DNA from: Podarcis tiliguerta
Lineage: Eukaryota
Assembly: GCA_965153285.1 (NCBI GenBank)
Contig: OZ229115.1
DNA length: 64,000 nt
Strand: one strand, 5' to 3'
The number at the start of each line of letters is the position of its first letter. The stretch's first letter is position 1. Shown here one piece after another: positions 1 to 64,000 of the stretch. The notes under the pieces are model-generated. The model made no database searches, was not told where the DNA came from, and saw only the letters and a list, made by a program, of their open reading frames with translations. The position numbers were made by a program, and so were the translations under genes.

Positions 1-540
1 TGCAGTGTTCCTGCTCTCTGCTTGTGGTACATTATGGTTTGTGCTGCAAAGACTGATCGTGAGGATGCATGGCCCTTCTGTGGGTGTGGGTGTCTTATGC
101 CCTATGTCACACCATAATGGGGGAGGTTGTGACCAGGTGAGTTGCAAACAAGCTCAGTCTACTGTCCAAGTGCTGACTATTGCAGGGCAATTTCAAGGTC
201 CCTGCTCACACTTCCTTCTTACGGTTCCTTAAAACTTGGGCCAGAAATGCCCTCAAATTTCTTCAGTCTTCCAATAGCCTTTCAGACAGAGGGCTGATCT
301 CTGTAAAGTAGGACATATGACCACTCTGGAGTGTGTGAGGTGTCCTTAGTAAGTGGGAAGTTTTCTTCAGGCCACCCACTGCCCAGCATTGTCAGGTAGC
401 CTACCAAAGGGCTTTCCAAGCTACTGTTTGACAGTTATTCTGCCAGTTTTGAGAAGCTATTCCTCCTGGGTATTGCATTTCCAACCCTTTACCCATCCAT
501 TAGCAACATCACGGATAATTCCCCATCTGTTATTCCACAG

Positions 541-763
541 CTGCAACCCATAACTGAAATACTGCCTAGAACCAACCTTGCCAATATTGAAGCCAAAAGG
601 CAAAACCTGAAGAGAGCTTTGGATGAATACTTAATCGAGTTCAGTGCCTGCCGCTGTGGGCCGTGCCAGAACAACGGTGAACCGGTGCTGATGGGGTCCT
701 CCTGTGTTTGCGAGTGCCAGCAGGGTTCAGAAGGCCCAGCGTGTGAGAACACAAGACAGAGGG
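541..763 (+). CDS. C8A: Complement C8 alpha chain, penultimate coding exon (end of MACPF + EGF-like domain)
   Basis: ttccacag|CTG...AGG G|gtaag, 223 nt. Translates [74 protein letters not shown], matching C8 alpha (EAKRQNLRRALD..CRCGPC.NNG). Confidence 0.97.
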
Positions 764-1249
764 GTAAGGTGAAACCATTGGAGGGAAAGGTCTGCTGAAT
801 ACATCATTCTGACTCTGGCTAATTGATACCTCCCGAGATCTATCCATCAATCAACACCTCCTTTCAATGCCTTTGATCATCTTGCATGCCAGGCAACCTA
901 AGGGGCCTTATACAGGAATAAAATTAACAGCTCAAGTGATTATTATAAGTAAGCCAGGTTAAGCAAAGAAGGTTTTAGAGGTAACAAATGTTCCAGTGTC
1001 ATAAATCATACCAGAGGCGGCAGGACCTGAGCCAAAGTATGGCACCAACTGAATATTAATGTTAAAGTCTTGCAGCCTCATCCCTGGGGCAGATGTGGGT
1101 GTGCCTAAGCTGATTTATTTCAGCAGGTTTTGGAGCACCTAAGTCTGCATAGGGTCAGGCCAGTCCTCTTGGCAAGTCTTGCTCAAGGTGCCTTTGCAAG
1201 GTTCCATTTCTTGTCTTTAAGTTTCTACTCATAATGTATTGTGTCACAG

Positions 1250-1401
1250 GTCGTCCAACGGATGGTGGTTGGAGCTGCTGGACACCATGGACTCCCTGCC
1301 AAGCTGGATCTAGAAGGCGGACAAGACAGTGTATCAACCCAGTTCCTCAAAATGGTGGCGCCATGTGCGCAGGGAAGAGTGTAGAAATACAGGGATGCTA
1401 A
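1250..1401 (+). CDS. C8A: Complement C8 alpha chain, last coding exon (C-terminal TSP1 domain)
   Basis: gtcacag|GT; phase joins the previous exon. GRPTDGGWSCWTPWTPCQAGSRRRTRQCINPVPQNGGAMCAGKSVEIQGC* with TAA at 1399-1401; WxxWxxW C-mannosylation pattern. Confidence 0.97.
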
Positions 1402-1504
1402 CATCTTGTCATGAGTGGGTTGCCAAACAAGAAAATGATGGTATGAGTGCTGAGTCAAATGCATTGGGCCATTCATATCTGTGATAAAGGTGACCAGCAG
1501 AATG

Positions 1505-1510
1505 AATAAA
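1505..1510 (+). terminator. Candidate C8A polyadenylation signal AATAAA
   Basis: First AATAAA ~100 nt after the C8A stop. The downstream context is G-rich rather than GU/U-rich, so uncertain. Confidence 0.4.
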
Positions 1511-2534
1511 GGGGGGGGGATTGGGGAGGGGGCTCATTGCTTAGGGGCTAACAACTATGGCAGCTATTCTAGTTGTCATGTATAAGGCTGCAATGAAAAG
1601 GAATATAGTTTTTTTCCCCCTAAAACAAAATATGAAAGGAAAGGGACTGCAGTGAGTATTACTGGCCTGCAATATCACAGATTGACAATTACAACAGGGC
1701 TGTCCAGAAGCTCACCCTCCATGTGCATATTCAGTGTGCAGAGCAGCACTGAGTGTAGATGAGCTGCCTCAGGGTTATGGTTGTGCAATTTCCTCCACCA
1801 TGAGACCTGCTTGCAACTAAATCACTTCCACATTTCAATGATGTGGCAAGTGTGGAGTCAGTTGGAAACTGTGCATGGAGGAACAAGGTGTTACACAACC
1901 ACTTCACTACAAGGCCAAGTGGATACAACCAGAGTTTCTTGTGTCTGTAAATCTCATGGCTGATTCATATAACCACTTTTTATGCCCCCCCCCTTGCTGC
2001 TATGACTGGGCCATTTCAGCAGTCTAATGAAGCCCTGTTTTCTTGTTTAGCCTCCACAAAAGGCCATTTTGTGTTAGTTCTGCAATAGTGTGCTAAATCA
2101 GGAGCTCATGCACATAGTTTAACACCGCCATTTTCCTTCCATAGTAACAAAAATGTTACCCTGGATAGGAGAAAATGGTCCTAGGTATGGTCATGTGATG
2201 ATTGGGTCCTCACAGTCTTCAAAGACTGTCTATTGAAAGCCTGAGTCCTGTTAGGACATTTTGATGTGGCATTTCCTTCTCAGACCTTGGTGGGGTGAGA
2301 ATCATAATCACTGAGCAGACCATATGCATTGCCTCTTCCATTCACCACCATCAAGTGAACAAATTTCTGAAACAAAGCAATCCTCATCCTTACATGATAC
2401 TTAGATTGTGCAACGAATATTGCACCCTTATATATTGTGCTTCTTCTAAGTACAATTGATTCCACTTGAATAGCCCTTCCAGACAATTAGTCCCCTAGGT
2501 CTTCAATCCCAAAGGAAGCCTTAGCGTCCTTTTT

Positions 2535-2537
<3 letters not shown>

Positions 2538-2605
<68 letters not shown>
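2538..2605. repeat. Compound (TC)n(CA)n microsatellite
   Basis: Directly visible. Confidence 0.95.
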
Positions 2606-2606
<1 letters not shown>

Positions 2607-5600
2607 ACTTTTGTAGCCCATGGAATCACACAACCCAAGCATTTGCCCCAAAATTCAGTGCAACTCTTTTGGCAGTCATATCAAAACACATTCTGTAAAT
2701 TCTTCCGATATGGTTCTGAAATGTTGGCAGCGGATATGCACTTTTAAAGAAAGTGGATCAATCTGAATTGTTACAAAGTAAAGATAATTTTTTTAAAAAA
2801 CACCAGACACCACTTACGTCAGAACTACATAACATATAGTGCAGCACATGCTTACAAGTGGGCAGAGGGAAAATGCTCCACAGGTACCCTCCATCCTATA
2901 CATGCATCACAGAGAGCTATGCAGAAAGGAAAGAAGGGCTCATACACACCATTCATCTAATTCTTTCAATTGATACATTTGCTAATGGCATTAACTGTTT
3001 ATTTGCTTGAAAAATGCCACATTCCTGATTCACATAGAATGGACTGGATATCAAAACAGGGGTGAATAGTGGACAAGAAAACCTGAATAATGCTTTACTT
3101 TTGTTCTAAGCAGATACACTGCCAACTTCAAAGATTCTAAAATCCAGGCTGCTATAATTTTTAATATAACGTGATGATGAATAAAAGAATCATAGCCACA
3201 TGCAGCCTGTCCACAGACGACATTGCTGCACAAATGAGGCTATTTTCCCTTTAAGACTGGCCATGAATCATCTATTAGAACACCAGCATTTTATCTCCAA
3301 AGGTTCCAGAGCTGGAGATGTTAACAGTCCAGTTGATTTAGGAGCCCTTTTGGAAAACAAGACATAAATCTCAGTACAGGAATATGCACAGGATTGAACT
3401 GATTCCAAAGACTGTAGCTGGGAGTCCACAGCAATATGCTTTGAATGAATGACTGGAAAAAACAATAAAAACAGGCACAAACAAACCAATGCACACAGTG
3501 AATACCAACCATGCTGCATTTGATTGTGCTGTGCATTTTGCAAAGGGATCAAAGAACCATGATGGTGGACTGGCTGTCAATAATAGAGGAGGAGAAAACC
3601 AAGCAACATCATGCTTAAAACCAGGTTTCCAGATAGCCCCTCTCCATTTGCTTCTCCACCCAAAAGAGTTGATTGTGTCTCTCAGTCAGCTTAGCTGGAA
3701 GGACTAGAGGGCATGGACTGGTGAACACAACAGCTGCCATAGGCTAGAAGAGCCATGAGAACAATCCTTGTGACCAATGGAAGAGTGCAAAAACTGGGAA
3801 AAGAAACCTATATCCTCTGACTCTGATGTGCTAGATGCAGGTGTGTGGCTGTCAGGAGGCGCTGGGTTTGAACTGGGAGTCTTTGGAATTGTGAACAGTG
3901 CTCCATGTGGTGAGCCATGAAACTACACATTACAGCTGCTGTAGGCAGTTTAGGGCCTAGACTGACTCCATCTGACTACATGAAAGGAGCGGTCCTGAAT
4001 CAGACCATAGGCCCTTTCATCCTATGCTCACAGTGACCCACCAAATGCCTCTGTGAAGCCTGCAAAGTAAGAGAAGAAGAGCTTGACACACTGTCCCCAC
4101 TAAGGCTAGATATTGGCTCCTCTTGAAAAGGAAGGGATTTGAGGTCTTTCTGGCATGTTTCTGTATCCTGTGGTTGTTATTTGGCCCTGACTTTTGACTC
4201 AAGTTGGGATAACTTAGAGGGACTAACTGAGCAAAAGGACAAAATGAGCACATTCTTCACACAGAGCTGCACTCAGAATGGTTATCTCACACCGGAAGAG
4301 TATAGAGTGGTGGGACGGAGATCCTATCCTGACACTGGGGCTGCTGCTGCTTATTTGGTCAGGGTTGGGGCAGTGGCAATTTTGGCATGTGGAGGTACAC
4401 CCATGGGAGTACCAGCACCTTCCATGTTTGATGAAGCAAAGTGGAGAGGATAAAGAGAGAACGCTGAGATAGAGCCACTACTTAACAAAACGCCTTTTAA
4501 TAATAGCCGTGGTCTTGAGATGCATGTTTTCCAACAGTATATCGATGAGCATTTAGAATTTATCGTAGCTTCACTAACTTGACTGCTTTACACCCTGGAG
4601 GATTAGACCAATGCTTCATGTGACCTTTCTAGATAGGAAAAAAGTCTTCTTCTTTTTTAACGTTGTGTGTGGAATTTTTTTTAGCTCTTGTCAAAACGAA
4701 AGCAATTTTCTTTTGTTCGAAGGGCTACGCCATGCTGTTCTAAACACCAAGATTTGATTTTTCTGTAGAAAGAGAGAAACCAGCTGTATAACGCTTTCAA
4801 ATTGATAATAATTCATGGTTTTGTACAGATGGTGCTGTATTTTGCCATTTTTATAAAGGGGGAAAGAATCTCTATTTTTCACAGAGATCTGAAACCACAT
4901 ATATTAGCTCCAGTAATCCTTTAAGGTTCTGATCTCACACCAGGCTCCAAACAGTGGTTCCCAGCTTTTCTTATACTTCCATTACATTTGAGACCCAGTG
5001 TAGCTACCTGCTGTATTGTAATGTCCAGAATGCACAGAGAAGGGAGATGTCCACAAGCTACACATGATGCTGATACCTGGGAAATATAGTCTCGTCCCTT
5101 GTTTGGGCCTGGTGGCTTCATCACGCTTCTTTGAGGTCCGTAAACAATTAAATGAGCGAAACTCAGACACCAAACGAAATTGTACCCAGCCTCTGTATGT
5201 TCTTCAAGCTTGTAGTCATAGAAGCATTTCAGCTTTTGGGGGGAAAAAAACCTTCTCATCACATCCCCCACCCCAAAATCTGGAGGACTTTATAATTTGT
5301 TCCAAAGGACTGTGGTTTCATTTTACTTCCACAACAGCCCGTTAAGTAGGCTAGGCTGAGAGAAAATGATTTGCTTAGGACCTCTTGATAGTTTGTGGCT
5401 GAATCATTCCCACACTTCCAAGGCCAACACTTCGGGTACTACTGCACCAATCTGGCAAGTGTCATGTTTAAAAATAAGCAGGCAAGCAGGCTTGTTGTTG
5501 TTTTTGTTTTTGTTGGTATTGGTATCCATCTGTCTCGAGAGACAATGGAATGTGCCTTCAGGAATGCAGTAAAATTGCTGGAGAATCACAGCACCTGCTG

Positions 5601-7771
5601 TAGCTGCAGAGACTGCTAACTACTGCCTCCCATGTTGTTTATGCTGCATTAGAAGCAGCAAAGTGACCTCTCCAGAGTGCAAGCCTGGACAGTGTGTTTG
5701 GAAGTCCTGGGCTGCCCAGATGAGAAGAATCCCCTGTATGTATGTGTATGTACAGCATGTGTATACAGGACTCCCCTGTGTATATATCAACATTTGGAAC
5801 TGTATTACCGAAGCTTAATATTCTATAGCAGCAAACTATTTAGGACTTTAAGGTGCAGCTATGCACATATCCCCAACAGGTAGTATGTAACCATCATGGC
5901 TGTCAACCAGCTTTCACACTTTCTGAACTTCTGATGCAGTTCTCAGCACACAAAAAAGCCAAAATGCATTCAGAAAGGTATATTCAAAGCAAATGTATCT
6001 GGAGAAATGTGTATTTTGAGAGAAATTGTGGAAATGCATATTTTGAGAGAAAAATCTGTTTAACTGTGGATGAAAATCTATTTAAAGATACATATTTTAG
6101 TAGATATGAAATGCACATTTTTGTCTATGTGTATATATATATTTAAATGCTAATTAACAGAGAAACAGGACAGTAAGTACATATGCAAAAGTGACATAGA
6201 CTGAAAACAGACTGATTCACCAGGCACCCACCCTTCCAGTATACAAATTGGATGGTATTTAAAAGGACACTAGAAGTAAAAGAGACTTAAAGGAAATAAT
6301 TAGCAGTAATTGAAAATGGAGAAGGTGTATGCTGGCAACATGTTCTGCAAGACAACCAGAGATCACTCTGGGTGGAATGTTTAATTCAGTCTGTAGAATT
6401 CAGCCCCTATTTCCTATCTCCTTCCTGAAGAGTTTAATATATCTGAGCCATGGCAAAAAGACAAGGAAATGTAAAGGAAGGCTATACACCGCGAGCCACC
6501 TAACAAATGGCAGCAAAATGCCCCTTTTGAGGCTCTCTTCAAATGTCAAAGAGAAATCTCCTCAAGCCCAAGGCATCCCCCCTGCCACACACACACATTT
6601 TATCCGAGGCTCACAAATCCTTAACAATGAAAAACAGGAGTTTTGTGCAATGAAGCTGAAGTGCGGAGAGAGAGAGAGGGAGAGAAAGAGAGAGAAAGGA
6701 GAACCTGCCTGCCAGGCCTGTAAAAGATTATGAGCAATTACACATTTACAGTGCTAGTCAAAGAAACTAATATAAGCTGTGCTGAAGGGCCCAGCATGTG
6801 AGCCATACCAGATGAGATAAGGCGCAGCCATTTTCTGGCCTAAATTAAAAGCTCATAATAGGAGATTTTCTTTAAAAAATAATAATACTACAGTTGCCAT
6901 CCACTTGTAGCGAAGGAATTCTATCCCCATATACATACTGACACACATTCGAGGCCGCTGTTATCCTACATATTTTGCATTCCCATATTTCTGGGAAACC
7001 TTATTTCTCTGTGTCCGACTCATGTGATGGTGGCACTTGGGTTAAAAGGTATGGGACACAGATGTGGATGTGAACAAACAGGCTTATTAACAAAAAGAAG
7101 AAGCAGTGTCTAGTAAATGACTGGAGGCTGAGCACCTTAGGTTTTCAAGGTGCATTGTCAAGATAGCTAGATAAGAGAACTGCTGAAAATGGTAGAGGCA
7201 GAGAAAGAGGTCTTCTGTCTGCATGACAGTGTTCTCCCTCTACCTGACTTTCCAGTTCTTTGAAATCAGCCCTCACCACTCTCAAGATGTGGCTCCCACA
7301 CTCATCATCCCTGACCAAACTGGCTGGGTCTCAGGTTCAGATTTAGGGTGTTGCAGGCAGTTCCCACGCATAGGGAACCAAGCTGAGGGGGTGCAAAATC
7401 GAGAAGATCTATAACAGAGAAGATCCATTGGGGGGTGCCAACTTTTGGGCTTACTTCAGAAGCCGTATTTACCAATGATTACCAAAGTCTGCCCCTGCTG
7501 GGTCTCATAGGAATTGTAGTCTAACCGCATACGAAGAGCATCAGGTTCTGGAAAGCTTCCGTAGAGGTTAGGATTTACTTTTTACCGCAAGCAAAACAAA
7601 ACAAAAATGAGAAGAATCTTCACTGGAAAAATTGGCTGCTGATCTCCAGAGGTTTGCCTTGCACATGAGAAAAATACTTGGGCATAATAATGTCTTCAGA
7701 GATTACCTTCTTAACAGACATTCTGTGAAGAAGTACTACATACCCACATATTCGTATGCTAAGCATAATTT

Positions 7772-8125
7772 GGGACGCGGGTGGCGCTGTGGGTAAAAGC
7801 CTCAGCACCTAGGGCTTGCCGATCGAAAGGTCGGCGGTTCAAATCCCCGTGGCGGGGTGCGCTCCCGTCGTTCGGTCCCAGCGCCTGCCAACCTAGCAGT
7901 TCGAAAGCACTCCCGGGTGCAAGTAGATAAATAGGGACCGCTTACTAGCGGGAAGGTAAACGGCGTTTCCGTGTGCGGCTCTGGCTTGCCAGAGCAGCGA
8001 TGTCACGCTGGCCATGTGACCCGGAAGTGTCTCCGGACAGCGCTGGCCCCCGGCCTCTTGAGTGAGATGGGCGCACAACCCTAGAGTCTGTCAAGACTGG
8101 CCCGTACGGGCAGGGGTACCTTTAC
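7772..8125 (+). mobile_element. Full-length Sauria SINE
   Basis: GGGACGCGGGTGGCGCTGTGGG head with pol III B-box GGTTCAAATCC, body gccaacctagcagttcgaaagc..gtgcaagtagataaatagg, (ACCTTT)n tail. Perfect 13-bp TSD CTAAGCATAATTT at 7759-7771 and 8126-8138. Confidence 0.93.
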
Positions 8126-8524
8126 CTAAGCATAATTTAAATTTCCACAAAGCAGGCCAGAGGTTGTGGGGTTGTGAGTGAATGGAAAAGGAAGCAGTAC
8201 TGCTCAACACTACACATAGCTGAAGGAATTCCTTCAGGAGTAGGTGAGGTCACTTCCCAATGAATAGGTAGCTGCTGGTAACCACAAAGAAGAGGAGAGC
8301 TGAGGCAGGAAGAAGGTCAGGATGGTGCAAGTGCAGCAGCAGAGCCAATCCAACACTCCTGCCATTGCATTTGCACTGTGCTGACTTCCCCACTGCCTCA
8401 CTCCTCCTAGCTGCTGGCGGTGAGCTCCACATTGGGAAGCCAGGTAAGCAATGTCACCCTGCCAACCTCTACTGAGAGGAAATTGTGTGTTTATGCAAGA
8501 ACAGGTAACCTTTGGTGCTCCAGA

Positions 8525-8703
8525 TCATAGAACCATAGAACCATAGAACCATAGAACCATAGAATTTTAGAGTTGGAAGGGACCCTGAGGATCATCTAGT
8601 CCAACCCCCTGCAATGCAGGAATTTGCAGCTGTCCCATATGGGGATCGAACCTGCAACCTTGGCATTATCAGCACCACACTCTAACCAACTGAGCTATCC
8701 AGG
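8525..8703 (-). mobile_element. tRNA-derived SINE with CR1-type 3' tail (Squam2-like)
   Basis: Minus strand reads cctggatagctcagttggttagag..ggttcgatcccc (A/B boxes, tRNA-Ile-like), then gcagggggttggactagatg..cttccaactct and (TTCTATGG)n, similar to the CR1 3' end at 56.45 kb. Confidence 0.85.
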
Positions 8704-9194
8704 CATAGACAGATGTTGGACTGTATCTCGTGTAATGCCTGACCATGCCGGCTGGGTGTTATGGAAACTGGAGTCCAGCAGCATCTGGAGGGACGCATTT
8801 CCCCACGCTTGTGCATGTGCAAAGAGGCATTTCCAGCATTGGATTCAAGTGTGTGGTGTATATTTTGATTTCCACCCCCCCCCCCCGGGCCTGGTGAGTT
8901 ATCTAGAGCCCCCCCTGAAAAACCCTTGTCTGGTTTAATCCCCATCAAGAACAACTGCTGTCGGCATTCATATACTGCATGGTAGCCTGGATGGCTTGTT
9001 GTAATACTGAAAGCCTTTGCTCAGAGAATGTGCACTCTAATCCAGAGCAAATATACGTTGGTGACTCATTGTCAGAGTAATTGCAAAGGAGAGAAAATGA
9101 ATAAATTTGGAGTTTCACCCTTTTTAGAAGTACTTGCACTATACATTTATAAGTGCTTACTGCCCTGGGCTCCTTTGGGAAGAATGGCAGGATA

Positions 9195-9226
<32 letters not shown>

Positions 9227-11332
9227 ATAGTAAAATTAAATCTGTTTCCTGATTAATTGAGCCTCTGTTTAAAGAATTAATTGGCTGAATATCATGGTCT
9301 TAGGGAAAAAGCCCAAGAAAATATTTTGATTATTCCCAATCCCTTCATTTTCATAATGAGATGAACACCTCATTGATTATTATTTTTTTGCAAAGTCTCT
9401 GAGCCCCCCCCCCAGCTCCCCAATGCTGCCACGCTGTCATGAGTCCTGATTTATTTTAGCTCAGTGAGCCATTCAGCATTATGATGTGGTGTGTGTTTGA
9501 AACAGCAGATGCAATTGATAGATGCAGAGTGAGCTTCCAGCCTCTTGCCAGCTTTGCTTCATATTTATGCTCAGGAACGATGGTGAAATTTACATAAAAG
9601 AATTTACTCTTGTCCAGAAAGCAGCTCAGTCAACTTCCATTCTTTACTCACTCGAAAAATGACAAGCAGTTCTGAAACTGGGCCAAGGTGGTGGTAGAGC
9701 TCGTGTAAAAACACTCCAAATCGTAATTCAGCACTGGAAATTCCAGGGACATCATTTTTCTGCTTCTTTCTCTGTACACCACTCACATGAAAAGGGTCTA
9801 TTGTGATTCCTTGCCTCAGATATTACCATGGCTGGCACTTAATCAGTTTTCTTTGGCTGTGGGTGCACCTCAGAATTTGCTCTTTTAAGTTTTCAGATTT
9901 GGACTTCACCTTTTCACCCAATTGGGTTTCCAACAGCAATAAAATGCAAAGTACAAAACAGCAATCAAAGGGCATAAAAACCAGCATATTTACTGTGGCC
10001 ATAATGAGCCAGCTTATGAGGCCAAAGGCCTGCCAGCAGAAGGTCATTGGAGACAGGGGAGCTCAGTGGGCTTCCCAGAGCCTGGAAATAGCTATGGAAG
10101 AGCAGGAGCAGCTCACCAGTGGCAGAGCCATAGCAATAGCCTTCCAGCAACAGCCACTTGCTTACAAGGCAGGGCAAAGTAGTGGTGTGGTCAGGGCAGA
10201 GTGGATGGATCGGTGGAGACAACCTAGTGCTCCCACAGTGGGCCATGCAGCCATGGACTCCCCCTCTTAGTGAGTGGCACTGATACCTGCGAGATCACCT
10301 GTACCAACACTGCTTCTGCCCAACAATTAAAAGCACATAGCAGGTGGCCTAGTCCGTTTTGCATCACTCCTAATGCAACATGCTGACTCTCAGTGTACAG
10401 CATAATGGTTAATCTTTATTTGTGTGGATCAAGTGTTTTTGCCCATAAGCTTTATGAATTTTAATTTATTTCATTTCATTTTTACATTCCGTTCCAGGTT
10501 GCTTGCGAAGGTCTTTCTTATACAGGGTAATCTACAGGGGAAAATCATCCAATGAATAAGCATATCATTATAACACAGTTTTGAAATTATTGGGTGTCAC
10601 AGGGGTATTTGAGAGCACTTCACAATTCACTTTTCTCCCTTTAAGGCAATATCTAATTGGTTAAACAATTTACGTTCAATGCAATAAATGGGAAACTGAG
10701 TCTATCGCCACCACATTGGATTCAAGTTTCACATTTGACGAGGCTGCTGTGATTGAGATTTAAAGCTTTCATTTATCTCAGCAGGATGAAGCACCCTCCA
10801 GTGACTATTAGAAAAAAGTGTATTTTTAGGCATTCATGGGAAATAGTCGATTGAAGTTCAGCCAAATAAAGAAAAAGGTGTGAATTTCTTGATGTCAGAG
10901 TAACAGATGACTTTTTGTATATATGGAAAATGGAAAAAAACACAGTGGCAGATATTAAAAATATATATTTGCTGCATGTTCTGAATATGTATCTATTAAT
11001 TATATTTTCTATATGATTTATATTCTGGTTCAAAAGGTCATATGTATTCATTCAGAAGTGTACAGAAAAGTCCTGCACAAGGGGACCATCAACACTGCTC
11101 ATGCAATGTGATTCCCTCTATCCATTGAACTGAATAGGAAAACATATATCAATACTTTTGTCAGAGTCTCCATGCCTGAAGGAAGTTTCTATATTAGACC
11201 ACAGCCATTTAGAGTGTCTACCTAAAGAACAATAATAACAATGTAAAAAAACTGGAATTAATACTAGTGGAAAATAGAAAATGCTTTTAGGGCCCTTCTA
11301 TTGCTCTTCCAAGTAACTTCTCAAATATTTCA

Positions 11333-11478
11333 CTAAGCAGTTTCAGTGCTTGGGCCCATGCAGGGCTTGCCACCATTTTGCACTGCTGGGTTGTTACATT
11401 CCCGCCTTCGTGTCCGTTGTCCTCCAGAAGCTGCAGACCAGCTAGACCAACAGCTCCAGTTCCCATCTATAGCAACAT
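11333..11478 (-). CDS. C8B: Complement C8 beta chain exon 12 (C-terminal TSP1)
   Basis: ttccag|AT; DVAIDGNWSCWSSWSAASGGQRTRRRECNNPAVQNGGKPCMGPSTETA*. TAG at 11333-11335 is followed by TGA. Confidence 0.95.
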
Positions 11479-12728
11479 CTGGAATAATGAAAAATTAAAA
11501 TCAGGGTTACTGTAAAAGAATTACAGATTTGGTGCTGGCCCGGTGTCAATCTTCCTCTCTTCTGCTAGTTCTCCTTATTTAGGTTCTGCACTAGCAAACA
11601 TCTTGGATACGGTGAGAGTGACCATGCATCAAAGTGATAGATTTAGCTGTGAGCAAGATGGATTTGAAATTGATAACTGCACCTGAATCTAAAAGCCATT
11701 TCTTTATCACACACCATGCTACTGATTCATTTAAAAATCTGGAACGTTATTCAGGGTGTAGTAGCTTGAGAACTTACTTCATGAAGGTGCCTTCTCTAGA
11801 TCAATTCATAGCATGAACATGGAGGCTAAGAAATAACCTCATGATAACTTAACCCACCCAACATCTTAAAATGGCCACGTAAATATTTATAGTCAGGCAA
11901 GAGGTGTAGGTGGTTTACATGTGAGGTACAGATGTTTGCATTAGCAGGGGGAGCTCTGAAAGTGCAGAACTTCCAGTTTGCAGCAGATACATTTCTTCAA
12001 AGGTGTCTTTTCTCAAGAAGGAGGCTGCCCAGCCCTGAGCACTGGGGTGCCAAAGAGTTCTCGAAGGCACGGATCAAGCTGTCTGTCAACTGACTCAATC
12101 TACACTTCCAAAGATCTCTTTTCAGGTAGGAGCCTGACAACCATTGCAGAGGGATGCCTTTAACAGCACAGACTGGCAGTTAGCTGGCTAGATCTATACC
12201 TTGAACGGTCTCCTTCCTATGGTAGGAAGTCACCCTGAGCTGGGAGGGAGAAAGCAAGAGGGCCAGACTAGTAACAAGCAAAGGAACACACAGTTCTAGG
12301 CAATTTCAGGATTTGTACAGCACAGGAAAAGCAACCAGGTGGTTGCAGACTACAGATCCCACTATCCTTGACCATTGACCATCCTAACTGGGGCAGATGG
12401 GAGTTGTAATCCAAAACATCTGGAAGGCATCTGGGATAGTGCATGTCAATGCTTTCAGAAGAGAGATTAGAACTGACAGACGCACCCCCTCTCCACCCAC
12501 AAAATATACATATTATAGAATTATATTTTACTTTGGCAAACCTTCTTAGATGAGTAAGAAAAGGATAGGTAGCATCCAAATAGCTTTGGACAGTTTAAAT
12601 ATAAAGCTGTATGTAAATACTTCTAAATAAAAACAAATAAATACATCATTCTGTAGTCATTTTCTCCCAATAGTTTGTTCTTTTTCTTTTCTTTTTCTTT
12701 ATATAAAAATATCCTTTTAATCTCTTAC

Positions 12729-12797
12729 CTGGCCTTAGTGTGTTTTCACAGGCAAGACCCCGATGTCCCAAGGGGCATATACACTCGCAGTGAGTCC
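12729..12797 (-). CDS. C8B: C8 beta exon 11 (EGF-like)
   Basis: tttcag|GG..CCA G|gtaag, 69 nt; GTHCECICPLGHRGLACENTLRP. Confidence 0.95.
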
Positions 12798-14035
12798 CTG
12801 AAAAACACAGTAGGTAGAGTCAACCCATTCTTCTGAACCCATTTTATATATACACACAAAGCCTCAAGAAGCAGGTAAAAAATATTGTAGTGCAGAAAGG
12901 GTGGGAAGCAATCGGCACAGTGTTGGCTCTTTCCCAATCCTTTCTAAAGAGGTGGCAGTAACAACACAGGAAAAGCTGACCTTGTACTTCTGCAAGAGGG
13001 TTGTAAATGGGAGTGCTCTTCGCCCTTATCTCAGTAGTGTTGAAACTATGCTTATCACGAACACTAGTCTTCAACTGGTTGTTCAGGAGCCACTACTAGA
13101 CTGAAGCCTGATCTGACAGTAAAGAAAAAAGAAAGAAAAGGGGTCCCTAGTTGCATGCTTCAGTTAAAGGTGGGGCTGGGTCCCAAAAGGTTGCTGATCT
13201 CGCAGAACTTGTGATGCACCAAGCCAAATGCAACCCACCACCAATGTATAGCTGCCTACAAGGGTCTTGGTGAGCCTCGTGTTTTGCCAACAGGCGATGT
13301 GCAAGACCCCTGAGACCCTGGAGAGCAACTGGTAATCAGAGCTGGCCCTACTGAGCTAGCTGAACAAACGGTGTGTCTTGATATCAGACAGTTCGCCCTC
13401 CCCCTGTCTTTGCACTGAGACTTATTGGGTAGCTGCTCACAGCGCCGATCATTCTTGATGTACCGATACCCTAACAAAGTATGAAGACAGCTTCATATGT
13501 CCGAGTGACTCATTTTATTACAATTCAAAAATTACTTTCCCCTGTGCAGTGAAGCCAGTGTCATCTTCAAAGCAAGAGCAGCCCAAAACGTGAGCTGGGG
13601 GGGGGGGGAGTGCTCAGTGCAGAATCTCTGGTGATGATAATGATAACAGTCTTTAGCAGTTGCAGATGGCATTTCATCTTCCAAGAGCTGGGAGAAACAC
13701 TAATTAATGGCCAGAGAGCTAGTCAGCTTGCTAAGCTTAGCAAAGCTATTTCCGAAAGAGATTTCAAGCAGATTGCAACTTTGTGTTTTATGCATAATTG
13801 AGTTGGAAAAGCCTTCCTAAATGTAAATGATTAAGATTACATTCCACTTGCCAAAGCCGCACAGTCCGCTATCTCGCTGCACTGCCCACGAAACAATAGT
13901 GACATTTAAATGAATATCTCTTCTTATTATATTCCCTTCGTGATATTTAATGGGAAAATAAAGACAGCTGGGGCAAAAGCACACTCTCTCCTGATCAGCG
14001 ATGTCGGGCATGAAAGGGGAGAGGCCAGATCTTAC

Positions 14036-14189
14036 CTTTCAAAAATGCATTTCCATTGCCCTGGCACTGACTGCAGTGACAGCTATTCGTTTCCTGTTGG
14101 AACTCTTCCAGGGCACGCCTCAAGTTTTGTTTCAGTGTATTTGCATTTGCAAAGGTGGTGGCAGTTGCTAATTCATACAGTGGCTCCAC
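14036..14189 (-). CDS. C8B: C8 beta exon 10 (end of MACPF, start of EGF)
   Basis: tgtag|GTG..AAA G|gtaag, 154 nt; VEPLYELATATTFANANTLKQNLRRALEEFQQETNSCHCSQCQGNGNAFLK. Confidence 0.97.
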
Positions 14190-15825
14190 CTACATTGAGA
14201 GGGGAGGGGGGGAGAAGTGGTAATATACTTTAAATTAAAAATGTTTTTAGAGTGCATTGCAGTCCTCCAGTCTTGAAGTCACCAATGCCTGAACTACTGT
14301 GGTCATGCTTTCCTTGTCCAGAAACAGCCATAGTTGTCACATCTGTCACAGCTGGTTAAAGGTACTTCAGGCCACTGAAGTTACATAAATTCAAGTTTTG
14401 GATTATAACTTCCATTAGCACTGACCATGCTGGCTGTGGGCCTCAGACCCAGCACCAGTGTTTGCTCAGGTCTGGCACTGACCCCAGGGCTCAGAAGAGC
14501 CCCTCATTGGTCTGAGCCAGATGTGCCACCCATCACTACTCTCCCTCCCAAACCAAGTGGTGGGTGGGCATCAGTGGCACCTTTGAAAGAGAGTCAAGCT
14601 CAGCTTCCCTCCACAGTCACTGTCTTCAGAGTTAATACTTGAACACTATATCCATTATATCCACCCCTCACAATCAGATTTTAATAGCTGTTGTTAAACT
14701 AGAGTTGGGGGACCTTTTTGGGTCAAGGTCCATGCTCCTGTGATGGTAATCTATTGGGAGGCCAACTTGCTCGTGGGTAAGGTACAAACCAGCCAGTGGG
14801 CAGAGCCCCAGTTCCTCTCTCTTTATCTGTTACCAGCTTTCACTCTCTTTCTGAACTCTCCTTTCTCCCCACAAGTGGAGAAGAGATTGCTATCACCAGA
14901 GATCTGAATTGTTAGCTTACAAGGGTCTTTTGAAATGAGGCTCAGGGCTACATGCAACCCAAGGACTACAGCTTGCCCACCCTTAGGTTTCAATCCAAAG
15001 ATGTGCCAATGGAAGGAGACCAGTAGAAGGTGATTTTTGTATCCCTTCCTCCTCCAGAGTAAACACTCCAGAATAGGGATGGAACAGAAATTCAACTCAG
15101 TTTTCATTTAAAGTTTCATCAATGAAATTTTCACTTTCCAAAGCAAAAGTGTAGCCATACTTCAGAATTCGCACATCCAGTTTTTGCAAAGCAGTTCTCC
15201 AAATAAACAATGTTTGTATAAATGCTTATATATGGGGTAAGTGTGCATAAAAATGAAGACATGGGGGGGGGGTAACATACAAAAATATATTTGGGAAATT
15301 GCTTGTAAAAATGTTAAAGCTGCATATAAAGTTGTGTTAAGAGAAATTTGCACAAGAATGCTAATGAATTTTCATGAGGATAATTGCACATTGCTGCAAA
15401 ATGTGGAGAACTGAATTTATGATCAGGGAAATGAGAAAGAGGGAACCAAAACTGATAGATCCTCCAATCTCTATTCCTGAATTGGGTGGAAAATGCTTTT
15501 TTTAAAAAAATGGATGAGGACACCTTTCATGAGAGCGCCCAGCCCTTAGGAGAGACATGGGAGCTCCTTGGGGAAGTCAGGGCACTGTAAAGTAATCTTC
15601 TAGTCATTTTTCTGGTTAGAAACTAAAGTGAAATTTAATTGATCATGTCTTTACTCTTTCAATCATATAATCAAATTTATTTTTCCATCTTGATTACATC
15701 ACAGTTTCAATTTCAATGTGAAAATTTGAAATTCACATACTTAAATTTTAGCAAATTTGTACAAGCCTTGTATCCCCAAACACATTTCAGTGTGTCAATA
15801 TAGCATTGTGATAGCTCTACATCAC

Positions 15826-15989
15826 CTTCATCCGGATGATTTCAGGGTTGTATTGAACAGCATCTCCCCACTCTTGCATCAGTTCTGCAGTGGGCAGGTC
15901 TTTGTAAGCAAGTGTTGTTATATATTCACTTGCACCTCCACGAACAAGGGCGACAAAGTCATCTACAATTTTCCTTTCTGCTGTGTTAT
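15826..15989 (-). CDS. C8B: C8 beta exon 9 (MACPF)
   Basis: ctacag|AT..AAG|gtgat, 164 nt; DNTAERKIVDDFVALVRGGASEYITTLAYKDLPTAELMQEWGDAVQYNPEIIRMK. Confidence 0.97.
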
Positions 15990-16297
15990 CTGTAGAGGTA
16001 CAATTAAACACATCAGTTCAGATTACGTGTGCATCCGTACATGAATATTTATCATCTGATAACTGTAACATCAAGCAATGATTTAGACAAGTGGAAAGAC
16101 CTCCTGCATACAAGGCTGCAGACGGAATGCCATCCTTCCTTCTAATAATGAACCCAGGATGTTTCAGAAGGATAGGAAAGGAAAAGGAATGCTCTTTTCC
16201 TTTCAAGCTTTCCAGAATCTATAAAGGCACTCCCTGGCAATAAAATCCCCTGATGATAAAGCTTCAAAATGTTCAGGTTTGAACCTTTCAAACCTCT

Positions 16298-16437
16298 AGT
16301 GCAGGTATCTGGAACCTTTGGCACTCCAGATGTTACTGAACTACAACTCCCAGAATCCCTGGCAATTGGGCATGCTTTCTGGGGCTGATGGGAATTACAG
16401 TTTAGCAACATCTAGAAGGCCAAAGGTTATCCACACC
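16298..16437. mobile_element. Short palindromic MITE (hAT-like, actacaactcccag family)
   Basis: aacctttggcactccagatgtt..gaactacaactcccag..ctgatgggaattacagtt..aacatctagaaggccaaaggtt is self-complementary. Degenerate relatives near 7.5, 8.7, 12.35, 37.5, 44.65 and 58.8 kb. Confidence 0.6.
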
Positions 16438-17362
16438 AGATCAAGTGTTAGTAGTATAGCACAGCAGGATAAGGCGAGGTAACTTTTTTTTTTTTTAAGT
16501 ACCCATCAAGACTTCTCCATTCTTGAAACTTCCTCAACCCCGACCTGAATAGCACAAGATTCCTGCACCAGGTTGTCCAGAAATGTGAAGAGGAACACGC
16601 CACTTAGCAGCTTGGGACACTGCAATGTCCACTCGTATCACCTTAAATTTAATATCGTTAAACAGAGGAAATATAAGCAACGAGCTCAAGTGAGTAAGGA
16701 ATTATTCACTGTTTTATGCAATCATTTTTAATTATTTTTTTAAATTGTATCTTTGTGACCCTCTAGATTAGCTTTCTGGTGTCCTCAAGAGATTTTGTCC
16801 TCAAGAGATTTTGGATCACAACACTAGTCTGCCCCAGCCAGCATAGCTATTCAAGTTGTAGTCTAAAACACCTGAAGGGCAACAGGTTGGGGAAGTCCGC
16901 TTTAAGCCCTGTTTATAAATACTATTTTATAAAATTACTATTTTATAATTACTATTTTTATAAAAGATCAGTCATGCCTTACTTTAAATTGATTTATTTA
17001 GTGTGTTTTTGGTAAACTGCTGATGGTCCTTTTTCTGCCTTCCTCTTCTCTTTCTTTCTTTGTGTTATTATTTTAGTATGTTTTGAAGGATATATGCAAA
17101 AGGGCTGCTATTTTCTCTGTTTCCTATGTTTGTAACAACCACCGAAACGTTATAGCAGCCCATTGCTTTTCAATGGACTGGTACTTTTCAAAATAAAATA
17201 CGCTTTTTACAAAACTGCCTCCTTTAAAACTCACATTTTATCAACAATTACAGTCACCTTTTAACAAAATTGTCTTCTTTTTGAAACAAGTATTTTGTTC
17301 ATGAATGAAATTTCTAAATTAGTGTGTGGATTGTTCACATTCCTTGCCCATGGTTCACTTAC

Positions 17363-17491
17363 CTCCAATTTCTTTTAAAATGTCACCACAACCTGCAATT
17401 GATATTCCAGCTGATAGATAAACGCCATAAATATTTGCACCAACTTTGACTCCGTGATTTGTACAAGACTGGACATCACTTAAAGAGTAGC
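17363..17491 (-). CDS. C8B: C8 beta exon 8 (MACPF, TMH2 region)
   Basis: ccttaag|GC..GGA G|gtaag, 129 nt; GYSLSDVQSCTNHGVKVGANIYGVYLSAGISIAGCGDILKEIG. Confidence 0.95.
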
Positions 17492-17499
17492 CTTAAGGA

Positions 17500-17538
<39 letters not shown>

Positions 17539-17690
17539 ACACAATATTTATTAAAAGAAACAGGTTTGGATCCGAAATCTGTGTGAGTGTATGACTATCA
17601 GGAAGAATGCACCCAACCCCAGCTGCTCCGAGTGTCTCCTGACCCTCTGGATCCATGTCGCTTGGAATTGCAACAGAGACAGAAAATGGG

Positions 17691-17883
17691 AACATGGGAA
17701 CAAAAGAAGCTGCCTTATATTGAGTGAGATCTTTGTTCTATCTACCTCTGCATTGTCTACAATGACTCTCCAGCATTTCAGGTAGGTAACAATCCCAGTC
17801 CTACCTAGAGATGCTGGGGATTGAACCTGAGACCCTCTGTATGCAAAGCAGATGTTTTCCACCACTAAGCCAAGGCTCCTCCC
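17691..17883 (-). mobile_element. Degenerate tRNA-derived SINE (Squam3-like)
   Basis: Plus strand ggggattgaacctgagacc..gcagatgttttccaccactaagc is a reversed B/A-box head. The tail aagctgccttatattgagt recurs near 25.13 and 44.77 kb. Confidence 0.65.
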
Positions 17884-17911
17884 AATTGGCACTGCGTAAG
17901 CAGAAAACAGT

Positions 17912-18267
17912 GGGACGCAGGTGGCACTGTGGGTTAAACCACAGAGCCTAGGGCTTGCCAATCAGAAGGTTGGCGGTTCGAATCCCCGCGACGGGGTGAG
18001 CTCCCGTTGCTCGGTCCCTGCTCCTGCCAACCTAGCAGTTTGAAAGCACGTCAGACTGCAAGTAGATAAATAGGTACCGCTCCGGCAGGAAGGTAAACGG
18101 CATTACCGTGTGCTGCTCTGGTTCACCAGAAGCAGCTTAGTCATGCTGACCACATGACCCGGAGGCTGTACGCCGGCTCCCTCGGCCAGTAAAGCGAGAT
18201 GAGCACTGCAACCCCAGAGTTGTCCACGACTGGACCTAACAGTCATGGGTCCCTTTACCTTTACCTT
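17912..18267 (+). mobile_element. Full-length Sauria SINE
   Basis: GGGACGCAGGTGGCACTGTGGGTTAAACC head, B-box GGTTCGAATCC, (ACCTTT)n tail. 14-bp TSD TAAGCAGAAAACAG at 17897-17910 and 18268-18281. Confidence 0.93.
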
Positions 18268-18701
18268 TAAGCAGAAAACAGCTAGAGAACACCCCAGAAG
18301 GCCATATAAAAACAGGTGCCTACCTGTCTACTTGGAAGGAGGGGGAATTTAACCCATTGCCCTACCATGGTCTTGATGGAATCAACCCTCTGTTCCTGCT
18401 ATTTCCAGTGGGAGGAAAGCTGTCATTAGCACCAACGGGAGCTTTCCCCCCCTTGCAAATAGGGGCTTGTGCATGAGGTGAACAATGACGAGTTAAAGCT
18501 CCCCAACTATTTGTTAAACAAACAAACAAACACAGCTGCACAATGCCAAAGTATGCAATAAATATCACATCTACCTTGGCCCTTAGAGAAAGACTTGGGC
18601 TACTATCTATATATCAATATCAATGTCATCAATATCAATATATATCTACCATCTAAACATACACACAATGAAGGATAAATTCTTCACTAACAGTAGTGGT
18701 G

Positions 18702-18754
18702 TATTCTATTCTATTCTATTCTATTCTATTCTATTCTATTCTATTCTATTCTAT
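18702..18754. repeat. (TATTC)n microsatellite
   Basis: Directly visible. Confidence 0.95.
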
Positions 18755-20791
18755 CCCTCCACAGCTGTGTTTCCAAAGAAAATAGCACCCTTCACAAAGC
18801 AATCATGCTTAGATTTGGGGGTTGGGTGAGGGAAGCTCTCATAGGCTCCAATGGGTGTTTCCCCTGGAAGTCTCATTTCTATACAGGGGTGTGAGGGCTG
18901 AGGTGGAGAGGCCATAGGCTAGATGTGTCATGGCCCAGATATGGCCTAAGGGCTAGTAGTTCCCCATCCCTGCCCTATCCTCTTGCCATCCAATAAATGA
19001 GAAAACAGATTGCATGAGATTGGGAGCACTGAATGAGGTTTTATCTTCATGACCAGGAATTTTACAGCTTCCCATCTCCTGAGCTCCCACATCCCCTGAA
19101 AACTCCCTGGAAAATGCTGTGGGACTTCCAGAGCATCAGCCACCAGAGAAATGCTGGTTGCACAGAAGTGCTTTGTTTGTGTGCATGGACTTCTCTGGAT
19201 CCGAGTCACTGCATGTCATAGAGAGGAATCCAGTAAGACCTTCTACAGACAGTTTGTCAAGCTCCCGTTGCCAATGGGTAAACAAGAGACTGAAGCTATT
19301 GATTAACAGCCCAAAGCTCTCTTTGTTCTACACAACAAACACTAGCCCTTGTGAAAGCACCATCCATCAAGCAGTAAGAGCAATGTCAGATAGGAGAGTC
19401 ATCCCAGTAAATTATTTACCGCTCCTCAGAGTCCTACGATCTGTATGCTTACAGAAATGGAGAGGAGTGGCACAACTAGAAACCTTAGAGAACCTACAAG
19501 ATTGAGAGGGGGTTAGCTTCAGATTTTATCAATGGATTTAGCCATTTTATTGTTCTTGGAAAGTGTTTCCCAGCCATTTTCAAGTGGTTGAAAAAATACT
19601 TTAACAGTGTAACCTTATACACCCCTGTGTGCACAAAGTATGTCCCACAAAGTTAAATGTGGCTTCCTCCCTGGTACTGGATTGTAGCTTAAATGACTAT
19701 CATTTCTGTGATGCTTATAGGCCATAGTCATCATACAGAAGCAACATAGGAAACACGAAACATTGCAGATATTTCTGCATGATACCAACCTATGTGACAA
19801 TATCCCACACTAAATTTCCACTTATTACTTCCTTGTTAGAAATGCTGGGATTTTTTTTTTAAAAAAATCACACCTTCAAGTGGTTTGCATCTAAAATAAT
19901 AAAATCAGCAATATCAACAATCACACACTAAAATGTAAAAACAAAACAAAAACGGAGTCAGTATTAAAACCTGGAGCTAAAACAACAGAACAGCCTGGCA
20001 GAATTAGAAGCTTTTTAGACTTTCCAGAAAGGCCAATTGTATGCATCTGTCACACCTCCTTTGGGAAAGGATTGCATTAAAGAGAACTGGAGCCACCACC
20101 AACTTATGAATGACAATTTTGCCTTTCTTGGTGGCCGGTCCTGTAACCTCATTACTTCATCTCAACTCTTGGGGGTGAGGGAAATGAATACTGTATACAA
20201 GAAGGCATGGTGTCAGATAAATACCTTCCTTGTTCCTTAAGGAATTAAATATCAACATGACTTGTTACATTGCCTTTATTTATCTTGTTTCATACTCAGG
20301 AATTAAATTCTAGATTAAAAGATTAAATAATATATATGCAAGTTTCCAAGGCCCCCAATGTAAATGTACAGAGCTACAAGCCAAATGGTTAGGCCTTGAA
20401 AGTTCTGTGTCAAAATGATAACCAGGTCCATTGGGTTTGGGAGTCTAAGATAGTGGGATTAGCAGCATCACACATAATAATAGTAAATGCTCAGATCAGA
20501 CAGGTGGTTTTAAAATCTGAGCAAATAATAACAAGCAAAGTCACCAGCAGAAAGATACAGACATGTAATCACAAATATTTGTTGCTTTCTCATTGAAAGA
20601 GCCTGACAGTCAGCATCCAGCTAAATCAAACAAACAATTCTCTTTGCAGGAAAATGAATTAATCAGGTAACTATTGCTTTACTCAAATATGCCACCTTGT
20701 GTGATGTCAAATACCTATGCTGGGTTCAGAACATTGTTCCATGTCAGCATAAAACAATCTGGTTTGTCTACAGCCGTCTCAGCCCACATAC

Positions 20792-21032
20792 CTGCTCTTT
20801 GAAGCTGCTCATCATTCAAGATCAAAGTATATTCATAAATTCCACCAAGGGTAGCTTCAGTAATGTAATGTGTTCCGTAGTCTCTGTAGAGTTCTCGATA
20901 TTCCCCATAGCTGTACTCTAAAGGCAAGCGAAGAAGTCTCTGGAAGAACTCATGGTGAAGCATTAAATTCCGACTCTTCAGTTTATACTGGGCAACTTCC
21001 AGTTCGGAACGGGCATGGATAAATTTTCTAGA
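20792..21032 (-). CDS. C8B: C8 beta exon 7 (MACPF signature)
   Basis: atttag|TCT..GCA G|gtatg, 241 nt; SRKFIHARSELEVAQYKLKSRNLMLHHEFFQRLLRLPLEYSYGEYRELYRDYGTHYITEATLGGIYEYTLILNDEQLQRA, with the MACPF motif YGTHY..LGG. Confidence 0.98.
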
Positions 21033-22349
21033 CTAAATTGAAGCAAATGCATTCAAATGAGAGATAGGATATTTGTAAAGTCTTCCAACATTGCATTACA
21101 GGCCCCCCTATATATATATTTATACATCCATAGATATATTTACAACAATCTGTGTTGCTGCTTGCATTAAATACATTTTGGAAATACAATAAAATATGAA
21201 AAATATATCACACTGAACCTCAGTATGAAATAAATGTACAGGTGATGATGATGCTGCTTTGATTGATTTATTACCTTTTACATTTGTTTCAAGGTGACTT
21301 ATAAACCACTACAAATAGATTTTAAAACGGTACAAAAACAACTGAAAATAGGTTTTAAAATGATACAAAATGAATACCTAAGGTTGGAAAAGTTGGTTGG
21401 AACAGCAGCATCTTTAGTTGTTTCTAGAAAGCACAGGTATTGTCATAAAAGATGGGGGATGTGAACACATTCATTGCACCCATTCATCAGGTCTCCTGGA
21501 GAATCTGCACATAATCCTTCCATGAAAAGAGAACTGTACACATTTCCTAGTCAATATACATACTCCTCAACAGGCTTTGAGAAATGTGCATAGATTGACT
21601 GAATTTTGTACATTCTCCAGCTGTTATTTTGGCTGCATTTTGTACATTCTCCGAGCAATATGCACATTCCCCAGTCACTTTGCATAGCCTCCAAGAAGCA
21701 TGACTTTTACCTCCTTTCATGTTCAGAAATGTCTGAGATGTGCTCCTCAGGCTGCTTTTGACCCACTGCCTAATCATACATGGCCCTCTGCGTTGGCTAA
21801 CTAGCAGGAGTGAATTTAGGATGGTGCAAAGAGGGGGCACCATCTCAAAGCCCAGCAAGTGAGGCAATGGGCTTTGGGAAGGAAATATGAGGCTCTTAGA
21901 GTCCTTCCTTTTCCTTCCTAAAGCCTAGTTAGTGCTTTTTCAGCTTTGGGAAGGCTGTGGAGCGTGCCAAATATTGGCTTTGCACAGGGTGCCATAGTAC
22001 CCAAGTCTGCCATGGTTCACAAGCCTGTTCTGTGCTGCCCCACCAACCCTACTGAATAATCATTTTGCCTTGGGTGAAGCCAGAAATAACACTGGGTTGT
22101 ATGGTAGTCTATGGACTTTGCGACAAAGATATCCAGACTCATGTCTAAGCCAAAAATATGAGAAAATGTAATAGTAGGGTAACCTTCAAGAAAGTTGTGC
22201 CAGCTAGATGTATATTTTACATGGGGGGATATATGTATAGCTAACTGTATTCACATGATTCATTCATTGAAATAAATATTCAAGTTTAATTAGGGAATTA
22301 AAAATACACTAATTATTCTGGCACTGAATCAAATTTCCTAATGCACTTG

Positions 22350-22350
<1 letters not shown>

Positions 22351-22396
<46 letters not shown>
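22351..22396. repeat. (TAA)n microsatellite
   Basis: Directly visible. Confidence 0.95.
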
Positions 22397-22399
22397 TGT

Positions 22400-22509
22400 C
22401 AGTGCTATTTTTCTAGAAAAAGAGGTGCTGTCACCATGAATGCCTCCCTCATTCTCTTAAAATGGCAATGGTACCTGAGAGGCTGAGTTTCAGCTGGAAA
22501 ACTCCCCTG
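22400..22509. mobile_element. 110-bp hAT-type MITE
   Basis: CAG...CTG ends with imperfect TIRs. Perfect 8-bp TSD ATAATTGT at 22392-22399 and 22510-22517. Confidence 0.75.
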
Positions 22510-23749
22510 ATAATTGTGTTGCCTAAGTATCTAAATCTTATAACCATTTTTTTAAAAAAAATATTTTTTCATATCAGTGATAATAAGGTTTCTTCTCCCC
22601 ATAATTTTGTGAGCTGAAGAATTTGAAGATTTTGTAGTGCTGAAATCCAGTCCCGCTTTTTAAGTAGCAAGTGGTTTGTTTTGAAATAAATTCTACATGG
22701 ATCAGTATCATTCTCCCGCAATGAAACTGCGAGTATTTCATGCAACCCACACTGCTTTCCTGAACAAGGCATTTCAGTGGATGCACCGACTCTTCCAAGG
22801 TGAATCGGCTTGCTTCAGTCTATAATTAAACTATGTAAGGCCTGCAAGCAGTTTTCATTATATATTACTGTCATGACTGCCCTGCAGTGGAATAGCTTGG
22901 TTTCTTTGCTTCTATTGCCATATTCTGAACTGACAGCACCTGTCTTGTTTCACCAGTCTAACGTTAGCATGGCCTTTTATGCGCATGCTGACATCCCTCT
23001 GGAAATTCCAAGGACAGGAAGGCAGCCATCTCAGAAAGTACCCTTGGAGAAACAGATTCTTAAGCAGAAGTGAGCGGTGGGGCATCAGGGCTTTGAACCC
23101 AGGCTTCCTGTCAAATTCCAATCATACCTGTAGGGTACTCTCACACATCCCCTGTAGCCTTATCCAATAAACGAAAATGCACACTTTTACATGGCCAGAT
23201 CTTTTGCATACATCCCTCCACAGACATTCATTCCAATTCCTTCACAATATATATGCTTGCTGCCCATATACATCACTGCACAACTTTCTTTCCATGGAAC
23301 CTCCCTGAAATTATGGATCTGTGTAGCATTCTGTTATTGTTTGTATGGCTGTTTGTTTGTTTTTAACAACTGTAGCTCTGTGAGGGAAACAAGGGTCTCC
23401 GAACAACTTTACGCACCCCTAACAATCTATAGCTTCCCGTATTCTTTAAAGGAAACCATGACTGTTTGAAGTGCGAAGATCGTGCTTTAATGTATGGTGT
23501 GGACTGAGTAATGTGTCAGAATGATCCCAGACCTGAACCATTGTTTTGGAGCTAATTCAGAAAGGGTGATGTGACAACAGAAAGAAATCTCTGAATATAG
23601 TGATTTTCAGCTCTAAATGTGGTGTGAAAACATTTGAGCAAAACTAAAAACACCCTTACTTTTCCTAACTTCAAAACACAGTACACAGTGTTTCTAAAAC
23701 TGTCCATGTTCACTAAAATGAACCTAGAGTTATGGAGAAGCATGTTTAC

Positions 23750-23947
23750 CGTTGAAGAAAATCGTTTTGTCCTCTGAATGTACTTCTGGTACCTCTGGTC
23801 ATCCTTACTGTAACCAACTTCAAACATGCCTGGTATTTTTATGCCAATGCTGAAGCTTTGTTGTTTCGCTTTTGCCTTGGAGACATTCTCTTCAAAACTT
23901 GAATAAGATTCATATTCAGTCAACACAAATTCATATTTGCCTTTGGT
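23750..23947 (-). CDS. C8B: C8 beta exon 6 (MACPF, TMH1 region)
   Basis: tttag|ACC..ACG|gtaaac, 198 nt; TKGKYEFVLTEYESYSSFEENVSKAKAKQQSFSIGIKIPGMFEVGYSKDDQRYQKYIQRTKRFSST. Confidence 0.97.
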
Positions 23948-24528
23948 CTAAACAAAAAAAAATGAATAAGGAATTTTTTGTATCCTGATTCCATGCCTAA
24001 AGTTATCATAATTTTTGTAATTTTCATTCTATATATTTATTGCAAACCAATAAAACCAATAAATAAATTTATTGCAAACCAATATTCTGTATATGACAGC
24101 AAATAAATGGCATTCATAATTAAATAAATACATAGTTGTCCACATGCAGACATGTTTTACACATAAGGCATATGGCTGGTTGGTAGAAAGTTAAGTGCCT
24201 CAACAATATATTACAAAAATATGTATTGCTGATTCATTAAAAGAGAGACAGAATCCTTAGCTGCTTTGCTGAAAATATGAAAAATCTTCCTTATGAAGGA
24301 AAAATGCAACTCATAATACCTGATATTATCAGTGAAGAGGTCTTCTGGATTATCTCTAACACACATATGTAGAGTACTTGAGGAAGCCCAAGTGACTTGG
24401 ACTTCACATAAAACACGTAAGCATAAAACATAAATATTTGGTTGAGCATTATTTTTACTTTAATAAATGACTTGATGTATCAACAATCCGAGGAATTTTA
24501 ACTGCACATACAGCTCTTCAATACATAC

Positions 24529-24661
24529 CTCTGCCAAATAGCTTTCTACATTGTATGGTTTTCTGAAATTGGTGTCTCCAATATACTGGGGAGAACATGC
24601 TCCAGCATAGTATTTATAGTCTAAAACCCATCCTTCCAGGTCGTTTGTGAAAATATTTAAT
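24529..24661 (-). CDS. C8B: C8 beta exon 5
   Basis: ccccag|A..GAG|gtatg, 133 nt; GLNIFTNDLEGWVLDYKYYAGACSPQYIGDTNFRKPYNVESYLAE. Confidence 0.97.
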
Positions 24662-26929
24662 CTGGGGAGAAGGGAAATGGATAAAGTTGCCATGCTTAGA
24701 CATTGGTTATTCAAAGTAAGTTATACATCTTCTTTTGGCAACATATTTTAGTTCATATGAGGCCTGTTTTGGCCTTGGAAAAACTACAAATTTTTTTAAA
24801 AAGCAGTAATGCAGCAAATGGGAGGGGTCAAAATTGGGTCTGTCTATCAAGCATACTGATTTTCCCAGACAGAGTGAACAAACTATATTCTGTTACCACG
24901 CAGGAGAGAACCTCCAAAGTATTATGAATTTTTTCATACTTGCACTAATTGTAACCCACTAAGCTGAACAGAACCCAGCAGTCAGGTGTGGCAGCCCATG
25001 AGAGTTAAAATGGTTAACACCTGAAACAGTTAAAACCTGTTCCATTGCTTCCTTCCTAGACATATATATGGGTGGACAGGGCCTTGTGTGTGAGGGAGGC
25101 TATAGTATATGGAATAGAAACATAGCAAGTTGCCTTATACTGAAGTCAGACCGGTGGCTCACTCAGTTCAGTATTATCTATACCAGATTGCAGCTACTGT
25201 GCTTTCCAGACTGGGGGACAATGAGGGGATGGGAGCGGGGGTCAGTGCACAGGAAACAGAGCAGCAGGACCCATTACCCTGTCTCCACAAACACAGCAGG
25301 CTCTGAGGTGCAGGGAGCAGCAGAAGAGGCTCTCTAGGAGGTTGGGACAAGCAATAACCCACTGCCCAGCTCCCTAGCTGTCCAGGTGGAGCTCCCTATG
25401 TGATTCTTCAACTGGAGTAGGCTCAGAACAGGTGAGGGTCATTTGCCTCGTTAAGCCCAGATGCTGCAATCATTGAGGTGCTGTGTTTGCTTGACTAACT
25501 GCCCATGTTGATGCTCCAGGATCTCTGTGGGACTTTGGGCATGTGGACTGACCCTGGACTGGGAACTTGACATACTGACTTGCCACCAGGTAGGCCAGGG
25601 GTTTGGGACACCCAGGGTGTAGATTTTTTTTATTTTAAAAACGTTCCAACATTAATTGTATTGGACCTTTGGCTAGAATGTATTAGTCCTCTTTTGGTGT
25701 GCCTGCACTTTATGACTCTTGTTATAAACTCCTTTCCTATCTGGCACAAATGGTCACTCAGGATGTTTTGCTACTTCTGCTTTGAGCTAGCACAGGGGTG
25801 AAGAAATCTGGCATCTCCTTGAGAGGTTCCAAGGAACAGATAGGGTCAACAACTGGGTAGAAGGCCTGGTTGCTAAGGAAACTCTGATATAGTAGGACAT
25901 TTGAGACTCAAATGACCCAAGCAGTTAGGGGCACCCAAACATAATTGCAGGGGCAAAGTTACTGGTGTTTTACTTCATGTGTGCTTTACTTCATGACCTG
26001 TAACCTTTCTTGATGTTTGTAGAAGGATGTTTAGGAATGTTTCAATGTTTTATATGTTTATATGTTTCAATGTTTTATAACTCTTTGTGTGCTGTGTTTG
26101 AGCTACTATATATAGGCTTTGTTATGTTTTTACTCTGGTCAGACCTTTTTCTGAAGTAGTGGTTCAGCTAGAACAACCATGTTAAGTTGAGCTATTAAAA
26201 TAGCATCTAAGCTTGCTGTAATTCTTTTGGTTCCATGTTTTATTTAAAAGCTGTCCCCTTGCCTGGGTAATGAACAGGTGGAGGAGAAGTAGATTCTTCC
26301 CATGAGCTGATGAAGGTTCAGATGTAGCTAAACTATATGAAGTTTCTAACACCTGTTGTAAAATTCTGCTGCAACAGAGTAACATGGCTACTTTTCTAGG
26401 AAGTATGAGAATGTGTCTCAACCCCCCCCCCCCTTCTCTAAGCAGTCATAGAATTTATTGATAGCAGGAATGTGAAATCTCAGCCAGGCCCCTGAGCCAA
26501 ATGTGGACTTCTAGGCCTATTTATCTGGCCCTTGAGAACCCCCAAAGCCATTTCCCCTCCCTGATTACCTCATCTCTTCCCAGGCCACAGCCTCACCAGC
26601 CTAGTTTCACACCCTCCTTGAGTGTTTTTGGAATGTTTCCTTGAACTCTGTTAATTCCTCATGGTGGTCTGAATGCTGAATGTAGGGTAGGGCTGGGTGG
26701 GTACAGTAACTAGCCTGCTGAATAAAGGTAAAATTTACATTTATTGCTCTGCCTACTTTTACCTCTGGTCCCACCCACCACTGGCACATAGCTCTGGGGA
26801 AGATTGCCCAGAATTGAATGTGACCCTCAAGCTGAAAAAAACGGTTCCCACTTCAATTCTAAAGGTAGAACTGCAAATTGTTCCATTTGGCATCAGTCCT
26901 GTTTCTGGAAATATAATGGAACTGCTTAC

Positions 26930-27071
26930 CCACTTGCTAGCATTTGTATTCCCCAGTATTGTTCCATCTCCTGGCTGCACTTTTTATATACTTTCTTACA
27001 ATTTCTTTCATCTGACTGATCCCCACAGTCATCATCTCCATTGCAAAGCAGCCTCCGATTAATGCATCTCC
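26930..27071 (-). CDS. C8B: C8 beta exon 4 (LDL-receptor class A)
   Basis: ttgtag|GG..AGT GG|gtaag, 142 nt; [47 protein letters not shown]. Confidence 0.97.
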
Positions 27072-30000
27072 CTACAACACAGAGTGGGAACACACTAATT
27101 AATTGTTAATCTGATATTTCCCTTTAGCTCAATCAGTGCAATGCTTTGCCCCTGACCCCTGAAAATGTGAAGATGCAATTATCAATTTATTTCAGGGAAA
27201 GCGCTTGGCTTATCTGCTCCTTTACAAATTCGGGTTTAATAACCAGGCACATTTAATTGATTAGGATGAGTCTGCATAAACATTTTTGTAATATTATTTT
27301 GAACTTAAATTAGCGGCAAATTGTATTGCATTTCTTAGGCGAAAAGTCACCACTAGCAGGAAGAACTTGAGAAATATGGTACAACTGTAATTGCAACATG
27401 CAGCCAATGTATAACCTAGCAATCTGGTTGAAATATAGAATGTACTGAGTATTGAGGATCATTGTTTTGAAAAGGCAATGTTTCTGTACTTTAGAATTGT
27501 GCTGAAATGCTTGAAAGCATGCTCGTACTGGCTTTGTTTGGATGTAATAATAAACTACGATTTACTGTTACATCAATGTTCCTGTGCAAACCTCAGGCTC
27601 ACACCTTCCCTGTTCTGCTTTGGACTGCCATGAGAAGCACTGCCAGCCTACCGCTAGGCAGAGTAAGGGAATTATCTCAGGTTGCAGATGCTGGCGGAGG
27701 TTGTAGTGGTCCCTTTCAATTCCTCCTGAGGCCTCTGTTCCTCAACAATTCCCCTCCATTGGAGATTAGAAATATGTCAGCAATATGCCTAAACTAGCCT
27801 GCTGTCCTCAGGTGCACAGAGATATACGTACAGACAGATGCTATCACATTGTATGTGTTAAAGCAAGACTTAACTGCTAGTTAGTTTCTGTACATAAAAA
27901 GGGGTGTGTGGAGCATGTTGCTATTTGCTTCAGACAACAAGATGCCTTGGGTTAGTCCTGAAGGAAAATGGGAAGCTTTCATTTCCACTTTTTAATTAAC
28001 GGCCAGTTAGTGTTATGTCATAAACTGGACAAACTGTCGATAGTTTTAACTATGCTTTGCTCTCACTTTATGACTCTGGCTGGTGTCCATACACCTTAGT
28101 TCAGATTAGGTACAGTTTAGGATTTGGATGTAATATTAAATCTTCCAATCTCCTCACTGTACTTGTGCAAAAGAAGAGACGGGAAGGCGGCCACTCAAAC
28201 CCAAGGCTTGCACTGTCTCATTTATGTTTTGAAAAATAACAGTTCATCATTATATTTGAATGAGGCCACTGTCTGCAGAAAGTTGAGAAAGTAACAGCCT
28301 GCACTCGATGTCCTATGCTGAGAAGCAGCACTTGATGGACCAAGTTTGAATACTGAACCTGGATCTGTGGGTAAATACAGTGAAGTGGCTTTAACCTTGG
28401 GTTTATGTCCCTGTTCTCTATTCCCAAAACTACAACAGGATGTTACCTACTAGTGATTTTTGCTGCTGTATTTTAATCTATTGAAAGCTGCCTAGATTAG
28501 CTGGGGTAACCCAGTTCGATGGGTGGCATATAAATAAATTATTATTATTAGCAGTAGTAGTAGTATATAAATATGGCCACCACCTAAGGATTCCTCATCC
28601 ATAAAACTGAGTCTAAGCAAATTTGTACTGCAAATCCTACTTATGGCACTCTTGAGTCTATGTTTTCAAAACCTCCTTTCTGCCCTGCCATAACTCTTAT
28701 TCCTGTGCCAACTTTCTGCCTTTCCCCCTTCTCCTTGACCCCCAAAGTGCTTCTGGTTCTGCTTCCACTGCTTTCTTGGCTTGAATAAGACCCTGCCCCA
28801 AACTTCTTGAAAACTTGGGACCGCCTGCTTGCTGTAAAAGCAGAATCTGCCAACGTTGCATATAGCCTAATGCAAAGTCCCTTTCCCATGGCATCCCATT
28901 TGCATTGCCAACTTAATGCTTCCTGCATCCTTTCATCACTTGCTGCAACCACCCAAAAAAGTACAATTTCTGTAGGAATTCCAAATGTTGCCATTGCATA
29001 AAAAACAAGCAAACAGCAACCTGGAGTTTCCTGGCTGCAGAAATCGAGACAGCACTGCTGCGTCTAATAAATCCTCATTTTTTTGTTTTATAGTGAAGTT
29101 TGAAGAGAAAGCTGATGAGGAGTAATTCTTAATATATTACGAATGTTGATGATTGTTGCTGCAGTATCTTTTTAAAAAAAAAATACGACTGCAATATTTT
29201 GAAATTCTAGCTGTGTATAATATGAGTCATTAGAAGAGCTTGGGAAGGCAGTTTTCTTATTTTTCTTGCTGCAGTTTATAACCCAGAACAGATCTGAAAT
29301 TCTTTGCAGCCTGTCTAGAGCATCTATACTTCCAGCACCCTGCCATGTATACTGCTGGAAAATGCACACGCAGGCGTGATTACCAAGCAGGCTTGGGCAT
29401 AATGTAATCCAATAAATTTTAACAGCAGACATGAGAGAAAGCACGTGAGCTTCATTTTGATCTGTATGGACCTCTTAAAATGAACCTAGAAAGGGAGCCG
29501 GGAACAAATAAATTTTGTTATGATAAAGCTAACAGAGAGCATATCATTTATGATTTCTGAAACATGACACCACCAGGGGCACACAGCGGGTGGAATTGAA
29601 CATTGTGCATTGTGTAGGAACATGGACATTCCGTCTGTACAAGCACTGCACCTCACAGAATGGAACTGTTTAAACTATGGATCAAATATGGGCATGCAGT
29701 ATGCTGGTGTACATTGTTGACATTATAGGCACTTCACTCCTTCCCTGCTCATGCTCTATATGTGCTGCCAGGAAACAGTCCATGGTTTGACTTAGATTGA
29801 ACTCAGGCTTGTATATTGTTTTCTCCCAACAAACCATAATTGGTAAGCCAATAACAACCCTTGGTTTCAATTCATGGTTTGTCAGGAAAGCAGCAAACCC
29901 AGATTGGGATATAGTGCCGGACCCAGACTCTGGCCTGATTCCCAGCAGCGCAACAGCAGAAGTTGCTCGAGAGAAGTGAATCGCCCACTGTTTTGCATCA

Positions 30001-30342
30001 TTCACCAGCACACTGTGTGTTCGCATATAAACCATAGTTTAGTTTAACTGTGGTTTAAAATGATGCGCAAACCAGGCCATTGTTGTTCCCTGTTGTCCCA
30101 TTCTTCTTGCTGGTTTTATAATTATGTCTGTTTAATAATGCAAACCATATCAAATTTCAGTTGTGACAAATCAAACAATGTGAACTATTACTCTACAGTT
30201 TAAAAGGTCTGCCAAGAGTATGATTTCATTCACTCTATTAAGTTCAAATTTTCATTCACTCTATTAAGTTCGAATACAATTCAATACATGGGGGCTTAGC
30301 CACTGGCTTCAAATTTAGGAAAACCACTTCTTATTCACTAAC

Positions 30343-30481
30343 CTGTGGCACACACAAAGCCTTCACATCTAACTGTATTCCTGCAAGGTCTGTTTGTAAC
30401 GCAGTCTTCAGTTTCTTTGTCAGAGTAATCACACGGGTCACCGCCAAACTGAGAAGGCCGTTCCACATGGACAAATCTGTA
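30343..30481 (-). CDS. C8B: C8 beta exon 3 (end of TSP1, start of LDLRA)
   Basis: ttacag|TAC..ACA G|gttag, 139 nt; YRFVHVERPSQFGGDPCDYSDKETEDCVTNRPCRNTVRCEGFVCAT. Confidence 0.96.
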
Positions 30482-30595
30482 CTGTAACAGAATAGAGATT
30501 ATGAATTCCAGGTCTCCTAAATTAAAAAAGGCATGTATCCCAGATATCCCTAGATCTCTGCTAGGGGCAGCACCAAGAAGAAGGCATCTGATGGC

Positions 30596-30632
<37 letters not shown>

Positions 30633-30924
30633 AATTACTAAGCCAACCTTGACTAAATGATCTCAGAATCAAAGCAGTTCCCGATATATACCAACTACCA
30701 AAACAATCAATCCACAAATCAATTTACAAAAGAGAAGGTAAAAATAAAGTACTAGTGTTAAAATTTGTATCACAACATAGTGCAAGCGGTTTAACACTGT
30801 CTGGCCGCTGTGAGAATAGGATGCTAGGCCTGATCCAGTAGGCTCATCTTATGTCATATATACACATTAATATCCTGTTAATGCCCAAGCAAATGTATAA
30901 AACATATGTTTCCAAGTTGCTTTC

Positions 30925-31828
30925 AGAAAGTAAGGGGAAATGTCTGTGCGTGTTATGGAGCGAATGCCTAAGGATGGCGGGGGGATCTGCTGCAGTCGTG
31001 AGCAGAGGATCCATGGTTCCTCTTCCTTCCCTCCTCCTTGGCTCGCTTTGAAACAGCAAAGCGGGAGAAGAGCCGCTGAGTGGGGAGGAGAGAGAGACAG
31101 AGAGCCTGCTTGCTTTAAAGGAGCAAAGCGGGAGAGGAGAGGAGAGTAAGCAAGTGTAAGCGGCTCCTGTTCGGTTGGCTCCTTTAAAGCAAGCAGGCTC
31201 TCTGTCCCTCTCTCCTCCCCACTCGCTAAATAGCAGCAAAGATTTTTCAAGCAGGCTCTCTGTCTCTCTCTCCTCCCCACTCGCTAAATAACAGCAAAGT
31301 TTTTCGCAAGCAGGCTCTCTGTCTCTCTCTCCTCCCCACTCCTCTTATAAGAGCCTTCTCCTCTTATACCCCTCTTCTGCATTATTAACAGCATCCTTCT
31401 CCACCCACCCCACGCGTGTTCCTTGTCCCTTGAATGCTTTTCCTTCCCTCCCCACTTAAAACATGGTTACAAAGCACGGATCCACATGGATCCTCAGGAT
31501 TTTTGCACTGGGTCACCCCAAATTCACCATCAGATCACATAGCATGTCCATGGCTACAGCTTGCACCAAAAAAATCACGCACCCACTGCTGCCTGGGGCT
31601 GCAGTGGTGCAAAAACGTGGTTACAAAGCACGGATCCACATGGATCCTCAGGATTTTTGCATTGGGCTACCCCAAACTCATCGTCAGATCACATGTCTGT
31701 GGCCACAGCATGAACCACAAAAATCATACATCCACTGTTTTGTTTAGAATATTTTTTTTCTTGTTTTCCTCCTCTAAAAACTATGTGCGTGTTATGGTTG
31801 GGAGCGTTTTCTAGAGCGAAAAATACGG
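30925..31828 (+). mobile_element. Tc2/pogo-like non-autonomous element, left TIR missing
   Basis: Right end GAGCGAAAAATACGG|TA and subterminal aaggggaaatgtctgtgcgt..atggagcgaatgc are shared with the elements at 51.8-55.6 kb. Contains internal direct and inverted repeats. Confidence 0.7.
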
Positions 31829-32320
31829 TATGTTGTGGATTTTTGTTTTTGCTGGTTTTTATTAAGGGCTATGTTCAAATTAAGGAGTTCTCAAGGCTAG
31901 ATCTCCCATGATTATGTGTGTTCTATAGCGATTAGGATGGCAGAGAGATGTCACCAGGCAGAATGAAGTCTTGCACCTTCATAACAGTGCATGCAATCTC
32001 TAATATACCGGTATGTGGTATTTGTGGGTTGAGGGGAAGACCAAACTAGTACTGCTCTAAGTATGCAGAATGTTCTCTTTTTGTTGCCATACTGATTGGC
32101 AGATAGCTACCCATTTTGCTGTTTGAGGTAATGGTTTCCCCTGACTTCTTCATTACCCACCCCCCAGTCCTTGCACCTTCAGAGGTAGGGACAAAAAGAG
32201 TGATTTGGGACACTTTGGTGGCCTGCCTGTGAAACTCCTTCCCCAGGAAGACCTGTCTGACTGCTGTTCTGTTGTTCTTCCAAAGTTGGGGAAAACTTTT
32301 ATTCCCTTTTTAACGAGTAT

Positions 32321-33007
32321 TCTACGTGGGGCTGCCCTTGAGACTGACCCAGAAACTCCAGCAGGTGCAGAATGCCGCGACAAGACTCCTTGCGGGGTCC
32401 TCACCACGGGATCACATTCACCCGGTGCTATACCCGCTGCACTGGCTCCCAGTGGAGTATAGAATCAGGTTTAAGGTGCTGGTTTTAACCTTTAAAGCCC
32501 TATACGGCCTAGGACCCTGGTACCTATGGGACCGCCTCTCGTGGTATGTCCCATGGAGGATCTTACGGTCTTCAAATAAAAACATCTTGGGGATCCCTGG
32601 CCACAGGGAGCTTAGACTGGCCTCAACCAGAGCCAGGGCTTTTTCAGCCATGGCCCCGATCTGGTGGAACGCTGTGTCGCAAGAGACCAGGGACGTGACA
32701 TCTTTCCGCAAGGCCTGCAAGACGGAGCTGTTCCACCAGGCCTTTGGCCAAAGCACAGTCTGACCCCCTCTCTCCATCTGTAATCCTCATAGAATCCTCA
32801 TAGCCCAATGGTTGCCATTAATTTGATTCTGAATTGATTTTAGAATGTATTTTAATTAATTGACTGTGATTTTATGTAAATTGTGCTATTTTTACTGTTG
32901 TTAGCTGCTCTGAGCCTGGCTTTGGCCAGGGAGGGTGGGATATAAATAAAAAATTCTTCTTCTTCTTCTTCTTCTTCTTCTTCTTCTTCTTCTTCTTCTT
33001 CTTCTTC
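32321..33007 (+). mobile_element. L2-clade LINE, 5'-truncated 3' end with (CTT)n tail
   Basis: YVGLPLRLTQKLQQVQNAATRLL..LHWLPVEYRIRFKVLVLTFKAL..RAFSAMAPIWWN is the typical L2 ORF2 C-terminus. The 3' UTR ends tataaataaa followed by a (CTT)n microsatellite at 32955-33007. Confidence 0.9.
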
Positions 33008-35928
33008 ACCACAGCATTGATTCTGAGAGGTCTAATTCTGATTAAAGCCCAGTTTTCTCCCCACTAACACAGAATAGTGGCCTGCCTACATGTTCCTTCT
33101 TGTATCAGACAAAACCATGCAGGCTGTAGGCCACTTAAGCTCTTAGCCCATAAGCAAAGCTGGCCAGGGATAGGATGGGGGCAAGAAGATCATCACTGTT
33201 GATAGGATTCACACAGAATTCATGTACCCTGCAGCTGAGAGCATTGCTTCAATGAGAGGATCAGGGTGGAAAGTCAAGGCTCTAATTTAATGCTCTGAAG
33301 TAGCATGCTGGCAAGTCCTGTCACCGCAGGCATCACTCCCTTGCCTTCACATCCCCCTTTGCCCCTGGATTGGCAATTGGGGAATTAGGAGAAAGTACCC
33401 CCTGAAGAAGCCAGATCTGGCTAAGAGACTTCTAGGTACTGACATCTCCTCTAGGAACTGCAGTAGTTTTTGGATCAGCTGATGTCGCTGAATTGGACCT
33501 CTGCTCTTGGTGGATGACTCCTGCCTTTCTGCTTATCTGCCTGCTCTTCTGCCAACCATGAACTCACCTCCCATGCTCCACCAACCTCAGATGGTTTCCT
33601 CTCCTTGGGACCACTCTACTTTTTAAAAAATGTTCCCAGCATCCTCACCTTCTGCCATGGTCTCCAGAAGCCCTTCTTGCTAGCAAAGGTCCAATCCTGC
33701 CCAAAACTAGATACTAAGTGCCTGACAGGGTTCCAATTTTCATTACCTCTGACACCCTCCAAAATCCTCCACCCAGAAACACTAAGTGAGCAAGTCTGTG
33801 AAAATCTCTGGGGTTTGCTTAGTACCAGATACACGTATCTTCCGTCCTGCCTTGTCATACCATTAGGGCACATTTCAGAGATCAGATGTGCTCATGCAAC
33901 TCTTTTCTATGATTTCATATTTGCTGTGGGCTTTAACCTATGCTGCCCCTGTTCATTGTTGACAGGGTGACTAGGAGGCCCATATGCAATGTATCACCAG
34001 TGCTATCAGTTTCATTGTGATGCTGTGAAAGATGTCATGGGAGAAAGGTCTCCAACTTTTACTGGCTTTTGTGTACTTTCAGTCATATGCTAGAGTTCCA
34101 ATAAGCTCTATACCTCTAGATGCAACAGCCAGCCTGCAATAAAACCTTCTCAGTTACAAGTTCAATATTATCTGTGCTCTCCTTAGTTTGCTATATCCAC
34201 TTTTCTTAGCACCTAATACAGTAGGGCTTTCAGCTGCTATTCCAATAACAAAAGTAATGATGATAAATAATCATATGTAAGCTGTGGCTTTGAGCAAGGC
34301 CAAAGAATGACTACTCAAAAAATGAGTAGCCTTAGCATGGTGACAAGATGATATTATACGGCACTTTTGAAGATAATGGGAATCTTACCACTAATGTCTG
34401 TAACAATCAAAGCCTTAGTCTGAAGACACTTTGTAGGTGGAAAATGCTCAAGGATGAAAAATGAGCGGCTGTGGGCCATAATCTCCCAGCCAAAAGCAAG
34501 GATATTGAGGGTGCTCCACACAAATGGGCTCTACATCAAGAGTGCTCTAGCATAGCTAGTAAAGTGTGGCAACTCCCCAGTCACTTTCTGTACAAGAAAG
34601 ACAATAAAAGGCTTGCTCCCCCACTGCTGTGCAAAGTGCTTTGCTGACCCCATGCTCTATGGTTAGCTCTAAGGGCTAGCAAAACACATTGTGCTGCCCT
34701 CCCAAATGCCACACAGCCAGCTGGTTGCTGGGTGTTTTCGTGAAATGCTGCACAAGGGACTGACAGGTGTCATTGACCTGACATCAGATAATTTGAAAGG
34801 AAGGCTGTCCTGCCAACCTGTCAAAGGTGGCCTGTGGGGGTGGGGGAGAATAGGAAACTGACCCACTGGAGCAACAGAAAACATATCTGCTCCATCTTTG
34901 CAGTGGGACTGCAAGCAGGCTGTTTAAGTGGATGCAAAACTGGATTGTCAATAAATACTGAAGTTGGGATTATGATACCTCTGTTGAAAATAAGTGGAAG
35001 TAAGAGAAGACAATGGGTGGTAGACATGCTCATTTTTAAATCATCACTTTCTCCAGACAGCACATGGTGCTGATAATTCATTTATTTTTTAAATTTACCA
35101 TTATGAAATGTGGACAACCAAACAGGTATGTGCAGCTGAACAGGTACAATGAGGTCTGAAATTCAGACAAGGTATTTGGACCCCATAAATTGAACTGAAC
35201 TGATTAATCTGCAGATTCACACCACCTGGGAAAATTGGAAGAGGAAGCGGTGTCTATGTTGTGCTTGTGTAAGTGCAACCTCTGGTACCTGTTGGCTGAG
35301 CTGGTGTGATGGCATTGGATGCTTTCCTACTGTTTAGGGAATAGAGCTTGTCAAAATGATTGTAATCCAACTTTTGAAGGAAGGAAAAGTTGCTGGTTTG
35401 ACATGGATTGCAGCACAGTCCCTTGGGATGAGAGTATGCTTGAGGGACAGGCTGGAGACTAGAAGTGCATGGAAGCTAAAGGCCCCAAAGGCAATGCGGG
35501 TGAATGAAGGAAAAACATATTTGGGGCAAGATAAATAATGGCTTGAGGGAAGGGAGCAAAGGAAATGAGGACAAGCTAAGTTTCTTCTCTCATCCGCATT
35601 TTTAAAAAACTTTATTTCAAAACAAAATTTTATATTTTTGCTTTTAAGGAAGCGACTCTTTGGGGGAAAAACCCACATAGATCAGTATGGCTTTGTATGC
35701 TCTGTGGAAGGTCTATGTATAGATATGAGAACACAAAAGGCCGGCCACAAGGCACAAGTGGGCATTTTTCAGTGCTCTGCTCTGAAAAATGAGGACCCAA
35801 GGAAACGATGTGTAATAGACACATGGAGTTGAAAGGGAGCCATTTTGATTTGAATTAATCAGCCACCTTGCAAGCTTCTCATTGCAATACATTGAAATAC
35901 CACACAAACAGATCACAAAGACACTCAC

Positions 35929-36085
35929 CCTTTTCCTCTGGCAAGGATCGCAAGTGCTCCATGATGACCAGCTGGAAAGTGTACAATCGATGGGCTGTGG
36001 TGGGTTGCTGGGAGACCGGCGCCATCTGCCCTTGGTCACATTGGTATCAGCTCCATATAGTTGAAGAGAACTGTCTTTTTCTCCA
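35929..36085 (-). CDS. C8B: C8 beta exon 2 (propeptide + start of TSP1)
   Basis: tgcag|T..AGG|gtgagt, 157 nt; SGEKDSSLQLYGADTNVTKGRWRRSPSNPPQPIDCTLSSWSSWSTCDPCQRKR. Confidence 0.97.
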
Positions 36086-36737
36086 CTGCATTTTAATAGA
36101 GGGAAAGCTATTTTTTCATTAGGGCGCATGTCAATCTGTCTCCTATTTCTTAATGCCAGCACCCACCCGGGCACCAGTTTAGAGCACTTCCCATTCACAG
36201 AAACGAGGTGTTCAATTAAAGTACACAACAGTTTTGCCACTCTGCCTTGTGCAAAATTCAAGTTGCACAACTAACTCAAGTATTGTAATTGCTGCACGAG
36301 CAAAATCCCACATAATTGAATTCTTGTGTGATTACTAAGGATGTGTGATGCAGAACTCTGCTTGGACCACTGCATGCCCATCAGCATACCACTGAGAGCT
36401 ATTTATTGTTGAAAACAGTCAACATACAACCTACATAGTGCCCAGTACTAATACATAGTGCCCAGTACTAATGGGTGTGTAGATAGTATCCAGAGTTGAT
36501 GTTGCATCTCAGCTTGAGGTGATGCCAATTGACCAAAGCTCACTGAAACTCAGTAAATGGTGAGACAAAATCTAATAAGCCCAGGCTGAATTTAACCTGC
36601 CACTTTGAAGTCCCTTCCTAGCTATTGGCTGAATTGCTATGATGTCACAGATGCTTGATATTCAGAGCTTATTCACTGTATTGAATTAGTGGTCCTCCCT
36701 CCACCCTTCCTGCTCCCCCACAAGTATATGGTTCTCA

Positions 36738-37427
36738 CTGGATTAGGTAACTGATAGGTGGATTTGTAGCTGGTTGATTGACCAAACCCAAAGAGTGCTC
36801 ATTAATGGTTCCTCATCATTCTGGAAAAAAGTGACGACAAGTAGGGTGCTACAGGGTTCTTTCTGTCCTGGTCAGGGGTGCTGACATGGAACCCAGGTTA
36901 TGGGTACCCAGTGGAGCCCATGACGTAACCTGCCGTCATGACGTCGTGACATCATGATGCCACGTTGTGTCGGTGGCTCAGCGGCACTTCTGAGGCCTCG
37001 CAGGGTTTCGAAGGGCTTTGCGAGTCCTTTGATGTGACTTCCGGTTTCTACTGGAAGTCGCATTCAGAGACCTCTGACTTTGCTTTTAAGACCTTGCAGG
37101 GCCTTGGAGGTCACATCTGAGGCCTCGCGAGTCCTTTGATGTGACTTCCGGTTTGTATTGGAAATTGGGTTTGGAGGCCTGGCAGGGCCTCTGACCTCCT
37201 CTGACCTCCTCTGGGAAGTTGCATCAGGTCTCTAGTAGAAACTGGAAGTCGTGTCAGAACCCCATGTTGTGAGAGCTAAGCAAAAATAAAAAATAAAAAT
37301 TGTGGGTGCCCTGGCATCCAGGGGCCCCTAGACCTGACATCTATGGTCCTGGGCCTATAGCTGTTCAGCATCTTTATCAACAACTTGAGGGCATGCTCAT
37401 CAAATTTGCAGATGACATCAAACTGGT
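36738..37427 (+). mobile_element. Old CR1 reverse-transcriptase fragment, split by a hAT MITE
   Basis: Degenerate WI.SWL..TQRVLINGSSS.WKKV..GV.QGS (left part) continues after 37345 as VLG..LF.IFIN.L..LIKFADD.KL, with frameshifts. Confidence 0.8.
36873..37345. mobile_element. hAT-type MITE inserted in CR1
   Basis: CAGGGGTG...CATCTATG ends. 8-bp TSD GTCCTGGT/GTCCTGGG at 36865-36872 and 37346-37353. Internal repeats gatgtgacttccggttt. Confidence 0.7.
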
Positions 37428-40400
37428 ATTCAGAAGTATTAATGCTTGAGACTGTGGAAGTCGGTGGGGATCAGTGGCTAGCCTGTGACCTTCAAATTCT
37501 GCTGGCCTACAACTTCCACCACCCTCAGACAGCATGGCCAGTGATCAGGGATGATGAGTATTGTAGTTTGGCAACATCAGAAGGGCAACAGGTCAACCAT
37601 GCCTGCCTTATAGCCTGGCTGCAGCTTGAACATGGATAATTTATGGGAATCTTTCATGCCTTCACTCTGACATGCATATGAGACAGAGATGAGACACAGA
37701 GTAGTCGCAAATGGCCGGGTTTCCATTCTGCCTCTTTAACATATGAAGGGATTTTATAGGTTTTAATCTATATGTATTAGTACAAATGGAGGAAGGTAAA
37801 ACAAATATATACACACAACCAATTCACTTTCTGTAACTAATACAATACCTGATAGGAATCTATTCTTTTCCTTGTATATTATACAACCCATCAACGGTTT
37901 CCCACGAAACAGAGAATACTTCATATTTCAATTTGACACACTGACGATTGTTACCTCCATGTAAAACATTATGAGTCAAATGTTAAGCCCTTTTTTCTCA
38001 GACAAGGCTATTAATAAAAACCTGATAAGTCTCTCTGTGTGCATGTGGGGTAAAGCCTTTGACTGCACAAATGACATGAAATAATACTAGAAAATCTCCT
38101 GATATCACCAGCAAAAAGAAATCTATTTAGTGATCATTTTCAGGGTTGAGTATGCCTCTTCAGATGTTCTATATCAGAAACATACGGAAACAAAACATAA
38201 TAATAATTATATATATATAGAAAAGAAGAGGCAGTAAGGATTTGCACACTAGCTGTGCCCCTACCCCTCAATCATCCTCCATAAGTTTATCTTCTGAACC
38301 TGGGAGATTCTGCATGAACTCCTAAGTGTCTCCTCATGCATTTTAGAATTGGAGTCCTAAAAGACTGCCCTCCAAATTATGCTTGCTAGCACACTTATCG
38401 CTGCCCTCTTCTTCTTCCTCCTCCTCCTCCGTTTTCCAGAATGACATATAACGTATTTTAATGCTAGTCTGAAAACTGTGTGGTCCACCAAGCCATATTC
38501 AGTCCCAAGGATTGTTAAGCTTGTTCTACTGCTGCCTTCTAGGGTTGGAAAAATGGGAGGGGGAGTGTCAACTGCTTGGCAGAAGGATGCAGCATTTGGC
38601 TTGGGGGGCCTGCAAATTGTGCAGTCCTGTTTTAATGAGCTCCCTTAGGACTAGGGAGGCAAGATGCGCCTGTTTCAAAGACACCTTCAAATAGGTCTCA
38701 TTGTATTTTCCAAGGAATACCAAACATGGCGGGGAGCGGCAGTGCTTTGCCATCCTTAACACAGAGATCCATGAGTCTTATTTATAATTTTTTCTGGAGC
38801 AATAAGCATGCCTTGTTGTCGCAACTATTACTTCCTACAATCAATTTTCTGAAAGTCTTTGGGAATGTAATCAAACTTTAATTACAAAAGAAATTAAAAT
38901 GATAATTAATTTTTCACTGGCAGTTAATAAAAGCTTCCATCCACCTTGATTATGGTGGGTTAAACACCCAGAGCAGGGTGTAAATTCTGCTTCGAGGAGT
39001 AATTTGAAAAACAACAACAACAGCAAGCCAGAAATAGAGAACAAAGACAAATGCTACTTTCTAGAAAGATGAAGAGAAATAAACAATGCAGAAATAATTA
39101 AGATGGGAATGCCACTGGCTTCAGCAATTTCTTTTAGCAGAAGCAGGTTTGCAACAAGTAGATTTACATGACGTAAGTGTACATTTTACACCGCCGTGAT
39201 ATATTCCAATTGCTTGCCCAGTTAAGAAAATAATTGATACTTCTCTTAATTGTACTGCTTACAACTTAATCAGGCATTGGAGGGTCTGATCGAAAGTGAA
39301 ACACAATATGCCTACCTGACATCTGCTTAACACTTTTTGTCATATTAAAATAAATGAGTGCTATTATTAATATTAGGAACAAAAAGCAGTTAAGTAGCGA
39401 GGGGTGGCTGTTCCTGGCATAGAGTGCAATTCTGCAGAATAAGATGACAAAAGGGGTTGATGGGAGAAGAGATTATACATAATGAAGGTCTCACGAAGTT
39501 ACAAGGGGGCAGCAGTGTAGGAGAGGTGGAGGGCTTTAAAAGTAAGGATGAAGTGCCTGAGGTTAACATGTAGGGAAACAGAATTACATAATCAAACAAT
39601 AGGTGAAAAATGTGAATTTAGTGTGTGTGTGTATTTTTTAAAAAGGGAAGAGTTTGCGGAAGAGGGTGTTAGTAGGAAAGAAGTTATAGTCATCTTCCAG
39701 ATGACTTCCTGATAGAAGTAGATGTACAGGAAAAGGCAACTCCGGGAGATGTAGTAAAGGATGCAGAGTTTGCTTGGCTGCTAGAGGAGAAGGACAGGAA
39801 AAAGTCAAAGGTGGCCCTTTAGTGGCATGCCTCTGAGATGGGCAGGCGACAATACCTAAGAAACCCAGAGTGAAGATTCTTTAAGTATTACACTAGCATT
39901 GTGGAAGAATCACGTCCATGTGTTTATCCTATGAGCATCAGTGTGATATTTAAAGGCCTACAGCCACATGGACCTTTCCCATAGAATCAGCTCTAGTGTT
40001 GCAGGCCTTTAAATGTTATATAAGAACAGTGGGATAAACTTAAAAACAGCAGCACAGCTCCTGTAATGGAAGGTGAAGGATTAATGGCTGCAGACCTTCC
40101 AAGTGTCCCTGTTTTCCAGGGGCAGTCCCGGATTTGCAGAAGCTGTCCTGGTTTCTGATTTGATCCCAGAATGTCCTGGGAGAAATGCTGTAGGGTATGG
40201 ACTAGGACACCCCTATGTCATTGGATAAGTGTTGGAAGGTATGTGGTTGACAGCATGGAAACAGAAGGTATCACCCATATGAAGTGGAGTATGTGAAAAA
40301 GTGGAAGTGACAAGTTGGCATATACAATATTCACTCCCCCCCCCATCCCACCCCCATATCTTAAATTTTAGACTCGACTAGGCAAGACAGCCACAGGGAG

Positions 40401-40661
40401 AAAGATGTTACTGAATATCAGAGCACCATTTCACATACTTTGGAGTCTCCAAGCGATCAGGCTTGTTCAAATGCATGTCACTTTGCAACATGTTCAGTTC
40501 AATATGGTCCTCCTTTGGTAAAACTTTGCTACTAATCTAGAAATAGCTCAAGAGGCACTTTCTATGTACCACACAAATATCAGAACAGAAGGTTACCATT
40601 AAACGTCACTATCTATCACATTACCATACTGATATTGGTTTGAAAAACAATATTCACTTAC

Positions 40662-40753
40662 CTGGAGCAATGCAAATTTAAGAAGCTTATGCTTGCACAG
40701 ATCATGAAAACTCTGGCCAGCCACGAACAAAAGAGTATAGATGCTGCACTCAT
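40662..40753 (-). CDS. C8B: C8 beta exon 1 (signal peptide)
   Basis: aaaacATG..TCC AG|gtaagt, 92 nt; MSAASILFCSWLARVFMICASISFLNLHCS is a hydrophobic signal peptide. Phase 2 matches exon 2. Confidence 0.9.
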
Positions 40754-40859
40754 GTTTTAAAGTACTGTGGGAAATCTATAGCAGGTTTCTTTACTAATTC
40801 CGTTTGCTACTGTGTTTGAAAACAGCGGGGCGAGCAAGGTAGATTAGTAGCTGTTTCCC

Positions 40860-41000
40860 AGCAGGCAAACAGAAGATAAGCTACCTTCCGACAAATTTAA
40901 CAAAGTTTGCTGGTTGGACAGAGCCTTCTACTGGGCCACTGGAAAACTGTTGGAGAAAGTCGGAGACATGAAGCACAGCTCAGGACCTGTTTACTGGTCT
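40860..41000 (-). promoter_or_regulatory. Probable C8B proximal promoter with liver-factor-like motifs
   Basis: Lies 110-250 nt upstream of the ATG. FoxA-like GCAAACA (40865-40871) and TGTTTAC (40988-40994), GATA AGATAAG (40874-40880), HNF4-core-like CAAAGT (40901-40906). Motif-level evidence only. Confidence 0.4.
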
Positions 41001-41458
41001 GTCTTACATAAATCTAAGGCTGCAATTCTATAGCCAGTTATGGAGATTTAAAATTGGAACTCTATGCATAGTAACCTGGGTGTAACATGCCTTATTGGAC
41101 ACACAGTGGGACTTACTACAGAGTAAGGAGGCACAGCAGGGGACTGCAACCCCTGTTAACTTCTACCTCTAATTGGCTTCCCATTTGCGGATTAACATTA
41201 CAATTCTTTGTATTTAATGGTGCTTAGTCTCAGGTAAGTATAGGATTTCACTAGTAAGGTATTTAAAATCTTAATTTAGAAAAGATTTGAATAGGAAATC
41301 ATTATCGCCCTCAAAGCCCAGTTCCAACCTTTCTGTTTTCATCCTGAAATAATCAATCACAATGAGTTAAAACACAGAGACTTCCTTGATTCTGGAGGAA
41401 AACTAAACCATCTGCTAAAAGTATAGGAGATCCTGGTCAAGATCAATAAATGCTTTAG

Positions 41459-41460
<2 letters not shown>

Positions 41461-41508
<48 letters not shown>
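41461..41508. repeat. Compound (TC)n(AC)n microsatellite
   Basis: Directly visible. Confidence 0.95.
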
Positions 41509-42199
41509 TTATTTTTAATTGTATCTTTTTTTCTCATGGCAGCCACATGTTGAATAATACACTGCAGATCATATTCTGGAGCTATAACCACTCCCCATCA
41601 GAATAAAAACAAGGGTCATGAAAAGAAAAGCCAGTGTCTACAACTAGACACAACTGCTTACAGTCTGGTGCTTGGTTAAAGGGATATTTTCACTATCCGT
41701 GATGTGGATCTGGCAGTCATAAGCAGGTGGGAATTCCACAGATAACAAGGACTGTACCGATTTAATTGTAGTTGAATGCTTGTGCCAGACCTCAACCACC
41801 AGCAATTGTTTCTTTTTCCTACCAATTATAAATAGAGTTACGGGCTCCTTTAAATAATGAGTTGAACACAATCTTATCTTTGATGGCCGTTAGCACATCA
41901 AATTTATAAGGAGGTTATGTTGATTTATGTGTAAATTTATTTGTAAGTTTTTACAAACTTTCAAGGCAGCTAACAATCTGATACAATACAACGCCATTAA
42001 AAACACCCAGAATAATTGATAAAACAAACCATAAGCCAATTGGGGGGAAAAACAGAAAACAAAAATGGGGGAATAATGTTATAGAATTCTATTTGCAGTG
42101 CTCCCACTAAAAGGGCTCTGTTTTCAGACATTCTCCTTGAGGAGACCTGGAGGGCAGCTTTTACGCACTTTAACTTGCTTGGCACAAATTCTTCAGGTA

Positions 42200-42441
42200 C
42201 AGTCATACCTCGGGTTAAAGTAGCTTTGCGTTGAGCGTTTTCGCGTTGCGCTCTGCTGCAACCCGGAAGTAACAGAATGCATTACTTCCGGGTTTCGCCG
42301 CTCGCGCAGACACTCAAAATGACATCATGTGCATGCGCAGCAAATTGTGGCACGTGCAGACACACAGACATGGGTTGCATTCGCTTCAGGATGCGAAAGG
42401 GGCTCCGGAATGGATCCTGTTTTCATCCAGAGGTACCACTG
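42200..42441. mobile_element. Tigger/pogo-like MITE
   Basis: TA|CAGTCATACCTC...GAGGTACCACTG|TA; TA TSD. Confidence 0.8.
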
Positions 42442-43438
42442 TATTCTAATTACTATCATGAAATCTAAAAGACATGAATTACTACAACATACATCCCTTA
42501 TACATTTATAAGTCCCATTCAAAGCTAAAAAAATAGAATTGTTTTATTGCAACATCATTTCTTTACAACAAGCAACTTAGCAACAACCATTTAACAGAGA
42601 ACTTGTGCCATATCAGCCGACTTATTATGGGAAGTGCTCAGGAAAGCCTGAGTTCTGCCAACTGGATTCTCAGCAGATGGCCTAACCGATAACCTTTCCC
42701 CTTCATCGGTATTCAATGAAGACTAACAATTAAGAAAGATGGTTCAGGCTGTCCAAAGGTTTTGTCAGCTTCAAGTCCCATTGGTCCCATGACTAACAAA
42801 GATGTTTCTAGCAGTGGCTTGACCTTTGATGTGATCAATTTCACTGTTAATCATTAGTGCACAGATAAAATGCCATTTACTGGAAAGTTTGTGGATCACT
42901 GTTTGCACAGAAGGCAAGCAGTATCACTTGAGATTATAGATACAGAAAATGTAGTATATTTTATAAAAAGAAAATGCAGAGCAGAATCCGACAACCTACA
43001 GTGAGTTGGTTTATAAACGGACCCCCAGAACGGATTAAGGTGGTAAACCAAGGTACCACTGTATTTTGGTTCAAAAGTATCATAAATGAGACACCTAGCA
43101 GACAAAACTGGGTACATGTTTGTCCATACAAGAGTGGCAGCCAGATTGTGAAGACTAATATATTATTCAGTCTTGATTCAAATTAATGTTCAGAAAAGAA
43201 AGTCGTAATATTAACTTGCATGCCAGATCACAGAACAGGTAATATCAAACTTTCAGAGATATTTGCTATAATCCAGTACAGAATTAGCAATGCTAATTTG
43301 CTAACATCCACTGTTGTCATGCTGCCCAAAAGAGGTTGGCCACGGGTGAATGTAGTCCTTGAGTCAAACAATGGTTAGCCACTCCTACACTAGACCCTTG
43401 GTGGTTTATTCCATCAAGTAGTATGAAATATTCGAGTA

Positions 43439-43664
43439 CAGTGGTACCTCGTGTTACGTACCGTCCCCCCTTATGAATGCTGCGGGTTACGTGCTCTGAT
43501 AACCCGGAAGTAGATGCTCCCTTGTTGTGACCTTTGCCCTGGGATGCGAGTGGAAGTCACGCTCTGGAAGTGCCCTTAGCGAAAGCACACCTCATGTTAC
43601 GAACGGTTTCCAGTTACAAACGGACCTCCAGTATGGATTATATACGTAACACGAGGTACCACTG
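43439..43664. mobile_element. Tigger/pogo-like MITE
   Basis: Perfect 22-bp TIR CAGTGGTACCTCGTGTTACGTA with TA TSD. A further orphan right end terminates at 43061. Confidence 0.9.
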
Positions 43665-45204
43665 TATTTGAAATTTCAGTTGCTATTAAAGTTTATGCTG
43701 GCTTCAACCACTGGCAAAATTGCTTTGTATATTTTCATACTGACCATTGTAGGTTATTATTCTTATTTGACATAAAGGAACTGGGATAAAGGACTCATTC
43801 AACACCACCTAGAGATCCAGGATTGATGCAGAACCCACACTTACCGTACTAACCGTTCACCACAGTGCCACATTATCTTAATTGTTAGGAACATACTCAG
43901 TATGAACATTGTTCTTTCTGCCAACTCTTTACAGGCTTTCCCCTCCTTTTAAAACTTTTGACTGGGGTTCCCTTTTGGAAACATGAATGCACTGAAATGT
44001 TGTTGGGTCTAAGAGAGCTATGAAATCGGATTATGGAGATAGCAATTTATAAGAAGAGATATTTTGCTGCTAATAATGCCTCAAAGAGGCATGGCTTTTG
44101 AGTACATCGTTTGTTTTATTAGCTTTCTGATAAAACTTTTTGAGCTTGATAGATGGGCTGCAAGGCAAACATTTCCATGGAGATAAGACTATTTGGAACT
44201 GGGGGAAGCTAATTGCTGGACAGTTATTTCATTAATGAGCCTGATATCCCTTTCCTGCAGCAGAATAATTTCAAAAGGAGATAGGTAATGCTCCTGCAGG
44301 GAATCAGGAAATCTCAACAGGGTATCTTGTGTTATTTCTCACTGCCTCACAGATAAGAGAGAGGTCATATGATGTATATATTTCCGTTTATAACTAATTC
44401 TGTTTACAACCAGAGGGGGTAAAATTGCATCTTCCTCAACACACATTTATTTTAAACCTACAGGCCCCATTGAGATATAATCTCAGAATTACCTAGTTAC
44501 TTCTAAGCAAGAAGAGGCAAAAATTAGAAGTAAAAATATATCAAAACTTAGGCCCAATCGGATGCCTTTGTTCTTTGCATGTTGTTTTAGGCAAGCCCAA
44601 TTGTTCTTAAAACTATGACTTGCACAGATAGCCTACCCTGGAGGTAGCCAACAGGTTGGCTGGGGCTGATGGAAGTTGTAGTCCAACAGCATCTGGAGGG
44701 CACCTGACTATCTCTGACCTACATTGTCTCAGGACAGTGATCATCAGCAGAATTAGAGGAACAAAGGAAGTTGTATTATAGAAAGTCAGACCATTGGCTC
44801 ATCTAGGTCAATATTGTTGACACTGACTGACAGGTGGCTCTCTGGGGTTTCAGGCAGAATCCTATTTTGTTTTTTTAAGTATATGAATGTGTCTTTACTT
44901 ATTGAAAAAGGCTTGTGAACACAGTGCATTGCATATGAGTGGTTAATGATCAGTTCTGTTGGGAATGCTTAGTTATGCCCTACCTTTTGATGGAAATTTG
45001 TTATATTAAAAAGTAATAAATTATAAAACCTGTTAAGATCCAAGTGGAAGAACACAACATACTAGCAGTTCACCACAACCTGCAAATGTTATATTTACAA
45101 AAGTACAATTTTATGGTATTGGGACTATAGCCAGGAATGGACAAGTGGTCAACTTTATATTTTGTCTATCACATTCAACCTGCAAAAGAATGAGAGCAAA
45201 TAAT

Positions 45205-48200
45205 GCTTATGATTTTAAATGTTTTTATTTGTAACAGTATTACATGGTGTGTTACAGAAATTAATGGAAAATTTCTAAAAATTTGTTGGTTTTTTTCTGC
45301 TGAATGCATTACACATAAAGTTAAGGGTGAAAAAAAGATGTTCAACAAATGGTTTTCCTCTGAGGTAAAGTTAAAGTAGATCTAGAAATGTACTGCAAAA
45401 AACAGTCATTTTTATCTTTCTTTTCTTTATTAAAAAAATACGTGTCGGAATGCAGAAATCAAAATGAATAAAGGTAGAAAGTAAACATCTTTGCAACGAA
45501 GGTGCCCAGTACATTATTTGATCATAGGTTTTGTCAGACAGTTGAATGACTACGATCTATCAAAATATTTTTTTAATGACATGGTTGGAATCAAGAAACT
45601 ACTGGAGACAGTACAGGATGGTGAGTGGGATTCCCTGGTTTAAAATTTAAAGTGACAAATTTAGTGCTAGTGAAGAGCAGGAAGGGGAAAGCTTGTTGAC
45701 TCCCCTGAACCTATTATGTATCTATTGAATGGTACAGTGTAGGCTCCAATATTATCTCGCTTCTAGGCTATGGCAAAAAATGAATCTTCTGATGGTGGAA
45801 CAGGGTAGCTATGGAGCCTCTTGTTTTAACCCCACCCCACCCCCCAAAAAACCCATAACCAAATGTTTACATGGAGCAAATTTCTTTGTGACTTCTGATT
45901 TTGATATCCCAACTTGATTCTCTTTTATAGCTACTGTGTAGTATTGGTTACATAAACTTTTCCCATCCTGGGAAGGTTCTTCAGAGTCGTATGGTTACAG
46001 AAATCTTCAAACTATGATGTGAATGCTTTGGTCATTAACTGAAAAGCTAATGAGACCTCAACCTACTCCAAAGTTTTATGAAGAACTGAAATGTCACCTT
46101 CTTCTAATCCAATATCCCAACACAAAAATGGTAAATAGTAGGGTTGCCCTATTTATGGAAGCAAAATTCAGTATACAAAAGTTGAACTTTTTTTAGGCAA
46201 TCATCCTCAATCTTGGGCATTTTACCAATTTCCCGTAATTCCCCCCCCCCCCATGCTATTTTCACTGGGGAATTCCAGATGCTTGGCAACCCTGTAAATA
46301 GCTTTGCTAAGGAAGAATGTAGCATTTCCTATTAAAATCAATAATTGGAAGATTATCTAATAAGAAAATGTTTTCATTCACTTGGTTGGACTGAAAATAT
46401 ACAATCCCACGCATTTTAAATCCTACTGGGAATATATTTTTTGCATCTTTTGTTTGATGTGAGTTTGCCACAGAGATCCTGACAATTAGAACAGAGAGAA
46501 GAAATGACAGGAACAGTGCATTAGATCTCACTTCTTTGATACTGAGCCTATCAACATCTAGTGTATCATTCACTCACTGGTAAAGCACACATTCAGTATA
46601 TATTTCAGAGTTACTGGCTGGAATTAGGAAATTTAGTTGCCAGCACCACCAAATCACCATCCTGTTCCGCTTTCAGCTGTGTGTGTAAAATGCTTTCATT
46701 AAACCATTCAAACATATGGAAATATACAACTCCAGGCCTACACAAATCAATGGAAAATACACAGAAACCTTGGTGTTATGATCTAAAAACAAAAAATCTG
46801 CATAACCCATTAAGCAATTCCTCATTTGGGTTCATTAACTTTTTTTTAGTGCTAAACCACTAAAATTCAATATATTGTGATCTGCATAGGAACTTCAGGA
46901 AAACACATTTGACCTGTATAACAATTCTCTGTAGGCCAAAAATATATAGATTCTTTATGCAAATTATGTGCTAAGGATAGGAACCAAACACTGCACTTTT
47001 CTTACATAAATGCTTAAAAAAGAGAATTTTTAAAAAGTTGTTTCTGATTTGTGTGTAAACAGTTTTGATTTTTATTTTCTAGCTATGAAATGGCTATGGA
47101 ATGTACTTTTTTCCCTTGAAAATGTACAGTATGTAGTAATATTTGTGTCATAAAAGCAAGAAAATAAATCATGTGTTACCCATCAACTTTACTAGTTGCT
47201 GACAACCTAATTGCTGCTGGGAAATGCACTTTATTATAAGCTTGTGGGGGGAAAAAACCATACGAGATGCAAGAGCCACAGACTGGGGGTTTCCACACTT
47301 CCAAAGTACTGCCATTTGCTACCTTCTCTACAGTGTCATGGCATTATTAAAAGAATTCTCATAACATTTTATATTTACAAAAAAAACCTGGCAAATTTCA
47401 TTCAAACTCCTTAAAGCCATTTCCCCTTAAACATTTAAAGAGTTTTATGGTAAGTTTTTTTTTCCTTTTTAATTTCAAGTTATAAAATAAAAATCCCATT
47501 TGAATTTTTCTGATGTACAAAAAGTGATAAAGATGAACAATTTGATCACAGAATCAGTTTCAAAATTCATGCCATCTTCATCTTGGTTAATAAAGTCCAT
47601 CCCAATCAAATCCAGAAAGCATACTGGAAGTATTTGGCAAACAATTTTTTTCTCTCTCTCTCTCTTCAAAAATGGCACACAGAGAAGAAAAACACTTGTC
47701 TGCATAGCATTACAGCAGCAAGATATCAAAGAAATAAAAAATATTCCTTTACTGGTCTTTGTTTTAAGAGTCCCCTAGGAAATAACACTGTTAAGTCTTT
47801 TTCTTCTTCTTTTTCTTCATCAAAATATTTGATGTCCTTTTCTACCCACAGCAGAAGTATTCAAAACAAAAAAAGCAGCATTTCATCTCTTTGATGTACT
47901 GTAATTTCAAAAGGTCCATTTGGCAAACGTTTCCCAATCAAGATGGATAATCAGCAAAATGGCAATCCATGGTTTCAAGTTAAGGATAATTTTCACAGGA
48001 GGCGTTTTGCTGCTAGAGTCTGTCACCTGTCTGTAAGAAAAGGGTATAGAATGGAACACTCAAATACTTTGTCCCCTACCTTCAAATATGCCATTATGGA
48101 GTAGTATTGGGTGGCAGCGGCGGGGAATACAGCCAGATCAGTCTAATATGGTGATAAAAAAGTCACCATATCATCAAAATGTGCAGCCACAGAGCTCAAT

Positions 48201-48630
48201 GGCTGTAGAATTCATGATTTTTTTCCTGCATTTTTTATATTATTAAATGATTAGCTGTCCTTTAACAGATTTGAACTGATTACTTCCATAATGTGGTGCA
48301 CTGGAAATGGCAAAAAAGTGACAAGGCGTGGTGGGAAATGCTGGATAGTTGAAACTTGACGAAAGGTTTTGTTGGATATCAGGACTGTGGAACAAAACAA
48401 AAGTGTCATGTTCTGCCATAGAGAGTTGCCACTGGTTGCCAAAACATTTTGCTTGTTGAATTGATGCAGTGAGGTGATTATCCTTTATTAGATGAGATCA
48501 ACTGCAAGAAAATGTGGGAGCCAAAGGCCTGTCAAGGCTGTAGTTTTCTGTTTGAGTCTTGAAGCACCACAAGCGTGGGTCAACGCTATTTCTTAGGTCT
48601 GTTGATCTGGGCATAGAGAGGCTCTCTTTC
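45205..48630 (-). other. DAB1: DAB1 terminal exon (3' UTR; first 45 nt potentially coding)
   Basis: Acceptor tttctttctattgttcccag|GAAAGAGAGCCTCTCTATGCCCAGATCAACAGACCTAAGAAATAG resembles, from memory, the sequence following the stop exon in mammalian DAB1 mRNA. AU-rich, no recognisable TEs. The 3' boundary is approximate. Confidence 0.8.
45224..45229 (-). terminator. Probable DAB1 distal polyadenylation signal
   Basis: AATAAA on the minus strand followed by U-rich sequence, ending a ~3.4-kb AU-rich tract with no recognisable TEs. Confidence 0.6.
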
Positions 48631-51629
48631 CTGGGAACAATAGAAAGAAATGTGAATAGAGACAGTTCTAGTCATTTGTATCTAAGCAGCAGATTTCAGG
48701 AAAGTAGGTGAGCAGAATAAAAATGCTAAAGAAATAGCATTTTTATTCTTTTGAATTATGATGGTGTTTGAAAAGGCAGTAATAATATAAAAGGATTCAG
48801 CAATTTCGCATTGTTTATTAAGAACCCAATTCATTGTTTAAGTTGAAATAATTATAATGAAATAGAATTCATGTACATCTCACAGTACAGTTGAGACCAG
48901 AAGAGGCTAAGTTTGCAATTATTGTTTTTAAACACACAGAGCAAATCGGCCCATTGCCCCCACACCCTGAAAGACAATTCAAGACAGATGACTAAATGGT
49001 AAAAATATTATATTTCTTAAAATGTAGAAAAATTAGAGGGTCTGCCAGTTAAGCAAATAATTAAGTGTAGGCAGGTGGAATCGATGAATGCATATGAGAG
49101 AAGCAGCCCTCTATCTCATGGGAATGTAAGTCATTGCACTGTGAGTTCCCCAGCCAAGGACTGGGAGAAATATCTCCCTTTTTACTGAGCAAGCCTTGAG
49201 TATCTGAAACCCAACCTGCACACCCGACTCTTCCTGCGGGGCATTCATCATGATGTGTAAACCATATCCTTAGCATTCTATGGATGATGACTCACGAGTG
49301 CCTATTAGCACAGGGTGGCAGTGACATCTTATCTCTTCTTACCTACCAGCACTGAATACCAAACAGCCAAGTTAACCAAATCACCACAAGATACCCTACA
49401 GTGCGAAGTAGATAAAAACAGGGAGTCCTAGGTCCCAACCAGGGGCTCCCTCTTAACTCCTTCCCCCCCCCCAAAAAAAGTGCTAGGCAAAGCCCACTAT
49501 AGAGGGGCAAGACGGGGGCAGCAGTGTAGCTTTAAATACTGGACTGGACTGTCCCCTCCCATTACACACTCCTGCTCATATTCTCCCCCTGGGAGAAACC
49601 AGCTTGAGTCTTTATCAAGTCCAAGAAGGTGGATGAGGCAAATTCAATCCTGCTGAGAGCAAGGACATCATTCAGCTTATAAACATGCAGTTTTAGTTCA
49701 GAGAAATAATGACAAATTGTTTTCCTGTACTCCAGTTAAATATTGCACATCTACTACTATGAACTTTTCTGTTGGCGCATTGTAGCAATTAGATGCAGGA
49801 AGGCTTCACTCCAAAGCCAGTGTAGGCTTGAATAAAATAATAATGGCTAAAATAGCAAAACAATGGATGGTGGTGAGCTAACAAGAAGCCCAATGTGTCA
49901 TATGTCACCTTAGCATTCCATGATATTATACAAATTCAAAATCCAAATAAATGTTAAGTCAGCGATACCAGATATATCAGTAGAACTACCATGTAATAAA
50001 CACATGGCAAGTTTGGCTATAGAGCTTCCTAAAGGATCTAAACCTTTCTATAAAGTGCCCTAGTAAATTGACATCAGGATCTTGCCCCGCTATGAAATCC
50101 TGGTGTGCAGCAGTGCTGTATGACCTATGCTCCCTCCTTGTCGAGTCCAGCAATGGGCACATGCAAGTGATAAAAATTCTGGAGAACTTGAAAGCTTGCT
50201 CACAACTTTGTGACATTTGGGTTGGTCTTGACAAAAGTATACTGTGCGGGTTATTTCCAAATGGAGTGGTGGTGTTGGTGGTGGTCTAAAAAAAAATGCA
50301 GGTTATTTTTCTTTGTAAATGACTAATTTAAAATTCTGAATTATATTATGGAACTCTGTTTGCAGGGCTTGTAAGTAAAAAATGAATGAGTTGGAGCATG
50401 TAACAGCGGCATATTTTGCATTCCAATCCACAAAGTATTCACTTCTCCAGAAGAAGGGTAAAGGTAAGCATACCATATCTTGTATTTATGGGTGATATAC
50501 AACAAGGTCAGTCCACTTGGGCAATGGATTTTTACTCAGGCAAATGGGATTTCTACTTCCTCTCCCCCCTCCCCCAAGCTCCCACCACCCCTAAATAATC
50601 TGCTGTGGAGGCTAGGGGACCCTCAACAGGGCACAAAGTTGGGGGTGGAGGGGGCTACAGAAGAGAGTAAAGGGAAGTCCCATCACATCTACTATTGTGA
50701 TGTTGGATCTTGCCCCATGAATCTGTAACACCTATGCAGAGAATCTCAGCATTTCAAATCAGGTCTTATTGCACAGATAATGAACATTATATCCATCTTC
50801 ATATTTACCCCAGTATGCAAGAAAGAATAACAATTCTATTCCAAGTTTGGGGACACTTCAAAGATTATGCTTACATAGATTGCTGCTGCATAGACCGCAG
50901 ACACTCACAATTCTGGCTAGTTTACAATACAATAGTACTTGAAAGAAAGACGATTTGGCCTCTAGGCTTCATAAATTTTGATGGGACCTTTCACTCTGCT
51001 CTGGTGTAATCCTCACTTTATCCTTAGAATAATAGCCTTGAAGTTTCAGAAAGGATCCCGCTATCTGTTGTCAGTGCACTTTGGGTCATATCTTTAGCAG
51101 TGAATAGCAAATGCACATGGTTGAACAAAGTAAATTAAAAAGCCATTTATCACCTTATAGTACCAGAGGTGCATGAGAAGTAAATTAGAAAGGACAGGAA
51201 AGAATATGTAAATAATAAATAATGCCACGATAATAGAGGGCCCTTTCTTGGGTCAATTGTCATGAACTGGACACTGAAAAGCAGTACCGGGATAGCCAGA
51301 AAATTATACTACAAAGGTAAATAAATAAATCTCCCCCCCCCCCCACAAAATGACACTTAATATTAAATCTCTAAGACCCTTTAATGTTAACCAACTCAAT
51401 GTAGCTTTGTTCTACAGACACTAGTTAACAGGGTATAGATACATTTTTTTAAATGACCCTCAAAAATTATTCCATAGAACTGGCTTTTTTATCTTCTTTA
51501 TAGCCTTTGCTAAAAACACATTTTTAACAAGATTGTTGCACCTCAATTCCCATTTCTTAGCTATCAAAATTATCCTCTACTTCAGAAAGTCATTGCTAAG
51601 GCTTCAGCTTAAAAATGATCACAAATAGC

Positions 51630-52950
51630 CAGGGCCGGATTTCGCTTTGATGAGGCCCTAAGCTACTGAAGGTAATATGTCCAGCTGTCCTTTGTCAACA
51701 ACAAATTGTTGCTGTTTTTTCTATTGAATGTATGCTATATGGTAATTTATGGACCTAATGTGTATCTAAAGCCATTTGCACATAACAAAATATGCATTTT
51801 ATCAAAGTACCGTATTTTTCGCCCTATAGGACGCACTTTTTCCCCTCCAAAAATGAAGGGGAAATGTGTGTGCGTCCTATGGGGCGAATGCAGGCTTTCG
51901 CTGAAGCCTGGAGAGCGAGAGGGGTCGGTGCACAGCGCAAAAGCTCAGGGGACAGCAGGGAGGCGCAGCGCCGCCACCCTGCTATTCCTCGACCTGGTCT
52001 GGAGGCTGGCGGGGGGGGGGCGGAGAAGCAACCTTGCTTCTCCCCCCTGCCAGCCCCACAAGATCGGGGTCTAGCGGGGAGGCGGAGCACCGCCACCCCG
52101 CTATTCTCTGACCTGATCTGGAGGCTGGCGGGGGGGTGGAGAAGCAAGCTTGCTTCCCCCCCCTGCCAGCCCCACAACCTCGGGGGATAGCGGGGAGGTG
52201 GAGCACCGACACCCCGCTATTCCCCGACCTGATCTGGAGGCTGGCGGGGGGGAGAAGCAGGCTTGCTTTTTCCCCCTGCCAGCCCCACAACCTCGGGGGA
52301 TAGCAGGGAGGCGGAGCACCGCCACCCCGCTATTCCCCGACCTGATCTGGAGGCTGGCAGGGGGAGAAGCAGGCTTGCTTTCCCCCCCTGACAGCCCCAC
52401 AACCTCGGGGGATAGCGGGGAGGCGGAGCACCACCACCCCGCTATTCCCCGACCTGATCTGGAGGCTGGCGGGGGGGGGGGAGAGAAGCAAGCTTGCTTC
52501 TCCCCCCCGCCAGCCCCACAACCTTGGGGGACAGCGGGGCAAGCCGCTGCCCCACGGAGGCTAGAGAGGCTGTCCCTGAAGGCAGAAGAGGGAGACGGAG
52601 CGCTCCGTCTCCCTCTTCTAGCTTGGGTATGGCTGCGCAAACCTGGGGGGGGAAATAAAATTTTTTTCCTTGATTTCCCCCCCCCCCCCAAAAAAAAACT
52701 AGGTGCGTCCTATGGGCCGGTGCGTCCTATAGGGCGAAAAATACGGTAATTGTTGAACTGAAATACAATTAAGAAGTATATTAATAGTGAAATAATTATT
52801 AAGCTCTAACTGTATGCAGGTTTTATTTTCTTTGTTTTTATCTTACATTTTGGAAATGAACATCCAGGTTTGTTTTCCTTTAAATTTTTTGGGGGCCCCC
52901 TAGAGAGTGGGGCCCTAAGCTAGTTTATCTTATATGTAAATCCAGCACTG
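51630..52950. mobile_element. hAT-type MITE hosting a nested Tc2-like element
   Basis: TIRs CAGGGCCGGATTT / AAATCCAGCACTG (11/13). 8-bp TSD CAAATAGC / CAAAAAGC. Subterminal ggccctaagcta on both arms. Confidence 0.8.
51810..52746 (+). mobile_element. Tc2/pogo-like non-autonomous DNA transposon (copy A)
   Basis: Perfect 27-bp TIR CCGTATTTTTCGCCCTATAGGACGCAC with TA TSD. CCGTA termini are typical of TcMar-Tc2 (MER104-like). ~5 internal tandem units of 112-119 bp. Confidence 0.9.
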
Positions 52951-52963
52951 CAAAAAGCCTTTA

Positions 52964-53286
52964 TGGCGCTGTGGGTTAAACCACAGAGCCTAGGACTTGC
53001 CGATCAGAAGGTTGACGGTTTGAATCCTAGCAGGCAACCGAATCCTAGCCAACCTAGCAGTTCGAAAGCATATCCAAGTGCAAGTAGATAAATAGGTACT
53101 GCTCCAGCGGGACGGTAAACAGCGTTTCCGTGCGCTGCTCTGGTTCGCCAGAAGCAGCTTAGTCATGCTGGCCACATGACCCAGAAGCTGTACGCCGGCT
53201 CCCTCGGCCAATAAAACGAGATGAGCGCTGCAACCCCAGAGTTGGTTCACGACTGGACCTAATGGTCAGGGGCCCCTTACCTTTAC
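52964..53286 (+). mobile_element. Sauria SINE, slightly 5'-truncated with a rearranged middle
   Basis: tggcgctgtgggttaaaccacagagcctagg..caagtagataaatagg..ccttacctttac; closely similar to the 17.9-kb copy. Confidence 0.9.
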
Positions 53287-53330
53287 TAGCTTAGCTTTAC
53301 TACAAATAGTGCTGTTTGCTCCCATTATTA

Positions 53331-53931
53331 CCGTATTTTTCGCTCCATAGGGCGCACCGGCCCATAGGACGCACCAAGTTTTTTTGGGGGGAAATAAAGA
53401 AAAAAAAATTTATTTCCCCCCCAGGCGCTTGTGGGGCCAGCAGCGGGGAGAAGCGCTCTTCTCCCCACCGCCTGCCTTCAGACCAGGTCAGGGGACAGCG
53501 GGAAGACGCGCTGCGCTTCCCTGCTGTCCCCGGAGCTTGTGGGGCAGGCAGCGGGGAGAAGCGCTCTTCTCCCCGCCGCCAGCCTTCAGATCAGGTCCGG
53601 GGACAGCGGGAAGACGCGCTGCGCCTCCCCGCTGTCCCTGGAGTTTAAGGGGCTGGCAGCGGGGAGAAGCACAGGTCTCCCCGCCGTCAGCCTCCAAACC
53701 ACATCGGGAGACAGCGGGATGGCAGCGTTCCGCCTCCCCGCTGTCCCCCGACCTTGTGGGGCTGGCGCTGGGGTTCTCCTGAAGTCTGGAGAGTGAGAGG
53801 GGTCGGTGCGCACCAACCCCTCTCACTCTCCAGGCTTCAGCGAAAGCCTGCATTCGCTCCATAGGACGCACACACTTTCCCCCTTCATTTTTGGAGGGGG
53901 AAAAGTGTGTCCTATGGAGCAAAAAATACGG
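53331..53931 (-). mobile_element. Tc2/pogo-like non-autonomous DNA transposon (copy B, inverted relative to A)
   Basis: TA|CCGTATTTTTCGCTCCATAGG...CCTATGGAGCAAAAAATACGG|TA; ~3 internal units of ~108 bp. Confidence 0.9.
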
Positions 53932-54695
53932 TATTTTTCTAAGGGAACTACCATTGTGGACCTTTTCTTCAAGCTAAAAGTATTACCAATTACCTTATAC
54001 CCATTACTATTGTCCCTGTATTCTTTATTATCTTAACAGAGACCATCCCTTTTTGCTAGTGGAAGCCAACCAGACAAGGTGATGGGCAGAATTTTTTTTA
54101 CTGATCTATGTAAGGCTGGCATAAAAGATGCATTATGAACTTAAACTTGCAATTCTCCCAAGGCTGCTTTGACCTCTGCGCTCCTATGTAGATTTTAAGC
54201 AGAGTGTTTTCCTTCTGGCTGGCTGAACAGAAAGTAGAATCTCAGCTGATGCATTTCAGAAAATAAGTCTTCTGCTTCCTGATCATCCAGTCAGAAGGAA
54301 AGCCCTGTGTTAAGACTCTGCCGCAGAAAAAGAAGGTCAAGGAAACCCAAAGGAGTAGCACCTCAGTCAAGACTGTAATGTATCTTTTATACTACAAGCT
54401 AGTCTTCTTTAGAGAGCCAGATCCAACAGTGGACGGGTAGGCGCAGGGCTGTTCTGCTTCCTTATGGTGAAGGGACCCTTGCCTTATGTACTCATTAATA
54501 ACAGCTGCTATGTATAAAAACACTGTATGTTTCTAAAGTTCTCCTTTGCATTGGGCTTCATGATGAAAAACAAGCCTCTAATTGTGCTTTGCTTGGTTGA
54601 TGAACTCATTTACAGTACTCAGCATAGTAGGATATATATATACATATAACGCCATAACTTGAATATCAATAGTTATTAACTTGTATAACTAAATA

Positions 54696-55619
54696 CCGTA
54701 TTTTTCGTTCCATAGGACGCTCCGTCCCATAGGACGCACTTACTTTTTAGGGGGGGAAATAAAGGAAAATTTTTTTTCCTTTATTTCCCCCCCAAAACCA
54801 GGCCAGGGAACAGTGGGATGGCTGCGCTGCGCCTCCCCGCTGTCCCCCAAGCTTGTGGGGCTGGCCGATGTCTGCCCGGCGCGAGGGGCGCTCTGCTTCA
54901 GGGCGCCCCACGCGCCGGGCGGCAGGCTGCCGCCCGTAAGCATTGCGCTCCCGGGGGGACTTCCCCCGGGGCGCGCAAGGCTTGGTGACACCTCCGCGAA
55001 GCACGGGGCGTCCTCCGAAGGGCGCCCCGTGCTCTGCGCTGCGGGCTGCCTCCCGCAAGCCTTGTGTTCCCGGGGGACTTCCCCCGGGCGCGCAAGGCTT
55101 GGCGACACCTCCGCGAAGCACGGGGTGTCCTCCGAAGGGCGCCCCGTGCTCCGCGCTGCGGGCTGCCTCCTGCAAGCCTTGCGTTCCCGGGGGACTTCCC
55201 CCGGGCGCGCAAGGCTTGGCGACACCTGCGCGAAGCAGGAGGCGTCCTCCGAAGGGCGCCCCGTGCTCCGCGCTGCAGGCTGCTGCCTGCAAGCCTCGCG
55301 CTCCCGGTGGGGACTTCCCCCCGGGCGCGCAAGGCTTGGCGACACCTGTGCGAAGCAGGAGGCGTCCTCCGAAGGGCGCCCCGTGCTGCACGCTGCAGGC
55401 TGCCGCCCGCAAGCCTTGCACGCCCAGGGGAACTCCCCCTGGTGTGCAAGGCTTGCGGATAGCTTCCTGGAGCCTGGAGAGCAAGAGGTGTCGGTGCGCA
55501 CCGACGCCTCTCGCTCTCCAGGCTTTCGCCAAAGCCTGCATTCGCTCCATAGGACACACACACATTTCCCCTTCATTTTTGGAGGGGGAAAAGTACGTCC
55601 TATAGAGCGAACAATACGG
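54696..55619 (-). mobile_element. Tc2/pogo-like non-autonomous DNA transposon (copy C)
   Basis: TA|CCGTATTTTTCGTTCCATAGGACGC...CGTCCTATAGAGCGAACAATACGG|TA; ~4 internal CpG-rich units of 117-119 bp. Confidence 0.9.
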
Positions 55620-56283
55620 TAACATGTATTGCTTCATGTTAACCACTTGGCAAAATGGTTATGGGGCTGAATTTAGCTGGACCAGTTTGACCTCCAGTAA
55701 GTGGGTTGTATCTGGCCACTGTTATCCGGTGAGGCAAAATCACACTTGGCCCAGGGATTGGGGGAAATGTGCTCACTTCACATTATAATGCAGACCTATG
55801 TAATGTGCCCTCTGTGAATGAATACATGAACTGGAAAAACGAGAAAACAAGAGACAAAAACAGACAACTTTGACCATTCATAGTTCAGCTTAGCAGCCCA
55901 GGACTAGCTTCGAGTGTTCACAGAGAATCAAACTGCTCTGGCGTGTTGGCAACATTTCTGAAAATGGGACCTAGAAGGATAAGCAGCCCCTGAATCGGGC
56001 CTCCCCGCCGCCAGGTACTTTTCAAAATATAAAGATCTTCACTGTAATAGTGAAGCCAATTCATTTATGCATAATTATGTCCCATGTTATTTGAAGGTAG
56101 ACCATTGACTATAGTTAATATATGCAGCTCCTCCAAGTACAGGTCCAAATATGTTAAATGACAATAGGCTCACCTACAGGAAAGACAGGAAACTAAGCAC
56201 CATTGTTCTCCTATCTCAGTCCAGTTCTTCTCAAATTGAAGGTTCTGCGCTACAGGTGGCAACCTTTAGGCAGCAGCCGAAAG

Positions 56284-56507
56284 AAAGAAAGAAGATTCCA
56301 CCTAAACATTAGGAAGAACTTCCTGACAGTAAGAGCTGTTCGACAGTGGAATTTGCTGCCAAGGAGTGTGGTGGAGTCTCCTTCTTTGGACGTCTTTAAG
56401 CAGAGGCTTGACAACCATATGTCAGGAGTGCTCTGATGGTGTTTCCTGCTTGGCAGGGGGTTGGACTCGATGGCCCTTGTGGTCTCTTCCAACTCTATGA
56501 TTCTATG
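56284..56507 (+). mobile_element. CR1 LINE 3' end
   Basis: ERRFHLNIRKNFLTVRAVRQWNLLPRSVVESPSLDVFKQRLD is the CR1 ORF2 C-terminus. The 3' UTR ends CTCTATGATTCTATGA. Confidence 0.93.
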
Positions 56508-57881
56508 AAAGGAATGTGTCAGAGGGTAAAAACTGCATGTGGCTGCTCACTGCTACAGGGGGATCAGCCCTTTATGCTGACAATCCTGGGATGGGGGCCA
56601 GGTAGGAATTCTTCCATTTTGCAGATTGGCAATGGCCACTTGGTTTTCGCCTACCTCTTAGCCTACCTCGTAACAACTTTGTAAGGTTTGGCGGTTAGGC
56701 ATTGGCTCACTATTCCATTAAAGGAATGCAGGGCCTGGATTCTGTCCGATGTCCGCTTGAAGGGCCAGGGCCATGCCAGGCCTCTGGAGACATGGAGGAG
56801 AGCTACAGGCAGGTTCCCCCCATGTGGTTTACCCTTACTGACTTCCTGCAAAGGGGGCAGGAGTCCGATATGGTCCTTTGCCAATACTGCTCACATTTCC
56901 GTAATCAAAGTTTTGGCCTAAAATTTTGCCCAATAACCAAAATTCTGTGTCAGAGTGAATTTTATTCTAACGAGGGGCTGGTTTGGGGGCCTTGCCACGC
57001 AAACTGCCTTCCTGTAAAAAATCCTGCTATGCCTTGATGGATAAAAAAATAAAGATTGTAATACTTTTGAGCAAGTGCTGCCTTTTCTTCACAACGCTAG
57101 CCAAGTCTTTGAAGAAATATAAATAAATGTATTATTGCTGTTTGCTGCCTTTGTCTTGTGATCCACAAATCTACATTCTCTGAATTGAAACAACGTGCTG
57201 CTGCCTAAGAATAGTGCTGCACTCTTTCTTTTTTGCAATTTCAGTGAATGTATTTAGACATCTGTCCTGGCTTTTGATTTTAAAAACCACAGCAAGGCAA
57301 ACATTTTGCTTATCAGTAGATTGCAGATTTGACTACTAACAGCACGGTTGTCATTTCTTTAAAGGTTAGTTGTGAATTCCAAGTTTGAAAGCTTCAGTTT
57401 AAGATTGCAGGTAGATGCAAAGTGCAACGTAATTCAAGATATAGGAGCTGATAAGACACTCGGTTATTCAAATACAAAGACTTTAAGATACTACAGAAAA
57501 GAAGTGCTAACAACACAGAAAGCAAAATGACATTAAAAAAACCAAGTGGGAGAGTGCACTTGAACACCATATTTACTTGAATCTAATGCTCACCTTTTTT
57601 GGCCAAATTATGTTATGAAAATTAAGATGTGCATTAGATTTGATGGCACATTAGACTCGAGTAAATATGGTATATACAGAGGCAGCATAAACAAGATCAT
57701 TGAGTGAAGATAACATAGCTTCCAAGTGCATCATTGAGTGCAACAGAACCCTGTGTTCATGCCAAGTTCACTTCCAAATTCTAAAGCCCTCTATAAAAAT
57801 GAAGACATCTCTCTCTCTCCCTCTTACTGGGAGAATATGCTTAGCATTAATAAAGTAGGACTGAAGATATTGGGCCTTGTC

Positions 57882-58640
57882 CCAACTATTCTGGACAACA
57901 GCCATACAAGAAATATGTAAAATAACTAAGCAAGTAATAGACATCACCCCAGAATTGGCCCTACTAACATCTTCCAAGACAACAATGCCCATTTACACCA
58001 CAAAGAACTCATAACCCACCTACTCTCAGCAGCCAGAAGCATCATAGCCAGACACTGGAGAGACCTGTCAGGAGTAAGCATGGACCAATGGTACCAAATA
58101 GTATGGGAAACAGCCCTACTAGAAAAATTAACTAATAAACTGAAACTGACACGGGGACAAACAGAAGAAGACACCTTCACCCCGGTATGGCTCCCCTTTA
58201 TCACATACACAGCCCAACAGGACAATGACAATAATCCACCAACAGCATACAAATCAATATGGCTAACCTGATCCAAAACACCCACCCACCTCACTCATAC
58301 ACGAAAACAAAGATCACCACAGCCAATCACAAGCAAACAATCACACCCTAGGCCAACCCCAACCTCTCTCACCACCAAAGGAACGCAAGTGAACAACACA
58401 AGCAATGCTGACACCAAACTCTACATACATTAAACAAATAGAAACACTGCCACCCGACCCCACCCCCATCCATTCTCCCTCTCTCCATCCCCCTTTTCTT
58501 TTTTCTTTTTTTCCTTCTCCCCCTAATGCCTCAACAAATGAAACAGATTTGTAAAAATGTTACATGGAAAAAAAAAATGAGGCATTACACTTACTTCTGT
58601 AAAACAAGAAAATCCTTAATAAAATATTTTTTTAAAAAAA
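57882..58640 (+). mobile_element. 5'-truncated L1-clade LINE
   Basis: QLFWTTAIQEICKITKQVIDITPELALL, then one frameshift, then ..LLSAARSIIARHWR..MDQWYQIVWETALLEKL. 3' UTR, AATAAA and A-rich tail. Perfect 20-bp TSD TGAAGATATTGGGCCTTGTC at 57862-57881 and 58641-58660. Confidence 0.9.
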
Positions 58641-60393
58641 TGAAGATATTGGGCCTTGTCATAGTTTTAACTATTGATCATACAGAACAAACTTGGACTA
58701 TTCGCCCTCTAAATATTGTGGTAGCTTCAAGGGAAAAGAACAGGTCCATTCAATTCCTTAATGTAGCAGTAGCCAACATGGAGCCCTCTAGATAATTTAG
58801 GCCTCCAAGTTCCATTGGCCTAATGGTAGGGGGCCATTGGAGTTGTAGTCTAAATCATTTGGAGGGCACCATTTTGGCCATCCCTGTCTCAATGCTTTTT
58901 CAGATAGTCTATTATTTAACTGTAGATTTCCCCTACCTGATGAAAGTGCGGGAGAGCCAAAACGGAACACCTGCTCATCCCTCCCTTTAAACTGTCACAA
59001 TGCTGATATGGAGCCATACAATGTGCAAACATTAAAAAGCAAAGCACAATAGTATAGTTCAAACTGATGGGGAAAGTGGGATAAAGGAACATTTTTAAAG
59101 AGACAAAGTAGTTATTGAAGAGTCTGACACCCCCTTAGTTGTATACTGCTTAGAAATCTAAAGCCACAAATGACAAAGAAAACATTTCAAATTTTACCTC
59201 TTCTTTAAAAAAAAAAAAGTAACTGAGGAAGTGAGACTGCACAGACTTCAGGGATGACAGAGGTTTCAGGTGAGGGCAGAAATGGTTTTAGGGTCATGGG
59301 AAAGGGACTATTGGGTAGCAGCTAGTACATTCAGATATCTGTGGTTGGAAGCACATTCTTAAAAGCCTGGAAACCGATGCACATTATGCACTAAAAATAA
59401 ATCCACCATTTCCATTAATTTGTTTCATATGCTCCATACACAGAAAGATGAGCAATAAATCACATAGTGCTTGAACTGTTTCAAATCACAGCGCAGTGTA
59501 ATAAAAGAAACATTTTTCATATGGCAGCATTGGAATACATTGAGATGAGATGGGGATGTTCAACACTCACAGGCACTGTAGCATCACAATCTTTCTGACA
59601 AAACACAGATGCCAGAATAAAAATAGCCACGGTCACCCTCATAAAACATCTATCAACACCCACAACATGCAGCGTGCAGTTAACGATTAAAGCAATTGTG
59701 TTGCCTTAGCATTTTGTCATGGAAAATATATATTTAAAATGATAGGGTTATATGTTCTCTGTATCAATGGGTTGTTAACCCATAGACATCAGCATTGTAA
59801 TTTAATATTTTCATTAGACCCTTTAACTAATAGGCTTTCCAATTGACCATTATTGTGGCCACAGAGTGGGAAGGCACATCTTAATTTATTGATGGTGCTT
59901 AATTCATTCTCTTAAAAAATATGTTGCACTGCTGATGTCAGTTCAGTCCTGGATGAACATTGCCTGCCACTTTGCAATTTCTATCAGAAAAAGATAAAAT
60001 GCACAATATACAAATATCTTAAATGGTAATCATGAATACCAGAAACTGCAGAGCGTTGATATTCTGTAAGAAAAACAATAACTATGAACCTGTTGTTGAT
60101 AATCTCTCATTTCACAGTTGCTGTAATATATATTTTCCCTAGGGTTGTATTTTTTTATTATTATTATTCTGACAACACAAAAGTGCACCACCTAGAAATG
60201 GAATTATCAACCAGTGATGCATCAATGGTGTGAGAAGTAGTGAAATGAAGGTATGAAATATTCCATATTGTATATGTGGAATATATTATGTTTGTGGCTA
60301 GCATCAATGTAAATGAAGGCAGGCAATGGTGAATATGAATAGCTCAAAAGTGACAGAGAGAAAAGGACAGATACCTACCCCAACCTGCGCTAT

Positions 60394-60477
60394 CTAGCTA
60401 TCGCCCTGTGGACTTACAGTATCACCAATGGGCTCACCAAATGGATCACTGTTGGATGAGGCCTGAGATCCATCAGG
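60394..60477 (-). CDS. DAB1: Disabled-1, stop-codon exon (exon probably extends to 60379)
   Basis: ttctag|CCT; PDGSQASSNSDPFGEPIGDTVSPQGDS* with TAG at 60394-60396, then ATAGCGCAGGTTGGG|gtaggt. Confidence 0.95.
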   Translation of the reverse strand, partial: PDGSQASSNSDPFGEPIGDTVSPQGDS

Positions 60478-62384
60478 CTAGAATACAAGAACATAACACC
60501 TTTTTTTCTCAACAACAGAAAGGAAAACAAAGTCAGCAGTTATTTTCATGCAGTGGGTGCATTTTAATATGAATGTCTATTGTGGATGAAAATAATTTAA
60601 AAGCCATATACTACAGCTGATATTTCCTAGGACCAACTGCTGCCAGCGGGCCAGCCCTGGATAGGATAGTAAACTGATTTGAGCTCACAGAAACAGTCTT
60701 TTAGGTTAGTGCATTTTGGCCAAAGCTAACTTCACCTTCAACACTTGGTCAAGAAGCAGACAAATGCCTAGTGCATAGCTTCTGCTTTAAGCCTGCCTAA
60801 TTAGTGGTTCTAGTTTGTGATGAGCCATTCATGTGAAGCAGTTACCATGGCCACGTCTGACTATTTTTGCACCGCAACTCAAACCCAGCCAAATATGAGT
60901 TTTCAGCAATGTGAGAAGCAATCTGGATCTGTGTATGGTGCCCATAATTGGTTTGTGGTCATCACAAGCAAATTTGGACACCACAGATCTGAGACCAGGT
61001 TGCCATTATCAATGTGAGGTCATGCTTCTGCTGTCTCCTTGCAAGTGGGGCAGGCACAGGGTCATGCGTTAGCTATTGTATTCACTACTCGTGCTATTCA
61101 ACTTAAGCCAAGCCATGTGATTGTACTGACAGCAAAACTTATCCATATTGTCACCTACCCAAGCCACTACACATTGACCTGTGAAGGGTTGTCCATTCCC
61201 AGCATTAAGGTGTATACTTACTTTCATTTTCAAATGTCACTGATTCCCCCCTCCCCCTGGGAAATCAATGTGTTGTGCTATTTTTACAATGTCTGAAGAA
61301 ATCTGCCAGCTCCTCCCCCGAAAAACAATCTGGTCATATAAAGCATTCCTGTTGAATGCTAGAAAATGGAGAGCATGGATTCCCTCTTCCCTGCCAATCA
61401 TCCTCCCTGGCTTGCCCTGGAGAAAGCAGAGGGAAGAACTCACTTCTCTGTAAGATCCTTCCTAGGTTGAGTTCAGCCTGAAGGGGGCAAAACTCGACTC
61501 AGACACTGAGTGCCAGGGGCTGCATTTTGAACTCCCCCCCCTTGCATCACACCAAAGTCTTTCAGCCCCAATATCCTTCTGCGTTTCTAAGGCAGAACTG
61601 CAAATTTATATTGGCTACAATGGTGCCATCACACAAAGCTTTGATGGCACACTTCTGCTTCCGGTTCTTGAAATCTAATTAACAGTTGCTCCTCCTGTAT
61701 TCTGTCTCTTCGAAGAGCTGGCAGGAGGAGGTAGATACAGACTAATAAATCATGAGAGAACAATTCAGCTGAAATGTATAACAAGTAGGAACACTCAAAT
61801 AGACTGCATAAGCTGACATGTAGATAAAAATGTTAAGTTAATCTGTGCAATCTTCCATTTTGACTTACACGTTTTTGCTTCAGCAGTATACGTGCTAGTC
61901 TAGCACATATTGGTGCTGATGGGGAAACTGGAAGAGTGAAGTGGGAGCACTGATCAACACTCTGTCCTCTGTCATTTACATTAGTTGTGAGCAGTCAGGA
62001 AAAAATCAGAAGAGTTTGAAGGGTGGGGGAAGAGGGATGGGTTCATTATTTCTCCTTCCATTTGATTAAACATTGCATCAAATAGGGAGAAAAATTGAGG
62101 GAACATTTGGGTGCATATCCTAACTCTCTATTTTTTGTAGGGCAACCTTCATTGCCCAAAGTCAATGTTAAGTGTCTATAATTGGACTTGGAAACTCTCC
62201 TCTATTTTCGTCTACAGTCCAATTTTCTTGATTGAATACTGCCTTTAATGTGATCTACAGCAAATGTTTTAGTACTCATGCAAAGTAGAATTTGACTAGA
62301 ATTTTCAAAATTTTCAGAACTGTGAACCATGTACATAGTAACTGAGCAGTTTATGGGTTAATGATTTGGAGTTGTCCCACTTAC

Positions 62385-62512
62385 CGCTTCCTGTTCTTCA
62401 CTTTTACTTGGACTTTCAAAGCCCTCTTCAAAGAGGTCATCTGCAGCAGGGTCACTGGTATGAGATGCTGAGGATTTGGATGGAGAACTTTGTCTAGGAG
62501 CAGGAGTTGGAG
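62385..62512 (-). CDS. DAB1: Disabled-1, penultimate coding exon
   Basis: ttcag|CT..GCG|gtaagt, 128 nt; [43 protein letters not shown], with two SPSK Cdk5-consensus sites. Confidence 0.97.
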
Positions 62513-63633
62513 CTGAATAAAGACAATAGAGATAATTTGAATTGAATGGATGACTGACTCCTAAATATCACCAGAGAACCTGCTGGCAGGTGTCTGGGTG
62601 GGCTATGAGCCTAGTGCCACCCCCCCCCCCGATTAACAATAAATGGATTTGAGAAACTTGTCTTAAAAGGCAAAATTGTTCTTAGTAAAGTGTTTGGGAA
62701 CCATTGAGTTTGACAGTTTTGAAAGATTCAAAACATTTTAATTTTAGTTTGCAAAATTCAGCAACCTCTTATCATTCATATGACAACAAACAATGTCCTG
62801 GGTTTACTTTGTTTTTAATTAATGCAGCAGTACCAATGCATTTATCTTAAAATCTTTAACAAAAATTAGATAAATATAAATAAATAAATAAATAAATAAT
62901 AGAAGCTTTCTATCACTGGAAGATGTCCAACTACAGATGCCTACTGTCATTTCTTCTAACTACACTGTGAAACAAATGAAGTATAAAATTAGCAGTAGTC
63001 CACTGAAATCACTTGCAATGCAATTGGTGCAGTACCATCAGAAATACACATTAAGCACACTAAAGGAATGTTGCTTCAGTGCAGTGATGATCCATCACCG
63101 CACCTGCTTAAATCCAACTCCTCCATCCAATTTTATTGTGTGTTTAAGCACGGGAATCATCTCATCAGCAATTCTTAATTTAGGGTTGATTCACACAAAA
63201 TGTTTTTGCAACAATGTAATCACAATGCTCAAGTAAGGCTGGTAATTATGAATCCAAAATCACTAAGCCACCATTGCATCAAGCACAGCTTCCATTGGAG
63301 GAGGGGAGCAGAAACCCTCACCAAATTTCTGGATTTCCTTAGCTCATGAAGATAGCAAACAGAATCCCAGCTTTGGGAACTTCCAAAGCCAATTGTGCAA
63401 GCCAGTTTTTATGCATATTTAAGATGACACTGTCTTTCAACAACTAAATTACACTGTCTTTCAAAAATGAAATTCATTAAAAGTAATGTGTGTAATTAAT
63501 TACGGACATCCATGAACTCCATGCGATTATCCTCTTAATTTTTAATTACATTCATGGATACTTCTGACAGCTCCATCTCAGAAAAGGGAAACAATGTGCG
63601 GAAGGTTGCGGCAGAAAAACGGGGAATACTCAC

Positions 63634-64000
63634 GTGAGTTTGTCGATGGCGTTGTAGAAGTCACAGGAGTCAAATTTAACTGAGAGATGTCAAAGTCATC
63701 ACAATCATCTGCTTCCTGTGCCATCCCAACTTTGTTAAAGTAACTGGAGAAGGCCTCTGAGGTACAACTGAGGGAAGGCTGATCTGGTTTTCGTGATGGC
63801 ACTGGCGGAGGCTGAGCCATCTGGAAATCTTTGAACATTTCTTTTCCTGCTTGCTGCCTAGGCCTATCTGTCTGCGGACTGGATCTGGTGGAATCGCTTG
63901 TAGGTGGAACGGTAGCAATGGGAGCAACGGTACCTTGAAACATGGCTGCTTGTAAAGGCAATACAGTTTGTGTTGGCATGAAGGCAGCAGGCTGAAACTG
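63634..64000 (-). CDS. DAB1: Disabled-1, large C-terminal-region exon (5' part outside window)
   Basis: [81 protein letters not shown]; donor TCA C|gtgagt. Confidence 0.98.

Follow-up and report, generated by a model that had tools for sequence, protein, structure and literature searches.

A Probable Alternative C-Terminal Coding Segment with an EPLYA Motif Opening the Last DAB1 Exon of the Lizard Podarcis tiliguerta

Introduction

Does the nominally non-coding last exon of DAB1 carry protein-coding information? DAB1 signaling is usually told through five tyrosines, Y185-Y232, and the last exon of this gene in Podarcis tiliguerta opens, from its first base, with a short frame that reads a further tyrosine in the sequence EPLYA. 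The locus was studied in a stretch of genomic DNA of 64,000 nucleotides (contig OZ229115.1), referred to here as the window. The first-pass annotation of the window described a "hidden" peptide and proposed three ways of reaching it, including (i) skipping of the stop-containing penultimate exon, (ii) an internal donor within that exon, and (iii) readthrough of the canonical TAG. Its coordinates for the tail and the exons are exact to the base, and the exon phases place all three routes in frame with the tail, as it had stated. The questions addressed below are whether the peptide is a genuine coding segment, which of the routes would produce it, and what its tyrosine might do.

Gene Identity and Exon Architecture

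On sequence grounds the gene at this locus is DAB1, as judged from its match to pig, its matches in other vertebrates, and its agreement with the pig exon borders. The 3′ part of the large exon displays 85% identity to the pig isoform sDab1-Li over 115 residues (E = 2e-52); no Pfam domain was matched in this exon, as expected for a disordered region. The 128-nt exon is 90-100% identical to database DAB1 and, used as a 42-residue query in protein searches, retrieves DAB1 from many vertebrates, and a DAB1 model from Podarcis lilfordi is 100% identical to the window over 73 residues. In addition, the published pig exon table matches the window in the border ACTCAC/gt, the 128-nt length, and the border agCCTGAT (Table 1).

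Table 1. Features of the DAB1 3′ end in the window, with the pig counterparts (PMC3044655); a slash marks an exon border
Feature	Positions	Strand	Sequence and remarks	Pig counterpart
Large DAB1 exon, 3′ part	63634..64000	(-)	ends ACTCAC/GTGAGT; continues beyond the window	exon 14, 549 nt, ends ACTCAC/gt, following intron 4,646 nt
128-nt exon	62512-62385	(-)	ends ..SKSEEQEA, GAA GCG/GTAAGT, phase 0	exon 15, 128 nt, ends GAAGCC/gt, following intron 347 nt
Penultimate 99-nt exon	60379..60477	(-)	PDGSQASSNSDPFGEPIGDTVSPQGDS*, TAG, 15 nt more; cassette skipped in the alternative isoform	exon 16, 111 nt, begins agCCTGAT, following intron 13,941 nt
Internal GTAAGT in the stop exon	60412..60417	(-)	phase 0, after codon ACT; lineage-specific, putative donor	
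Acceptor of the last DAB1 exon	48631..48655	(-)	polypyrimidine tract + AG, TCACATTTCTTTCTATTGTTCCCAG	
Candidate alternative C-terminal coding segment	48586..48630	(-)	14 codons EREPLYAQINRPKK + TAG, from the first base of the last exon	exon 17, 45 nt to the stop, begins agGAGCTG

The 99-nt exon reads PDGSQASSNSDPFGEPIGDTVSPQGDS*IAQVG up to its donor GTAGGT, with the canonical TAG at 60396-60394. In the canonical mRNA this exon encodes the final 27 residues together with the stop codon, and the last exon stays untranslated, including the 45 nt at its 5′ end. Those 45 nt run GAA AGA GAG CCT CTC TAT GCC CAG ATC AAC AGA CCT AAG AAA TAG, that is, EREPLYAQINRPKK*. Both the canonical and the skipping splice use the donor of the 128-nt exon; ending in phase 0, this exon would be spliced straight to the last exon when the 99-nt exon is skipped, and the resulting mRNA would encode 14 more residues, EREPLYAQINRPKK, before the stop. 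An acidic 27-residue end containing DPF would thereby be swapped for a short basic tail. Directly before the 14-codon frame lies the last-exon acceptor, TTTCTTTCTATTGTTCCCAG, which comprises 81% pyrimidines at positions -23 to -3, whereas the acceptor tract of the 99-nt stop exon is weaker, with 67% pyrimidines.

By itself, the open frame of the tail is no more than chance would provide, since 46% of the 14-codon windows in the UTR-like DNA downstream of the tail are free of stops. The pattern E[PG][ILV]YA has one match in the six frames of the 64-kb window, located at the tail site, a count to be read with the five-residue EPLYA motif having been chosen post hoc. The tail frame exceeds chance by virtue of the conservation of the peptide across species.

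Conservation of the Tail in Mammalian DAB1 Proteins

Among 254 long DAB1 proteins fetched, the canonical C-terminus is present in 218, and in 24, all of them mammalian, ...SKSEEQEA is followed directly by a 14-residue tail. The tail-bearing entries surfaced only when ten large clusters of mammalian DAB1 were listed in full membership; the exons were searched singly, and the tails were compared on database proteins and not on a joined spliced model. The tails comprise (i) ELEPLYAQINRPKK in horse, elephant seal, fox, and sea lion; (ii) EPEPLYAQINRPKK in spiny mouse, Mastomys, mole-rat, mouse lemur, and macaque (Macaca fascicularis, isoform X17); (iii) EPEPLYAKINRPKK in mouse (isoform X8, XP_017175439.1) and naked mole-rat; (iv) ELEPLYAQIHRPKK in pig and Myotis; (v) EREPLYAQIHRPKE in alpaca; (vi) tails ending ..INKSKK or ..IDKSKK in whales and a dolphin; (vii) ESEPLYAQISRSRT in tenrec; and (viii) DYESLYAQINRPKK in the marsupial Antechinus (isoform X3).

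Comparison of the lizard tail with the 12 distinct mammalian tails gives 9-13 identical residues out of 14. Residues E3, L5, Y6, A7, and I9 are invariant throughout, the other positions show conservative replacements (Q/K/R, R/K, N/H/D/S), and the frame is free of shifts, with the stop after residue 14 in every case. The C-terminal basic end is variable (RPKK, KSKK, RSRT, RPKE), and the marsupial displays ESLYA in place of EPLYA; the core E-P-L-Y-A-x-I is the same in the lizard and in placental mammals. The mammalian conservation put forward in the first-pass annotation is borne out at the protein level, across 12 distinct tails with an invariant tyrosine. At the nucleotide level, the sole codon pair available is the first tail codon, GAG in pig and GAA in the lizard, a synonymous difference.

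The lengths of the tail isoforms equal those of the canonical forms minus 17 (588 to 571, 555 to 538, 553 to 536, 520 to 503, and 469 to 452), owing to the replacement of 31 residues by 14 in the mammalian proteins. The tail is modeled on forms of two kinds, those of 571 and 538 residues containing the Y198/Y220 exons and those of 536, 503, and 452 residues lacking them, many of these RefSeq isoforms being predictions in which the exon combinations may be inferred. The RefSeq predicted isoforms mouse X8, horse X2, macaque X17, and Antechinus X3 resemble the lizard arrangement in that ...SKSEEQEA is followed by 14 residues containing L-Y-A-x-I and by the same stop; they differ in being mammalian, mostly computational, and placed on several upstream exon combinations.

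Beyond mammals, the tail was absent from the non-mammalian proteins among 340 fetched, a set collected via the upstream exons rather than via the tail, and the bird, coelacanth, frog, and fish DAB1 entries show canonical or other ends. The 42-residue exon gave 13 matches against protein representatives, none with the tail, and retrieved a single genomic ORF fragment in a homologous-protein search. A bat DAB1 C-terminal query returned canonical tails throughout the best 120 of 1110 matches, with a scoring that favoured the canonical end. Residues 1-73 of the Podarcis lilfordi fragment P0004 retrieved 65 fragments, mostly intron read-through, with the tail in none, and further cluster members from coelacanth, frog, fish, and squamates (the last as fragments) added no tail.

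Conservation of this kind could in principle act on the RNA: the segment would serve as a splicing enhancer or a 3′-UTR element, and the skipped mRNA would be a minor by-product encoding a peptide without selected function. The segment adjoins the acceptor, a typical place of exonic enhancers, and its open frame is not unusual given the proportion of stop-free windows stated above. However, neither the length nor the stop position differs between the lizard tail and the 12 distinct tails of mammals, the changes at the protein level are conservative, the one codon pair compared is synonymous, a full coding cDNA with the tail has been cloned from pig liver, and transcripts with exons 10-11 of that pig isoform are relatively high in testis and liver (an assay of those exons and not of the skip). 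Taken with this evidence, conservation at the RNA level alone appears quite improbable.

Exon Skipping and the Pig Isoform sDab1-Li

The pig isoform sDab1-Li was cloned as a liver cDNA by Long et al. in 2011 (BMC Neurosci 12:17; PMC3044655) and is recorded as GenBank EF444935, with the 536-residue protein ABR15760.1 / B3F0T4_PIG. In this isoform exon 16 is left out and translation ends in exon 17, 45 nt in (PMC3044655). The likeness to lizard DAB1 is close: the exon layout is the same, the stop-containing penultimate exon is the one skipped, and the stop lies 45 nt into the last exon. Compared to the lizard tail EREPLYAQINRPKK, the pig tail ELEPLYAQIHRPKK is identical at 12 of 14 residues, and the stop exon measures 111 nt in pig vs 99 nt in the lizard. 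Exons 7-8 are additionally missing from the pig cDNA, which contains exons 10-11, whereas the lizard isoform is predicted from genomic DNA; in this one cloned cDNA, the tail accompanies loss of the Y198/Y220 exons. By qPCR directed at exons 10-11, and not at the exon-16 skip, sDab1-Li is relatively high in testis and liver, and neither the new tail nor its tyrosine is discussed in the report of its cloning (PMC3044655).

The skipping route therefore matches both the RefSeq models and the pig liver cDNA. By the same token "hidden" does not describe the peptide: the skip isoform is already annotated in RefSeq and was published in 2011, which settles the question, raised in the first-pass annotation, of whether such an isoform had been annotated. 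The motif-bearing, in-frame start of the "non-coding" last exon is, in other words, a true coding signal that annotation has already captured. The basis in hand comprises the reading frame with its splice signals, conservation at the protein level, the pig cDNA, and gene models from over 20 mammals. From the compared sequences, we consider the 45 bases at the start of the last exon to be the squamate orthologue of an alternative DAB1 C-terminal coding segment, with a probability of about 0.8, and the tail isoform is presumably made in this lizard species.

It is highly improbable that the lizard tail is reached mainly through a donor at 60417 (...GEPIGDT/EREPLYAQ...) or by readthrough of the TAG. 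Both events would be in frame, and the internal GTAAGT, flawless in itself, scores 6 of 9 positions against the U1-complementary consensus, no fewer than the annotated donor GGG/GTAGGT, and may see some use in lizards. However, the internal GTAAGT corresponds to Val-Ser codons that are missing in birds and mammals, which read GDTISPQ and GDNISPQ there; the Thr-Ile-Ser of birds and the Asn-Ile-Ser of mammals allow no GT, so that the donor is neither ancient nor conserved. Among the 24 database tails, none follows a partial stop exon. The internal-donor route is thus left with a lineage-specific GTAAGT and no database tail after a truncated stop exon. Regarding readthrough, the context of the canonical stop is AGC TAG ATA, i.e., UAG-A, and not a leaky one such as UGA-CUAG. 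To our knowledge, UAG followed by A is no known leaky context, and nothing was found in support of this third route.

The Tyrosine Motif and Its Precedents

Tail residues 3-7, EPLYA, conform to the EPIYA-type motif E-P-[I/L]-Y-A. When phosphorylated, this motif becomes a docking site for SH2 proteins, among them Csk, SHP2, and Crk (PMC3593179). The neuronal and epithelial adaptor p140Cap/SRCIN1 contains an EPLYA identical to that of the lizard DAB1 tail, and phosphorylation of that protein falls mainly on the EPLYA/EGLYA tyrosines, which are substrates chiefly of Abl and are bound by the SH2 domain of Csk (PMC3561454). On the other hand, p140Cap is unrelated to DAB1, and its motif is internal, whereas that of DAB1 is located eight residues from the C-terminus; tyrosine phosphorylation and Csk binding have been shown for p140Cap, the DAB1 tail being compared by sequence. 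The E-P-[I/L]-Y-A core of the DAB1 tail is also common to Pragmin, CagA from H. pylori, and the Bep proteins from Bartonella, with the EPIYA of Pragmin and CagA both binding Csk (PMC3593179). The DAB1 motif occurs as a single copy and is not repeated, and its likeness to the EPIYA effectors lies in sequence only. What the first-pass annotation said of p140Cap EPLYA, Pragmin, CagA, and Csk agrees with these sources (PMC3561454, PMC3593179). According to a review, EPxYAxV is under-represented in mammalian proteomes (PMC3593179), which makes a conserved EPLYAQI notable, though it is no proof of function. With its alternative tail, DAB1 would gain a tyrosine set in a sequence that Csk recognizes in p140Cap and Pragmin. 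A literature search found no paper connecting DAB1 with EPIYA or EPLYA, and a search for the tail peptide string gave no match; no comment on the tail was found in the literature searched.

By analogy with these proteins, the conserved core may be a short linear motif, in the first place an Abl/Src-family phosphotyrosine site docking an SH2 protein, a tentative reading to which we assign somewhat less than even odds. The Csk SH2 domain prefers pY-[T/A/S]-[K/R/Q/N]-[M/I/V/R], which pY-A-Q-I fits; the hydrophobic +3 residue of pY-A-Q-I would also suit Src-family SH2 domains, so that the sign of any feedback on Reelin-Src signaling could go either way. That the partner would be Csk in particular is doubtful, the proposal resting on the precedents above.

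A different account accepts that the tail is translated and places its effect mainly in the lost end or in the change of charge, and not in phosphotyrosine docking. The canonical end contains DPF, which in Dab2 serves as an endocytic-adaptor contact and which could be a contact of this kind removed by the skip, and the added basic RPKK end could change localization, stability, or partner binding. The exchange of one tail for the other is, moreover, what the sequence displays. Experiments on the pig proteins point in the same direction: both isoforms are reported as nucleocytoplasmic shuttling proteins, and co-expression of sDab1-Li with Fyn, using GFP-tagged constructs, yields a total (4G10) phosphotyrosine signal much weaker than that of full-length Dab1 (PMC3044655). 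With GFP-tagged constructs, this weak phosphotyrosine signal, the one related experimental result found, does not favour a strong Fyn site in the tail. The ESLYA of the marsupial tail likewise speaks against a phosphotyrosine site. Nevertheless, L-Y-A-x-I is invariant and the basic end varies, a pattern suggesting that selection has acted on the tyrosine core of the tail. We regard an effect through loss or charge as a serious possibility, if a rather unlikely one.

In its most extended form, phosphotyrosine docking by the tail would make E-P-L-Y-A-x-I a sixth regulatory tyrosine of DAB1, in place since the squamate-mammal split. It would be phosphorylated by Abl or Src-family kinases, dock an SH2 protein such as Csk, and set the gain of Src/Abl signaling through DAB1, chiefly where the Y198/Y220 exons are missing, be it in isoforms or in tissues (liver, testis, early progenitors). 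As a whole this proposal is unlikely. If the tyrosine is used, the tail would provide a splice-controlled link of DAB1 to the kinases that act on it, with relevance to non-neuronal DAB1 in liver, testis, and tumours with a DAB1-ABL link.

Other Features of the DAB1 3′ End

Several additional C-terminal ends were recorded in the database proteins. Following ..EEQEA, other mammalian ends include VVQLSLLYHPFPLMGNQSQLENQGQTWVSSYS (two entries), VHRMELIS (two entries), and a few single cases, so that the exon encoding EPLYA is not the sole alternative last exon of DAB1. In a whale model, P0008, QINR lies within a long odd tail. The Podarcis lilfordi model P0004 displays ..EEQEA spliced to an exon that maps to 61717-61565 (-) of the window with 90% identity. 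The corresponding segment of the window shows a good acceptor, cctcctcctgccag/CTC, followed by a frame of 12 codons, LFEETEYRRSNC*, compared to 51 residues in Podarcis lilfordi; this alternative 3′ exon looks non-conserved or mis-annotated.

Downstream of the tail, an AATAAA is located at 48489-48484 (-), about 140 nt into the last exon, and more AATAAA/ATTAAA sites occur at 47473, 47235, 47076, 45577, 45431, and 45229. The spread of these sites suggests that short and long 3′-UTR forms are possible.
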